Assembly (NCBI GenBank): GCA_963706595.1
Contig: OY970166.1
Span: 992,001 to 1,056,000 of the forward strand
Origin: an uncultured cyanobacterium
GTDB taxonomy: Bacteria; Cyanobacteriota; Cyanobacteriia; Cyanobacteriales; Nostocaceae
DNA: 64,000 nt
Direction of reading: 5' to 3'
Shown one piece after another: positions 1 through 64,000 of the stretch (position 1 is the stretch's first letter; the number at the start of each line of letters is the position of its first letter). The notes under the pieces are model-generated. The model was not told where the DNA came from. It was given only the letters and a program-made list of their open reading frames with translations, and did not search any database. Position numbers and translations under genes: made by a program.

Positions 1-488
1 ATTGGTAAATAACTGGAAACTTTCTGTGCAAAGCTCTATAAAAGGATATTCTACATAGGTTCGAAATTCATGATATCTAAAAGAATGAGGCATTCATTAA
101 GATCTTCTGCATATGCTTCGTTCCAGTCATCTATTAAGCAAAGGCTTTGGCTCATTCTGTAAAAAATTATTTGACTCTATGGTTCATCATTTCTATGACT
201 GGTATCGAATAAATAGCATTATGAATTATTTATGGAATTATGATTTTGGTAATGTTGACGTGTTGGAAGGAAGAATTAACGAACCACGAAGGCACTAGAT
301 TCTAAATTTGGAAGAAGGCAAGTTAGCAGAGTATAAAATGGGAGAAGGAAACGAAGGAAGAGGAGGAAAAAGAGATCAACAAATTTCATCTATTTTTCAT
401 CTAATGCAACATTTTAAGCTTGCCACACTACTACCTGTCTGTAAGCACAAAGCGCAGGCTACGCCAACAGTAATCAAATATTAGTCCT

Positions 489-658
489 ATATCTAGTTGC
501 TGACTCTCTTAATTGCTCAATATCTTGTCGTAATATGCTGCTTTAATACGAGGATTAGTTTCGTAGCGTAGTGCATCCTCGAACTCCTTAAGCAGTTTGA
601 GGTCTTGGTCAACGTTGTTGGCTAAGTCTTGGAGTCTTTTATTGAGAACGGAAGAAAT
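489..658 (-). pseudogene. Degraded fragment of a small helical-hairpin domain (effector-associated-domain-like)
   Basis: Minus strand reads (I)SSVLNKRLQDLANNVDQDLKLLKEFEDALRYETNPRIKAAY, then after a frameshift near 530 RQDIEQLRESATRY. ATT sits where a start ATG is expected. Family resemblance is from memory. Confidence 0.5.
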
Positions 659-992
659 TACAATCTGGATTTTGGTTTGCAGTTTAGTGGCTTATGTTAC
701 CTTAACATTTTTTACTTCTGAAGTGATTAGCATGGCAATGAAATACATTAAATTTTCAGGATTATTATTTCACGATGGGATGTCTGCGGGGGCGTAGCAA
801 TTATCACTAAAATACCTAGTTTCATTGAAAATTAAGTTATTTAATTGACAATTTAATCCTGATTTCACAAAATTGCGTTGCTACCAAGTTCACTTATGTG
901 GTAATTTTTTTACCAACCGAAGCAAAGTTAAAACCTTTAGGGATGAGAAATTTCTTTGGTATTCAAAAATGCTATGAGAACTTGATACGTAA

Positions 993-1367
993 GTGAATAG
1001 ATATCTAATTATAGGAATTATCGTAACTTTTTTAGGGGAAGCTTTCATCGGCAAAACTTGGGCGCAGCCTCCCAATTGCATTGCCAACAGTTTACCCGCA
1101 TTTACCAAACCCGCCAATAGTGTCAACCAGGGCAATGTGATTGTGATTGGCAGAGTTGCAGCCCGTCCTTATGTAGTTGTTGTTCCCAACAATTCAGACA
1201 CAGCCTTAGATACTGTCAAGAGATATATTGGCGATGCCTTTTTAGCACAGCACAAACTGGGTCCTTACATACACGCTGGAGGATTTGCACAAAGGAAGCA
1301 AGCACAGTGCTGGTCTAATTTGTTGAGATATCACGGACTAGATGCACGAGTTGTTTATTTTCGTTGA
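993..1367 (+). CDS. Hypothetical exported protein (SPOR-like C-terminus)
   Basis: 124-aa ORF with signal-peptide-like N-terminus and cyanobacterial-type motifs PYVVVVP, GPYIHAG and GLDARVVYF. Confidence 0.65.
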   Translation: MNRYLIIGIIVTFLGEAFIGKTWAQPPNCIANSLPAFTKPANSVNQGNVIVIGRVAARPYVVVVPNNSDTALDTVKRYIGDAFLAQHKLGPYIHAGGFAQRKQAQCWSNLLRYHGLDARVVYFR

Positions 1368-1616
1368 AACTCACATCTTCCACCTAGCCCTGGAACCCTG
1401 GGAAATCACAGCTATACAAACTAAGTCCGCACTATGGCTAACGCCACGCTACGCTAACGACAAGCTCAGTGACCGCCTGCGCGGACTAACAGAAAATCAA
1501 GGTTTTCAACCCACGTAGGTGGGTTTCGCCTGTGTAGCCGCGACTTCTAGTCGCCTGGTGCAAGATATGAGGAAAGCTATTGTTGCTGAGAATCTATTTT
1601 TTAAATTGGTCCAAAC

Positions 1617-2453
1617 ATGATGAAACCTTGGTGGATTGGTAAATTTATTCTGCTGCAAGTGCTGTTAGTTGGTACTCTTCATGCTTCCGCCGCAGATCGT
1701 CGTTTACAGGTGACAGTAAAACGCTGGTTAGAGGTGCGCCAGCCCATTGGACAGGTGCTGTATTCCCGTGGAAAGACTTCTCAACCAGCTCGCAGCGGCC
1801 TCAGACTCCAAGCGGTGGGAGATACAATTATTACCAAGCAAAACTCCAGTGCAGTTCTGTCCATAGATATAGGCACGGGCTTGATTAAAATCTCAGAAAA
1901 TACAAATGTCAATATCCAAAAACTAGATAGGGGAAGGGGAGGAGAACAGATTACACAACTCCAGGTCAAGGCTGGGCAAGTTCGTCTCCAGATTCGTCCA
2001 TTTACTAATCCAGCCTCCCGTTTAGATATTAAATCACCGGCTGGGGTGGCTGGGGTGCGGGGTACTGATTTTGGTGTAAACGTACAGCAGAATGGCAAAA
2101 TGGGCGTGGCAACTTTGTCGGGTAGTGTAGCGACAAATGCCCAAGGGAAGACGGTTCTAGTTAAGGCTGGTTTCCAAAATGTGACGATTCCCGGTGAACC
2201 GCCTTCAAAACCCGTGCCTCTACAGGAAAATACTCGTCTGAATATCCGTGAACTCTCCGCTAGTGGTAATCAGGTGAGAATTGTCGGTAGTGTTGATCCG
2301 GTAAACCTGCTGATAATTGCCAAGCAGGATCGAAAAACAGATTTTAGTGGCAAATTTGATATTACTGTTCCTTTACTGCCTAACCGCAAAGTAGAAGCTG
2401 TTGTGGTGACTCCTTTAGGAACAAGACAATTGTATGAGTTGGCGGTTCCTTAG
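1617..2453 (+). CDS. FecR-domain protein
   Basis: Signal peptide; FecR motifs GDTIIT and IKSPAGVAGVRGTDF. Confidence 0.85.
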   Translation: MMKPWWIGKFILLQVLLVGTLHASAADRRLQVTVKRWLEVRQPIGQVLYSRGKTSQPARSGLRLQAVGDTIITKQNSSAVLSIDIGTGLIKISENTNVNIQKLDRGRGGEQITQLQVKAGQVRLQIRPFTNPASRLDIKSPAGVAGVRGTDFGVNVQQNGKMGVATLSGSVATNAQGKTVLVKAGFQNVTIPGEPPSKPVPLQENTRLNIRELSASGNQVRIVGSVDPVNLLIIAKQDRKTDFSGKFDITVPLLPNRKVEAVVVTPLGTRQLYELAVP

Positions 2454-2467
2454 TTTAATGTGATGAC

Positions 2468-4333
2468 ATGATCATTCCCGAATGGAGAAAATCTCTGAGA
2501 GATATTCCCAAGTGCCTCCGACGTTCCATTTTAGAAAACCATTTACTGTTTCCTGGTATATTAACTACGCTGTTGTCTTTGGGTTTATGGCAAATAGGCG
2601 CTTGGCAACCCTTAGAGCTATTAGGATTTAATTTATTGTTTAATGTGCGTCATTCTTTAGTCCCTACTGATTGGGATTCGCGCCTGGCTGTAATTGGCAT
2701 TGACGATGCTACATTGCGTCAGTATGGAGAGTTTCCACTTGCACGCGATCGCTATACTCAATTATTAACTACTTTAGAAGCTGCTTCCCCCGCCGCTATT
2801 GGCTTTGATATTCTGTTTATCGAACCCAGTCATCACGATGCGGGACTAGCTGAAGCAATGGAAATCAATGGTCAAGTTGTTTTGGCGATCGCACCCAGTT
2901 TGCAGAGACAGACGCTTCGCCCAGTGCCAGTTTTAGATCGTGTGACTAGCAAAGGGCATATTGTCAGTAATGCCGATTTGGATGGGGTAACACGTCAATT
3001 CTCCCTCTACATCGATCAAGTCCCCAGCCTGAGTATGACGTTGCTACAAGCATACAATCACAGTTTGCAGTATACCTTTACCTCAGATACCACTAACTCT
3101 AAGCAATCACTGATTCCTTTACCATCTCTGCAATCAGGAGTAACAACAGTATCGATTAATTGGGTAGCACCAACACAGGGTAAGCAAGGAATCCCCACCT
3201 ATTCCCTGGCTGATGTGATTCAGAGAAAAGTAGATACAACCAAACTAAAAAACAAAATTTTGTTAGTGGGATTGACTGCTACAGGTACACATGATCCCTT
3301 AAAAACTCCCTTCGAGCAAATATCGCCCACATTTGGGGTCTACCTCCATGCGGCTGTAATTGATAATCTCCTCAACCAGCGATTTCTGCAAACTTTACCC
3401 CGAAAATTTGAACGTTGGCTATTATTTAGTGTGGTGATCAGTTCAACTTTGATACTAACACCTTTGAAGTTTCCTCAAAGAATTTTTATTTTGGGATTGT
3501 TGCCGATTCTTTGGTTCAGTATATCCCTACTAGCTTTAACAAGATTTAATTTCTGGTTGCCGACATCTGCGCCCATTGGCACAATTATTTTGAGTGGCTT
3601 AAGTGTTCAGTGGCAAGAACAAAAAGAAAAACAACAATTGATGAATTTATTTGCTCGTCATGTTTCCCAAGAAACAGCGACATTAATTTGGCAGCATCGC
3701 AACGAAATTTTTCAAAATGGTCAATTAGATGCTAAAGAAATGGTAGCAACGGTTTTATTTACTGATATTCGCAAGTTTACTACTATTTCTGAGGGGATGA
3801 AACCACGAGATTTACTCGACTGGTTAAACTCTTATTTAGGTGCTATGGCTGAGTGCATTCAACAGCATCACGGAGTGGTTGATAAATACATTGGCGATGC
3901 TATTATGGCTGTTTTTGGTATTCCCTTCCCCCACACTCTTCCCGGAGAAATCCAACAGGATGCTATTCAGGCTGTCTCTGCTGCAATTGCTATGCAGGAA
4001 CGATTAGTATTGTTGAACAAGGAATTAGCAAAACTGGGAAAACCTACTATTAGTATTGGCATTGGCATTCATACTGGTCTAGTGGTTGCTGGCAGTATTG
4101 GGGGATATCAAAGATTGAATTATTCTGTATTGGGAGATGCGGTAAATATTGCCGCTCGTTTGGAACAACTCAACAAAAATGTCAAAGAGGAAAATTCTTA
4201 TAATATTTTAGTCAGCGAAACAACATATCAGCTAATTAAGCAGCATTTTTCTACTCAAAAAGTGCAGCAGATGCAACTGCGTGGGCGGCAACAATTAACA
4301 ATGATTTATTCTATTACCAGTCGTAGTGCCTAA
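2468..4333 (+). CDS. CHASE2-domain class III adenylate/guanylate cyclase
   Basis: CHASE2 (VIGIDD, IGFDILF, DLDGVTR, GVYLHA), three TM helices, cyclase motifs FTDIRKFT, VDKYIGDAIM and GDAVNIAARLE. Confidence 0.92.
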   Translation: MIIPEWRKSLRDIPKCLRRSILENHLLFPGILTTLLSLGLWQIGAWQPLELLGFNLLFNVRHSLVPTDWDSRLAVIGIDDATLRQYGEFPLARDRYTQLLTTLEAASPAAIGFDILFIEPSHHDAGLAEAMEINGQVVLAIAPSLQRQTLRPVPVLDRVTSKGHIVSNADLDGVTRQFSLYIDQVPSLSMTLLQAYNHSLQYTFTSDTTNSKQSLIPLPSLQSGVTTVSINWVAPTQGKQGIPTYSLADVIQRKVDTTKLKNKILLVGLTATGTHDPLKTPFEQISPTFGVYLHAAVIDNLLNQRFLQTLPRKFERWLLFSVVISSTLILTPLKFPQRIFILGLLPILWFSISLLALTRFNFWLPTSAPIGTIILSGLSVQWQEQKEKQQLMNLFARHVSQETATLIWQHRNEIFQNGQLDAKEMVATVLFTDIRKFTTISEGMKPRDLLDWLNSYLGAMAECIQQHHGVVDKYIGDAIMAVFGIPFPHTLPGEIQQDAIQAVSAAIAMQERLVLLNKELAKLGKPTISIGIGIHTGLVVAGSIGGYQRLNYSVLGDAVNIAARLEQLNKNVKEENSYNILVSETTYQLIKQHFSTQKVQQMQLRGRQQLTMIYSITSRSA

Positions 4334-4362
4334 ATTACCCGAATAGAATTCGGGGGAGTATG

Positions 4363-5703
4363 TCAATGAGTAATTTTAAATTCTAAGACTTTGCTTTTAC
4401 CAGGATTCATTAATCCATAAGGATCAACCATTTCTTTAAATTTTAACTGCTCAGGGTCAATGACCTTTCTGCCGCCATCTTCAATAATATATGTGTGGGG
4501 ATTGGCAATAGAGACACCCTTGGCTTCGTGATAGCGAATAATTTCATTCAGGCGTTCTTCTGTGCTGTAACGCACAAGTTGTAAAGCACCAGGAATTACT
4601 TTACCATTGACTCGAAAAAATTCTAAATGCATCATCACTTCATCACCAAAATAATGAGACAGATGCTCTATCAGTTCTAAGTTAGCATCAGATGGAAACA
4701 TACTTTGTAAATAAGTAATGGAAGTATCTACACTTCGGGCGTGAAGAGTGGTGTGATTCCAAGTAAATTCTCCCAAGTTGATACTTTTTTCTGTGGTTAG
4801 TTTTTGATATGTAATCTCTCCACCGTATTGCTGCACTAAACCGGGTAATAATTCTAAGCTGGATTCAGCCAGCATTAACAAGACTGAGTGAGTACCTTCA
4901 GGAATATACTGTTGCAGAGGATGAAAGTATTGGGAAATAGGCGATGCAAATACCGAAATCAGTTTTTTAATCATGCCATCAGCATTACCCAGGGCTTGCC
5001 CAAACTTGGCTGCTGCCATAAAATCGTCAAATGTGACAATCACTTCTGCCCAAGGGTAAGCAGGTCCTAAAGGAATTTCGGCTTCGGTGATTATGCCATT
5101 AATTCCCCAAGCATGAGTCACTTTCTGCACATCGTCGCCACGTAATTCGATCACGCGAGGCTGATCTTCTAAAGTTACCACTCGCAGGGCTAAAATATTA
5201 CCGCGATCGCCTAATAACCCATATTGTATTGACCCAATACCGCCACTCCCACCAGCAATAAATCCCCCAATAGTCGCTGTGCGGTATGTAGAAGGAGCCA
5301 TGCGAATTTCCCAGCCAATTTCTCGCGCTTTTTTATCGATAGCAGCCAACTTCACCCCAGCTTCTACCCGCGCCACCCCAGGCTTTACCCAAGGTATCCC
5401 CTGCATCTTCGACATATCTAAAATTACGCCGCCATGTAAAGGCACACACTGTCCATAATTACCAGTTCCTGCGCCTCTGACCGTCACAGGTATTTGGCAT
5501 TGGACACAAGCGGCTGCAACCTTGATTACTTCTTCCTCATTAGCCGGACGCACCACAATATCCCCAACTTTCCCCGCCAGCTTGGGGACTAAAACCGGAC
5601 TAAAAGTGTGATAATCCTGGGATAACTTAGCCACCTGAGTGGGTTCGGTAACAATTTCTATACCTTCGAGAGAATTAATCAAATTATCTAAAGTTTTCGT
5701 CAT
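4363..5703 (-). CDS. FAD-binding oxidoreductase (FAD_binding_4 family)
   Basis: RGAGTGNYGQ, ATIGGF and C-terminal DPYGLMNPGK. Confidence 0.85.
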   Translation of the reverse strand: MTKTLDNLINSLEGIEIVTEPTQVAKLSQDYHTFSPVLVPKLAGKVGDIVVRPANEEEVIKVAAACVQCQIPVTVRGAGTGNYGQCVPLHGGVILDMSKMQGIPWVKPGVARVEAGVKLAAIDKKAREIGWEIRMAPSTYRTATIGGFIAGGSGGIGSIQYGLLGDRGNILALRVVTLEDQPRVIELRGDDVQKVTHAWGINGIITEAEIPLGPAYPWAEVIVTFDDFMAAAKFGQALGNADGMIKKLISVFASPISQYFHPLQQYIPEGTHSVLLMLAESSLELLPGLVQQYGGEITYQKLTTEKSINLGEFTWNHTTLHARSVDTSITYLQSMFPSDANLELIEHLSHYFGDEVMMHLEFFRVNGKVIPGALQLVRYSTEERLNEIIRYHEAKGVSIANPHTYIIEDGGRKVIDPEQLKFKEMVDPYGLMNPGKSKVLEFKITH

Positions 5704-5935
5704 AGTTCATATCCTCTTTTTTTAAACCCAGACCTAACTCCGCGTCCCTTTGCGGTTGGAATTTTCCCACTCCTACTTACTCAATATAAACTGGCAGCGA
5801 CTGATGCGATCGCGAGTCGCAAGAGACAAAAAATCAAACTTTGAGCCAAAAAAAGCTAAACACTTTTTCAGTCATTCTGCTAATCTGAGTAAATTTCCTT
5901 AAAATCTATCAAGTGAGCGCGCGAGGCTACGAAGA

Positions 5936-6727
5936 TTGGACGACAACTATCAAACTTACCTAAATCGGGTAGCAAGAATGACGCTACCAGAAGCTTACAG
6001 ATCCCAAATTCAGCACATTCAGGAATCTGCTAAGTTTCATTTGCATTCTGGCTCCAGACAAGCCGCACCTTTTCCTGGGTATTCACTCATTACCCCACCG
6101 GCGGCAGAACAACCAAAAAACGCGGCTTTCCATGCCAAATTAGAATCTTACCAGCAGGAACTTTTACAGTTACCTGTGGGCTGTGATTTGATTGTCCCTC
6201 TACCCCCTGCTAGCTTTCATTTGACTTTAGCTGACTTGATTTGGGACAGTGCTTATGTTCATGCGTGTGAAAAAGACCCTGAATTTGACCAACATTTACG
6301 TTCTTGTTGTGCTGAAATATTGCAGCAGTATCAACAATCCTTGACAAATGGAACTGAGCCGATTCAATGGCAAATGTTGGGATTAATCGTGATGCCGAGA
6401 GCCGTCGGTGTTTGTTTAGTCCCGAAGGATGAACGCTGCTATGAGCAGATTATTCAATTTCGCCGCAAAATCTATCAAAATCCGAAGTTAATGGCTTTGG
6501 GTATTGAACAGCATTATCACCATTTTACAGCCCACGTCACATTAGGCTATTTTGGGGAGGTTTCACCAGACTTAGACCGTAAAAATCTCGGTACTATGCT
6601 TTGGGAGTTGAATCAGCAATGGCAACTCAATTCTCCAGAATTTTTAATCCACCGTGTGGAACTACGAAAATTTGACGATATGACACACTACTATCGTGAA
6701 GCAGACTGGCCGAGTTTAAATTTTTAG
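5936..6727 (+). CDS. DUF1868-type 2H-phosphoesterase-fold protein
   Basis: Two HxT motifs (FHLTL, AHVTL) and FPGYS motif. Confidence 0.75.
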   Translation: MDDNYQTYLNRVARMTLPEAYRSQIQHIQESAKFHLHSGSRQAAPFPGYSLITPPAAEQPKNAAFHAKLESYQQELLQLPVGCDLIVPLPPASFHLTLADLIWDSAYVHACEKDPEFDQHLRSCCAEILQQYQQSLTNGTEPIQWQMLGLIVMPRAVGVCLVPKDERCYEQIIQFRRKIYQNPKLMALGIEQHYHHFTAHVTLGYFGEVSPDLDRKNLGTMLWELNQQWQLNSPEFLIHRVELRKFDDMTHYYREADWPSLNF

Positions 6728-6781
6728 TCTCATCAAATAAATACCAGAATCTTTATTTTTAAAGGTTTTGGTAAACTAGGC

Positions 6782-6825
6782 GTAAGTTGGCTGAAGCGTT
6801 GGTCAAGCCAACTTACAAATTTTTT
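6782..6825. terminator. Stem-loop, putative terminator
   Basis: 11-bp inverted repeat GTAAGTTGGCT...AGCCAACTTAC followed by AAATTTTTT. Confidence 0.45.
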
Positions 6826-6967
6826 GGCATCAATCTTGCTTGAAGAGGAGAATTTTCCACGAGTCAGATATTTCTAATTGTGTTGATTGATTAATCTTGA
6901 TACACAAACTCAGCACAAATGGCTAAAGTGTGCGATTATAAAGAAAATATTAAGAAAGGCAAAAATC

Positions 6968-7204
6968 ATGATCACTACTAAAATGATGCAACAGATTTGG
7001 GCTGTAATCGAGTCTACTCAAGTCACTACTTTGCTCCAGTTTGATGATGCTGCTTTAGTACAATTACTCATGAACAAGTTCAAATCTCAGCAAGTGCTTG
7101 ACATCCAGACAGATACTAGCCTCAATACCTACATCGAATCTAAACTGCCCTTAATTCGTGATACAGCTGAAGGACGACTATCCTTTGGAAAAGGCAATCA
7201 TTAG
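6968..7204 (+). CDS. Conserved small cyanobacterial hypothetical protein
   Basis: MITTKMMQQIWAVIE...KLPLIRD; start moved to ATG 6968. Confidence 0.7.
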   Translation: MITTKMMQQIWAVIESTQVTTLLQFDDAALVQLLMNKFKSQQVLDIQTDTSLNTYIESKLPLIRDTAEGRLSFGKGNH

Positions 7205-7277
7205 TGCAATAAACAAAATAATTACACATAATTAATATATATGGTCAATTATTATCTCAGAATTTAACGACAAAATT

Positions 7278-7544
7278 ATGAATCACTGGCTAGGAATTGC
7301 CCTGGTAGCTTATCTCATTGGAGCAGCAATTGAAGGGGTGAGTACAGTCAGTCAGCTATCTCGTTCAGTTCAACAGCTAGCTCAAGGCACGCAAAACCAA
7401 TCATCAGAATCAGATCCTCCGCCTAGCTTAAATTGGCAACTTTTGACCACCATTGCCTCGGTCAGTATCTGTGGAGCTTTTTGCTGGCCTTGCCGACTGT
7501 TCCACCGTTCAATTAAAGGGTGCATTTCATCTAAAAAATTGTAA
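7278..7544 (+). CDS. Hypothetical membrane protein
   Basis: 88 aa with two hydrophobic segments and a WPxRL motif. Confidence 0.55.
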   Translation: MNHWLGIALVAYLIGAAIEGVSTVSQLSRSVQQLAQGTQNQSSESDPPPSLNWQLLTTIASVSICGAFCWPCRLFHRSIKGCISSKKL

Positions 7545-7642
7545 ATTATATAACTTATTATGAATTTTTTTGGCAATCTTATATTTGCGTAATATTGGGT
7601 TTGGTGTGCAACTTGTAGGCGCAACAGCTTATTTAGGCTTAT

Positions 7643-7891
7643 TTATGCCGTATGTATGGTTCGCTCATCTGTGTAGCACTCTAGGTCTAATCTTGCTAAA
7701 TAACTGGCGAATTCACTTGCATCATCCCAACTGGTAAATCGAGCATATAGTACGGAATTACCTTCTTTTTCGTCGAAACAGCACTCAGTCTTATAAACTT
7801 TACCCGATAAATACGCTTTAATTTCTTTGACACTTTCTGGGCTGAAGATATATTTATTTTCCCGGAAACCTTCTACACAATCGCCAGTCAC
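7643..7891 (-). CDS. Small hypothetical protein
   Basis: 82-aa ORF with natural-looking composition; start uncertain. Confidence 0.4.
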   Translation of the reverse strand: MTGDCVEGFRENKYIFSPESVKEIKAYLSGKVYKTECCFDEKEGNSVLYARFTSWDDASEFASYLARLDLECYTDERTIHTA

Positions 7892-8127
7892 AACAAATCT
7901 ATACTTACCCCTGAATTTGATAAATATGTCAATCCATTTATGGGTCGTTAGCTATCAGCAGTTTTTACCCGGATTTGTGTTTGATGTTTTTTGGTCTTTT
8001 ATACTCAATATGCTAACGCTAAATAAATGCTCATACTACTCCTAATAGGTAGTATGGAAAAACTAACCCATACTTCATAAGGATGTAAAATAAAAGTACA
8101 CAAAGATATAAGTTATTGAATTATCCT

Positions 8128-8916
8128 ATGCAAAACTCCACATCTGGAAATGACGGAGATTTTATCCGGCAGATTGCGACATTGACTGCAATTATTGGCG
8201 CTTTTCTTGTCAATGTAATATCAAATATTTTTCCGCTTAATGGATCTCGTATAGGTGATATTTCTAATACTTTGTTCGCTAATGTTCTGATTATCCCGGC
8301 TAATTATGCTTTTGCAATTTGGGGATTGATTTATCTAGGATTGTTCGCATTGGCAATTTACCAAGTTCTCCCCAACCAAAGACATGATCTAGATTTACGC
8401 AAAACTGGATATTTATTGGTAATTGCCTCTGTTGCTCAAAGTGTCTGGGTATATCTTTTCCTTTCTAGACTTTTTGCACTTTCTGTTGTGGCGATGTTGT
8501 TAATTCTCCTCCCATTAATTGCTGCTTATTTGCGTTTAGGGATTGGGAAAAAGCGTGTGTCTCAGAGTAAGAAGTGGTGCGTTCATTTTCCTATCAGTAT
8601 TTATCTGGGCTGGATTAGTGTGGCGACGATTGTGAATGTGGCTTCTTGGTTGTATTTCGTGGGGTGGAATGGATGGGGAATTTCTGCCCAATTATGGACT
8701 GCTATGATGTTATTGGTGGCTTTTTGTGTTGCAGCAGTCATTGTGAACCAGCGTCGAGACTTTGCTTATCCAGGAGTTAGTGTGTGGGCTTTGGTAGCGA
8801 TCGCACTCAAGCAGTGGAACAACTCTTTACTCAGGAATGTAGCATTAATTTTGGCCATTGCCTTAATTGTGATGATCACGGTGAAAAGTCTACAAAATCA
8901 ACGTACAGGGGCATAA
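8128..8916 (+). CDS. TspO/MBR-like tryptophan-rich membrane protein
   Basis: PANYAFAIWGLIY and PISIYLGWISVATIVN motifs; multiple TM helices. Confidence 0.8.
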   Translation: MQNSTSGNDGDFIRQIATLTAIIGAFLVNVISNIFPLNGSRIGDISNTLFANVLIIPANYAFAIWGLIYLGLFALAIYQVLPNQRHDLDLRKTGYLLVIASVAQSVWVYLFLSRLFALSVVAMLLILLPLIAAYLRLGIGKKRVSQSKKWCVHFPISIYLGWISVATIVNVASWLYFVGWNGWGISAQLWTAMMLLVAFCVAAVIVNQRRDFAYPGVSVWALVAIALKQWNNSLLRNVALILAIALIVMITVKSLQNQRTGA

Positions 8917-8920
8917 ATGG

Positions 8921-10120
8921 ATGGAACCAAGTACTCATCCACAAGATTGGTCATGGCACTTTTGGCCGGCTGTACCACTCTATCCCTACGGTAGGCGACG
9001 GACAATTTGCGCGGAAATAGTCAAGGATACGATCTGGACATTCGACCAGCTTCAAGGCATTCTCTACACTGTTGTGCCGATTCGGATGACTGTAATTAAA
9101 CTCGCAGCCGGAGGTCTTCTGGTTTATGCACCAGTTGCTCCCACTGTTGAATGTGTGCGTCTAGTTAATGAGTTAGTCACCAAGCACGGTGATGTTAAGT
9201 ACATCATTTTGCCAACGAGTTCTGGTCTAGAACATAAAGTTTTTGTTGGACCTTTTGCTAGATGCTTTCCACAAGCGCAGGTTTTTGTGGCTCCCAATCA
9301 ATGGAGTTTCCCACTCAATTTACCCCTGAGTTGGCTGGGTTTTCCCCAAAAACGCACTCAGGTACTTCCATTCGATAGTAGCCAAAGTCCTTTTGCTGAT
9401 GAGTTTGATTATCAGGTGCTGGATATCGATTTGGGACGGGGTTCCTTTGCAGAAGTGGCATTTTTTCACAGGCGATCGCACACTCTGCTGCTGACTGATT
9501 CTATACTGTCTATACCAGAGGAACCACCTGCTATTACCCAATTAGATCCCTATCCCTTGCTGTTTCATGCTAGAGATCATGCTGGGGAAGCGATCGCAGA
9601 TTATCCAGAAAATCGCCGCAAGGGATGGCAACGAATTTCACTGTTTGCCGTTTATTTTCGTCCTCATGCCCTGGAAATCACTGGATTCGGGCAAATGTTT
9701 CGCGACGCATTCAAAGCACCACAGCATTCACCACAGGCTTATTTTGGTTTATTTCCCTTTCGCTGGCGAGAGGACTGGCGACAGTCATTCCATATCCTAC
9801 GAGGTAATGGACGTTTATTTGTAGCGCCGATCCTGCAAATTCTGATTCTCCCCCAAGCACCAAAACAAGTCCTGATCTGGGCTGATCAAGTTGCAACTTG
9901 GGATTTTCGCCAAATTATCGCCTGTCATTTTGATTCGCCTATTCAGGCCAGTCCCGCTCAATTCCGCCAAGCATTTAATTTTCTAGAAAAGCCACCCGCC
10001 TTAAATAAGGACTTATCTGAAAACAGAAACCAGCCTCTGTCACCGTCAGATATGCAATTCATTCGAGAAATTGAGGCGACTCTAACTAAGCAGGGGATCG
10101 CAAAGCCACCTAAAATCTAA
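8921..10120 (+). CDS. DUF4336 metallo-beta-lactamase-like protein
   Basis: PIRMTVIKL, GLEHKVF, EVAFFH and ACHF motifs. Confidence 0.8.
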   Translation: MEPSTHPQDWSWHFWPAVPLYPYGRRRTICAEIVKDTIWTFDQLQGILYTVVPIRMTVIKLAAGGLLVYAPVAPTVECVRLVNELVTKHGDVKYIILPTSSGLEHKVFVGPFARCFPQAQVFVAPNQWSFPLNLPLSWLGFPQKRTQVLPFDSSQSPFADEFDYQVLDIDLGRGSFAEVAFFHRRSHTLLLTDSILSIPEEPPAITQLDPYPLLFHARDHAGEAIADYPENRRKGWQRISLFAVYFRPHALEITGFGQMFRDAFKAPQHSPQAYFGLFPFRWREDWRQSFHILRGNGRLFVAPILQILILPQAPKQVLIWADQVATWDFRQIIACHFDSPIQASPAQFRQAFNFLEKPPALNKDLSENRNQPLSPSDMQFIREIEATLTKQGIAKPPKI

Positions 10121-10131
10121 TTGGTAAAATA

Positions 10132-11484
10132 TCAATTATGAATCAGCAACTGTAGATAAGCATTAAATCTGGCATTTTGCAAATCTTGAACTGCTATCCG
10201 AGAATCTTTCACGCAATATTGCCAACCCAAGCGCACCAATTGGCGAGAATTTTCTGATTGTATAATTCCAATCACTGGCGTTTTGGCATTTTCCTTATCC
10301 CCTGAGTGTTGTTGTAAAATTGTTTTTAAATTATGTTGTGTTTGGATGTCACCTGCTTGTTGAGGATTGAGTTCCACCATTAACATTTGGACTGATTCAA
10401 CTGGTTCTACATCTTCAACAATCAGTTGAGTTTGGTCATCTCGCCTGTCTACTTTACCCCAGAGAATTAACCGCTTATCAACTATGAGTTGTTCACTGAT
10501 GCGTTCATAAGTTTTGGGAAAAACAATGGCTTCCGATTGTGTAGTTAAATCTTCTATTTGCAAAATTGCCATTTGCTCGCCTTTTTTGGTCATCACTTTT
10601 TTGACATTATTCAGCATGATGACCGCACAAACTTTTGTATCTTCTTTTTCGCCATTAAGTTGGGAAAGGTTAATAGGAGTCAGCACTGATGCGGCTTTCC
10701 TTAAAGATTTTAATGGATGCTCTGACACATAAAAACCCAGCAATTCTTTTTCCTTACGTAACTTTTCCTGCGGGGGAATATCCGCCACAGGAGCAGCTTT
10801 AGGAACGGCTTCAAAAGCATTACTTGCTGTTTTATTATCCGTAAAACTACCACCTAAACCTGAAAAATCAAAGAGATTTCCCTGACCGCTAGCCCGATCT
10901 TTATCGCGGGATTGCGCCCAATCGTAAACCAGTCCTAAATCATTAATCAACTGTTGCCGATTTGATTCAATTTTGTCAAAGGCTCCACAGTAAATTAAGG
11001 ATTCCACAGTGCGGCGGTTAACAGCACGCAGATCAACGCGATCGCAAAAATCAGCAAGGGTTTGAAATTCGCCGCCCTCATCTCTGGCTGACAAAATCGA
11101 GGCGATCGCATTTTGTCCCACATTCCGCACTGCTGTAAATCCAAATAAAATCTTCCCGGCGGCTGGTGTAAAATCTAACCCCGAACGATTAACGTCTGGT
11201 GGGTCTATGACAATACCCATATTCGCGCAGTTATTAATATATTTCTGCACTTTATCGGTATCGCCACTGTTCGCCGTCAACAGCGCCGCCATATACTCTA
11301 AAGGATAATTAGCTTTTAAATATGCAGTTTGATAAGTGACATATCCATAAGCAGTTGAATGGGATTTATTGAAACAATTGGAGGCGATTAAACCATTTTT
11401 AATCGTAAAATTATGGTAACGCTCAACCCCAATATCATAGACATTCTCTCTGCCTACAAATTTACGAGCCGTGATTTTGACCAT
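10132..11484 (-). CDS. dnaE: DNA polymerase III alpha, C-terminal half, with N-terminal split intein Int-C
   Basis: 36-aa Int-C ending HNF...IASN followed by extein CFNKSHSTAY; HhH and OB domains. Confidence 0.96.
   Translation of the reverse strand: MVKITARKFVGRENVYDIGVERYHNFTIKNGLIASNCFNKSHSTAYGYVTYQTAYLKANYPLEYMAALLTANSGDTDKVQKYINNCANMGIVIDPPDVNRSGLDFTPAAGKILFGFTAVRNVGQNAIASILSARDEGGEFQTLADFCDRVDLRAVNRRTVESLIYCGAFDKIESNRQQLINDLGLVYDWAQSRDKDRASGQGNLFDFSGLGGSFTDNKTASNAFEAVPKAAPVADIPPQEKLRKEKELLGFYVSEHPLKSLRKAASVLTPINLSQLNGEKEDTKVCAVIMLNNVKKVMTKKGEQMAILQIEDLTTQSEAIVFPKTYERISEQLIVDKRLILWGKVDRRDDQTQLIVEDVEPVESVQMLMVELNPQQAGDIQTQHNLKTILQQHSGDKENAKTPVIGIIQSENSRQLVRLGWQYCVKDSRIAVQDLQNARFNAYLQLLIHN
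11377..11484 (-). other. DnaE split-intein C fragment (36 aa)
   Basis: MVKITARKFVGRENVYDIGVERYHNFTIKNGLIASN, with Cys as the +1 residue. Confidence 0.93.
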
Positions 11485-11514
11485 TTTTCTTAACCTGCAA
11501 AAAAAATAAGTAAA

Positions 11515-11660
11515 AGGGAGTAGGGAGTGGGGAGTGGGGAGTGGGGAGTGGGGGAGAAGAAGAATGGTTGTTAAGTAACCGGAAGTTAGTTTAAAATAAT
11601 TTCTTACTCTCCCTTGCTCCCTGCTCCCTGCTCCCCTGCCTCTTCTGGGGAGTGGGGAAT
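11515..11660. repeat. STRR-type short tandem repeats
   Basis: (GGGGAGT)n followed by (CTCCCTG)n. Confidence 0.85.
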
Positions 11661-11722
11661 GACCCCTGTGTTCGGCGCTCCTGCTTCTTGTTGGACTCGC
11701 TCAAAATAATTCTAGACCTCAA

Positions 11723-11840
11723 TAGGACTTACGCATAATCTACGTTTTCTTGGCGTTCTTCTCCCAAGGGGAGACGCTACGCGAAGGCGACTTGGCGGTT
11801 CGATAAATCAAGATTTTTGGAAATTGTGGCGTAAGTCCTG
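11723..11840. mobile_element. MITE with AGGACTTACGC terminal inverted repeats
   Basis: TAGGACTTACGC...GCGTAAGTCCTG flanked by 5-bp duplication CTCAA; sister copy at 41067-41160. Confidence 0.75.
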
Positions 11841-12238
11841 CTCAATAGGCGTTTTCACTTCATCAAGAGTAACGGATGCTGGAGCAAACCCTGTATTACC
11901 AATGATTTTTGGCAAGGGGATTGATGGTGAAGCGAATGGTGCTAGTATAGTCAAAATATAAGATAAGTAGACAACGTAAAAGGTATTTCCGAGTTGAAAT
12001 ACTAATTAAGCCAATCTAGCGATTTCGTAGTCTACCAACTAAATAAACACACAAAACCGGTTTGTTATAGTACGGCAGGACAGTCCGGATTTTAGGCTTG
12101 GGGAGAAAATGCCTCTACTTTGATATGCTGTGTCAAAGCAAGCAGCTTCGTAGAACCAAGAATTTCCTGATTTATAATCAGGGAAGTGTCAAAATTGAAT
12201 GTCTGGGTAAAGTTAACAGGATTAGATTAAGGAAACTC

Positions 12239-12847
12239 ATGTCCCGATATAGAGGGCCACGCCTCAGAATTGTCCGTCGCTTAGGCGAATTGCCAGGATT
12301 AAGTCGCAAAACTGCTAGACGAGCCTATCCACCAGGCCAACATGGTCAGAACCGCAAAAAACGTTCTGAGTATGCAGTCCGTCTCGAAGAAAAGCAAAAA
12401 ATTCGGATGAACTACGGTTTGACCGAAAAGCAACTGCTGCGCTATGTGCGTAAAGCTAGACGCGTCACTGGTTCTACCGGACAAGTGCTGCTACAAATGC
12501 TAGAAATGCGCTTGGATAATACCGTTTTTCGCTTGGGTATGGCTCCCACGATTCCAGCTGCTCGTCAACTGGTAAATCACGGTCATGTCACAGTTAACGG
12601 TAAGCGAGTTGATATTGCTAGTTACCAGTGCCGTCCCGGTGAAGTAGTTGCAATTAGAGACAGGGAAGCTTCACGGAAGTTGGTAGAAGCCAATTTGCAA
12701 TATCCCGGTTTAGCCAATCTCCCCAGTCATCTGGAATTTGATAAAGCTAAATTGACTGGTAAAGTTAACAGCGTCATTGAACGAGAATGGGTGGCGTTAC
12801 AAGTTAATGAACTGCTTGTTGTGGAATACTACTCACGTCAAGCTTAG
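12239..12847 (+). CDS. rpsD: 30S ribosomal protein S4
   Basis: [16 protein letters not shown]...LEMRLDN...VVEYYSR; true start ATG 12239. Confidence 0.98.
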
Positions 12848-12870
12848 TTATTAGTCTTTGGTCATTGGAG

Positions 12871-12932
12871 TGTGGATTTAATAAAATATAGAACCTCACC
12901 CCCAGCCCCTCTCCTTAGTAAGGAGAGGGGAG
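12871..12932. repeat. Dispersed palindromic repeat (CCCCTCTCC...GGAGAGGGG family)
   Basis: Near-identical inverted copy at about 29638-29699; related copies near 21797, 26475, 32890, 33835, 40905, 45617, 53837, 58757 and 62509. Confidence 0.85.
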
Positions 12933-13023
12933 TCTTTGATGGAAGTTAAAGATGGAGTGCAGTAATAAAACAAGATTTGCACGTGATTTCATTCACAAAT
13001 GACAAATGACCAATGACCAATGA

Positions 13024-14010
13024 CTAACCCCCAATTTGCGACATGGTACGGCTGTAAAGACCGACTGTACCAGAGTCGCGCTCTTTAAAGTTAATTTCTG
13101 GTTTGATTGCTAATAGCTGTTTGACTTGTTCTTGAAGTTTGTCAGTGCTAGTTCCAGCACGTAGCGCCGTTTTTAAATCAATTTGCCCAGTTTCATTGAG
13201 TAGACAGGGACGCAGCCAACCATCGGCAGAAAAGCGCATTCGGTTACAGCGATCGCAAAAACATTCTGACATTTGACTAATAAATCCCAGGGTTCCCTTC
13301 GCGCCTGGAATTTGAAAGACATCAGCCGGACCCGCACCACAAACTTGGGATGTTGTCAAGCCCCAGCGATCGCGGATACGTTGGCGTAAGTCCTCTGAAG
13401 ATACCCAACCGCGATCGCCAAATAAATCGCCATTACCAATAGGCATAAACTCAATAAATCTGACGTGCCATTGCTTATCAATGGTTAACGCCGCTAAATC
13501 CAGAATTTCATGGTCATTGACACCAGGAATCACCACCACATTCAGCTTCAAAGGGTTAAATCCTACACTGTATGCAGCTTGAATCCCGCGCCAAACTTGT
13601 TGCCAACGAGAACGACCACGATTGCCGATAATTTGGTCAAAGGTGTCTGAGTCAAGGGAATCTAGGCTAATATTTATCCGCCGGAGACCAGCATCATAGA
13701 GGTTTTGGGCTTGGGAGGCTAATAGAAACCCGTTGGTAGTCATAGAGAGGTCTTGGGTTTGGGGTAAAGATGCGATCGCCTGGATTAAATCTGCCACACG
13801 AGGGCGCAGCAAAGGTTCCCCACCCGTCAACCGAAACCGGGTAAAACCCACAGGAATAAATACCTCTTGAATCAGCGTCAGCAATTCCTCATCAGTTAAT
13901 AATTCTTGCTTAAGCAGATAATCTAATTCTGCCCCCTCTGGCATACAGTACTGACAACGAAAATTACAGCGATCAATAAGGCTAATTCGGAGATAGTCTA
14001 CCTGGTTCAT
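13024..14010 (-). CDS. moaA: GTP 3',8-cyclase
   Basis: [19 protein letters not shown] radical-SAM motif, CxxC/C cluster and C-terminal MSQIGG; true start ATG 14010. Confidence 0.97.
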
Positions 14011-14044
14011 GGTTTCGTGTTTATTCTCTATCCTACAAAGTGCT

Positions 14045-14245
14045 GAGTGGGGAGTGGGGAATAGGGAATGGGGAGTGGGGAGTGGGGAATGGGGAGTGGG
14101 GAATAGGGAATGGGGAATAGGATTCAGACTTGTCCCCTGCCCCCTGCCTCTTCTCCCCTGCCCCCTGCACCCTGCCCCCCTGCCTCTTCTGCCCCCTGCC
14201 CCCTGCCCCCCTGCCTCTTCTCCCCTGCCCCCTGCCCCCCTGCCT
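14045..14245. repeat. STRR array (G-rich block then C-rich block)
   Basis: (GGGGART)n followed by (CCCCCTG)n. Confidence 0.9.
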
Positions 14246-14251
14246 CTTCGC

Positions 14252-14845
14252 TCACTGGCGGTTAATATCTTGCAGGTCAAGAGCATAATTCAATCGCAGC
14301 ACATTCACTCCCGGCTCACCAAAAATCCAGAGAAATCTTCTATCAGTAAATCTATTAATTAAAGGTAATATTTCATCTTCTCTGATATCACGGGAGCCAG
14401 CAACTCGCCTCAACTGCTGCCTTGCTGCGCTCAAAGAAATATGTGGATCTAAACCAGAACCAGAAGTATAAATTAAATCAGCAAGGGGTTGAATATTATC
14501 ATCTCGAAATTGATTTGCCTTGGCGACAATTCGATCTAGCAGGGCTGGATTGCTAGGAGCAAAATTGCTAGCACCAGATATGCCAGTTGGACTTGCCTGT
14601 TCTCCTTGGCTATATCTCACACTACTGGGACGACTGTGAAAATAACCATCGGATGTGAATGTCTGACCAATTAAAGCCGAACCAATTGCTTGTGCTTCTA
14701 CATTCGCCATAATGCTGCCATTAGCTTGAAATGGAAACAAAGTTTGACCCATGATCAAGATTGCCAGAGGATAGATAATTGCCGTGAGTAACCAAAGCAC
14801 AAGAGTCATGCGAACAGCTTTGATAATTTCTCGAATAAAAGTCAT
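14252..14845 (-). CDS. kdpC: K+-transporting ATPase subunit C
   Basis: [31 protein letters not shown] and VNVLRLN. Confidence 0.95.
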
Positions 14846-14969
14846 ACAATTTGGGATTTTAGATTTTAGATTTGGGATTTTGGTGAAGCAGGGCTTTACA
14901 ACTACGCTCAGGGTCAAAGTTATTGATGTTATTTATATTTTTTATTCACCCGCCCAATACTCTGTTTTT

Positions 14970-17063
14970 TTACCCCAATCCAGTTGTGGCAATTAGCGTA
15001 TCTATAAACTTAATAGCGATAAACGGTGCAATTAAGCCACCCAAACCATAAATCAAGAAATGGCGTTGTAGCAATTGATTTGCTGTCAGGTATTTTAACT
15101 GCACACCTCTCAAAGCCAAAGGAATTAAAGCAGGAATAATCAAAGCATTATAAATTAGTGTCGATAATACAGCAGAATTAGCGCTGGACAAATTCATAAT
15201 ATTCAAACTTTGCAGATTAGCGGCGGTAAAGATGAATGGGATAATTGCCAAGTATTTAGCAAGATTATTCGCCAGGGAAAATGTAGTCAAAACTCCACGG
15301 GTAATCAGTAATTCCTTACCAATATTCACGATATCAATCAGCTTTGTGGGATCAGAGTCCAAATCTATAATGTCGGCTGCTTCTTTAGCAGCTTGAGTAC
15401 CTGTATTCATGACAACACCAACATTTGCCTTTACTAGGGCGGGAGCATCGTTAGTGCCGTCTCCTGTCATGGCTACGACTTTACCTGCTACTTGTTCTCT
15501 GTGAATAACCCTAACTTTCTCCTCTGGCGTAGCTTCAGCAATAAAGTCATTTACTCCGGCTTCGTGGGCAATCACAGATGCGGTAATCAGGTTGTCACCA
15601 GTGATCATGATCGTGCTGATGCCCATGCGGCGTAACTGCTCAAAACGTTCCCGGATACCAGGTTTAATGATGTCTTTGAGATAAATCACCCCATAAATCT
15701 CCTGATCTAGACAAACTGCTAGGGGTGTACCACCTTGTTGAGAAATTCTTTCGTAGACAGCATTCAGTTCTGAGGGTGCTTGTCCATTACGCTGACGGAT
15801 AAATTCTCTAATTGCTCCTACTGCTCCCTTACGGGCTTCACGCCCCCCAGGCAAGTTTGTGCCACTCATCAGGGTTACGTCAGAAAATTCCACTCCTACA
15901 GCTTGGTTGGTGTCAAAATCAAATTGAGCGCCAAGGCTTTGTGCCAGTCGGATAATTGATTTGCCTTCAGGTGTATCGTCAAATACACTAGCTGCCCAAG
16001 CAACATGAGCCATTTCCTGTAATGAGTGGCCATTAATCGGGGTAAACTCTTCTGCCAAACGATTGCCAAGGGTAATTGTGCCTGTTTTGTCAAGAATGAG
16101 GGTGTTGACATCGCCACAGGCTTCTACGGCTCTTCCAGAGGTGGCTATGATGTTAAATTGAGCAACCCGATCCATGCCAGCAATACCAATGGCGCTTAAT
16201 AATCCGCCGATGGTAGTGGGAATCAGCGCTACCAACAGGGCGATCAAAATTGGGACGCTGACTGGACTTTCGATATAGTATGCGTAAGCGGGCAATGTGG
16301 CCACGGACAAGAGACAGACTAAGCTCAGAACGGCTAGTAAGATTGTTAAGGTAATTTCATTTGGTGTTTTGCTGCGGTTTTTTCCTTCTAATAAAGTAAT
16401 CATCTGGTCAATAAACCCTTGATCAGGGTCAGATGTGATGCGGACAATCAGTTCATCAGAGATGATCCGCGTACCACCGATTACCGAACTGGCAACATCC
16501 GAGCCTGATTCTTTGAGGATTGGTACTGATTCCCCCATAATTACTGATTCATCCACCGAGGCCACACCCATGATGACTTTGCCATCAGCAGGAATGATAT
16601 CACCTGCGACCAAATAGATGGTGTCACTTTGTCTGAGGGTAGTGGAAGGCACTTCAAAAATTGTGCCATCGGCGGCAAGTTTTTTGGCGATGGTCTCTGA
16701 TTTGACGGATCGCAAGGCATCGGCTTGGGCTTTACCCCGTCCTTCAGCGAATGCTTCGGCAAAATTAGCCAGCCAAACCGTGAGAAACAAAATTCCTGTC
16801 AATAAGCCGTTAAAAAGTTGAGAGTTATTCTCTTGGGCTGTGCCAAATAAGTTAGGTTCAATGGTGAATACTAGGGTGACAAGTGTTCCCAACCAAACCA
16901 AAAACATGACGGGATTTTTAATGGCATATTTAGGATTAAGCTTGACAAAAGCATCCTTGATGGCTCTGAAATACAGTTTTTTGGGATTTAACTTGGTTTT
17001 TTTGAGGGCTTGGCGGCAATTGCCAGAACGAAATCTTGATTTAGAAGTAGGTGCAACGTTCAT
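14970..17063 (-). CDS. kdpB: K+-transporting ATPase subunit B (atypical at several conserved residues)
   Basis: DKTGT and GDGTNDAPAL motifs; true start ATG 17063; the upstream ORF extension is STRR sequence. Confidence 0.95.
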   Translation of the reverse strand: MNVAPTSKSRFRSGNCRQALKKTKLNPKKLYFRAIKDAFVKLNPKYAIKNPVMFLVWLGTLVTLVFTIEPNLFGTAQENNSQLFNGLLTGILFLTVWLANFAEAFAEGRGKAQADALRSVKSETIAKKLAADGTIFEVPSTTLRQSDTIYLVAGDIIPADGKVIMGVASVDESVIMGESVPILKESGSDVASSVIGGTRIISDELIVRITSDPDQGFIDQMITLLEGKNRSKTPNEITLTILLAVLSLVCLLSVATLPAYAYYIESPVSVPILIALLVALIPTTIGGLLSAIGIAGMDRVAQFNIIATSGRAVEACGDVNTLILDKTGTITLGNRLAEEFTPINGHSLQEMAHVAWAASVFDDTPEGKSIIRLAQSLGAQFDFDTNQAVGVEFSDVTLMSGTNLPGGREARKGAVGAIREFIRQRNGQAPSELNAVYERISQQGGTPLAVCLDQEIYGVIYLKDIIKPGIRERFEQLRRMGISTIMITGDNLITASVIAHEAGVNDFIAEATPEEKVRVIHREQVAGKVVAMTGDGTNDAPALVKANVGVVMNTGTQAAKEAADIIDLDSDPTKLIDIVNIGKELLITRGVLTTFSLANNLAKYLAIIPFIFTAANLQSLNIMNLSSANSAVLSTLIYNALIIPALIPLALRGVQLKYLTANQLLQRHFLIYGLGGLIAPFIAIKFIDTLIATTGLG

Positions 17064-17070
17064 TTTATGT

Positions 17071-17500
17071 AGGGAGTGGGGAATAGGGAGTGGGGAGTGG
17101 GGAGTGGAGAGTTGGGAGTGGGGAGTGGAGAGTTGGGAGTGGGGAATTGGGAGTGGGGAGTTGGGAGTGGGGAATAGGGAGTGGGGAGTGGGGAGTGGGG
17201 AGTGGGGAATTGGGAGTGGGGAGTGGAGAGTGGGGAGTGGGGAATTGGGAGTGGGGAGTGGAGAGTGGAGAGTGGGGAATTGGGAGTGGGATGGAAAAGT
17301 TTCTTCCCCCCTGCACCCTGCCCCCTGCACCCCTGCCTCTTCTCCCCCTGCACCCTGCCCCCTGCCCCCCTGCCTCTTTCCCCCCTGCACCCTGCCCCCT
17401 GCTCCCCTGCCTCTTCTCCCCCTGCACCCTGCCCCCTGCCCCCCTGCCTTTTCCCCCTGCGCCCTGCCCCCTGCCCCCCTGCCCCCCTGCCTCTTCTAAC
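17071..17500. repeat. About 430-bp STRR array between kdpA and kdpB
   Basis: About 30 GGGGAGT-like heptamers followed by CCCCCTG-type repeats. Confidence 0.93.
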
Positions 17501-17508
17501 TGCCTCTT

Positions 17509-19212
17509 CTAACTGCCAGAAGCTAGTTTAAAACCTTCGGCAATGGGGCCTAAAGCCAATAGGGGAAAGAAAGCCAAGATTCCCAAAATCACCACTAATC
17601 CAGCCGTGGCGGTGGTAAATAACAGTGAGTCTGTTTTCAGGGTATTAGGGGTTTCTGGTATTGTTGGTTTACGAGACATACCATCGGCTAAGAGCAAAAT
17701 GGTAATCATCGGAATGTAGCGCCCGGCAAACATACTGAAACAGGTGCTTAAATTCCACCAGAGGGTGTTATTTTCCAATCCCTGTAAACTAGAGCCATTA
17801 TTTGCAGAGGCTGAAGCATATTCATAAACTACTTGGGAAATGCCGTGAAATCCAGGGTTAGTAATTCCAGAAAGGGAAACAGGATAAGCCAATGTAATGG
17901 CACTGGGAATTAAAACTAGAATGGGATGAATCAGCAGCACTACACTGGCAAGGATGACTTCTCGCCGTTCAATTTTGCGTCCTAAAAATTCTGGGGTGCG
18001 TCCCACGAGTAACCCGGTCAAGAATACAGTCAGAATCAGGTAAACAAACAGGTATGCTGTCCCTGTTCCCTGTCCTCCCCAGATGATGCGAAGGAATAAG
18101 TTTGATAAGCTCGAAAATAATCCTTGTGGCGTTAAGGAATCATGCATCCCGTTGACTGCACCGCAGGCGGTGGCGGTAGTTATGACTGCCCAAAGTGCTG
18201 TTTGTGTCCAACCCAATCGAATTTCTTTGCCCTCTAAATTAGGCAGTTCTAATCCCAATGTGCTATTCACGAGGAAATTACCTTGTTGTTCTCCGCCCAC
18301 TGCTACCGAAATTAAAATCACGAATACTGCAAATACCATCCAGAATAGTTGCCAAGCTTGTTTAAGATTTTGAGCAAATATACCGTAGGTATAGATTAAG
18401 GATGCTGGAATGGCAATCATGGCGATGATTTCGATTAAATTAGCAGCGCCGTTGGGATTTTCAAAGGGGTGGGCTGAGTTAACGCCAAAAAAACCGCCGC
18501 CGTTATCACCCAACATTTTAATCATCTCAAAGGATGCTACTGGACCTCTGGCAATATATTGGGTTCTGCCTTCTAAGGTTTGCACAACTAAGGTGGGATC
18601 TAATGTTTGCGGTACGCCGCAGAAAACTAAGGCGATCGCACCAATCACTGAGATAGGTAGTAATATTCTCGTGATGGCACGAGTCAAATCAACGTAAAAG
18701 TTACCTAGTTTTTTGCCTGTCAAGCCGCGAATAAAAGCAATTCCTACCGCTAAACCTGTGGCTGCTGAGGTGAACATCAAAAAGCCTAAAGCTGCTACTT
18801 GGCTAAAATAGCTTAATGTGGTTTCCCCAGTGTAGTGCTGCTGGTCGGTATTGGTGACAAATGAAACAACTGTGTGCAGCAATATATCCCAGCTAGGCGC
18901 ACCAAAACCATTGGGATTCCAGGGTAGTAATCGCTGAAAAAATATTATTGCGTATACAAAAATACCCATAACTAAGTTGGTAGACAGTAATGCCCGAATA
19001 TACTGCCAACCCGTCTGTAGCTTGCCACCGTAGGCATCACCTTGACTCCGAACACCTGCTAAAACGAAGCAGTAGCGCTCTATAGGATTCATTAACGGAT
19101 CAAGCAGTGTTCTTTCTCCCAAGAAAACACGCGCCATGTATCTTCCCAAAACCGGAACGATTGCTATAACAATACACAGCGTTAAGCCGATTTGCAAAAA
19201 ACCTTGTCCCAT
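17509..19212 (-). CDS. kdpA: K+-transporting ATPase subunit A
   Basis: [32 protein letters not shown] and ANNGS motifs. Confidence 0.95.
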
Positions 19213-20025
19213 TTATTTCGTACTCAGTTCAAGTTCAATGATAGAAAGCTAATTATTTACATATATCAAATGAATTACTCTGCTATTAAATCACGAGCAG
19301 TTTGGTAATGTCTCTTATATATAACCTCAATCTATTTTGTTTTTTTAGTTACTACTATGTTTCAGATTGTTTTTTGCAAATTTCCGTCAAAAATACCTAA
19401 ATTTTACTCTTATATAACTTGTCAATATGACTTGGTTATACAATAAATTACTGAAATTTGCTATTTTCAAATATATGCTTAAGTAAGATACATTTATCAC
19501 ATCATAGCTCTGTATTTGTATATATTTACACTAAATATTCTCTATGTCCGTAAACTAAAGTCAAAGTTAGCAAAAAATTATATTGCATATTTATTTCGAG
19601 ATGCAAGACACTCTCAATAATGCATCCTTTTTTCCAGCCCCTAAAATGTATGAGGGTATTCTTCGCTGCTGCCTTTCCTATTCTTTGTCCGACTGGTAGC
19701 AATTGTGGTTGAGTGGCGTAGAAACCACCTCCAGGGGGGACTAAACCAAGCTAGCTATGCAGGCTAATTAGACATCTTCAGATAAAAATGGTATTAGTAG
19801 GCAAAATATTAAGTTATGTGGATTAATTCCGAAAGAAATATGAGGAAAATTAGCAAGAAGAGATTGTAGATTATATAAAGTTTATCAAGGGGTGAACGGA
19901 GGTTAAATTAAAATGTCATGTACTCTTGCTTCACTTATAGGCTAAATTTTATGGCTAGGTAATTATCCCCAAGTCATAACAGCTTACTTGAGTTTTTTAC
20001 CCTTTTGAATAATCCGAGAGTTGCT

Positions 20026-20394
20026 ATGTATCAACCATATTTATCTCCCGATGATTTACCATCCAATAAAACAACGCTTCTGAGTGGGATTTGGCTCACC
20101 CAATTAGAAGAAGCCACCAAAAACAGCTTTTTCTTAGCGTGTAAGGGTACAGTACGGGTTTTGTTATCCAGTTGTCATTGGTATTTCAAAGTCAATAGCG
20201 GGATTTTGATCTTAATTTTAGTCTGTCATGATCTCAAAAGCTATCAGCATCTAATGACGAATATTCCTTATTTAGCTAATAAGTTAAAACGATTTGCTAA
20301 CCAAGCTAAAATTAGTGTCAGTTCTCCTGTTAATGGAGGTATACCCTGGATGGTTAATATCAATGAAGTTTGGACTGGGGAAGATTCATTCTAG
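20026..20394 (+). CDS. Nostocales hypothetical protein
   Basis: PDDLP...QLEE...LLSSCHW pattern; start uncertain. Confidence 0.6.
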   Translation: MYQPYLSPDDLPSNKTTLLSGIWLTQLEEATKNSFFLACKGTVRVLLSSCHWYFKVNSGILILILVCHDLKSYQHLMTNIPYLANKLKRFANQAKISVSSPVNGGIPWMVNINEVWTGEDSF

Positions 20395-20464
20395 TATTTA
20401 AATTCAAACCGCTACCAGATATATGACTTGTGTAGCACTTGTGAATCATTGAACATGGACCTAA

Positions 20465-20637
20465 GAGGTTGTTTAGAAGTCTAATTTATTACAGCCCAGG
20501 CGACTAGAAGTTGCGGCTATACAAACTAAACCCACCTTCGTGGGTTCAAAAAGTTCAATTTACATTTAGTCCGCGCAGGCGAGACGACCTTTGTGTAGTA
20601 GCGAATTATATTCGCCCAAAACTTTTCAAACATCCTC
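20465..20637. mobile_element. MITE with GAGGWTGTTT terminal inverted repeats, holding a nested palindromic repeat
   Basis: GAGGTTGTTT...AAACATCCTC flanked by TAA; sister copy at 40871-41033; interior resembles the repeat at about 1385-1557. Confidence 0.7.
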
Positions 20638-20703
20638 TAAATTAAATATGCTTGTTATAAAACCCTTGTAGAGACGTTCTGTAGAACGGCTCTACATTCT
20701 TTA

Positions 20704-23289
20704 TTACATGATGTTTAATGGGTCTACATCTATAGTTAAACTGACAGAACTAGGACAAAGCGATCGCACTGACTCCCAATCAGGTAAATTTGGTAAAGCA
20801 TCGGGATCAAACTTGAGCATAATTTGCCAACGAAAACGGTTAGCTACCCGCGCAACACTGGCTGGGGCTGGACCGAGAATATCAAAGCCCTCGCTAGAAC
20901 TCAAAGCTGTGGCGATGATTTGGGCTGTGTTCTGGACTTGAATCGGATCTAAACCACTCAAGCGTAATAAAATTAACCGTCCATAAGGAGGATAATTCAG
21001 CGCTTGGCGTTCTTCTATTTCTGTTTGGGAAAAAGACTGATAATCATGTTGTTTTACCGCCCCAATTACCGGATGTTCTGGGGTGTAAGTCTGCACAATT
21101 ACTCGACCGGGATCATCGCCTCTACCAGCCCTTCCGGCTACTTGCGTCAGGGTTTGAAATGCTCGCTCACTGGCGCGATAATCTGATAAATGCAGCAAAC
21201 CATCAGCAGAGACAACACCTACTAATGTCACCTGGGGTAAATCTAAACCTTTGGTAATCATTTGTGTTCCTATTAATAAATGGGCTTCACCGTTAGCAAA
21301 TCGAGTCAATAAGTTACGGTGTGCGCCTTTATTGCGGGTGGTATCACTATCAAAACGAATATAACTCAACTGCGGAAATTGTTTTGCTAATTCTTGGGCG
21401 ACGCGCTGAGTTCCGCTACCAAAGAATTTCAGGTAAGGTGAACCACATTCGGGGCATTGGGGAGGATGCGATCGCGTATAGTTACAGTAATGACAGCGTA
21501 GTATTTGCGGCGCTCCTTCTTCTGTCTGGTGATAGGCTAGCGATACATCACAATGGGGACATTCCATTACATAACCACAGCTGCGACAAGAGACAAAGGT
21601 ACTGTGTCCCCGACGATGGATAAATAAAATTCCCTGTTGTTGCTTCTCTTCTAGTTGCTGTAAAGCTGTTTGTAACGACCTACTAAATATAGAACGATTT
21701 CCCTGCTGTAACTCTAGCCGCATATCGACTAATTCTACCGGTGGTAATGGGCGGGAGTTAATGCGTTCGGGAAGGGATAGGTAATAGGAGTGGGTTGACC
21801 TCTCCCCCAACCCCTCTCCTACAAGGAGAGGGGAGTGAATTTCCCCCATTCCCTTGTAGGGAAGGGGGGTTAGGGGGGTTAGGTCTGAGGCGTTGCTGAG
21901 ATTTACCCAACTTTCTAATGAAGGGGTGGCGGAACCGAGAATTAAAGGACAATTTTCTATTTGGGCGCGCCATTGGGCGACGGTGCGGGCGTGGTAGGTG
22001 GGAATGGGAGAATCTTGTTTAAAGCTGCTGTCGTGTTCTTCGTCTAAGATGATTAAACCTAAATTGGGTAATGGGGCGAAAATGGCGCTGCGAGTCCCGA
22101 TGACAATTTGGGGTTCTCCTGTCAGCATTTGTCGCCAAGTATCGTAACGTTCGCCGGCGGAAAGGGCGCTGTGATAAACGCTGACTTTACCGCCGAAACG
22201 AGCGCGGAATCGGTCTGTTAGCTGGGGTGTGAGGCCAATTTCGGGAACTAAAACTAGGGCGGATTTTCCTTGATTGATTAGCGGTGCGATCGCTTGTAAA
22301 TATACCTCTGTTTTGCCTGAACCTGTAATCCCATGCAACAACACTTGAGCAAACCCATTCAGGGCTTGTATAGTCGTTAAGGCATTTGCTTGATGAGGAT
22401 TTAAAGTTTTGGGGACATCTGGCGCTAATGCTAGTCCCTGTTCTGTTCGCAATACTTCTTTGTCTTCGATGACGATGTAACCCTTTTGTGCCATCGTCTT
22501 CAGGATAGAGGAACTAGCATGACAAATTTGTAATAGTTCACTCTGCCACAATTCTCCGCCACTCCGCCGCAATACTTCCAAAATTTCTCGTTGGCGAGTT
22601 GTTAAATCACCATCAACGCACCAATCAAGGTGACGGCTTTTTGTCTCTTTGGTCGATTTAGTCGCGGTGGTTCTAAATAACTTTCTACTAACCCAAATCG
22701 TAACAACTCCCGCACACCTTTATAGGCTGTTTTGACTTTCTGTTGCAGGTAGGTGAAACTATAGTCTCCGGCTGGTTGAGATTGCAAAAGGTTTAACACT
22801 TGCTGGGCTGCGGGAGTAAGGAAAGTCAAAGATGAGGCAATTTGTCTGTTTATTTCTTCGTTGGAGATCAAGCGAATCCGACGTTGCGATCGCCCCAGTA
22901 ACCCCGGCGGTAATGCCACCCGGATCACCTGAATTAAAGGCGTATAGTAATATGCAGCGACTCGATTTAATAATTCCCAATAGCTCGGAGGGAAGAAACC
23001 TTCGCTGACTATATCCTCTACTTCTTTGATTTTTTCAGGTGGTAGATCGATATTTAGTTCTGTCAATAAACGAATGGCGATCGCTCCTACTTTTTGAGTG
23101 CGAAATGGTACACTTAAAATATCACCGGGTTTGATTTTTAACTGACTTGGTAATCGATAGGTAAATAATCCTGTAGTCTCCTGGACAATCCACCAGCACT
23201 TCAATCCATCGATTTACATTTTCAGCTTCGTAAGTTTCTCCAGGTTCAGCAACCACCAAATTCAGTAAATTTATGCCAGTTTTATACAT
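20704..23289 (-). pseudogene. priA: Primosomal protein N' (PriA) interrupted by two frameshifts
   Basis: Three consecutive segments: MYKTGINL...VDCPG, then TTGLFTY...LIGA, then DGDLTTRQ... leading into the helicase (GITGSGKT, DEEH, SAT, Cys-rich region). Indels near 23178 and 22616. May be sequence error. Confidence 0.8.
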
Positions 23290-24084
23290 AGTTTTGCATT
23301 TTTATAGACAAAGGTTTCTCTTACTTTCATTTATTTATTTAGAGTTCACTTAGCTTTATCAAAACTTTTTCTTTTTTGGATGTAAAATGTATTTGATAAT
23401 ACTTTTGTTTCACATAATACTTGATAAGTTTCACCTTATGTAATTTACTAGACAATTTTGTCTTCACAATACATGGCATAAATATTTAAAGTCCGCTATG
23501 AAAAATTAAATTCTCTTTCCAGACGATTCTGGAAATAGTCTGACTAACTACTAAATAGGACATATCCTTTTTCAGCCCCTTGATAGATATTCAATCCTTT
23601 GTGTATATGAGATGCTTTTATACAAATAAATTATTTCAGAAAATTAGACTAGTCAAACCGTGTCCTTAAGGAAGCTTTATGTAAATAAGCACCAAACCCA
23701 AAGCAAGACTGTAATTTCTGTAATAATTTCTTACCTGATCAAGCTTAAAAACTTATGTAACTTATAAAAGATTTAAGCTAGGGGGTATTTACTTGAGTTT
23801 TTTATATTTGTTAAGGTGGATAAAGGTTGAGGGGATTTGACATATTTGGGTATTAAGAAAAAAATAAGGAATATCTCTGTTGGAACCTGAGAAGATAGTT
23901 TTTGGGTGCAAAAACCAGTATTTGTTAGAGGTTCTATCTAGCAGGAGCCAAGAAATGACAGCGAGGGGCTGATTTTCACTAATGAATAAGCAATTAGCAA
24001 GAAGATGTATTTTTCTGACAAAGGGGTGCATTTGTTTGTTAGGGAAAACTACCAAAGCTTCAAGCAAGCGGCTGTCACTAAATT

Positions 24085-25254
24085 ATGTACCAAACAAAGC
24101 AACAATCCCTAAAGGAAACTATGAACATTGCTGAATTGGGAACAATGGAAATACTGGAAACTACTGTCGAACATGAAGATCACACACTCGAACTTCTAGA
24201 ACCAGTGGTGGAGTCAGAACCTCCAATCATGGAACATCTGGAATCAGACGAACGTGATGGAGATGACATGGCGGCGGCTCGGCCTTCAGGATACAATAAA
24301 ACCGAGCATGATGATGCTGTAGGCGCGTTTTTTAAAGAAATGGCGCGTTATCCGTTGTTAAAACCCGACGAAGAGGTAGAGTTAGCACGGCGAGTTAGGT
24401 TTCTAGAGGAAGTTAGGGAAATACAAGCTGCTTTGGAATTAAAGCTGGAAGAGCCACCTAGTAAGGTACAAGTAGCCGCACAGCTAGAAATGACCGAAAA
24501 GCAACTAGAAAGTCGCTTGTATCAAGGGCGAGTCGCGAAACGCAAAATGATTCGCTCTAACCTGAGATTGGTGGTGTCAATCGCCAAGCGATACCTGAAT
24601 CGGGGCGTACCTTTTCTGGATTTAATTCAGGAAGGCGCAATGGGTTTAAACCGGGCGACTGAAAAATTTGATCCCGATAAAGGATATAAGTTTTCCACCT
24701 ACGCTTACTGGTGGATTAGACAAGCAATTACGCGGGCGATCGCCAATGATGCGCGAACTATCCGTTTACCTATCCACATTGTTGAAAAACTTAACAAGCT
24801 CAAAAAAGCTCAACGGGAACTCAAGCAAAAACTCTGTCGCAATCCCAACGAAGCCGAAATGGCAGAAGCTTTGGAAATTAGCGTCCAACAACTGCGCCAA
24901 TTACAACAGCTACGGCGACAAGCCCTTTCTCTGAATCACCGTGTAGGTAAAGAGGAAGATACAGAACTGATGGATTTGCTAGAAGATGAGGATAACTTAT
25001 CTCCCGAAGCAAAAATGAATGAAAACATGATGCGTCAGGAGATTTGGGATGTCTTGGGTGATGTGCTAACTCCACGGGAAAAAGACGTGATTTCTTTGCG
25101 CTACGGTTTGACCACCAGCGAACCCTGTACCTTAGAAGAAGTGGGCAATATGTTCAATTTATCTCGTGAACGAGTCCGCCAAATTCAAAGCAAAGCGATG
25201 CGGAAACTGCGTCGTCCTCATATCGCCAAGCGCTTAAAAGGATGGTTAATTTAA
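24085..25254 (+). CDS. sigE: Group-2 RNA polymerase sigma factor (SigE-like)
   Basis: [24 protein letters not shown] and SRERVRQI; paralog name inferred from recalled Nostoc synteny with priA and petJ. Confidence 0.75.
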
Positions 25255-25473
25255 GCTCAAGGTGGGTGGCGCTACTTGTTTCTGGTGAAGGTGGGTTACG
25301 CGATCGCTTTAGCGGAGCCATGCCCCTTGGGCTATACCCACCCTACAGTTTTGGGTAATTTATATTTTGGTGTTACCTGAGTTCGGAATTCTGTCTGTAG
25401 TTATTAATTATTAGTCAAAAATTTTACACAATTGACTATAAACTATGGACTATGGATTATGGATGATGGACTA

Positions 25474-25968
25474 ATGAATTCTCGTAGTGATTTGATTTTG
25501 CGTTTGGCTGAACCAGCTGATAGCAACGTACTGTTTGATTTAATTAAGGGGCTGGCTGAGTACGAAAAATTATCTCACGCCGTCACTGGGAATGCTTTGG
25601 ATCTCCAGGAGCATTTATTTGGCTCCCCAAAGTATGTTGAGGCAATATTAGCAGAATATGCAGGGCAAGCTGTTGGTTTTGCCCTGTTTTTTTCTAATTA
25701 TTCTACTTTTCTGACTAAGCCAGGCATTTATTTAGAAGATTTGTTTGTCTTGCCAGAATATCGCCGTCAAGGTATTGGTAAAGCGCTTTTGTCTAAATTA
25801 GCCCAAATAGCTGTAGACCGCAATTGTGGACGCTTAGAGTGGAGTGTATTGGATTGGAATGAGTCGGCGCAGGCATTCTATCGCAGTATGGGCGCTACTA
25901 TTTTAGATGATTGGCGAATTTGTCGCGTCACGGAAGAAGCGATGCAAGAGTTAGCAAATAAAGTTTGA
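25474..25968 (+). CDS. GNAT N-acetyltransferase (SSAT-like)
   Basis: LAEYEK, IYLEDLFV, RRQGIG and LEWSVLDWN. Confidence 0.9.
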   Translation: MNSRSDLILRLAEPADSNVLFDLIKGLAEYEKLSHAVTGNALDLQEHLFGSPKYVEAILAEYAGQAVGFALFFSNYSTFLTKPGIYLEDLFVLPEYRRQGIGKALLSKLAQIAVDRNCGRLEWSVLDWNESAQAFYRSMGATILDDWRICRVTEEAMQELANKV

Positions 25969-26097
25969 AGCGGGAAATTACAATATCTTTCATCCAGGTG
26001 AAGTTTGACAGCTTGTCTTTTGACACAGGCAATTCATTCAACTGAAAATTATGAAAGGTATTGTACCGAATCAGCCGTTTTGCAGAGAGAACACGAG

Positions 26098-26430
26098 ATG
26101 AAAAGAATAATTTCCTTGCTACTTTTAGGCATCACTATCTTCACCTTTGCCTTTAGTAGTCCAGCTTTAGCAGCAGATACTGTCAATGGAGCTAAAATAT
26201 TTAGTGCTAATTGTGCTTCTTGTCATGCGGGTGGTAGAAACTTGGTTAAAGCTGATAAAAGTTTGAAAAAGGATGATTTAGAAAAGTACGGTATGTACTC
26301 AGCAGAGGCAATTATTAGTCAAGTTACAAATGGTAAAGATGCTATGCCTGCCTTCAGAGGTCGTTTAAAAGCAAACCAGATTGAAGATGTAGCTGCTTAT
26401 GTGCTGGAACAAGCAGATAAAGGCTGGTAG
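26098..26430 (+). CDS. petJ: Cytochrome c6
   Basis: Signal peptide, CASCH and [12 protein letters not shown]. Confidence 0.9.
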
Positions 26431-26640
26431 TTAGATCGAGTTTGGTTAATTAGTTATAATTCCCACAGTCATTCCACCCCTCCCCGCCAGCGGAGAGGGG
26501 AGAAATATCAATCTAAAATACTCGCTCTTGCTGCCTATACTCTGGTTAAGCAAATCTAAAATTAAAAATATTAGTTAAATGTTAATAGTGGGCGGAGCTT
26601 TTTTTGGTTAAGTTTACTGCTGCTGAAATTGTCAAATAGG

Positions 26641-27570
26641 ATGCTTATGACTTATTTGTGGCGATTATTTCTCAGTTTAGTGCTGGCTTTTTTGCTCAAT
26701 TGTTCTACAACGAGCGCATATTCATTACCGATTGTCAAGACTCAAATTACAGCCAGTGATTTGTTAAGTTTGGGTGTCAGTAATATGCAAAGTGGTAATT
26801 ATCGAGAGGCGATAGAGAATTTTAACCAAGCGCTGGAACTGCAATCAGATTCTGCTGTGGCTTATACCGATCGCTGTCAGGCTCATCTGCAATTACAAGA
26901 TTACCACCAAGCCGTCACAGATTGTAATCAAGCTCTAAATTTAGCACCAAATAGTCTGGAAGCGTATTTGAGCCGAGGATTAGCACAATATAGACAAGGA
27001 AATGATTCTGCTGCCATTGCTGATTATAACCAAGCGATCGCACTTCATCCAGTCGATTTTCGTGCTTATTATAACCGAGGTTTAGCCCGTGTCGGTGAGG
27101 GAAATTACACCGAGGCGATCGCTGATTACAATTTAGCCCTCACTCAAATTTCCCCAAACACAAGTTCATCCCTCGCCGATATCTACAATGACAGAGGTTT
27201 AGCTCACTTACTCTTGCAAAATTCCCCAGCCGCTATCCTGGACTTTAATCGAGCAATTCGCCTGAATCATCAGGATTTTAGAGCTTACTTTAATCTCGGC
27301 TGTGCTGATGGCAGAAATAGCGATAATGTGAGTGCAATCGGCAATTTTTCCCAAGTTATCAAACTTAACCCTAGCAATGCCTCAGCTTACCTGAATCGGG
27401 GAATAGCTCAATATCGTTTAGGGTATCATCAAGGCGCGATCGCAGACCTAAAAAAGGCATCCGATTACTTTGAAAACCAAGGAAACAGCATCGCCTATGA
27501 AAAAACCTTAGATTTACTCGATAAATTGCGGCAACAACTCCAATTTGTCACCGAAATCGCTCTATTGTAA
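26641..27570 (+). CDS. Tetratricopeptide-repeat protein
   Basis: Repeated AYxNRG...AIxDYNxA units; signal peptide. Confidence 0.9.
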   Translation: MLMTYLWRLFLSLVLAFLLNCSTTSAYSLPIVKTQITASDLLSLGVSNMQSGNYREAIENFNQALELQSDSAVAYTDRCQAHLQLQDYHQAVTDCNQALNLAPNSLEAYLSRGLAQYRQGNDSAAIADYNQAIALHPVDFRAYYNRGLARVGEGNYTEAIADYNLALTQISPNTSSSLADIYNDRGLAHLLLQNSPAAILDFNRAIRLNHQDFRAYFNLGCADGRNSDNVSAIGNFSQVIKLNPSNASAYLNRGIAQYRLGYHQGAIADLKKASDYFENQGNSIAYEKTLDLLDKLRQQLQFVTEIALL

Positions 27571-27742
27571 AACTATTAACTCTTTGAGCGTCCAAAAAAT
27601 TTCTGCCTCTGGAAACAGATATATAACTACCATCAAATTTAGTGATTATACTCGTTATCATTGATTTAGTGAGAAGGTTAGTCAATAGCTAATTATTTGC
27701 TAACAATAGATGATATATGCTAACAAATGCTAATGTAGGGGT

Positions 27743-28336
27743 ATGGCTTATGTACCACTACGAGAAGCAGTCAAAAAACTGGGACTGCACCCAAACACTT
27801 TAAGGAAGTACGCAGACAATGGCAAGATTGAAAGCATCAAAAACGAAGCAGGACAAAGACTTTTTAACGTTGAATCCTACCTCCGTGGTGCAACTAGAAC
27901 TTCCCTTGTTTGCTACTGCCGAGTTAGTTCAACCAAACAACGAGACGACCTTGGTAGACAAATTGCCTATATGCAATCACTCTACCCAGATGCCGAAATC
28001 ATCAAAGACATCGGCAGTGGAATCAACTTTAAAAGAAAGGGACTGCAAGCCTTACTGGACAGACTTATGCGGGGAGATAAGCTCACGCTTGTTGTTGCCT
28101 GTCGTGACCGACTCGCAAGGTTTGGATTCGAGCTTATTCAGTACATGGTCGAGCAAAACGGTGGACAGCTCGTGGTTCTCGACAACACTGTACACTGCCC
28201 AGAGTCAGAGCTTACCTCGGATCTTCTCTCCATCCTCCACGTCTTCTCTTGTCGGATGCACGGACTCAGGAAGTACAGTAAAAAAATCAAGGAAGATCCG
28301 GATCTTCCTCACAACGGCGCAGAGGCGGATCGTTAA
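27743..28336 (+). CDS. tnpA: IS607 serine transposase TnpA
   Basis: N-terminal MerR-like HTH; YCRVSS, DIGSGINFKRKG and DRLARFGF. Confidence 0.95.
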   Translation: MAYVPLREAVKKLGLHPNTLRKYADNGKIESIKNEAGQRLFNVESYLRGATRTSLVCYCRVSSTKQRDDLGRQIAYMQSLYPDAEIIKDIGSGINFKRKGLQALLDRLMRGDKLTLVVACRDRLARFGFELIQYMVEQNGGQLVVLDNTVHCPESELTSDLLSILHVFSCRMHGLRKYSKKIKEDPDLPHNGAEADR

Positions 28337-29387
28337 ACAGTGGTTTGGTGTGTCCAGGTTTGTTTACAACACTACCGTTAAACTGCTGCAAGACTCTAAC
28401 GTTAAGGCTAACTGGAAAGCGATTAAGACTGACATATTGAATGGACTACCAGAATGGAGTAAATCAGTTCCCTATCAAATTAAATCAATCGCCATCAAAG
28501 ATGCCTGTAAGTCTGTCAGCAATGCCAAGAAAAAGTTTAAAAACGGTGGTGGTATTAGCAAGATTAGATTTAGATCAAGAAAAGACACTGTGCAATCTTG
28601 CTACATTCCCAAATCTGCGGTAAAAGATTTGGGAATTTACCACACTATATTAGGTGAGGCAACCTTTAAAGAAGCCTTACCACAAAGCTTTGGCGACTGT
28701 CGTTTGGTGTTTGCGTACCGTGATTACTATTTGACAGTTCCAGAGGATGTGCCACAACAGAAGTCTGATAACCAAGGACGTGTTGTAGCACTTGACCCCG
28801 GCATCAGAACATTTATCACCTTCTTTTCTGAATGTAGTTTTGGTGAAATTGGAACATCTGCTAATTTGCAAATTCAGAAGCTATGTTTTCGTTTGGATAA
28901 GTTAATTTCTAAATTCACTAAAGCCAAGTGCAAACAAAGAAGAAGGATGAAGCTTGCCGCCAGTAGACTGCGAGGTAAAATCAAAAACCTTGTAGACGAA
29001 TTGCACAAGAAAACTGCTCGATTTTTGGCTGATAACTTTGACATGATTTTACTGCCAACCTTTGAAACATCTCAAATGTCTAAGAAGGCGAAGCGACGGA
29101 TTAGGTCAAAGTCAGTGCGCCAAATGTTAACACTCTCTCACTACCGATTTAAGCAGTTTCTTAAGCATAAGGCTTTTGAGACTAATAAAGTAGTTATGGA
29201 TGTCAACGAAGCGTACACATCAAAAACAGTCAGTTGGACTGGTGAAATCATCCCCAACCTTGGTGGTGCTAAATTCGTTAAGTCTCCATCTGACGGGCAG
29301 GTGATGAGCCGGGACATGAATGGTGCGCGAGGGATTTTCCTTCGTGCATTGGTTGATACGCCCTCTCTTAAGGAGTGTATTTGTTAA
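27819..29387 (+). CDS. tnpB: RNA-guided endonuclease TnpB, pro-Fanzor-like
   Basis: SRFVYN, ALDPG, NEAYTSKT and RDMNGARGI; start uncertain (ATG 27819 or 27990). Confidence 0.88.
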   Translation: MARLKASKTKQDKDFLTLNPTSVVQLELPLFATAELVQPNNETTLVDKLPICNHSTQMPKSSKTSAVESTLKERDCKPYWTDLCGEISSRLLLPVVTDSQGLDSSLFSTWSSKTVDSSWFSTTLYTAQSQSLPRIFSPSSTSSLVGCTDSGSTVKKSRKIRIFLTTAQRRIVKQWFGVSRFVYNTTVKLLQDSNVKANWKAIKTDILNGLPEWSKSVPYQIKSIAIKDACKSVSNAKKKFKNGGGISKIRFRSRKDTVQSCYIPKSAVKDLGIYHTILGEATFKEALPQSFGDCRLVFAYRDYYLTVPEDVPQQKSDNQGRVVALDPGIRTFITFFSECSFGEIGTSANLQIQKLCFRLDKLISKFTKAKCKQRRRMKLAASRLRGKIKNLVDELHKKTARFLADNFDMILLPTFETSQMSKKAKRRIRSKSVRQMLTLSHYRFKQFLKHKAFETNKVVMDVNEAYTSKTVSWTGEIIPNLGGAKFVKSPSDGQVMSRDMNGARGIFLRALVDTPSLKECIC

Positions 29388-29747
29388 TGAATGTTAGCAA
29401 AAAAGTATCGGAAAACGAGTATCGATAGACTTCTGTGAAGGAATTGTAACAGGCGCAGAACCTCCGCCGTGAAAATGCAGGAGACTAAAGACATATAATG
29501 CTTTCTGCTTTATTATTAATGCCACATTTTAAGCTTGTCACGCCAGTAGGGTGCGTTATGGACGCTAGTCCTAACGCGCTGAGAATTGAAGATGGTGCGT
29601 TGCGCTACGCGACAACACACCCTACACACACTAAAGTCTCCCCTTTCCTTAGCAAGGAGAGGGGTTGGGGGTGAGGTTCTATATTTTATTAAATCCACAT
29701 TCCTTCGTGAGGTAATTTTAGGAAGATTCCCCTCAGTTTTGAATTGA

Positions 29748-29778
29748 AGTATCGCTTTTTAGGAAGCGGTATTTTTTT
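29748..29778 (+). terminator. Putative intrinsic terminator
   Basis: AGTATCGCTT...AAGCGGTATT hairpin followed by a T run. Confidence 0.45.
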
Positions 29779-29866
29779 GATGAGCGATTATTTTTCGCTT
29801 AGGTAATAATTGGAGAGGAGCAAATTTTTAATAACATTAATTGTTCATTAACAAAAATTTACAGCT

Positions 29867-31996
29867 ATGTCAGAATTATGGACTAATTTATTTACATCAG
29901 GGCAATTTATACCACACGGACATTGCTATTTATGGAAACCAAATTTAGTCTGGTTACACTTAATATCTGATTTGGTAACAGGACTAGCCTATTACTCCAT
30001 TCCAGCGACACTTTTTTACTTTGTCCGCAAACGGCTGGATTTACCCTTTCATGGGATGTTTCTGCTGTTTATTGGATTTATCTTAGCTTGCGGCACAACT
30101 CACTTCATGGCAGTTTGGACACTTTGGTATCCCACTTATTGGCTGTCGGGGTTGATTAAAGCAATAACGGCAATCGTATCTTTAATTACAGCCGTAGAAC
30201 TTGTACCCTTAGTTCCCCTAGCTCTTGCACTTCCCAGTCCGGCTCAACTAGAACAAGCCAATCAAGAACTACAAACACAAATCGTCGAGCGATTACGGGT
30301 AGAACAAGAATTGAGAAAACACCAAAATCATCTAGAAGAGTTAGTCGCTATTCGCACTGAGGAAATTACCAAGTCTAACGAGCAATTAAAGCTAGAAATT
30401 GCTGAACGCCAGCGCATTCTATCAGTTCTCAGACACAGTGAACAGCGTTACCGTTATTTAGCTGAGTCAATTCCCCAACTTGTATGGACTGCTGATGTCG
30501 ATGGCAGTACTGACTATTTTAACAGCAATTGGTGTAAATACACGGGACTAGAAATGGAGCAGTCTGTGGGTTTTGGTTGGTTAACAGCGTTGCATCCTGA
30601 CGATGTAGAAAGAGCAGGTCAAGTGTGGTTAAATGCCGTATCTAATGGGACTGTATATGAAACTGAATACCGCTTCCAACGAGGTGATGATGGTTGCTAT
30701 CGCTGGCACTTAGGGCGAGGCTTACCAGTTAAAGATGAGGAAGGTAATGTAGTGAAGTGGTTCGGTACTTGTACAGATATCCATGAACACAAGCAAATAC
30801 TTGAAGAACGAGCGCACCTGCTGGAATTAGAACAAATTGCCAGAGAAAAAGCCGAAACAGCTAATCGCATTAAAGATGAATTTCTGGCTGTACTTTCTCA
30901 TGAGTTACGCACTCCATTAAATGCGATTTTGGGGTGGTCGAAGTTATTGCAAACTCGGAATTTTGATCAAGAAAAAAGATTACAAGCACTAGCTACAATC
31001 GAGCGCAATGGCAAATTACTGGTTCAACTAATTGAGGATTTGTTGGATACTTCGAGAATTTTACAAGGCAAATTGACGCTGCAAATTACGAAAATCAATT
31101 TGGCATCTACAATATTGTCTGCATTAGATACCATGCGGTTAGCATTAGAAACTAAATCGATTCGGGTGACGACAATTTTTGAACCGAATATGGGCATGAT
31201 TATGGGTGATTCTACTCGCTTGCAGCAAGTTGTCTGGAATCTTCTTTCTAATGCGATTAAATTTACACCCAATCAGGGAAAAATAGCAGTGGAATTAAGG
31301 CAGGCTGATGGTTATGCTCAAGTTATAGTGAGTGATACAGGTCAGGGAATTAATTCAGAGTTTCTGCCCTATGCTTTTGATTATTTCCAACAAGCAGATA
31401 GCAGTTCTGTGCGAAAATTTGGCGGGTTAGGACTGGGATTAGCCATTGTGCGGAATATTGTGGATATGCATGGCGGTATGGTGAAAGCAGAAAGTCTGGG
31501 TGAGGGACAAGGAGCAACTTTTACTATTAGTTTACCCCTTCGTCAAGATAATAGCCCCAGTCTCCTAGATGCTGCTAATTTACCCACAAATTTAGCAGTT
31601 AATTCTTTACTTCTGGCGGGGATAAAAGTTTTAATTGTTGAGGATGATGATGATGCGCGAGATTTTCTGCTGTTTGTATTAGAGGAAGAGGGGGCTGAGG
31701 CGATCGCCGTATCTTCGGCTTTTGCAGCTTTGGAAGTATTAATTCAGGTAAAGCCAGATATTTTAGTCAGCGATATTAGTATGCCGGATATGGATGGCTA
31801 TATGCTCATACATCAAGTCAGAACTTTGACTCCAGAAGCCGGGGGACAAATTCCCGCGATCGCCTTAACAGCCTATGCTAGAGATGAGGACCAGCAACAA
31901 GCACTAAAAGCAGGGTATCAAATGCACTTATCTAAGCCTGTGAACACAGAAAAATTAATTGCCGCAATTCTCAAACTGGTGGCAACAGCAGTGTAA
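29867..31996 (+). CDS. Hybrid sensor histidine kinase (ethylene-receptor-like TM domain, PAS, HisKA, HATPase, REC)
   Basis: SDxxxxxAYYSIP and FILACGTTH; SHELRTPL; GGLGLGL; DISMPDMDG. Confidence 0.92.
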   Translation: MSELWTNLFTSGQFIPHGHCYLWKPNLVWLHLISDLVTGLAYYSIPATLFYFVRKRLDLPFHGMFLLFIGFILACGTTHFMAVWTLWYPTYWLSGLIKAITAIVSLITAVELVPLVPLALALPSPAQLEQANQELQTQIVERLRVEQELRKHQNHLEELVAIRTEEITKSNEQLKLEIAERQRILSVLRHSEQRYRYLAESIPQLVWTADVDGSTDYFNSNWCKYTGLEMEQSVGFGWLTALHPDDVERAGQVWLNAVSNGTVYETEYRFQRGDDGCYRWHLGRGLPVKDEEGNVVKWFGTCTDIHEHKQILEERAHLLELEQIAREKAETANRIKDEFLAVLSHELRTPLNAILGWSKLLQTRNFDQEKRLQALATIERNGKLLVQLIEDLLDTSRILQGKLTLQITKINLASTILSALDTMRLALETKSIRVTTIFEPNMGMIMGDSTRLQQVVWNLLSNAIKFTPNQGKIAVELRQADGYAQVIVSDTGQGINSEFLPYAFDYFQQADSSSVRKFGGLGLGLAIVRNIVDMHGGMVKAESLGEGQGATFTISLPLRQDNSPSLLDAANLPTNLAVNSLLLAGIKVLIVEDDDDARDFLLFVLEEEGAEAIAVSSAFAALEVLIQVKPDILVSDISMPDMDGYMLIHQVRTLTPEAGGQIPAIALTAYARDEDQQQALKAGYQMHLSKPVNTEKLIAAILKLVATAV

Positions 31997-32027
31997 TATC
32001 ATGTCTATGTTGATCAGGAGTAATTGA

Positions 32028-32363
32028 GTGCAAAAACTACTAATATTGTTAACGGTGACAATTTTTTTATTATTCAATAATTTTAGTTCTCCTGCAATCG
32101 CCGCACAAACAAATCATGGCGCAGAACTTTTTAGTATTCATTGTGCAGGTTGTCATATCAACGGTGGTAACATCATCCGTCGGGGGAAAAACTTAAAAAA
32201 ACCAGCCCTAAAAAAATATGGCATGGACACCATAGAGGCAGTTACAGGTATAATTACTAATGGTAAAAATAATATGTCAGCCTACAAAGACCGCCTGACA
32301 ACACCGGAAATTCAAGAAGTTGCGGCTTATGTCCTTGAACAAGCCGAAATAGGTTGGCGTTAG
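32028..32363 (+). CDS. Cytochrome c6-like protein (c6B/c6C type)
   Basis: CAGCH and IITNGKNNMSAY. Confidence 0.85.
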   Translation: MQKLLILLTVTIFLLFNNFSSPAIAAQTNHGAELFSIHCAGCHINGGNIIRRGKNLKKPALKKYGMDTIEAVTGIITNGKNNMSAYKDRLTTPEIQEVAAYVLEQAEIGWR

Positions 32364-32419
32364 ATACAGCACTTGGCGACGAATATCGGCGATCACCAAA
32401 ACTAACAGGAGTTTCTCGT

Positions 32420-32878
32420 ATGCAATCTAGCACTACCCCCCAAACTAGCCTTGTACCCGGAAACCTGCGTTGTGTGCATCATATTGCTCTCAATGTCCAA
32501 GATATGCAAGCTTCACGGTATTTTTACGGTACTGTTTTAGGTTTGCATGAACTGACAGGCGATGAAGTACCAGCCACCTTGATAGAACTTGTGGCTACAG
32601 GGAAAGTTGCCAATTTTGTTACCCCCGATGGCACAATTTTGGATTTATTTTGGGAACCGGAATTATCACCACCAGATCCCAATCCCGAAAAGACATTTAC
32701 CAGAGCATATCATCTGGCCTTTGATATAGATCCGCGATTATTTGAGTCAGCCGTGGCAGTCCTGAGAGAAAATGAGATTGCGATCGCACACGGTCCAGTA
32801 ACTCGTCCGACCGGGAGAGGTGTGTACTTTTATGATCCCGATGGCTTAATGCTGGAAATTCGTTGCAATCCAGAATAA
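32420..32878 (+). CDS. VOC/glyoxalase family protein
   Basis: HHIAL, HLAF and YFYDPDG; AGGAG RBS before ATG 32420. Confidence 0.88.
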   Translation: MQSSTTPQTSLVPGNLRCVHHIALNVQDMQASRYFYGTVLGLHELTGDEVPATLIELVATGKVANFVTPDGTILDLFWEPELSPPDPNPEKTFTRAYHLAFDIDPRLFESAVAVLRENEIAIAHGPVTRPTGRGVYFYDPDGLMLEIRCNPE

Positions 32879-32936
32879 CATCCAAATTCTCCCCTCTCCT
32901 TAGCAAGGAGAGGGGCTGGGGGTGAGGTTATCTATT

Positions 32937-33551
32937 TTATTGGGAAGATGTATTTGGATTTAACATCGTAGTTGGTGGAGAAGTGAGATTCAAGAAAGTG
33001 ATCAGTTTGAGAGTACGACTTTTAATTTTCCAATGCCCATTGACTTTGACGACTTCATCCTCATAAGTACCATTAGCTATATCAATGCTGGTGTCCGAAC
33101 GTTTGTGAGTTGCATGGAGGTAAGAAGACATATTTCCTTCGTTCCCTTGAACTGAGATATTTATCGTCCCAATCAGATGTTGAGTAGCCTGATAGCCATT
33201 ATTTTGAAATACGGAAGCCACGAAATCCGCCCATGCATCCGTTCCGATCAGAGTTTGACTAACGCCATCAGGAAAAACTGCTGTAATAACTGCATTCTGA
33301 GTAAAACAATCTCGATAAATATTCTTTCCTTCTAAAACATTTCCGCTACCAATAGCGTCAGTTCCCAGGGCGTAACAAGTTGTTAATTTTTGAAGTTCCA
33401 ATTGCGCGTTCGGTTGAGTTGCATTTGCTGGCTCAAACCTACCCCCAATCAACAACACAAAAGTAATTGCTAGGGCGATTAAGGTGACACGATGCAACAA
33501 AAGTGAGATAAATTTTGAAAATGTGCGCCTGTTTTCTCTTCTGATTTCCAT
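32937..33551 (-). CDS. SnoaL/NTF2-like exported protein
   Basis: TQHLIG and GTYEDEVVKVNGHWKIKSR. Confidence 0.75.
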   Translation of the reverse strand: MEIRRENRRTFSKFISLLLHRVTLIALAITFVLLIGGRFEPANATQPNAQLELQKLTTCYALGTDAIGSGNVLEGKNIYRDCFTQNAVITAVFPDGVSQTLIGTDAWADFVASVFQNNGYQATQHLIGTINISVQGNEGNMSSYLHATHKRSDTSIDIANGTYEDEVVKVNGHWKIKSRTLKLITFLNLTSPPTTMLNPNTSSQ

Positions 33552-33919
33552 GAAATGACTTCCTGATTTTTGCTATGCTTGGATCTTGACTTTGAGGTAA
33601 ACTAAAACATCAAAAAGTTTTAGCTCATAAAAATGGGTTAATCAGATTAACCTCAATCCGGTATTTTACTTTTACAGAAAATAATTCTGCGAGTACAAGA
33701 CTTGTACACTGACTTGTTTATAACAGGTATAGAGATAATTTGTAACTGTTAAATAAAACTAATTTAAGATAAATTTTTAATTTTGCTCGCCTGATTTATA
33801 GATATAGCGGTATGCACTTCAATAAAGTACATTATAGCCCTCTCCTCGCTTGCACCGGAGGGGGTTGGGGGTGGGGTTCTTGTATCTCACATAACTGATA
33901 ACCGCTATAGAATATAAAC

Positions 33920-36900
33920 TTATATAGGAATAGAAATAATAAATTCCGTGCCTTCTCCTAAAACTGATTCACAGGTAAAACTACCATCGTGCTTTTCTTC
34001 TATAATTTTTTGACTGATAGATAATCCTAATCCTGTACCTTGTCCGACAGCTTTAGTAGTAAATAAATGATCAAAAATACATGATTTTACTTCTTCTGTC
34101 ATTCCTTTACCATTATCTTTGATCTTAATAATTAAATTTTTATGATTGTGAGATAATTTAGTATGAATTGTGATCATTTGAGCAGGTTTAGCTTGGTTCT
34201 CTGCATAAGTACAACCATTAGCTACTTCATCTAAAGCGTCAATAGCATTTGCTAATATATTCATAAATACCTGATTTAATTGTCCTAAATAGCATTTTAC
34301 TTTGGGAATATTTCCGTATTCTTTAATAATTTGAATAGCCGGACGATGTTGATTCGCTTTGAGGCGATGTTGTAAAATCAACAAAGTGCTATCAAGTCCT
34401 TCGTGGATATTGGCTAATAATTTAGATGTAGTATCAGCACGGGAAAAAGTACGCAGAGAAGTGCTGATGTTGCGGATACGTTGTGTACTCAATTTCATAC
34501 TATCAATCATCTTTGGTAAATCTGCTATCAGGTAATTTATATCTATTTCTTCGGCTTTTTCGGCAATTTCTGCCCCAGGATTCGGAAATTTTTCTTGGTA
34601 CATTTCTAGATAACTGATTAAATCAGTTACAGCATCTTTGGCTTGTACGATACTACCTGAAATAAACCCCACGGGGTTATTAATTTCGTGTGCTACCCCA
34701 GCAACTAAATTTCCCAGAGAAGACATTTTTTCACTTTGCATCAGTTGGATTTGTGTTGCTTGTAAATCTTTGAGCGATTGTTCTAATTGTCGAGATTTAT
34801 CTTGTTCTCTAGTATATAAGCGGGCATTTTCTATAGCACTCGCCATTTGAAAAACTAAAATTTTTAATACTTCTACCCTTTCTGGAAGAAAAGCTCCTAC
34901 TGTTAACTGATTTTCTAAGTAAATAATGCCTGTAAGCTGTGATTGATAAATAATCGGTAAACAAAAAATTGATTTAGATTGAAATTTCTCAACATAGCTA
35001 TCAACATTAAATGGTTCAGCCACTGTCGCGTCATTTAAGACAAGACTTTTCTGCGTTCTCAAAACGTAATTCACAACAGAAAGAGGTAAATATTGGGAGT
35101 TTTCAATAGGAATAGATTGTAAAACAATTACCTCATGATTAAACGCAGCACCAGAGGCTTCTATGTAAAGTTGATTATCTTTATATAGCAATAGCAATAC
35201 TTTCTGTGCGGCGGCATTTTGGAGTAAAATTTTGATTAACTTCGTCAGGAGATTTTCTAAGACGATTTCATTAGTAATCGCTTGAGAAAACTTGATAAAT
35301 GTCTTAAAATCTAGGACAGCACTAAAACCACTGCTGGTAGTAGTTTTAGTAGCAATGTGAGTCAAATCTGACTTGAAGGTAGAAGTTTCGGTATTGCTTG
35401 TTTGTTTAACTAGGAAATCATACTTTGATTCTAAGTGTTTAACTTTAGCGATCGCACCCCAACGAATATATGTATAATAGGCTTTAGTTATATAAGTTTG
35501 TTTAATTAATTCCTTGCCTAAAGCTTGATAAAAAACTCCAGCTAACTCATAGGCTAAGGCTTCTTCTTGGAGATAACCATTTTCCTGTGCTTGAGCAATA
35601 GCATTGTCATAGTATTCCATTGCTGCCAGTTTTTCACCCAAAACTCGATATCTTTCAGCCTCCACCAGATAAAATTTGTGTAAGTGATTCATGGGGGCGT
35701 GAGTAGCCCAGAGTTTCATTTTTTGCTGATTAGCTGCTACTTTTTCCAGAATAGAATTTTGCTCAGACTCTTGAGCAGTACCATAAATAGCTAGTTGGGC
35801 TAAAGAATCGTAAAAATAAAATAGAGGGACAACAAATAACCCTGTGACTCCACCTAAAGATTGTTCTGCCATTGCTGCATTTTCCACAGATTGATAGTAC
35901 TCTCCAAACAGATAAGAGAGCATCAGCTTATTAATAAATAAATGATTAATTGTGTAAAGGTCGTTAAATTTCTGATGAATTGGGAGCATATTTTGCTCAT
36001 TGTATGCTTCTCCTAATAAACAGGTGACATTTTCGGGATTAGTTTTCAAATTTATCACTGTTTGTAAATAGATGTGATTCCAAGTTAAAGCTACTTGTTG
36101 CTTAATTCTTTTGAGTGAATCACAGTAAGCAACCAGTTCCTTCTCTAACCCCCAAATTTCTTTACCTAGCCAAAATGAATGACAAGGATAAATATAACCA
36201 CAATAGCCAGCGTATTCTAAATCTCCAGTTTCCAAACCGCAAACATAGCCAGTTTTAGATGTTGAAAATGTTTCTCTAATATGTTCTTTCCAATGCAAAA
36301 CATGGGCGCTAATAACTGTGAGAATCTTCGCTTTGAGTTCTGTGGCGTTAAATTGTGATACCAGACTGAAAGCCAATTTCCCAAAATCATAGCCAGAATC
36401 AATTTTTCCTTGAACTCCGCACAGAATTAAGCCATAAAGACTATAACCATAAGCAGATACGGCTGTATTACCATATTTTAAAGATAAATTCACCATTTCA
36501 CAGGCAATAATTGGCATGATTGCTGGAGCAGTTTGAAAAGCCGCAGGGAGAACTCCCATTAAAATTTTCATTGCGGCTATCTGGTTAGGGTCAGTCATTA
36601 ATGGTAAATTAATTAAATCTGCGATTGCTTGACCTTCTAAATCATTAGCAGTTCCATCCATTCTTTGCTGAATATCAGTAGCAGTAGGCTGATTAGGCAG
36701 ATATATCCCCAATAATTGCAGAACTAATAGTGCAGTCTGGATAGCCTCTAATTGTTTGTTCTGGACTGTAGAAGCGACAATTTTAACTTCGTAAACTTTG
36801 ACTTTATCTAATAAAGTTTTGGCTTGTTGCAACACCAATTCAGCCCATTGCTGCATCTGCTCAAAGTTACCACTGAGATAGGCTAACTCTGCTGCGCCAT

Positions 36901-39334
36901 TATATAAACCAAGAGTTAATTTGTATTCAGTTTGCCAAGCATCTTCACTTAAAAGTTTGATCCCAGTTTCCAAGTATTTCAGCGCCGCTTCGTAAGCTGT
37001 AGAAGCTTTGGCTTTACATCCAGCCATTAAATTTAGTCGGGCTAATTCAGTTTTTTCAGATTTATTAACTAGGTAAACAATACCGATATTTAACTGATTT
37101 ACAAGATCAAAAATATGGGTTTCTATTTCCTCTTTAGGTGTATTTTTTAAAAGTAACTCACCTATTTTGAAATGAGTCAGTTTTTTTTGAGATTCAGGAA
37201 TTAAGGAATAAGCAGCTTGTTGCACTCTGTCATGTAAAAATTTATAACCTACCCGCGAACTATCAAAATTTAAATTAACTGCTTCTGCTTGATTAAATAC
37301 TAAAGGAATGCGGTAAGCCTCATTTAAAGGCAAGATTAATCCTGCTTGCAAAGCTGAGTACAAATTATTTGCAGTCAAAGAAGACGATTTTTCATAAATA
37401 ATTGATAAAACATCTAAATTAAAACTGTCACCCACACAGGCTGCTAATTTCAAAACATCTTGGGTAACTTTTGGTAGCTTCTTCAACCGACTAGCAACCA
37501 GTTCAACTACATTTTTATCGGTAATGCCAATTGCTTGAATTTCTGCTAAACTCCATTGCCATTGAGCAGCTTTAAAGTCAAAGTGTAAGAGCTTTTCTTG
37601 ATAAAGTACCTGAAGTAGTTGGGTAATAAAGAATGGGTTCCCGCCTGTTTTATTACAAATTAATTCAGCTAATTCAATCAGGTTTTTATGATTTTCTTGA
37701 CCAGTATTAACAATTAAGTCCCTTTCTTGTGTGGTTTCAGCAATTAACTGAGTCACATTCTCTAAATCCAAAGGCTGCAAGACAATAGTATTAACGACTG
37801 CGCCAGCATCTTTAATTTCTGCTATAGTTTGAATTAATGGATGTGCCGAACTGACTTCATTATCCCGATAGGCTCCAATTAATAATAAATGTTTACTGTT
37901 AGCATCGTTCATTAATATTTGGACTAAATTTAATGTAGCAGCATCTGCCCATTGCAAATCATCTAAAAATATCACTAAAGGGTGTTCTTTTTCAGTAAAG
38001 ACTTTAATAAATTTCTCAAAAACACGATGGAAACGATTTTGCGATTCCGTTGCGCCAAGTTGAGGAAGTTCCGGCTGTTTATCGATAATTAATTCCACTT
38101 CCGGAATGACATCAATAATTACTTGTCCATTACTTCCTAGCGCTGCCAAAATTTTATTGCGCCATGCTTCTATTTTCTGATTATTCTCTGTTAATAAGCA
38201 ACGGATTAAGTCAGTAAAAGCCTGAATTAAAGCAGCATAGGGAACATTGCGCTTTAATTGGTCAAATTTCCCTGAAATAAAATAACCTTGCTGGCGGGTA
38301 ATTGGTTTACTAACTTCATTAACCAGTGCCGATTTACCAATACCGGAATAACCAGACACTAGCATGATTTCGCTAGTTCCAAATGTAACGTTTTCAAATG
38401 CGGCTAAAAGTTGTTTAACTTGTTGCTCACGTCCATATAATTTTTGTGGAATTAATAGCTGACTTAATACATCTAAGTGTCCGGGAACAAAGTTAATAAT
38501 TTCACCAGCATTTTTCAAATGATGAAGACATAACTCTAAATCTGCTAATAATCCTGTTGCACTTTGATATCTATCTTCCGCATTTTTCGCCATCAACTTC
38601 ATCACAATAGCTGAGATGTTGGTAGGTATTTGTGGATTTAATGACTGTGGGTTTATGGCTGTAACAGCAATATGACTGTAAACTATTTCTAAGGGGTCTT
38701 CGCTAAAAAATGGAATTTTCCCAGTGAGCATTTCATATAAGGTAACACCCAGAGAATAAAAATCACTACGATAATCAAGAACTCGGTTCATTCTCCCGGT
38801 TTGTTCAGGAGACATATAGGCAAGTGTACCTTCAACACAATTGGGGTTAGTAAATTGGGGATTTTCTTGATTAAGGCGGGAAGCTATACCAAAATCAGTG
38901 AGTTTAACCAGATATGTTTGCGAATTAATAATAATATTACTGGGCTTAATATCCTTATGAATAATCTGATTTTTATGTAAATAATCTAAAGCTTGAGTTA
39001 TTTGAATAGCTATATTTAAATGGTTAACTAAAGTGAGTTTTTTGACTTGGAGGATTTGTGCTAAAGACTGACCCCCAAAGTCTTCTAACAATAATCCCAT
39101 GCGATGCTCGAATGTTTCCAGGCTGATGGCTTTAACTATATGGGGATGTTCTAAACCTTGCTGAATTTGATACTCATTTTTCAGGTGGGTAAAGGCTTCT
39201 AGGGTGGGGTATTCATTTTTCAGAACTTTGAGAATAACTGGCTGTTGCGTGTTGGGTATTTGTGTTTGATAGATAATAGTCTGACTTCCTTCGTGGAGAG
39301 TGGAGTTGATTTGGTATCCAGTAAGGTTTAACAT
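33920..39334 (-). CDS. Ser/Thr kinase-AAA ATPase-GAF-histidine kinase multidomain protein
   Basis: HKDIKPSN, DFG, GYSGIGKS, LDDLQW, GAF domain, HEINNP and GTGLGL. Confidence 0.95.
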   Translation of the reverse strand: MLNLTGYQINSTLHEGSQTIIYQTQIPNTQQPVILKVLKNEYPTLEAFTHLKNEYQIQQGLEHPHIVKAISLETFEHRMGLLLEDFGGQSLAQILQVKKLTLVNHLNIAIQITQALDYLHKNQIIHKDIKPSNIIINSQTYLVKLTDFGIASRLNQENPQFTNPNCVEGTLAYMSPEQTGRMNRVLDYRSDFYSLGVTLYEMLTGKIPFFSEDPLEIVYSHIAVTAINPQSLNPQIPTNISAIVMKLMAKNAEDRYQSATGLLADLELCLHHLKNAGEIINFVPGHLDVLSQLLIPQKLYGREQQVKQLLAAFENVTFGTSEIMLVSGYSGIGKSALVNEVSKPITRQQGYFISGKFDQLKRNVPYAALIQAFTDLIRCLLTENNQKIEAWRNKILAALGSNGQVIIDVIPEVELIIDKQPELPQLGATESQNRFHRVFEKFIKVFTEKEHPLVIFLDDLQWADAATLNLVQILMNDANSKHLLLIGAYRDNEVSSAHPLIQTIAEIKDAGAVVNTIVLQPLDLENVTQLIAETTQERDLIVNTGQENHKNLIELAELICNKTGGNPFFITQLLQVLYQEKLLHFDFKAAQWQWSLAEIQAIGITDKNVVELVASRLKKLPKVTQDVLKLAACVGDSFNLDVLSIIYEKSSSLTANNLYSALQAGLILPLNEAYRIPLVFNQAEAVNLNFDSSRVGYKFLHDRVQQAAYSLIPESQKKLTHFKIGELLLKNTPKEEIETHIFDLVNQLNIGIVYLVNKSEKTELARLNLMAGCKAKASTAYEAALKYLETGIKLLSEDAWQTEYKLTLGLYNGAAELAYLSGNFEQMQQWAELVLQQAKTLLDKVKVYEVKIVASTVQNKQLEAIQTALLVLQLLGIYLPNQPTATDIQQRMDGTANDLEGQAIADLINLPLMTDPNQIAAMKILMGVLPAAFQTAPAIMPIIACEMVNLSLKYGNTAVSAYGYSLYGLILCGVQGKIDSGYDFGKLAFSLVSQFNATELKAKILTVISAHVLHWKEHIRETFSTSKTGYVCGLETGDLEYAGYCGYIYPCHSFWLGKEIWGLEKELVAYCDSLKRIKQQVALTWNHIYLQTVINLKTNPENVTCLLGEAYNEQNMLPIHQKFNDLYTINHLFINKLMLSYLFGEYYQSVENAAMAEQSLGGVTGLFVVPLFYFYDSLAQLAIYGTAQESEQNSILEKVAANQQKMKLWATHAPMNHLHKFYLVEAERYRVLGEKLAAMEYYDNAIAQAQENGYLQEEALAYELAGVFYQALGKELIKQTYITKAYYTYIRWGAIAKVKHLESKYDFLVKQTSNTETSTFKSDLTHIATKTTTSSGFSAVLDFKTFIKFSQAITNEIVLENLLTKLIKILLQNAAAQKVLLLLYKDNQLYIEASGAAFNHEVIVLQSIPIENSQYLPLSVVNYVLRTQKSLVLNDATVAEPFNVDSYVEKFQSKSIFCLPIIYQSQLTGIIYLENQLTVGAFLPERVEVLKILVFQMASAIENARLYTREQDKSRQLEQSLKDLQATQIQLMQSEKMSSLGNLVAGVAHEINNPVGFISGSIVQAKDAVTDLISYLEMYQEKFPNPGAEIAEKAEEIDINYLIADLPKMIDSMKLSTQRIRNISTSLRTFSRADTTSKLLANIHEGLDSTLLILQHRLKANQHRPAIQIIKEYGNIPKVKCYLGQLNQVFMNILANAIDALDEVANGCTYAENQAKPAQMITIHTKLSHNHKNLIIKIKDNGKGMTEEVKSCIFDHLFTTKAVGQGTGLGLSISQKIIEEKHDGSFTCESVLGEGTEFIISIPI

Positions 39335-39623
39335 TGCTGTTTAACTATAAACTTACAAAAATCCCCCTACCTCAATGGGAAAGGGGTGATGGTTTCATTA
39401 TTCCCAATATCAAGGGATTATTATCATTTTATAGCGATCGCACTCAGCCCAGGGATCAATACGGTTCAGTTCAGGGTCAATTCGCTCAAAAAAACCCAAA
39501 TCAAAGAATTAAACATCTTGACTTCTCGGCGGTTAATTCTTCAAATTTCACCGTATTAGCTCTAAAATTAGAAATATCATTGCCTGACCGCAGGATAATT
39601 AGCCGACCTGTACGAGACTGAAA

Positions 39624-39743
39624 TTAACCAAAGATTGCGCCATTCCCACCCCACATTGTACATTTAGCATCGGTAAATTCTCTATCTCTATAAATCCGAT
39701 TTTCTGGTACACCCAAATTTTGGTTAATTTGTTGACAAAAGTC
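39624..39743 (-). pseudogene. Decayed duplicate of the MIF gene 3' end
   Basis: Aligns by eye to 41738-41851 (DFCQ...GVPENRIY...MWGWNGAxFG*) with substitutions and indels. Confidence 0.85.
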
Positions 39744-39816
39744 CTTTCAAGGTGAATAAAAATCATCCCCATCATAGATTCCGCCATAACCTATTACTGT
39801 GTTAAACAGCTAACCG

Positions 39817-40698
39817 TTAACTGCTCTGTACCTCAACGCTTGCTTCCGGCTCAATCTTCTCAGGGATTTGACTGAGAACCAGCGCTACTAACACCAGAAT
39901 CGCGCCAATTACACCGCGTATTCCCAGATGTTCTCCAAGTAGCCAAAAGGAGAAAATGGTCGCAAACAATGGCTCAAGTGTATAGAGTAAGGCAGTTTCC
40001 TCAGATGAAACCCATTGCTGTGCTAATGTTTGCAGCCAGATGACAGCAGCAGTCGCCAATAGCCCTAAGTAGAGAATCGCGCCCCAGTGTTGTTGAATCA
40101 CCTCAAATTGGTCAATGATTTGCGTATTATTCCAGAGTAACCCTAGCCCGGCGATGAACAAAAGTTGAACACTGGTGAGTGTTAAAGTCGGGTGACGGGA
40201 AGCGACGCGTTCTAAGAAAAGTATGTAGACTGCATAGACAAAAGCATCAATGAACATCAAAACATCGCCAATTCCTAGTTCTCCCCCTTCCCAAAACATC
40301 ACCCCAATACCCAGAACAGCTACACCAGAGGCGAGGAAAGTTCTCAATAGTACGCGCTGACCACTCAGCCATCCTAGTAGAGGGACGATGAGTGCGTTCA
40401 AACTGCCAATGAATGCCGCCCGGTTTGCTGGTATAGTTTTGAGTGCAATTGTTTCTAAAGCTAAGAAAAAGAACAGCAAAAGCCCTAAGACTGTACCATC
40501 ACGACATAAAAGTGCGTTAATATTACGTAAATTTAGGCTAAAAACGCCAGCAGCGATCACAAAGCGTGTAGCAATTAATGCGCTTGGTGCAAGGCTACCA
40601 ACGAGGTCTTTAGTCAATGGAAAAGTTGTAGCGCTAATTACATTCACAAAGATAAGCAGCATGATTCCTTTGAAATGCAGCGTATTTTTAATTTCCAT
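39817..40698 (-). CDS. EamA/DMT-family transporter
   Basis: About 10 TM helices; RF, GD and LEPLFA motifs. Confidence 0.9.
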   Translation of the reverse strand: MEIKNTLHFKGIMLLIFVNVISATTFPLTKDLVGSLAPSALIATRFVIAAGVFSLNLRNINALLCRDGTVLGLLLFFFLALETIALKTIPANRAAFIGSLNALIVPLLGWLSGQRVLLRTFLASGVAVLGIGVMFWEGGELGIGDVLMFIDAFVYAVYILFLERVASRHPTLTLTSVQLLFIAGLGLLWNNTQIIDQFEVIQQHWGAILYLGLLATAAVIWLQTLAQQWVSSEETALLYTLEPLFATIFSFWLLGEHLGIRGVIGAILVLVALVLSQIPEKIEPEASVEVQSS

Positions 40699-40870
40699 TA
40701 AACTAATTGATTGACTAATGTTTCTTTACATCCATTGAGAATGCGAAAAAGAGATAAAAAATGTTGGTTTTTTTCAGTCGAATCAGTGGCTTTTGAATTA
40801 AGCATTTTGATCAGAGGATGTGGAAAAAGTCAAACAATTTTAGATTTTAGATTTTAGATTTTAGATTTTA

Positions 40871-41033
40871 GAGGATGTTTCAAAAGTCGTAAAGTATACT
40901 AAAAACCTCACTTCCATTCCTCTCTCCTACAAGGAGAGAGGCTTTGAAACCCCCATTCCCTTGTAGGGTAGGGGGTAGGGGGGTTAGGTTTATAAAATTT
41001 TTGAGTAATAAACAATACTTTTCAAACAACCTC
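40871..41033. mobile_element. MITE with GAGGATGTTT inverted ends, inserted in a TTTTAGA array and carrying a double palindromic repeat
   Basis: TTA duplication on both sides; inverted termini. Confidence 0.75.
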
Positions 41034-41066
41034 TTAGATTTTAGTTCAACCCACAAATAAATCTAG

Positions 41067-41160
41067 TAGGACTTACGCACAAATTACGGAATAACGAACC
41101 ACTCCAGACGCAGAGAAAACAGAGGAATAAAGGTTTGAGAGAGTTTTTGCGTAAGTCCTG
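41067..41160. mobile_element. MITE with AGGACTTACGCA inverted ends
   Basis: Flanks TCTAG and TTTAG form a near-perfect 5-bp duplication. Confidence 0.72.
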
Positions 41161-41301
41161 TTTAGTACAGGTCGGCGGAAATATAGGAATCCGATTTAAT
41201 TTATGAAACAACCTAAGTACAGGTAGGGTGTGTTAGGCGTAAGCCGTAACGCACCGAAGGCCTTGGGGAAGGTGCGTTACGGATTTCATCCTAACGCACC
41301 C

Positions 41302-41517
41302 TACTGGGGTGACAAGGCTAAAATGTTGCAATAGATTTTTGACAAAATTGAGATAAATCAATGTTTTCTGCTTTTATCTAATGCACTATTTTAAGCTTGT
41401 CAGTCCACTACTGGCGTGGCAAGGCTAAAATGTTGCAATAGATTTTTGAGAAAATTGAGATAAATCAATGTTTTCTGCTTTTTCCTAATGCACTATTTTA
41501 AGCTTGCCACGCCACTA
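41302..41517. mobile_element. Tandem pair of 107-bp MITE-like units
   Basis: Ends TACTGGCGTGGCAAGGCTAAAAT / ATTTTAAGCTTGCCACGCCACTA; single arms also near 400-432 and 29516-29549. Confidence 0.75.
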
Positions 41518-41737
41518 CAATACCTAATCCTGTTCAAAAATCAAATAGTAATCCTATAGGACAACAATTTTAAATCAATAAAAAGCCTATTTATTGTATA
41601 GCAACCGCCAAGGCAATTAGGAGATGACAAAATTACAAACCCCAGTCACAGCCAGCATTTCACTTTTGACTTTTGACTTTTGACTTTTGACTTCCGCCTT
41701 GCGGTACTAGGGGCTAGATGATTGACACCCGAATTAA

Positions 41738-42091
41738 TTAACCAAAAGTTGCGCCATTCCAACCCCACATTGTAGCTTTAGCATCGGCAAATTCTATATA
41801 AATCCGATTTTCTGGTACGCCTAAACTTTGCTTAATCTCTTGACAAAAGTCTTGACTCATGGATTTAGTTTGGTCTGGTTTCATTGTGCCGATACTCTTA
41901 ATTTCAATATAGCAAACTGGGTCTGTAGTTCCGGCAAAGGTCATCGCCATACCCGGTTCAAAAGCTGTCATTACATAAGATTCAGGTTTACCCAGATGTT
42001 TCGCTAATTTGCTAGATAAGTTTTTCAGCATGGTCTCAACATCAGCTTTTTGGGGCGCAGATACAGAAGTTTGGACTTTAATTAAAGGCAT
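41738..42091 (-). CDS. MIF-family tautomerase
   Basis: N-terminal MP (catalytic Pro1), GKPESYV, SIG and WGWNG. Confidence 0.92.
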   Translation of the reverse strand: MPLIKVQTSVSAPQKADVETMLKNLSSKLAKHLGKPESYVMTAFEPGMAMTFAGTTDPVCYIEIKSIGTMKPDQTKSMSQDFCQEIKQSLGVPENRIYIEFADAKATMWGWNGATFG

Positions 42092-42212
42092 TGTCTAAAA
42101 TTTAAATTGTGGTTTTTGTTGCTATTTTTCAGTTTATCGAATTCATTCCCCACTCCCCACTCCCCACTCCCCACTCCCCACTCCCCATTCCCCATTCCCC
42201 ACTCCCCACTCC

Positions 42213-42974
42213 CTAATTATGGGATGAGCGAAATATATGGTTGTGTTCTGGATGATATAATCGCGATCGCCCTGTGGTTGCAGAAAGTGCTGGACTAATT
42301 AGGTAAAGTGTGGTACGAATTAAATTTTCTTCATTGGTACATTTTGCCATTTGGTTCAGAGGGACAACCATGATTTTTTCATCAGGCCATCCGATGCGAT
42401 AGCAAATGGCTATGGGGGTTTCGGCTGGGTAATGTTCTAAAAGTTTGGCTTGGGCGTTTTCAATGTGACGCGCACTCAGATAAAGACAAAGACTCGCCTG
42501 ATGTGCGGCGAGGGTGGCTAATTCTTCTGTTGGTGGGACTTGTGTCCGTCCACTGATGCGGGTGAGAATAATAGTTTGAACTAAACCGGGGACAGTTAAT
42601 TCTATTTTAAGTTTAGCGGCTGCGGCTTGAAAGGCGCTAATTCCTGGGATGACTTCAAAGGGTATATTTGCCTCCGCTAAGAGTTGCATTTGCTCATGGA
42701 CGGCGCTGTAAAGACTGGGATCTCCAGAATGAAGACGAACTACAGATTGATGCGATCGCACCCGTTCCACCATTAGCCCGATAATTTCCTCTAAAGTCTT
42801 ATTTGCCGTGGGAATAATTTCTGCATCTTCTCGGCATAAATCTAAAATCTCTTCTGGTATTAAAGAGTCAGCAAATAAAATCACATCCGCAACAGCCAGC
42901 AGTTTCTGGGCTTTGACTGTCAATAAATCCGGGTCTCCAGGACCTGCTCCCACAATATAAACGGCTGAATCCAT
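42213..42974 (-). CDS. cobM: Precorrin-4 C11-methyltransferase
   Basis: VGAGPGDPDLLTVK, RLHSGDPSLY and RLYHPEH; start ATG 42974. Confidence 0.93.
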   Translation of the reverse strand: MDSAVYIVGAGPGDPDLLTVKAQKLLAVADVILFADSLIPEEILDLCREDAEIIPTANKTLEEIIGLMVERVRSHQSVVRLHSGDPSLYSAVHEQMQLLAEANIPFEVIPGISAFQAAAAKLKIELTVPGLVQTIILTRISGRTQVPPTEELATLAAHQASLCLYLSARHIENAQAKLLEHYPAETPIAICYRIGWPDEKIMVVPLNQMAKCTNEENLIRTTLYLISPALSATTGRSRLYHPEHNHIFRSSHN

Positions 42975-43134
42975 AATATTTAGATTGTTTTTTATACAGA
43001 ATTGTGTCAATTTTTTTCAGTAATTTTCCATAAAGAGCAATTCTCAAACCATGTTTTTTGAGATTCTTTTGAGTAACGTTCCGGATTAGCCTTTTATTTC
43101 TCGTAGAGATGAATGGTAGATGCACCCTGGTTAA

Positions 43135-43170
43135 GCCCTAGAGAATACTCTGGGGCATTTTTTTATTTTT
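43135..43170 (+). terminator. Intrinsic terminator on the + strand, antisense to lgt-cobM
   Basis: GCCCTAGAG-AATA-CTCTGGGGC stem (its G-U pair works only on +) followed by a T tract. Confidence 0.55.
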
Positions 43171-43182
43171 AGTCTATCCCCT

Positions 43183-44058
43183 TCATTCCCTCATTCCCTG
43201 ACTCCCTCTCTGTGGCGAAACCACATCAGGTAAAGGGCGTTTAAGCAAGTAAAGCCAAGCTAACCCAGCTAATCCCACAAGAATACCCGTTAAACTCACA
43301 ACTTGTGCAATGCGAAGCGGTCCGAGCATTAAGCTATCAATGCGAAAACCTTCAATCCACAGGCGACCGCAGCTGTAAGCTATTAAATAAGTTAAAAATA
43401 ACGTACCTAAGCGCAAGGATGGCTTGCCAGATAAACTCCGAAAAAATAAAGTGATCAGCAAGGAGAATACGATCAAATTCCACAGCGATTCGTAGAGGAA
43501 TGTGGGATGAAAGTATTCAAAATTAGCTAAATCTGGAGGACGATTTTGCAGGGGAATATATAGCTTCCAAGGTAAATCGGTGGGACGACCAAAAGCTTCT
43601 GAGTTAAAGAAATTTCCCCAACGTCCCAGGGCTTGCCCTAAAATCACTGAAGGAGCGATTAAATCAGCCAGTTGCCAAAAAGACACCTGATTGATTCTGG
43701 CAAAGATTAATGCGGCTAAAGTACCGCCAATAATCGCCCCGTGAATAGCAATACCTCCTTGCCAAATCGCAATTATGCGTTCTGGGTGCTGGGAGTATTC
43801 TGACCATTGAAAGAAAACATAATAAAGTCTGGCTGCGGGAATCGCCCCAATCACTAGCCAAATTGATAAATCACTAATCAACTCTGGGTCAACATTACGG
43901 CGCTTTGCCAGATACTGAGAAAGACTAACACCGATTAACACGGCGATCGCAATCAATAAGCCATACCAACGGATACTTATTGGTCCTATCTCCACGATAA
44001 CTGGGCCTGGAGAAGTGAATTGAAACGCTAAAGGCAAAGTGGAAATATCCAGAACCAT
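43183..44058 (-). CDS. lgt: Prolipoprotein diacylglyceryl transferase
   Basis: [25 protein letters not shown] and HPTFLYE. Confidence 0.96.
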
Positions 44059-44278
44059 GCAAAACTACCTATTTAATTACATTTTTAAGCGTTACAGCAA
44101 TTAAAGCAAATTTTGCTTCGAGTGGGTTATGAAACTTGATGCCTGATGCAGCACGTAGTAAATAAAACACCCCTGACAATTCAGTGAAAAGCCTATAAAA
44201 TCAACTGTTTGACTTTTGACTTGTGGTACTAATGCCCTATACTTACTTAAGTAGCTTTGGTACATTTAATAAAATTTT

Positions 44279-44830
44279 GTGATTGCTATTTACCCTGGCA
44301 GCTTTGACCCTATTACTTTAGGTCACCTTGATATCATTCAGCGTGGTAGTCGGCTGTTTGACCAGGTGATTGTTGCTGTACTGCGAAATCCTCACAAAAT
44401 CCCTCTGTTTACTGTGCAGGAAAGATTAGATCAGATTCGCCGCACTACTCAACATCTCTCGAATGTGGAAGTTGACGGTTTTGACGGTCTGACTGTGAAC
44501 TACGCCCAGAAACGACAAGCACAGGTTTTATTGCGAGGTTTACGGGCAATTTCTGACTTTGAAGTTGAGCTGCAAATGGCTCATACTAATAACACTCTTT
44601 CAACTGAAATAGAAACCGTTTTTTTAGCCACATCAAATGAGTATAGTTTTTTAAGTAGTAGTGTGGTAAAAGAGATTGCAAGGTTTGGTGGATCTGTTGA
44701 TCATCTTGTTCCCCAACAAATTGCCCTAGATATATACAAATGCTACAACCACACCTCTCTAATGGACAACCCAATGACAACGGAAGTTATCCCTCCTCGG
44801 AAGAATATCCCAACGGAACGGGAAGCGTAG
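44279..44830 (+). CDS. coaD: Pantetheine-phosphate adenylyltransferase
   Basis: [16 protein letters not shown] and SSSVVKE. Confidence 0.96.
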
Positions 44831-45408
44831 ACATTCTGGAAGAACTCAATCGTTTAGAGGATTTAATTCTCTATGGTTTTCGTGTTCCTCTGACTGGGCG
44901 CACTTTAGTAGATGAAGATAAGCTGATTGAACAGATTGATTTTATTCGCATCTCTTTACCAGAGATTTTCCAGCAAGCAACTATTGTCCTCCAACAGAAG
45001 GATGCGGTTTTGCTCGAAGCTGAAGAATATGGACAGCAAGTTATTGAGGCGGCTCAAGCTAAACGAGCGCAAATTTTAGCGGAAAGCGATATCATCAGAC
45101 ATGCAGAACAGGAAGCTGAACAGTTGCGGCGACAAGTACAGCAGGAGTGTGAGGCAATGATGCAAGCAACTCTGATAGAAATTGAGCAAAAGCGACATAC
45201 CTGCCAAAATGAGTTGGAGGAACTGCGACAAACTGCGATCGCACAAGCTCAAAATATTGAAAATGGCGCTGATGAATACGCTGATAGTGTGCTAGATGGT
45301 ATCGAGCAAGACCTGAAGGATATGCTGCGTATTATTACGAATGGGCGGCAACAATTACGACATGATGTGCCGCCACAGCGTAATTCTCCACCTCCTAAGA
45401 AGAAGTAG
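44740..45408 (+). CDS. DivIVA/Cdv3-like coiled-coil protein
   Basis: [12 protein letters not shown] and GADEYAD coiled-coil motifs; overlaps the coaD 3' end by 91 bp. Confidence 0.75.
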
Positions 45409-45666
45409 TTTTGAGAAGCGAAGAAATTGGTCATCCATTAGCCTAGTCATTTGTTCGTAGTGAGTGCTTTAGCGCTCAATTTCATCTTTTAAAAGGTAAG
45501 GAAACATTTTTTGTTTGTTTACTTCTATTTACTAATATTTAGACTAAACGGTTTAGTTCAAAATCTTGATTACATAATTTTATCCGGTTATTTAGTCGTG
45601 ATTTCTACAGTCGTTTCACCCCACCCCCAGCCCCTCCCCGCAAGCGAGGAGGGGAGTAAGAAGGAT

Positions 45667-46204
45667 TTTTCAATACTTCATAGGGATTAAGTGGTTTTTC
45701 AACTAGGGAATTAATTAGGAAGAAGAGGATTTTTATAGTTTCAATCCCTGATAGGGATTAAGTGGTTTTTCAACTACTAATTTCATCGCTAAAATTCCCG
45801 GTGGTTTTAGGTTTCAATCCCTGATAGGGATTAAGTGGTTTTTCAACGAATGCGAGTATCAGCCGCTTTCTGATTTTCTACTGTTTCAATCCCTGATAGG
45901 GATTAAGTGGTTTTTCAACCTACTCCGCCACTTGTCCGTTTTTTTATTTCAACCGTTTCAATCCCTGATAGGGATTAAGTGGTTTTTCAACTAGCTCAGA
46001 CATTTTTATCTCCCTTGAATTGCGTTGTTTCAATCCCTGATAGGGATTAAGTGGTTTTTCAACCTTGATTGTCACCTTCTGCATTTCCTTCTTAGTTTCA
46101 ATCCCTGATAGGGATTAAGTGGTTTTTCAACCGTAGTCGGTCATTTGTACCAGTCATAATCTGGGCTGTTTCAATCCCTGATAGGGATTAAGTGGTTTTT
46201 CAAC
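45667..46204 (-). CRISPR. CRISPR array, 8 repeats of 37 bp and 7 spacers of 31-36 bp; I-D-like repeat
   Basis: + strand repeat GTTTCAATCCCTGATAGGGATTAAGTGGTTTTTCAAC starts at 45667 (degenerate), 45738, 45811, 45883, 45955, 46027, 46095 and 46168. The minus-strand form ends in ATTGAAAC. Confidence 0.97.
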
Positions 46205-46460
46205 TGACCGATTTTAGAAGCCTTAATATATTTAGTTTTCAAGGTTCAGTTCCGTCAACCTAAAGCGATAGTAGCATTCCAGCCACAGGAGTTGTCAAGA
46301 GGGGTAGTCAGATTTGGGCAAAAATCACCTAATAGCAAGCGTTACAGCGATCGCGTCAACCTATTTTGATCACATAATGCTCCAAACCTTTGTACAGCAA
46401 GCAATACAGCCGATATTTTACACACCCCTGATTTTACACCTACTGGTTGACGCAAAATAC
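46205..46460 (-). promoter_or_regulatory. CRISPR leader
   Basis: Non-coding segment opposite the degenerate repeat; contains repeated GGTTGACG motifs. Confidence 0.7.
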
Positions 46461-46467
46461 CACCAGA

Positions 46468-47814
46468 TTACAAGGTGTAGGTGAAATCATTTACCAACAT
46501 CCCCGGAACCAAACTACCTCCCAAGTTGCGACTGTCATAAGTTCCGACTTCGGGGATAAATTCCTGAAAATCGGTCAATTCTACGAGATTATCTCCCCAG
46601 AAGCGATAAAGGCTTTCATCAAAGCGTAAGTTTTCTATGGGGGCGACGATTTCACCGTTTTCTACCCAAAAGCAAGCATAACGGGTCATACCTGTAATTC
46701 TACCAGTGGGGCGATCGCTCCAGTTCAAGTAATGCAAGTTCGATATATATAGTCCTGTATCTAAACTCTGCAAAATCTCGTCAAAACCTAAATTCCCCAG
46801 ACTGATTTCCGGCGCACGTAAAGTTTCAGAACTATTCGCACCGTTAGCTGTTTTGCCATATTCCTTGGCTGTGCGAGAATTAACCAGAGTATTAACTAAA
46901 ATCCCTTGTGTAATTAAAGGTAATTCCGGGGCTACCATTTCCCCCAATTGGTTAAATCGTGGTACAAACCCTTGTTGAAAGTTTTCCTTTAAACTAAACT
47001 TGGGCGAAAGTTGTTTTTCTCGGCGTGATAGCATCGCCAAAGCACTGTTTCCCTGTTGTAAATCAGCTTCACTCACAGCAGACCAAGAAAGCATCCCCAA
47101 TAAATCTGCCACAGCCGCCGGTGCAAAATAAGTTTTATACTGTCCTCGTGTTAATTGTTTAGCAGGACGGGAAAGTAATTGCAGTTGGGTTTTAGCTTCA
47201 TTAATCTTGGCAATATAAGCGGTTTCATCCCAATTACTTCCGGCAAATATACCTTTAACGGCTTGTCCACAGTGATCAAATAAAGAATAATCTAAGGTAA
47301 AAGTATCAGTTGCAAACCAGTGTTTTTGACCCTGAGAATCACCATAAGCTTTAATTACGACTCCGCCAGCATACATCCCAGTGAAATCTAATTCAGCTAC
47401 CAGTTCTAATAATGTTGGTACGACTGATTCTGCTGCTAATAATTGCCCAGAGTTGATTTCTCGACTGGTATTATTTCCTGATGGTAAAACTAAATAGGGG
47501 TCAATTGGTAATAGTGTCAGTTCTTCGCGCAGTTCGAGTAAAGCTGTGTATGCGGTTTGCCAATCTTTATCCCAGTTTCCAGTGAAGGGAAAGGAGCGAA
47601 AACTGCTGCGCTGATTTTCCATTAATGTTAGTTCTATGGAACCATCTGCAACTAAACCTGTTTGTCGCACTTTCGCATGATTAAAACGGGTAAATTGGCT
47701 TTGTTCACTGCTGAGTCTGACGGTGAATTCTTCAGTTGCGGTTTTTTTAATTAGTAGGGTTTCAATTAGTTGATTAAAGCTAGTTTCTAAGGTAGATGAT
47801 TCGGCAAGTTTCAT
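46468..47814 (-). CDS. TldE/PmbA-family protein
   Basis: TRFNHA and TGMTRYACFWVENG; no HExxH; follows tldD. Confidence 0.85.
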   Translation of the reverse strand: MKLAESSTLETSFNQLIETLLIKKTATEEFTVRLSSEQSQFTRFNHAKVRQTGLVADGSIELTLMENQRSSFRSFPFTGNWDKDWQTAYTALLELREELTLLPIDPYLVLPSGNNTSREINSGQLLAAESVVPTLLELVAELDFTGMYAGGVVIKAYGDSQGQKHWFATDTFTLDYSLFDHCGQAVKGIFAGSNWDETAYIAKINEAKTQLQLLSRPAKQLTRGQYKTYFAPAAVADLLGMLSWSAVSEADLQQGNSALAMLSRREKQLSPKFSLKENFQQGFVPRFNQLGEMVAPELPLITQGILVNTLVNSRTAKEYGKTANGANSSETLRAPEISLGNLGFDEILQSLDTGLYISNLHYLNWSDRPTGRITGMTRYACFWVENGEIVAPIENLRFDESLYRFWGDNLVELTDFQEFIPEVGTYDSRNLGGSLVPGMLVNDFTYTL

Positions 47815-47844
47815 AATGGAGAATGGGGATAAATAATTATATCT

Positions 47845-48147
47845 CTTGTAGAGACGCGATTCATCGCGTCTTCTTCTTGTCGATTGTTGTAGAATCATCG
47901 CGTCTTCTTCTTGTCGATTGTTGTAGAATCATCGCGTCTTCCTTCCTTTCAACACAAAAGCGAGAAATTCAACGCGATGATTTGGATAAATTCAACATGA
48001 TAATTTGGATAAATTTAACGCGATGATTTGGATAAATTCAACGCGATGATTTGGATAAATTTAACGCGATGATTTGGATAAATTTAACGCGATGATTTGG
48101 ATAAATTTAACGCGATGATTAGACGCGATAAATCGCGTCTCTACAAG
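47845..48147. repeat. GTAG-type REP doublet (REPIN) with internal 34-bp and 23-bp tandem repeats
   Basis: Inverted CTTGTAGAGACGCGATTYATCGCGTCT ends; 34-mer about 2.3 copies from 47861; 23-mer about 6.8 copies from 47965. Confidence 0.88.
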
Positions 48148-49577
48148 CCGCCAAAGACTTCGACATTGGCAAATACGCATACTGGTGAACCGTGTCCTAC
48201 CCAAATGGCTTGGTTGGGTTCTCCTTTTCCACACATCGCTGTACCATACATTTGCCAGTTGTCTGTGTTTCCTACTTGGGTGAGGCTGTGCCAAAATTCT
48301 GGGGTTGTGGCTCGATAGTTGGGATTTTTCAGGGTTTTGGTGAGTTTACCTTTTTCGATTAATTTGGCGTATTCGCAACCAAATTGGAATTTATAACGCT
48401 GGTCGTCTATTGACCAAGAGCGATTTGATTCCATATAAACGCCGTGTTCAATTCCGCCAATCATTTCTTCGACGCTGGCGTTTCCTGGTTCTAAGTTTAA
48501 ATTCGCCATGCGGTCGATGGGGGGACGATTCCATGAGGATGCACGGGCGCAAGCTACACCGGATATCCCGGCTCTGGCTTGGCTTTCTAGGCTGCCTAAT
48601 CCTCTTTGTAAGACTCCTCCTTTAATGACATATTCTCGTGTCGCCACTGCCCCTGTATCATCAAATCCATAGCTGGCAAATTGACCTGCTACGGTGGGGT
48701 CAAAGGTAATGTTCATCAGGGGGGAACCATAAGCTAGGTTGCCAAAGTCACTCTTTTTGACGAAGCTACCGCCGGCGTAGTTGCGCTCATCTCCTAAAAT
48801 TCGGTCGATTTCTAGGGGATGTCCGACACTTTCGTGAATTTGCAGCATCATTTGGTCTGGTGCTAAGACTAAATCTGTGCGGGTGTTGGGACATTCCTCG
48901 GCTGTTAACAGTTCTATGGCTTGTTCTCCAACTTGCTGGACTCGCGGCCATAATTCATCTTGTTTTAATAGTTCCCAACCGCCTTGATAACAGTGGGCTT
49001 GCCAACCATTATTACTGCGTTGTTGGACTATTGCACCATCTTGAGCGATCGCGCCATAATGTGTTCCTAATGAGACAATCTTTTGATATACTTCTGAGCC
49101 GTTGCTGCTGACAAACCAAGTTTCTCTTTCGGTGGTGCTGGCGCTGGCTGAGGTCTGCACTATTTTGTCATCAACTTTCAGCGTTTGACAGACACGCACC
49201 AGCAAGTTGTTGATTTCTCCGGGGCTGAGTGTATCTAATGGCTGTGAAATTGGAGATTTATATTCACCTACGACTTTGGGGCGTTGACTTTCTTGAAAGG
49301 GATATATCCACCATTTGCTAGCGGCTAAGGCTTGTTGATAAGCTGTTTGGGCTGCTGCTTGTAGTGATGACAATTCTAGGGAATTTGTGGCTGCATAACC
49401 AAGACAGCCATTCACTAAAACTTCTAGCATTGCCCCCATTGTGGAGGATTTACCGTTAATTTGGGGTAAACCATCCCGAACATGACGAGTTGAGGAATTT
49501 TTCTTAACGGCTCTAATTCCAACCCAATCAGCCGGAATATCGAGATTAGCGATTGCTTGTGTAAGTTCAGACCACAT
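48141..49577 (-). CDS. tldD: TldD-family metalloprotease
   Basis: HESVGH, DRMAN, FQFGCE and CGKGEP. Confidence 0.9.
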   Translation of the reverse strand: MWSELTQAIANLDIPADWVGIRAVKKNSSTRHVRDGLPQINGKSSTMGAMLEVLVNGCLGYAATNSLELSSLQAAAQTAYQQALAASKWWIYPFQESQRPKVVGEYKSPISQPLDTLSPGEINNLLVRVCQTLKVDDKIVQTSASASTTERETWFVSSNGSEVYQKIVSLGTHYGAIAQDGAIVQQRSNNGWQAHCYQGGWELLKQDELWPRVQQVGEQAIELLTAEECPNTRTDLVLAPDQMMLQIHESVGHPLEIDRILGDERNYAGGSFVKKSDFGNLAYGSPLMNITFDPTVAGQFASYGFDDTGAVATREYVIKGGVLQRGLGSLESQARAGISGVACARASSWNRPPIDRMANLNLEPGNASVEEMIGGIEHGVYMESNRSWSIDDQRYKFQFGCEYAKLIEKGKLTKTLKNPNYRATTPEFWHSLTQVGNTDNWQMYGTAMCGKGEPNQAIWVGHGSPVCVFANVEVFGGL

Positions 49578-49742
49578 ATTTATTTATAATGAAATTCTTG
49601 ATAACAGCAATGGTAAATTATTATCTTTACTACAGAATTACATATTTGTAAAGTTATTGCATTGATTGCAAACACCGAGAAGCCCAGATCCCCGACTTCT
49701 CTAAGAAGTCGGGGATCTATTTGTGTCAGTATAAAAATTAAC

Positions 49743-50894
49743 TTATTTTTCCACAGTTTGAGACACACCATCGGCTAGATTATCTGAGTTTGATGTTGGT
49801 TGATTATCGGAATTTAGCGCCAGTTTGTAAATAGCGGATTTTTCTTCATTCAAAAACTTCGGCTGTAAATAAAGGTTTTCCACCAGAACACCGACACCAG
49901 CTACCCAAGGCGGGACAATGACAGCGCCAATAATGCCTAAAACTTGTGTTCCTCCCAATACGGCTAAAAGTTGATATAAAGGACGGACTCGCACGGAAGA
50001 ACCTACCAGCAAGGGGTCAAGTACATAGGTTTCTAGATTTTGAATGATCACAAATAAGAGCAATACCCAGAGAAAAGTCAAGCCACTTTGGGGAATTGCC
50101 ACAATTAACGCCGGAATTGCCCCTAATACTGGACCGACAAAGGGAATTAAGTTGGTAAACCCAGCAATTACACCGAGGGCTAAGGAAAATTCTGATAGTC
50201 CCAAAATGCTCAATCCTACGGTAATCACAACGCCTAAAATGGCGGAAACTAAAACTCGCCCTTGAATATATCCCCCCATGCGGCGAGAAATAGGTATAAC
50301 TTGTTCGGCTAGGCGTTCGTCCCACGGTTGGGGAAACAGACTGACTAGACCTTTGACTATGCTTTTGCTTCCAGCGACCATATAGGCGGACATGACTAGG
50401 GCTAAAATCAAATTGACTACGCCGCCAATAAAGCCACGCGTAAAGCCGAAGGAACGGACGAGTAACTGCTGACTGGAACGAAATAACCAATTCGTGAGTG
50501 ATTGGAGGTCAAAAAATTCTTCTACTGACTCAATTTGAGTGATTCCCAATCTCAAAGCGAGATTTTCTACTGCAATCACCAAATTATCTAAATAAATTGG
50601 CAATTTACTAGCTAATCGCTGAATTTGTTCGGAAACAGATGGTCCAATGATTAAACCTGCGCCAATTAATCCAAAAATTAGGCTAACGTAGACGATAATT
50701 ACGCCTAGCCAACGGGGAAAACGCAATTTTTCGGCGGCGTTTACTAATGGCGCAATCGCAGCTGCCAATACTACCGCTATCATTAAAGTTAAGATTAAAC
50801 TCCGTAATTGCCACAGTAAGACGACGACAAAGAAAACGGCGACAATTAGCAAGAGGTCAGCTAAGGAAACAGACTTACGCTGGTTATTAGTCAT
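49743..50894 (-). CDS. AI-2E family transporter
   Basis: YIQGR, LIPFVGP and QNLExxxLxP. Confidence 0.9.
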   Translation of the reverse strand: MTNNQRKSVSLADLLLIVAVFFVVVLLWQLRSLILTLMIAVVLAAAIAPLVNAAEKLRFPRWLGVIIVYVSLIFGLIGAGLIIGPSVSEQIQRLASKLPIYLDNLVIAVENLALRLGITQIESVEEFFDLQSLTNWLFRSSQQLLVRSFGFTRGFIGGVVNLILALVMSAYMVAGSKSIVKGLVSLFPQPWDERLAEQVIPISRRMGGYIQGRVLVSAILGVVITVGLSILGLSEFSLALGVIAGFTNLIPFVGPVLGAIPALIVAIPQSGLTFLWVLLLFVIIQNLETYVLDPLLVGSSVRVRPLYQLLAVLGGTQVLGIIGAVIVPPWVAGVGVLVENLYLQPKFLNEEKSAIYKLALNSDNQPTSNSDNLADGVSQTVEK

Positions 50895-51024
50895 TTGTCA
50901 TTAGTCATTGGTTATTAGTCATTAGTCATTAGGAAGTTACCGTCTTCTCCCCCCTGCACCCTGCACCCTGCACCCCTGCCTCTTCCCCCCCCTACTCCCC
51001 ACTCCCCACTCCCCACTCCCTCTT

Positions 51025-52479
<1,455 letters not shown>

Positions 52480-52728
52480 ACGATTTTAGATTTTAGATTT
52501 TAGATTAAGGGGCTTGAGAATTTTAGACTGGGGTTAGCCAAGGGTATGCAGCGCAGCGATGTAGTTTCGAGTAATAATAGGGTAAAACAGCTGCAATCAC
52601 AGCCCATCATCCCTATGCTAGTACGGCAAGGCAGAAATCAACCATCCCCTCCCGAAAAATTAACCCCTCATACTAGCGTAATTACCAATTACGAATTACT
52701 TAACTTTTTGATATTTGATAACAGCACT

Positions 52729-53799
52729 ATGCAATCAGTAGTTAGTTCCGAATATACAGCAATGGATGCACCCAAGCAAGGAATGCCAGTTACAATTATT
52801 ACTGGTTTTCTGGGTAGTGGGAAAACAACTTTATTAAATCATATCCTCAGTAATCAACAAGGGTTAAAAACTGCGGTATTAGTGAATGAATTTGGAGAAA
52901 TTGGCATTGATAATGAGCTAATTGTCTCCACAGAAGATAATATGGTTGCTCTCAGCAACGGTTGTATTTGCTGCACTATTAATAATGATTTAGTAGATGC
53001 AGTTTACCAAGTTTTAGAACGCCAAGAAAATCTTGATTATTTGGTGGTAGAAACCACAGGATTAGCTGACCCGTTACCAGTGGCTTTAACCTTTCTCGGT
53101 ACAGAACTAAGAGATTTAACTCGTCTCGATTCCATTATTACTGTCGTAGATGCAGCTAACTACAGTCTGGATTTATTTAACTCTGAGGCGGCATATAGTC
53201 AAATCGCCTATGGTGATATAATTATCCTGAATAAAGCAGATTTGGTTGATGAGGCGGCCTTGAATGATTTGGAACGCAAAATCAATGATGTCAAAGAAGG
53301 TGCTAGAATTATCCGCACAGAGCGATCGCAAGTTCCATTACCTTTAATTCTCAGCGTGGGTCTGTTTGCCTCTGAAAAGTATTTTGATGAACCAGATAAG
53401 CATGACCACGACCATGAACACCATGATCATGATCACTCAAAATGTGAACACGATGAGCATGATCATGAACACCATCACCATGATCATTCCCACCATTTAG
53501 AAAATGATGGTTTTACTTCCATCTCTTTCCAAACTGACCAACCTTTGGGGATTAGGAAATTTCAATATTTCTTAGATAATCAATTACCCGCAAACATTTT
53601 CCGGGCTAAAGGAATTATCTGGTTTGAAGAAAGTCCCAACCGTCATATTTTCCACCTTTGCGGTAAACGCTTTACTTTGGATGATGACCAATGGAAGGGT
53701 AAGCCGAAAACTCAGTTAGTATTCATTGGTCAAGATTTAGATCGTGAAACTCTGATGTCGCAGTTGGAAAATTGCCTTTGTGTTCCTTCTGCAAGCTGA
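52729..53799 (+). CDS. CobW/COG0523 GTPase metallochaperone
   Basis: GFLGSGKT, GCICC, ETTG, NKAD and a His-rich linker. Confidence 0.93.
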   Translation: MQSVVSSEYTAMDAPKQGMPVTIITGFLGSGKTTLLNHILSNQQGLKTAVLVNEFGEIGIDNELIVSTEDNMVALSNGCICCTINNDLVDAVYQVLERQENLDYLVVETTGLADPLPVALTFLGTELRDLTRLDSIITVVDAANYSLDLFNSEAAYSQIAYGDIIILNKADLVDEAALNDLERKINDVKEGARIIRTERSQVPLPLILSVGLFASEKYFDEPDKHDHDHEHHDHDHSKCEHDEHDHEHHHHDHSHHLENDGFTSISFQTDQPLGIRKFQYFLDNQLPANIFRAKGIIWFEESPNRHIFHLCGKRFTLDDDQWKGKPKTQLVFIGQDLDRETLMSQLENCLCVPSAS

Positions 53800-53944
53800 G
53801 GTTTGAAATCAGTTATGGCGGTTCTGAGATCAAAGAACCCCACCCCCAACCCCCTCCCCGCAAGCGAGGAGGGGGCTATGAAACAGTTAACAAATCATGA
53901 GGTTAATTATATCTCTTGACTGATAACTGATAACTGATAACTGA

Positions 53945-55477
53945 TTACCTTGGTCTTCCCAGTGTTGTCACATATATCACAGCTTCCTCTGAGGGAATGC
54001 CTAAAATCTCGTTTACTTGGTCGTCGAAGAAGCCACCGATACCACTGACACCTACACCCAGGTTAGTTGCGGCTAAGTTCAACCTTTGTCCTAAATGTCC
54101 CGCATCTGTATGTAAATAACGGTAAACGCGATCGCCATATTGTGCGATCGCAGTTTTAAGATCAGCTGTATGAAACAACACGGCGGCTGCATCTCTGCCT
54201 AAATCTTGCCCCAAGCAAAGAAAGTGTAACTCTCGTCGGAAGTTTTTGAAGCGAATTTGTCTTAATTCTTGGGCTTTAGGTGCGTAATAATAACAGCCTG
54301 ACTCCAAACCTTTCACCCCACTCACAGCAATAAATGTTTCAATTAAATTCAGGTCAAAATAGTCTGGAGAACTATCTAAACCTTGGTCGATGTAATTTTG
54401 TGGTTGATAGGTGAAATCGAGTAAACTTTTGAGTTCATCGAAGCTTAAATCATCACCACTGTAGGCGCGGGTAGAACGTCGCTTGTACATGGTGGTTTCC
54501 AAATCTGCCAGTTTTGTTCCCCAGGAAATCGGTGTGGTAGCTGTGGGAATTTTTAGACAGAAAGGAAAATTGTATTTATCTTCCAAGATTTTCTCTGACT
54601 TAACTCTTGGTAAATTCACCTTACCAGTTACACTTGGTTGAATTTGAGTGCGACGATGAAAATATTTCAGCAGTTCACCATCGGGAATGGGTGGATAATT
54701 AGTTTCGCTGGCTGAGGGTAAGGCTGTACATCCCACTGGTAAATTTTGTTGCACATCTAATAAGTCTGCCAGAGGTAGGACAGCGATCGCACCTTCTTGT
54801 TGCGAATCTATATATAGTAAATCATTGATAGCTTCATCCACAAAACCACCAATCAAGTGTGGGCGATAGTCATTCATCGCCGCAGCTAGCTCTATATTGC
54901 CCAGCAGATGCCCTGTATCTAAAAATATGCGACGATAGGCTCTATCTTCATATCGCCAGGCTGAACGATAAAAAACCCCAGTTATGACAATTGCCAATTG
55001 GGTATTTTCAACGGCTGGATGCCAAAAACAAGCTTCTTGCAAAGCTGGCCAAACATCGCTTTCCCAATAGTGCATTAAAGAATGAGTCCGACATTGGTAG
55101 TTATATAATCCCGGTGGTAATAACGGCGTACCACGGGAAACTAGATACACTTCCGCCGGATATAACCCCCCTGCACTGGGCGCAGCGCGTAAATATACCG
55201 CACTCCCCATTGAAGGCATTCTTGCCGTTAGTCCGTAACTGCGGAATAATAACCTTGAAAGTCTTTGCCACCATTGTGCATCTGGGTTATTAGCAAATGT
55301 CTCTGATGTGTCTTGGATGTAGGGTTTGAGGTCGAAAGTTGTCCCAATTTTGTACTCTTTAAACGGGACTGGCTGTTTAGCCCAGTCTAACCCCTGAGAT
55401 TTAGAGGCTAGAGTCTCAGGATCGTATTTAGTCCGTTCGTGGTAGTGTTGAGCGATGGATTCGCGTAGTTCTGGCAT
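53945..55477 (-). CDS. SagB/ThcOx-family tandem nitroreductase-like dehydrogenase
   Basis: PSAGGLYP, RRSTR and DAGHLGQ. Confidence 0.9.
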   Translation of the reverse strand: MPELRESIAQHYHERTKYDPETLASKSQGLDWAKQPVPFKEYKIGTTFDLKPYIQDTSETFANNPDAQWWQRLSRLLFRSYGLTARMPSMGSAVYLRAAPSAGGLYPAEVYLVSRGTPLLPPGLYNYQCRTHSLMHYWESDVWPALQEACFWHPAVENTQLAIVITGVFYRSAWRYEDRAYRRIFLDTGHLLGNIELAAAMNDYRPHLIGGFVDEAINDLLYIDSQQEGAIAVLPLADLLDVQQNLPVGCTALPSASETNYPPIPDGELLKYFHRRTQIQPSVTGKVNLPRVKSEKILEDKYNFPFCLKIPTATTPISWGTKLADLETTMYKRRSTRAYSGDDLSFDELKSLLDFTYQPQNYIDQGLDSSPDYFDLNLIETFIAVSGVKGLESGCYYYAPKAQELRQIRFKNFRRELHFLCLGQDLGRDAAAVLFHTADLKTAIAQYGDRVYRYLHTDAGHLGQRLNLAATNLGVGVSGIGGFFDDQVNEILGIPSEEAVIYVTTLGRPR

Positions 55478-55589
55478 ATTAATTTCAATACTCTTGGCTT
55501 CCTCCTTTTGATCTTGACATTCATCAGCCTCATTGTTTCGTGTTAATTAGTACAAACTGTAAACTCATTATGTGATTTCAGGAAATTCG

Positions 55590-56516
55590 TTAATCGGAAT
55601 GAGTTGATTCTGGGATATCTGCCAAAATTGACCTCTGGGTTCGTCGCCAACGAATAACGCCATAGATACCCGCAGCTAAAATGAACCACACGGGACTGTA
55701 AACCATGAACCAAATACCCAATTTCAACAAGCCTACACTCAATTTACCTAATGAATCAGTGGAGTTATTCCAGGTTTCTTGAATTTGGGATGCTAAGGTA
55801 ATCTGGGGACTGCTGCTAGATATCGCTGCTTCTAGGTTCAGGGTAATGGTGGAGTATGCAACTTGATTTTTTAAGCTTTTTAATTGAGCATCAATTTGTT
55901 CTATGGATTGTCGGACGTTATTCAATTGTTGAGCAACACTTAGCACATCTCTAATGGAACCCGCCCGATCCATAATTTTTTGCAAATTGGCTTCAGTTCG
56001 TTGCAGGTTATTTAATCTGGCTTGGAAATCCACCAAGCGATCGCCCACATCTTCTGCGGTAATATTACGATTACTCACAGTGCCTAATTTAGCTAATTCT
56101 TTGATGGTAGGTTCTAGAAGGTTTTGGGGAACTCGCAGCGTCATTGATGCAGTATGGCGAGAAGTTTCCCGTGTCGGCTGACGTTCGTTTAAACTGATTA
56201 AATCCCCTTGTTGTTGATTAATAATTTGGGAGACAGCATCGATACTCTGACTAACAGAGTCAACAATTACAGTCATTGCAGCCTTTTTAATCAGTTGAGG
56301 CCGGGCGCGGGGTACTGGTGCAGCTTCCGCCTGTTGGGGCATACTTTCACTAATTGTAGGTGGTGCTGCGGCTGAATTCTCAAGGCGAGCGCTCGAAGAC
56401 AAAGCCGAATCCAAAGATGGCTGCACAGAAGAAGCACAACTACTAAATATCACCCCACCCAATAAAGCACTCACCAACACAACAGATTTTTGTGGCGATT
56501 TCGTCGAGACTTGCAT
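55590..56516 (-). CDS. DUF4349 lipoprotein-like protein
   Basis: Lipobox-like SSC, LRVP, AEDV and VAYSTITL; C-terminal TM. Confidence 0.85.
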   Translation of the reverse strand: MQVSTKSPQKSVVLVSALLGGVIFSSCASSVQPSLDSALSSSARLENSAAAPPTISESMPQQAEAAPVPRARPQLIKKAAMTVIVDSVSQSIDAVSQIINQQQGDLISLNERQPTRETSRHTASMTLRVPQNLLEPTIKELAKLGTVSNRNITAEDVGDRLVDFQARLNNLQRTEANLQKIMDRAGSIRDVLSVAQQLNNVRQSIEQIDAQLKSLKNQVAYSTITLNLEAAISSSSPQITLASQIQETWNNSTDSLGKLSVGLLKLGIWFMVYSPVWFILAAGIYGVIRWRRTQRSILADIPESTHSD

Positions 56517-56741
56517 AATCAACCCCCAGATAGGTGAAACTAATTTCAGTATGGCTGGGGAAACAACTCAAACTTGGTATGGTTGCGATTTATGTAACAC
56601 AAAAGAGGCTCAGATCCCCGACTTCTTGAAGAAGTCGGGGATCTTTCTTGCTATTCGATAAACCACCCCATAGATGAATTGTCAAAAATCCCTAAGTAAT
56701 TACTAAATTAGGTAATGGTATTGCAAACTAAAACGAAAAAC

Positions 56742-58740
<1,999 letters not shown>

Positions 58741-58870
58741 ATAAGGTACATCTTAGCCCCCTCATCGCTTGCGGGGAGGGGGTTGGGGGTGGGGTTCTTA
58801 TACCTCATAACACCGGGAAGTGCTGTACAGATATCATTCATCATTTACGGGGATATTGGTAAACCCGCCC

Positions 58871-59632
58871 CTACGAATAACCCAAAAAAGAATTTATCCT
58901 AGCTACAGCATAGCGGACGCTTTTTTCATCAGTATATTCGGGATTAATGGGAATCTCATCGAAAGATTGCAGCACAATCACAATGCGATAACGTTTACCA
59001 TATTTAAATTGCTTATCTCGAATCTCCAAACGCAGAATATTTTCTAGTGGTTCCTCAATAACTTGCTGAACACGTAAACTTTTTCGCTCTATAAATACCT
59101 GATTCAGACTTTTGTAGAAAATACAATTAGTCATAGGTGTTGTTAATGCAACAGCACTAATAGCTATTCCAATTAACATACTTACATTTTTAACAAACAG
59201 TAGTTGACGTTGATTTTGTGCTACCAATAAAGACATTTGTCCAGAATTAATAAAGGTGTTAATTTGCTGGGAATCTCGCTGATTGTTTCCATAGTTCCGA
59301 CTAGATATCAGTTCCCGTTCTCCCACAGGAGTCACAATGACGACGCGATAAATTTTACTCCTGCTACTTCTGGTGGTTTTTACGTATGCGCTATGAATAT
59401 CAAAAATTCTTAGCCTCTGTCTCCTTCCCAGCAAACTAGACCGCCTCAATTCACAGTTAATTTCATTAGATAAAGGGCGTTGACAAGTAAGACTAGCGGC
59501 TGCAAATTCAAACCACAAGAAGTAAATTAAAAAAACCAAACAGCCAATAAAAAATGACCCTCCAAACAACCATACACGAATCGGTCGGTGCTTGAGTCGT
59601 AATCTAGTACGCGTTTCTTCGACAATTTCCAT
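58871..59632 (-). CDS. Hypothetical membrane protein
   Basis: 253 aa, two TM segments, two similar beta-rich halves each with YRxVIV. Confidence 0.65.
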   Translation of the reverse strand: MEIVEETRTRLRLKHRPIRVWLFGGSFFIGCLVFLIYFLWFEFAAASLTCQRPLSNEINCELRRSSLLGRRQRLRIFDIHSAYVKTTRSSRSKIYRVVIVTPVGERELISSRNYGNNQRDSQQINTFINSGQMSLLVAQNQRQLLFVKNVSMLIGIAISAVALTTPMTNCIFYKSLNQVFIERKSLRVQQVIEEPLENILRLEIRDKQFKYGKRYRIVIVLQSFDEIPINPEYTDEKSVRYAVARINSFLGYS

Positions 59633-59705
59633 GAATATTGGTATATAAAAGACTTAACTTATAATTTGAGTATTCCCTTCCAAGTCAGTTTACCAATCAA
59701 TAAAT

Positions 59706-60542
59706 ATGCCAAAAACACACCTTAACCCGGCAAAGCAGCAACATCACAGGCTGATAAGTCTATTATTCCTGGCTTGCTTCCTGGGGATGCAAAATACAGC
59801 ACAAGCACAGTCTCAGCCACCAGCTAAACTGTTGCCATTTTTCGATAATATCAATAACCCGATTCCTGTAAGATTCCCCAGAGGGCAGAGATTAGACATA
59901 ACACCACCCGCACCACTGCTAAATCCCTTTGACAAAGCTGTTCTCAATATCTGTGGTCCCATAGGAACAAGAGTTAACCGGAATAAATTTAAACAGTTGT
60001 TGTCCTCTTACCCAGGTGTATTACAGAAACTTCAAACAGTTAGCGGCGGCGAAATTCGTCCAGGACGCAGGAATAAAACCCAATTTATCGCAGATTTAAC
60101 CGATGTTTGGTTTAAAAATCGGGGGTTTGAACATATTTTTTGTGGCGAACTTAAGAGCGATAATAAAATTGGTGGCTTGCATTTTTATGGGAGATATTTA
60201 CAGTTACAAAATCAAGGAATTGGCGGACGCTTACCGAATAATCAGAGGCGTGAGGAAGTTGTTCCTGGTGTCATTTATACAATGGGTGTGGTAATTAACC
60301 AAGGAAACCGCACATTTACAGATGTGATTAAAGGCTATAGTTATCTGAGTAATGCTCAAGAATTGCTTGTAGATGCTACCCAAATTTTTAAGCTCCAAGG
60401 AAATTCTGAAGGAGCGTGTATTTTTAATCTCCGAGACCAAGATACTGGCAAAACTTTTCCTAAAGTTTTTGTGCGGAGACAACAGGCTATAGTTACCTTC
60501 TATCCTGATGCTACTCCCCAAGGTGCAAACTGTAAAAGATAA
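59706..60542 (+). CDS. Bacterial EndoU-domain protein with signal peptide
   Basis: FEHIFCGE...GGLH and C-terminal TFYP. Confidence 0.8.
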   Translation: MPKTHLNPAKQQHHRLISLLFLACFLGMQNTAQAQSQPPAKLLPFFDNINNPIPVRFPRGQRLDITPPAPLLNPFDKAVLNICGPIGTRVNRNKFKQLLSSYPGVLQKLQTVSGGEIRPGRRNKTQFIADLTDVWFKNRGFEHIFCGELKSDNKIGGLHFYGRYLQLQNQGIGGRLPNNQRREEVVPGVIYTMGVVINQGNRTFTDVIKGYSYLSNAQELLVDATQIFKLQGNSEGACIFNLRDQDTGKTFPKVFVRRQQAIVTFYPDATPQGANCKR

Positions 60543-60549
60543 TTTCCTT

Positions 60550-60567
60550 CTTTGAGCTACCTCAAAG
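60550..60567 (+). promoter_or_regulatory. FNR/Crp-family-like operator
   Basis: Perfect palindrome CTTTGAG-CTAC-CTCAAAG (TTGA-N6-TCAA) ending 57 bp before ATG 60625. Confidence 0.6.
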
Positions 60568-60624
60568 ACAGCAGCATAAATTTATGACAAATTGAGGATA
60601 TAAGCAGTTCGGAGGGTTACAGAG

Positions 60625-61401
60625 ATGACCAACGCTATCCTCAATTTCCAAACAGCTTCGGGACACCAAGTTTTAGCCGCAGCAGGTAAAAAATATCTGC
60701 GTCCTGGTGGAAGAATAGCAACAGAAAAATTATGCCAATGGGCGAATTTTCAGCCCGGTGAAACAGTTTTAGAATTAGCTTCTAGCTTTGGATACAGTGC
60801 AATATCTCTAGCGCAACGCTACCATGTGAAAGTAGTAGGGATAGAAAAAAATCCTGAGAGTGTAGTTCGTGCGCGTGAAAACGTCTGCGCTGCTGGTTTA
60901 GAAAACCAAATTGAAATCATTGAAGGTGATATTTTTCATCTGGATGTCATACCAGAAAAGTTTGATTATGTTTTAGCTGAAGCCATTCTCACAATGCAGT
61001 CTCCAGCCGGAAAAGCCAAGATTTTGCAGGGAATTCACAACCGACTGAAAGCAGGAGGTAAGTTTCTCTCCCATGAATTATTAGCAACTGACAAAGAAGA
61101 AAAAATTAGTGCAGATTTAGCAAAAGTAATTCGAGTTAATTCTACACCACTTTCAGCCGATAACTGGATTGGGGCTTGTGCAGAAGCAGGATTAGAAGTA
61201 GATAAACATCAAACTGGAAAGATGAGTTTATTGGACTTAAGGAAGATGTTTCAAGATGAAGGTATTTTTAACACCATCCAGATTTTGTGGAATATTCTGA
61301 CGCAAAAATCTATCCGCAGAAGAGTATTAGAAATGCGCCATATTTTCCAAAAATACCATCAAGAATTAGGCTATATCATTCTGTGCGCTGTTGCTCAATA
61401 G
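60625..61401 (+). CDS. Class I SAM-dependent methyltransferase
   Basis: GKKYLRPGG, VLELASSFG and FDYVLAE. Confidence 0.85.
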   Translation: MTNAILNFQTASGHQVLAAAGKKYLRPGGRIATEKLCQWANFQPGETVLELASSFGYSAISLAQRYHVKVVGIEKNPESVVRARENVCAAGLENQIEIIEGDIFHLDVIPEKFDYVLAEAILTMQSPAGKAKILQGIHNRLKAGGKFLSHELLATDKEEKISADLAKVIRVNSTPLSADNWIGACAEAGLEVDKHQTGKMSLLDLRKMFQDEGIFNTIQILWNILTQKSIRRRVLEMRHIFQKYHQELGYIILCAVAQ

Positions 61402-61566
61402 CTAGCCATACCATTTCCTTAATTCCTTCCTTCATTTCTTCTTTGTGTACTTTGCGGTATGCGCTGCGCGCACGCTACGCGAACATTCCTCCAAACTACA
61501 CCACACCAGCTATCATGCAGATTTGATATTAATCCTGAAAATACCTCAAATCAAAACCTAAAAAAT

Positions 61567-61908
61567 ATGACTAATCAAATAACAAAAAACCAATCTCTAA
61601 TTACCCAATTGCGAGAACAAATTGAATATCCTCATTCTGGCGTTCTCAGCAAGGTGATAACTCAAGATAAAGCTTGTCAATATACTTTATTTTGTTTAGC
61701 AGCTACAACTGATATTTCTGAGCATACTTCTACTCGCAATGCAACTGTTAATGTCTTGGAAGGTAGAGGTGTACTCACCTTATTAGGCGAAGATATTACC
61801 CTTGAACCTGGGGTTTTTGTATTTATGCCTGCTCATGCACCTCACGCTTTAAAAGCAGAGGAAAATTTAGCTTTTTTACTCACACTTTCTGAAAAAGTAG
61901 ATAAATAA
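61567..61908 (+). CDS. Cupin-domain protein
   Basis: ISEHT, VLEGRG and MPAHAPHAL; start ATG 61567. Confidence 0.85.
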   Translation: MTNQITKNQSLITQLREQIEYPHSGVLSKVITQDKACQYTLFCLAATTDISEHTSTRNATVNVLEGRGVLTLLGEDITLEPGVFVFMPAHAPHALKAEENLAFLLTLSEKVDK

Positions 61909-61923
61909 TAGGAACTTTACCAA

Positions 61924-62418
61924 ATGTCAATGTTAATTTCAACTTTCACCCAGCACTTAGATATTTCTCCAATTCAATTAGAAGCTATCTTCACAAAATC
62001 CCTAATTGAGTTACTTAATTCACCTGAAGTACAAGCAAAACTAAATAGTTTAGATACCAATTTGCTCAGAGAAACTTTACCTACAGCCGGGGCAGTTTTA
62101 GCGAAAGAATTACCGCCTTTTTACCACTGGCTGAAAAGCGAGTTAGGTGTCAACCGCGTTCCTGATAGCCCAGATCATACGACAAAATGGGTAATTGATT
62201 TTGTAAATAATCAAGAAAGTTTAACTCGTTTAGTTGAGTTGCATCGTCCAGTTCCCGGACAGGCTTTAGAAGCTGCTATTCCTCGGTTGGTGGGCGTGTT
62301 TGCAGGTGTGGAAGATGAGTGCATTAGACAAGAATGGCAAAAGGCTGTGGCTGCACTTTGTTTAGTTTTAGTTGTCGCATCTCGTGAACAAGAGAGGTTA
62401 AATTTAGCAGTTGGTTGA
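61924..62418 (+). CDS. Hypothetical helical protein
   Basis: 164-aa ORF 15 bp after the cupin gene. Confidence 0.7.
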   Translation: MSMLISTFTQHLDISPIQLEAIFTKSLIELLNSPEVQAKLNSLDTNLLRETLPTAGAVLAKELPPFYHWLKSELGVNRVPDSPDHTTKWVIDFVNNQESLTRLVELHRPVPGQALEAAIPRLVGVFAGVEDECIRQEWQKAVAALCLVLVVASREQERLNLAVG

Positions 62419-62636
62419 AGTAGGATAAAAGTTAGTTGTGATGAGCCGGTTCATTACAACTAGATTTAATTAAATGTGAATAATTATGACTATTGGGAAC
62501 AATACAAGAACCCCACCCCCAACCCCCTCCCCGCAAGCGAGGAGGGGGCTATGATAGATATATATTGTATATAGTTTGTATTATTAGGAAAGGCTACAAC
62601 GTGGTAGACTGACACAGCGAAAATAATGTATTAGAC

Positions 62637-62710
62637 GTAGGTTGGGTTAAGCGCAGCGCAACCCAACGCTGCCAATGATGTTGGGTTTGGTTACGTCAGC
62701 CCAACCTACA
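62637..62710. repeat. GTAG-type REP doublet
   Basis: GTAGGTTGGGTT...CCCAACCTAC; other GTAG doublets near 20667, 29547 and 41223. Confidence 0.75.
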
Positions 62711-62718
62711 ATTATGAT

Positions 62719-63420
62719 TTAATCATCTATATTTCCAGATGCGATCGCCTCTAATTTCTCCCTATCCAATATAATAATTTTACCACCCCGACTATAGGCA
62801 ACTACGGAATTTAAACTTTTAATTAATCGCAGACATTCTTCGTAAGTAATCCCAATACTCCGCGCCATCCGATAGTAAGTTAATTTAACTTTTAAAATCT
62901 CACCTTGGGAACTAGTTTCGGTTCCTGATGTGTCAGCAAAATATTGGATTAATCTAGTCAGGCGAATAATTGCTCTTTCGGAAACTAATCCATGTACTGT
63001 TTCATGTAGTTGCTGAATCCGAGTGTTAAAAACCATCAACATCCGTAAGGCAATTTCTGGTTGATTTTGGATGGCTTGGAGTAAAGCATCACGTTGGACG
63101 GTGAGAATTTCACAATCGCATTCAGCAGTTACGGTTGCTGGTGAAATCCCATTTCCTAAAAGTGCAGGTGCGGCGAAAATTTCCCCAGCATTTAGTCCCC
63201 GCAAAATGGTTTCTTTGCCTGTGGTTGCTGTTTTGGTGACTTGAATTGCACCACTGACTACAGCATATAACTTTGCGGGTAGGCGATCGCCTTCATGCAG
63301 AATAATCTCTCCTTTGCTGTAACTTTGCACCAAGGTGTCAGGTTGCAGTTTTAACTTGTCTGCGGTTTCTAATCCAGCAAACACGATAATTTCTGAGAGT
63401 TGTGCTAAAGATGCCTGCAT
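62719..63420 (-). CDS. Crp/Fnr-family transcriptional regulator
   Basis: cNMP-like beta-roll (GEIF) and C-terminal HTH (MARSIGITYEECLR); no FNR Cys cluster. Confidence 0.9.
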   Translation of the reverse strand: MQASLAQLSEIIVFAGLETADKLKLQPDTLVQSYSKGEIILHEGDRLPAKLYAVVSGAIQVTKTATTGKETILRGLNAGEIFAAPALLGNGISPATVTAECDCEILTVQRDALLQAIQNQPEIALRMLMVFNTRIQQLHETVHGLVSERAIIRLTRLIQYFADTSGTETSSQGEILKVKLTYYRMARSIGITYEECLRLIKSLNSVVAYSRGGKIIILDREKLEAIASGNIDD

Positions 63421-63422
63421 AA

Positions 63423-64000
63423 TTAAGCTACAGTTGCCAAGGCGGGACGATGTTGAATCCAGGGATTTGCGGCTTCTAGTTGCGCCGCCAGACTGATTAA
63501 AGTCGCCTCTGCCGCAGGTTTGCCAATCAGCTGTACACTCATGGGTAAGCCATGACTATCAAATCCTACCGGAAGTGCGATCGCAGGTTGTCCGGTAGCG
63601 TTAAAGGCTGGACAAGGTGCAACCCAGTGGATAATTTTTTGGAATGTCTCTTCTGGACTCAAATTAGCCCATTCTCCCACCCGAATCGGGGAATGCAGAT
63701 AAACGGGTAATATTAGTACATCTACGGTATCGAAAAACGCCACAATTTGCCTAGCAACAATTTGCATTTGGGAAACAGCCCGGAGGTATTCACCCACGGA
63801 ACCTGTGCGCGAGAACAGCAACTGATTCACTGGCTGTAACGCCTCAATGGGGATTCCAGAAGCCGCTACCGCACCTTGCCAGACGGTTTGAAAAGGTTCG
63901 ACTAAATCAGTCAAATCAGGGCATTTCTCTACTATTGTGTGACCAAATTCTGCTAATAATTTGACTGTTTGCAGTACCCCTTGCTGACAATTAGCATCAG
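63423..64000 (-). CDS. Amidase, 3' part (5' end lies outside the window)
   Basis: DVLILP, FNATGQPAIALP and GLPMSVQL. Confidence 0.88.
   Translation of the reverse strand, partial: DANCQQGVLQTVKLLAEFGHTIVEKCPDLTDLVEPFQTVWQGAVAASGIPIEALQPVNQLLFSRTGSVGEYLRAVSQMQIVARQIVAFFDTVDVLILPVYLHSPIRVGEWANLSPEETFQKIIHWVAPCPAFNATGQPAIALPVGFDSHGLPMSVQLIGKPAAEATLISLAAQLEAANPWIQHRPALATVA

Follow-up and report, generated by a model that had tools for sequence, protein, structure and literature searches.

The window analysed here, a stretch of 64,000 nucleotides, carries on its + strand an IS607-family element at 27676..29411 (1,736 bp, both GG dinucleotides included), whose limits we set by the ends common to copies lying in different flanks. 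The element begins with the GG at 27676-27677 and closes with that at 29410-29411, and the empty alleles in genomes of the same genus have a single GG at this place in five of six cases and a single G in the sixth. Terminal inverted repeats and a target duplication are both absent, as in the definition of the family given in passages of PMC6188088, which also name GG-to-GG ends among the IS607 hallmarks. Insertion took place at the motif AAGG (27674..27677, + strand), and the 22 distinct left junctions define the family pattern RRGG (GG in 22/22, a purine at -1 in 21/22 and at -2 in 22/22). By analogy with ISXfa1 and Fanzor2, RRGG would also be the target-adjacent motif (TAM) of the nuclease: the ISXfa1 nuclease takes GGG and spares the CGG of the element end, according to parts of a preprint (10.1101/2023.08.09.552727). 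Right ends closing in CGG were found in 37/37 cases, a count partly fixed by the search pattern.

The left end (27678..27742, + strand) holds short direct repeats at 27683-27734 with a spacing of ~20 bp, which are likely TnpA binding sites, such short end motifs being typical for IS607 (excerpts of PMC6188088). It is followed by tnpA (27743..28336, + strand), an intact frame for a 197-aa serine transposase with a MerR-type HTH and a resolvase domain (Pfam PF00239, PF00376). A sequence-only reading of this DNA had proposed an IS607 TnpB inside a complete element, and both parts of that proposal were borne out: TnpA scores 163.5 bits against the NCBIfam IS607 model NF033518 (cut-off 110), the GG ends are fixed, and a second copy at G000:C1:4648063-4649801, in which neither frame is broken, shares 97% identity over 1,739 bases. 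In the part that codes in one frame only, the two copies differ by 35 base changes and by 7 residue changes. The elements are multi-copy (one named genome has at least 10 loci); among the named carriers, records of Nodularia and Anabaenopsis are the nearest, and the group is present in Poribacteria, Latescibacterota, Caldilineaceae and phages too. A promoter scan returned 6 sites where 3.6 were expected, none of them assignable. In four RNA-library runs, contigs of close relatives span the element, although such contigs are silent on transcription, strand and RNA ends.

Active site, zinc-finger region and predicted guide RNA

Open from 27804 onward, the tnpB frame runs from its first ATG, the putative start codon, to the stop at 29387 (27819..29387, + strand; 522 aa), and the second copy and the relatives are alike in this respect. 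The sequence-only reading had covered the RuvC half alone (28790-29387), and the four motifs that it singled out do lie in one frame of the + strand, with an alignment to Fanzor2 in agreement. D326 of RuvC-I (28794..28796, + strand) stands in ALDPG as D326-P327-G328; P413 in MILLPTF (29055..29057, + strand) occupies the RuvC-II column in which canonical TnpBs have Glu; E464 in NEAYTSKT (29208..29210, + strand), 51 residues past P413, is the predicted alternative catalytic residue and corresponds to E467 of Fanzor2; and D499 of RuvC-III (29313..29315, + strand) stands in RDMNGA. The partners in mimivirus Fanzor2 (PDB 9b0l chain P; phmmer E 2.1e-24) are DPG, a Gly in the column of the canonical Glu, NEYLT and RDEN, and excerpts of PMC11832414 give its triad as D324/E467/D501. 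The E467A mutant of Fanzor2 is inactive and served as a dead control, as parts of PMC10530073 report. Each of D326, P413, E464 and D499 is present in 121/121 aligned close homologues (query included), so the motifs are not due to chance, and across 144 diverse sequences D326, E464 and D499 do not vary. Judged by the alignment to 9b0l, D326, E464 and D499 would meet in space, and the fold model has a mean pLDDT of 93 at residues 461-470. The TnpB is likely an RNA-guided DNA cutter.

The region that holds the zinc finger in relatives (29229..29303, + strand; pLDDT 93-96) lacks all four cysteines, with VSWT and SPSD in the places of the relatives' CxxC; V471, in the column of the first zinc-finger Cys, comes after E464 and the six residues that follow it. 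Since all four are lost, the published C4 search pattern for pro-Fanzors misses the whole group and is matched by 0/121 close homologues. That pattern includes the C4 zinc finger, which 'many' members of pro-Fanzor families possess, in the words of passages of PMC10711439. When we scored cysteines in this region for 150 cluster representatives, 82 had four, 49 none and 14 one or two (5 unscored). The SWTG motif that replaces the cysteines here is strongly conserved. In bootstrap trees the loss takes 2-3 changes, and a single origin is unsupported. Other TnpB branches have lost the zinc finger as well, according to excerpts of PMC10691335.

The last tnpB codons are overlapped by the predicted core of an omegaRNA scaffold (29324..29411, + strand), proposed from covariation and composed of a stem at 29324-29348, a pseudoknot between 29355-29359 and 29405-29409, and a hairpin at 29380-29401 (all + strand). 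Across 22 right ends, 93.6% of the cells of a 24-pair structure are paired and 29 two-sided changes occur, neither value being reached in any of 500 shuffles, and the stem at 29324-29348 covaries at tnpB wobble positions. All five pseudoknot pairs form in 110 of 120 scorable loci (191 loci in total), 45 of 50 with changed sequence among them; these loci are kin and not independent, and shuffles gave a mean of 8.5 and a maximum of 19. When the last 200 nt are folded as a single sequence (z -2.6), one pseudoknot strand falls into a local hairpin instead, but we prefer the long-range pairing because it covaries. Wobble divergence in tnpB falls only over the last 20-40 codons, and from this we infer a scaffold core of ~90 nt. 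The 20 nt of host DNA past the right end (29412..29431, + strand), which differ between the copies, are the predicted guide, a role assigned by analogy with ISXfa1. Rfam, searched over 27000-30500, gave no relevant family and one chance snoRNA match (E 0.17), and the genome has no self-target, RRGG followed by 12 nt of either guide being found in it 0 times. The signs of activity at this locus comprise the invariant triad, the few residue changes between the copies and the covarying RNA.

The tnpB frame within tnpA

The first 172 codons of the 522-codon tnpB frame are the +1 frame of tnpA (tnpA codons 26-197). TnpB residues 1-75 (27819..28043, + strand) are predicted to be disordered (pLDDT ~40), weakly constrained and partly dispensable; of 83 non-redundant related genes, ten carry +1 stops within tnpA codons 28-77 and none carries one past codon 77. 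Residues 76-130, which lie on tnpA codons 101-155 (28044..28208, + strand), are a conserved domain that matches the RuvC-R part of the N-terminal domain of Fanzor2. Here the overprinted residues are kept: Y/F79 in 83/83, W80 in 79/83, L91 in 83/83, S118 in 81/83 and W119 in 83/83, with L91 and W119 fixed although the tnpA residues above them vary, and with P78, Y/F79 and S118 each retained through several codons. The invariant tnpA Val145 is written GTT in 80/83 genes and GTA in 3/83, which yields Phe or Tyr in +1, and tnpA wobble positions are fixed where the +1 frame reads Trp, Leu or Ser. In close pairs the four-fold wobble divergence of tnpA is 0.19 at codons 104-150 versus 0.47 at codons 1-22; control tnpAs, a group chosen partly by stop count before the loci were regrouped by the type of TnpB downstream, have no such dip. 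Recoding tnpA by the codon usage of the genome gave a mean of 10.5 +1 stops, and 0 of 5000 recoded genes were stop-free.

We used a core-only query (without the N-terminal part) and a tnpA-first sampling to avoid selecting long proteins. With the core-only query, SWF was found in the same open frame as DPG at 71 of 80 genome loci (three of the nine exceptions are cut by contig ends), and the overlap was in +1 at 72 of the 75 loci with a tnpA. The tnpA-first sample consisted of 30 automatic loci and 51 picked by hand among 150 matches listed. Its 55 loci with this type of TnpB, which include the window and one duplicate, have no +1 stop in 52 cases (maximum 2) and 3-18 stops in the +2 frame, whereas the six with other TnpBs all have 11-18 +1 stops and no overlap with their TnpB; at 20 further loci no TnpB was seen, and these divide into 7 with 0-2 stops and 13 with 6-18. 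The overprint loci are kin, such that these counts are not independent, and the tnpA tree is a quick tree only. The two frames come apart in one viral family, in which 19 copies still keep the TnpB frame and the motif although 1-12 stops interrupt the tnpA frame beneath the domain; in these tnpA-decayed copies the wobble constraint is released (0.30 vs 0.34 in the core), and two long copies of the family keep both frames.

Comparison of these genes shows that the +1 frame at residues ~76-130 is under selection at the protein level; translation of the overprinted part is likely. Since the serine recombinase frame occurs without the overlap in other IS607 elements and the +1 domain was seen in this lineage only, the +1 frame is presumably the younger of the two. 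Open frames of ~520-600 codons are present in zinc-finger-less and zinc-finger-bearing cyanobacterial loci alike. The sequence-only reading had called the nuclease compact, a description that finds no support: the conserved frame spans ~450-520 aa, the length of Fanzor2, and not ~360.

Probable kinship with Fanzor2 and alternative readings

The better of our fold models has a mean pLDDT of 84, with 62-93 over the residues 76-130 segment; in the first model residues 465-469 were below 50, which a deeper alignment fixed. A profile of 48 relatives searched against the PDB placed Fanzor2 first with 192 bits (next 78), and Foldseek likewise gave Fanzor2 as top match (E 5e-22); among viral models, the named top matches were giant-virus transposases. 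Model residues 76-516 align with 9b0l 53-518 (first and last aligned residues only) with Z 27.9, rmsd 3.7 and 408 aligned residues. By VIA Z-score Fanzor2 (27.9) ties with ISDra2 TnpB (27.1); 408 residues align for Fanzor2 against 320-342 for other TnpBs, and in both models Fanzor2 is the sole TnpB-like chain aligned from residue 76, the other TnpBs starting from ~152. According to excerpts of PMC11832414, Fanzor2 residues 53-130 form a domain absent from other TnpB structures, in which S83 and N82 touch the guide-RNA pseudoknot. The profile alignment pairs our S118-W119-F120 (SWF; 28170..28178, + strand) with S83-W84-Y85 of Fanzor2. By sequence this likeness is thin, being confined to the SW motif, and hhalign aligns from SWF onward; the basic thumb is not kept, residues 131-155 being Ser/Thr-rich with pLDDT ~50. 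A search of the ESM Atlas with residues 70-160 gave a best value of 0.87, which we treat as a lead only. At the level of the models, then, a counterpart of the Fanzor2 RuvC-R is present.

Five loci in giant-virus MAGs (L180, L291, L293, L301 and L319) have a +1 tnpA overlap of 172-214 codons and match the domain profile at 56-79 bits, while four other viral relatives (L168, L174, L178, L347) are without the domain. L351, the closest Fanzor2 fetched (360 bits to 9b0l), reaches just 6.2 bits with the domain profile and lacks any remnant of tnpA, and the overlap is thus not established for the gene of the solved Fanzor2 itself; a search for that gene in viral contigs with two patterns came back empty for one and with a single relative lacking tnpA for the other. 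Taken together, homology of the overprinted domain with the N-terminal domain of Fanzor2 is likely, not proven.

The core tree (67 rows, 15 dropped and 17 added relative to an earlier set; diagnostic columns removed; 18 canonical-Glu TnpBs and no Fanzor1) joins the protein with viral DPG and giant-virus Fanzor2-like proteins and splits it from the 18 canonical TnpBs with 98/98 support, so that it does not group with the latter, as the sequence-only reading had anticipated. That reading had further assigned it to the pro-Fanzor lineage and called this lineage ancestral to Fanzor2. The assignment is backed by the DPG, the loss of the canonical Glu, the alternative Glu, the cyanobacterial IS607 setting and the 98/98 grouping, while the C4 pattern fails. 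Motifs alone do not decide membership, since two TnpBs of another type in the same genome combine DPG with a shifted Glu: these have NADxN and no IS607 tnpA nearby, they score 26-30 bits against our core (viral Fanzor2-like proteins 96-142, one canonical TnpB 34), and they fall inside the group on a branch of length 2.5. On sequence grounds, we file the protein as a zinc-finger-less variant of the pro-Fanzor lineage; it scored 26.7 against NF038280 (cut-off 350). As for ancestry, the protein does group with giant-virus Fanzor2-like proteins, but the support of 20/58 for the giant-virus group, in a set from which Fanzor1 is absent, does not settle the relation, and the direction of transfer cannot be fixed according to parts of PMC10711439. 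The host being a bacterial chromosome, and not a eukaryote or eukaryotic virus, we do not class the element as Fanzor2.

Several other readings of the overlap have to be weighed. TnpB might start after tnpA, as a protein of ~360-400 aa, with the +1 frame kept open incidentally, through codon bias or through a DNA or RNA signal inside tnpA. The annotated length is indeed 361-401 aa for three named close homologues (two others have the full length), the RefSeq start of the PCC 7120 plasmid relative lies 187 codons into a 578-codon open frame, past the overlap, and when synonymous codons are shuffled within the gene, 243 of 5000 trials still give a stop-free +1 frame, so a single gene proves little. 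We nonetheless hold a late start to be very unlikely, given the 11-18 stops of control tnpAs, the residues kept through different codons, the frame that outlives tnpA in 19 copies, and a segment that is modelled at pLDDT 62-93 and lengthens the match to Fanzor2 only. The chances are smallest for a programmed +1 ribosomal shift that would join the DNA-binding head of TnpA to TnpB. It would fit the +1 frame typically opening near tnpA codon 20, inside the HTH, and a related locus of the same genome in which a single 602-codon frame runs from the TnpA start to TnpB; against it, an in-frame ATG lies upstream of the domain in all but one of 83 genes (at codons 21-27 in 52), the +1 frame of ten genes is broken by stops at codons 28-77, and the domain persists in copies whose tnpA has decayed. 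A point against the reading favoured below is that a ribosome-binding-like word stands ahead of the early ATG in only 24 of 58 genes (background 13%).

Accepting that the overprinted domain is real, it could still be unrelated to the N-terminal domain of the solved Fanzor2, its resemblance arising from a short motif and from a model that leans on the TnpB core. The 6.2 bits of L351, the hhalign match that begins only at SWF and the lack of conservation in the thumb speak for such a view; we consider it unlikely in light of the shared position directly before the core, the SW at residues that contact the pseudoknot, the 408 aligned residues and the full domain in the same overlap of other giant-virus proteins. 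A protein that binds its target and cuts poorly or not at all, having lost the zinc finger beside the shifted Glu, is a quite improbable alternative. All four Cys are absent, and the active site of Fanzor2 lies within its RuvC and zinc-finger domains (passages of PMC11832414), but the triad is invariant, the SWTG replacement is strongly conserved and confidently modelled, the elements are multi-copy, and zinc-finger loss is reported in other TnpB branches (excerpts of PMC10691335).

Proposed mechanism and comparison with known systems

The reading that we favour, and regard as probable, is that of an intact IS607 element whose TnpB has a Fanzor-type RuvC site, no zinc-finger Cys and 172 open codons inside tnpA, the overprinted part being likely translated, predicted to fold like the Fanzor2 N-terminal domain and likely born in the transposase gene. 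As the predicted fold of the overprinted frame resembles the extra front domain of Fanzor2, that domain likely arose inside another gene. TnpA would excise the element and insert it at GG, and TnpB would start at an AUG within tnpA, probably that at 27819 (with a start at 27990 the domain would be retained as well). Residues 76-130 would pack on RuvC, with SWF helping to hold the guide-RNA pseudoknot in the manner of the Fanzor2 RuvC-R. A transcript through the right end may supply the short scaffold and ~20 nt of flank as guide, with which D326/E464/D499 would cut the vacated site (RRGG plus flank) and spare the occupied one that ends in TCGG. We propose that, with the vacated site cut and the occupied site spared, repair restores the element.

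Somewhat better than even, in our judgement, are the prospects of a broader proposal: that the Fanzor2-specific N-terminal domain originated de novo as a +1 reading of IS607 tnpA and is common to the whole pro-Fanzor lineage; that pro-Fanzors are of Fanzor2 length and often truncated in databases; that the disordered front end with the nuclear signal in viral Fanzor2 may stem from the same overprint; and that the zinc-free branch actively cuts DNA, with RRGG as its TAM and a scaffold of only ~90 nt in its own last codons. If true, this would offer a traceable birth of a structured, conserved domain inside another gene of a bacterial mobile element, would explain the origin of the Fanzor2 N-terminal domain and would remove length, the one difference reported between pro-Fanzors and Fanzor2. 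Constructs of 360-400 aa taken from databases would miss the part predicted to hold the guide RNA, and tests of pro-Fanzors would therefore need the long form. As a rare character, the shared overlap could also help to order transfers among cyanobacteria, phages and giant viruses.

The rearranged RuvC site to which the sequence-only reading had drawn attention is already described as pro-Fanzor. We did not find the overprint or the zinc-free branch in a full-text literature search that had older papers on IS607 and giant-virus IS, ISfinder and subscription papers outside its scope. Neither the main texts of PMC10711439, PMC11832414, PMC3627910 and PMC13565253 nor the supplement of PMC10711439 contain the word 'overlap', and the passages on overlap seen in PMC10432273 and PMC12923547 concern other things. 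Excerpts of PMC3673617 describe, for one amoeba element, an ORFB with a '100-aa insertion' at its N-terminus and mention overlapping ORFs in general terms. In 10.64898/2026.02.14.705889 the dual-coding tnpB has its second frame antisense, which is distinct from the +1 overprint.

In its tnpA-tnpB order, GG ends, end repeats, lack of target duplication and right end closing in CGG, the element is like canonical IS607 elements (H. pylori IS607 and ISXfa1, as far as the sources consulted describe them). Their ORFs 'often overlap', as stated in passages of PMC6188088; canonical IS607 TnpBs have the canonical Glu, however, and the control tnpAs here, with 11-18 +1 stops, do not overlap their TnpB. 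Loss of the canonical Glu, an alternative Glu and, in some members, loss of the zinc finger are shared with the TnpB2 and RIIr clades (parts of PMC10530073 and PMC10691335). The two shifted-Glu TnpBs of the same genome differ from the protein in their NADxN RuvC-III, the missing IS607 tnpA and the missing N-terminal domain.

With the pro-Fanzors, as portrayed in parts of PMC10711439 and of 10.1101/2023.08.09.552727, our protein shares DPG, a Glu six residues before the zinc-finger position, an IS607 serine transposase, a cyanobacterial host, a G-rich insertion site and a pseudoknotted right-end RNA. It differs from the published ones in having no zinc-finger Cys, and SWTGE occurs 0 times in the supplementary file of PMC10711439. 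Passages of that supplement call pro-Fanzors shorter than Fanzor2, with an N-terminal part missing; the long frame contradicts this view, for it equals Fanzor2 in length and has its extra part within tnpA, both here and in relatives that possess the zinc finger. The likeness to Fanzor2 of Acanthamoeba polyphaga mimivirus (9b0l) extends to overall length (522 vs 520 aa), disorder over the first 50-75 residues, a structured N-terminal domain before the core, the positions of the D/E/D triad and a pseudoknot adjoining the guide. Unlike Fanzor2, the protein has a bacterial host, no zinc finger and no basic thumb, the two being ~20-22% identical, and its predicted scaffold core of ~90 nt and RRGG insertion motif compare with 205 nt and a GGG TAM in Fanzor2.

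Right flank of the element and an apparently split helicase gene

Relative to the empty alleles of its relatives, the right flank of the IS607 element has lost two stretches: one of 25 bases, at window positions 29420-29421 and thus about 10 bases past the terminal GG, and another of ~19 bases further along, at about 29470. TnpB-type enzymes cut at a distance that falls within the 25-base gap. The missing piece can itself form a hairpin, however, and simple slippage is therefore equally likely. To the right of the transposon, window positions 29496-29700 hold short repeated elements with matches at hundreds of places in the genome. Elsewhere in the window, a minus-strand helicase gene (20704-23204), which we take to resemble priA, appears split into two ORFs (22602-23204 and 20704-22581), possibly by a frameshift or a sequencing error.

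Copies and relatives beyond the source genome

Comparison with window positions 27642-29416 recovered 1,587 contig pieces from close relatives of the element in the RNA-library run X2. Several distinct flanks surround the element in these pieces, and one variant carries a 3-base deletion at 27960 that would leave both frames open. Two copies in a single Nodularia genome (L043 and L049; protein P0042) harbour an in-frame insertion of ~19 residues between P413 and E464, and apart from this insertion both frames are open. Relatives that are 36-39% identical and cover the N-terminal domain were also detected in phage records (including H4-H23), with 20 records from Vibrio phages and one from a Microcoleus phage, placing such proteins outside cyanobacterial chromosomes as well.

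Related TnpBs and remnants in the same genome

The source genome (contig G000:C1) also encodes a zinc-finger-bearing relative on the minus strand (364928-363123), whose single frame of 602 codons begins as TnpA and finishes as TnpB, apparently having been joined by a frameshift within the tnpA/tnpB overlap. Two short remnants of the element's family were found at 3045419-3045095 and 5139797-5139312, one of the pair being a deleted copy that retains the right end and the other a C-terminal fragment. Finally, two TnpBs of this genome (2942756-2944087 and 5421188-5422225) combine DPG and the shifted Glu with NADxN at RuvC-III, and are devoid of a zinc finger, an IS607 tnpA and the N-terminal domain. 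With DPG, the shifted Glu and the missing zinc finger they show the motif set of the element's TnpB, but in a different branch.
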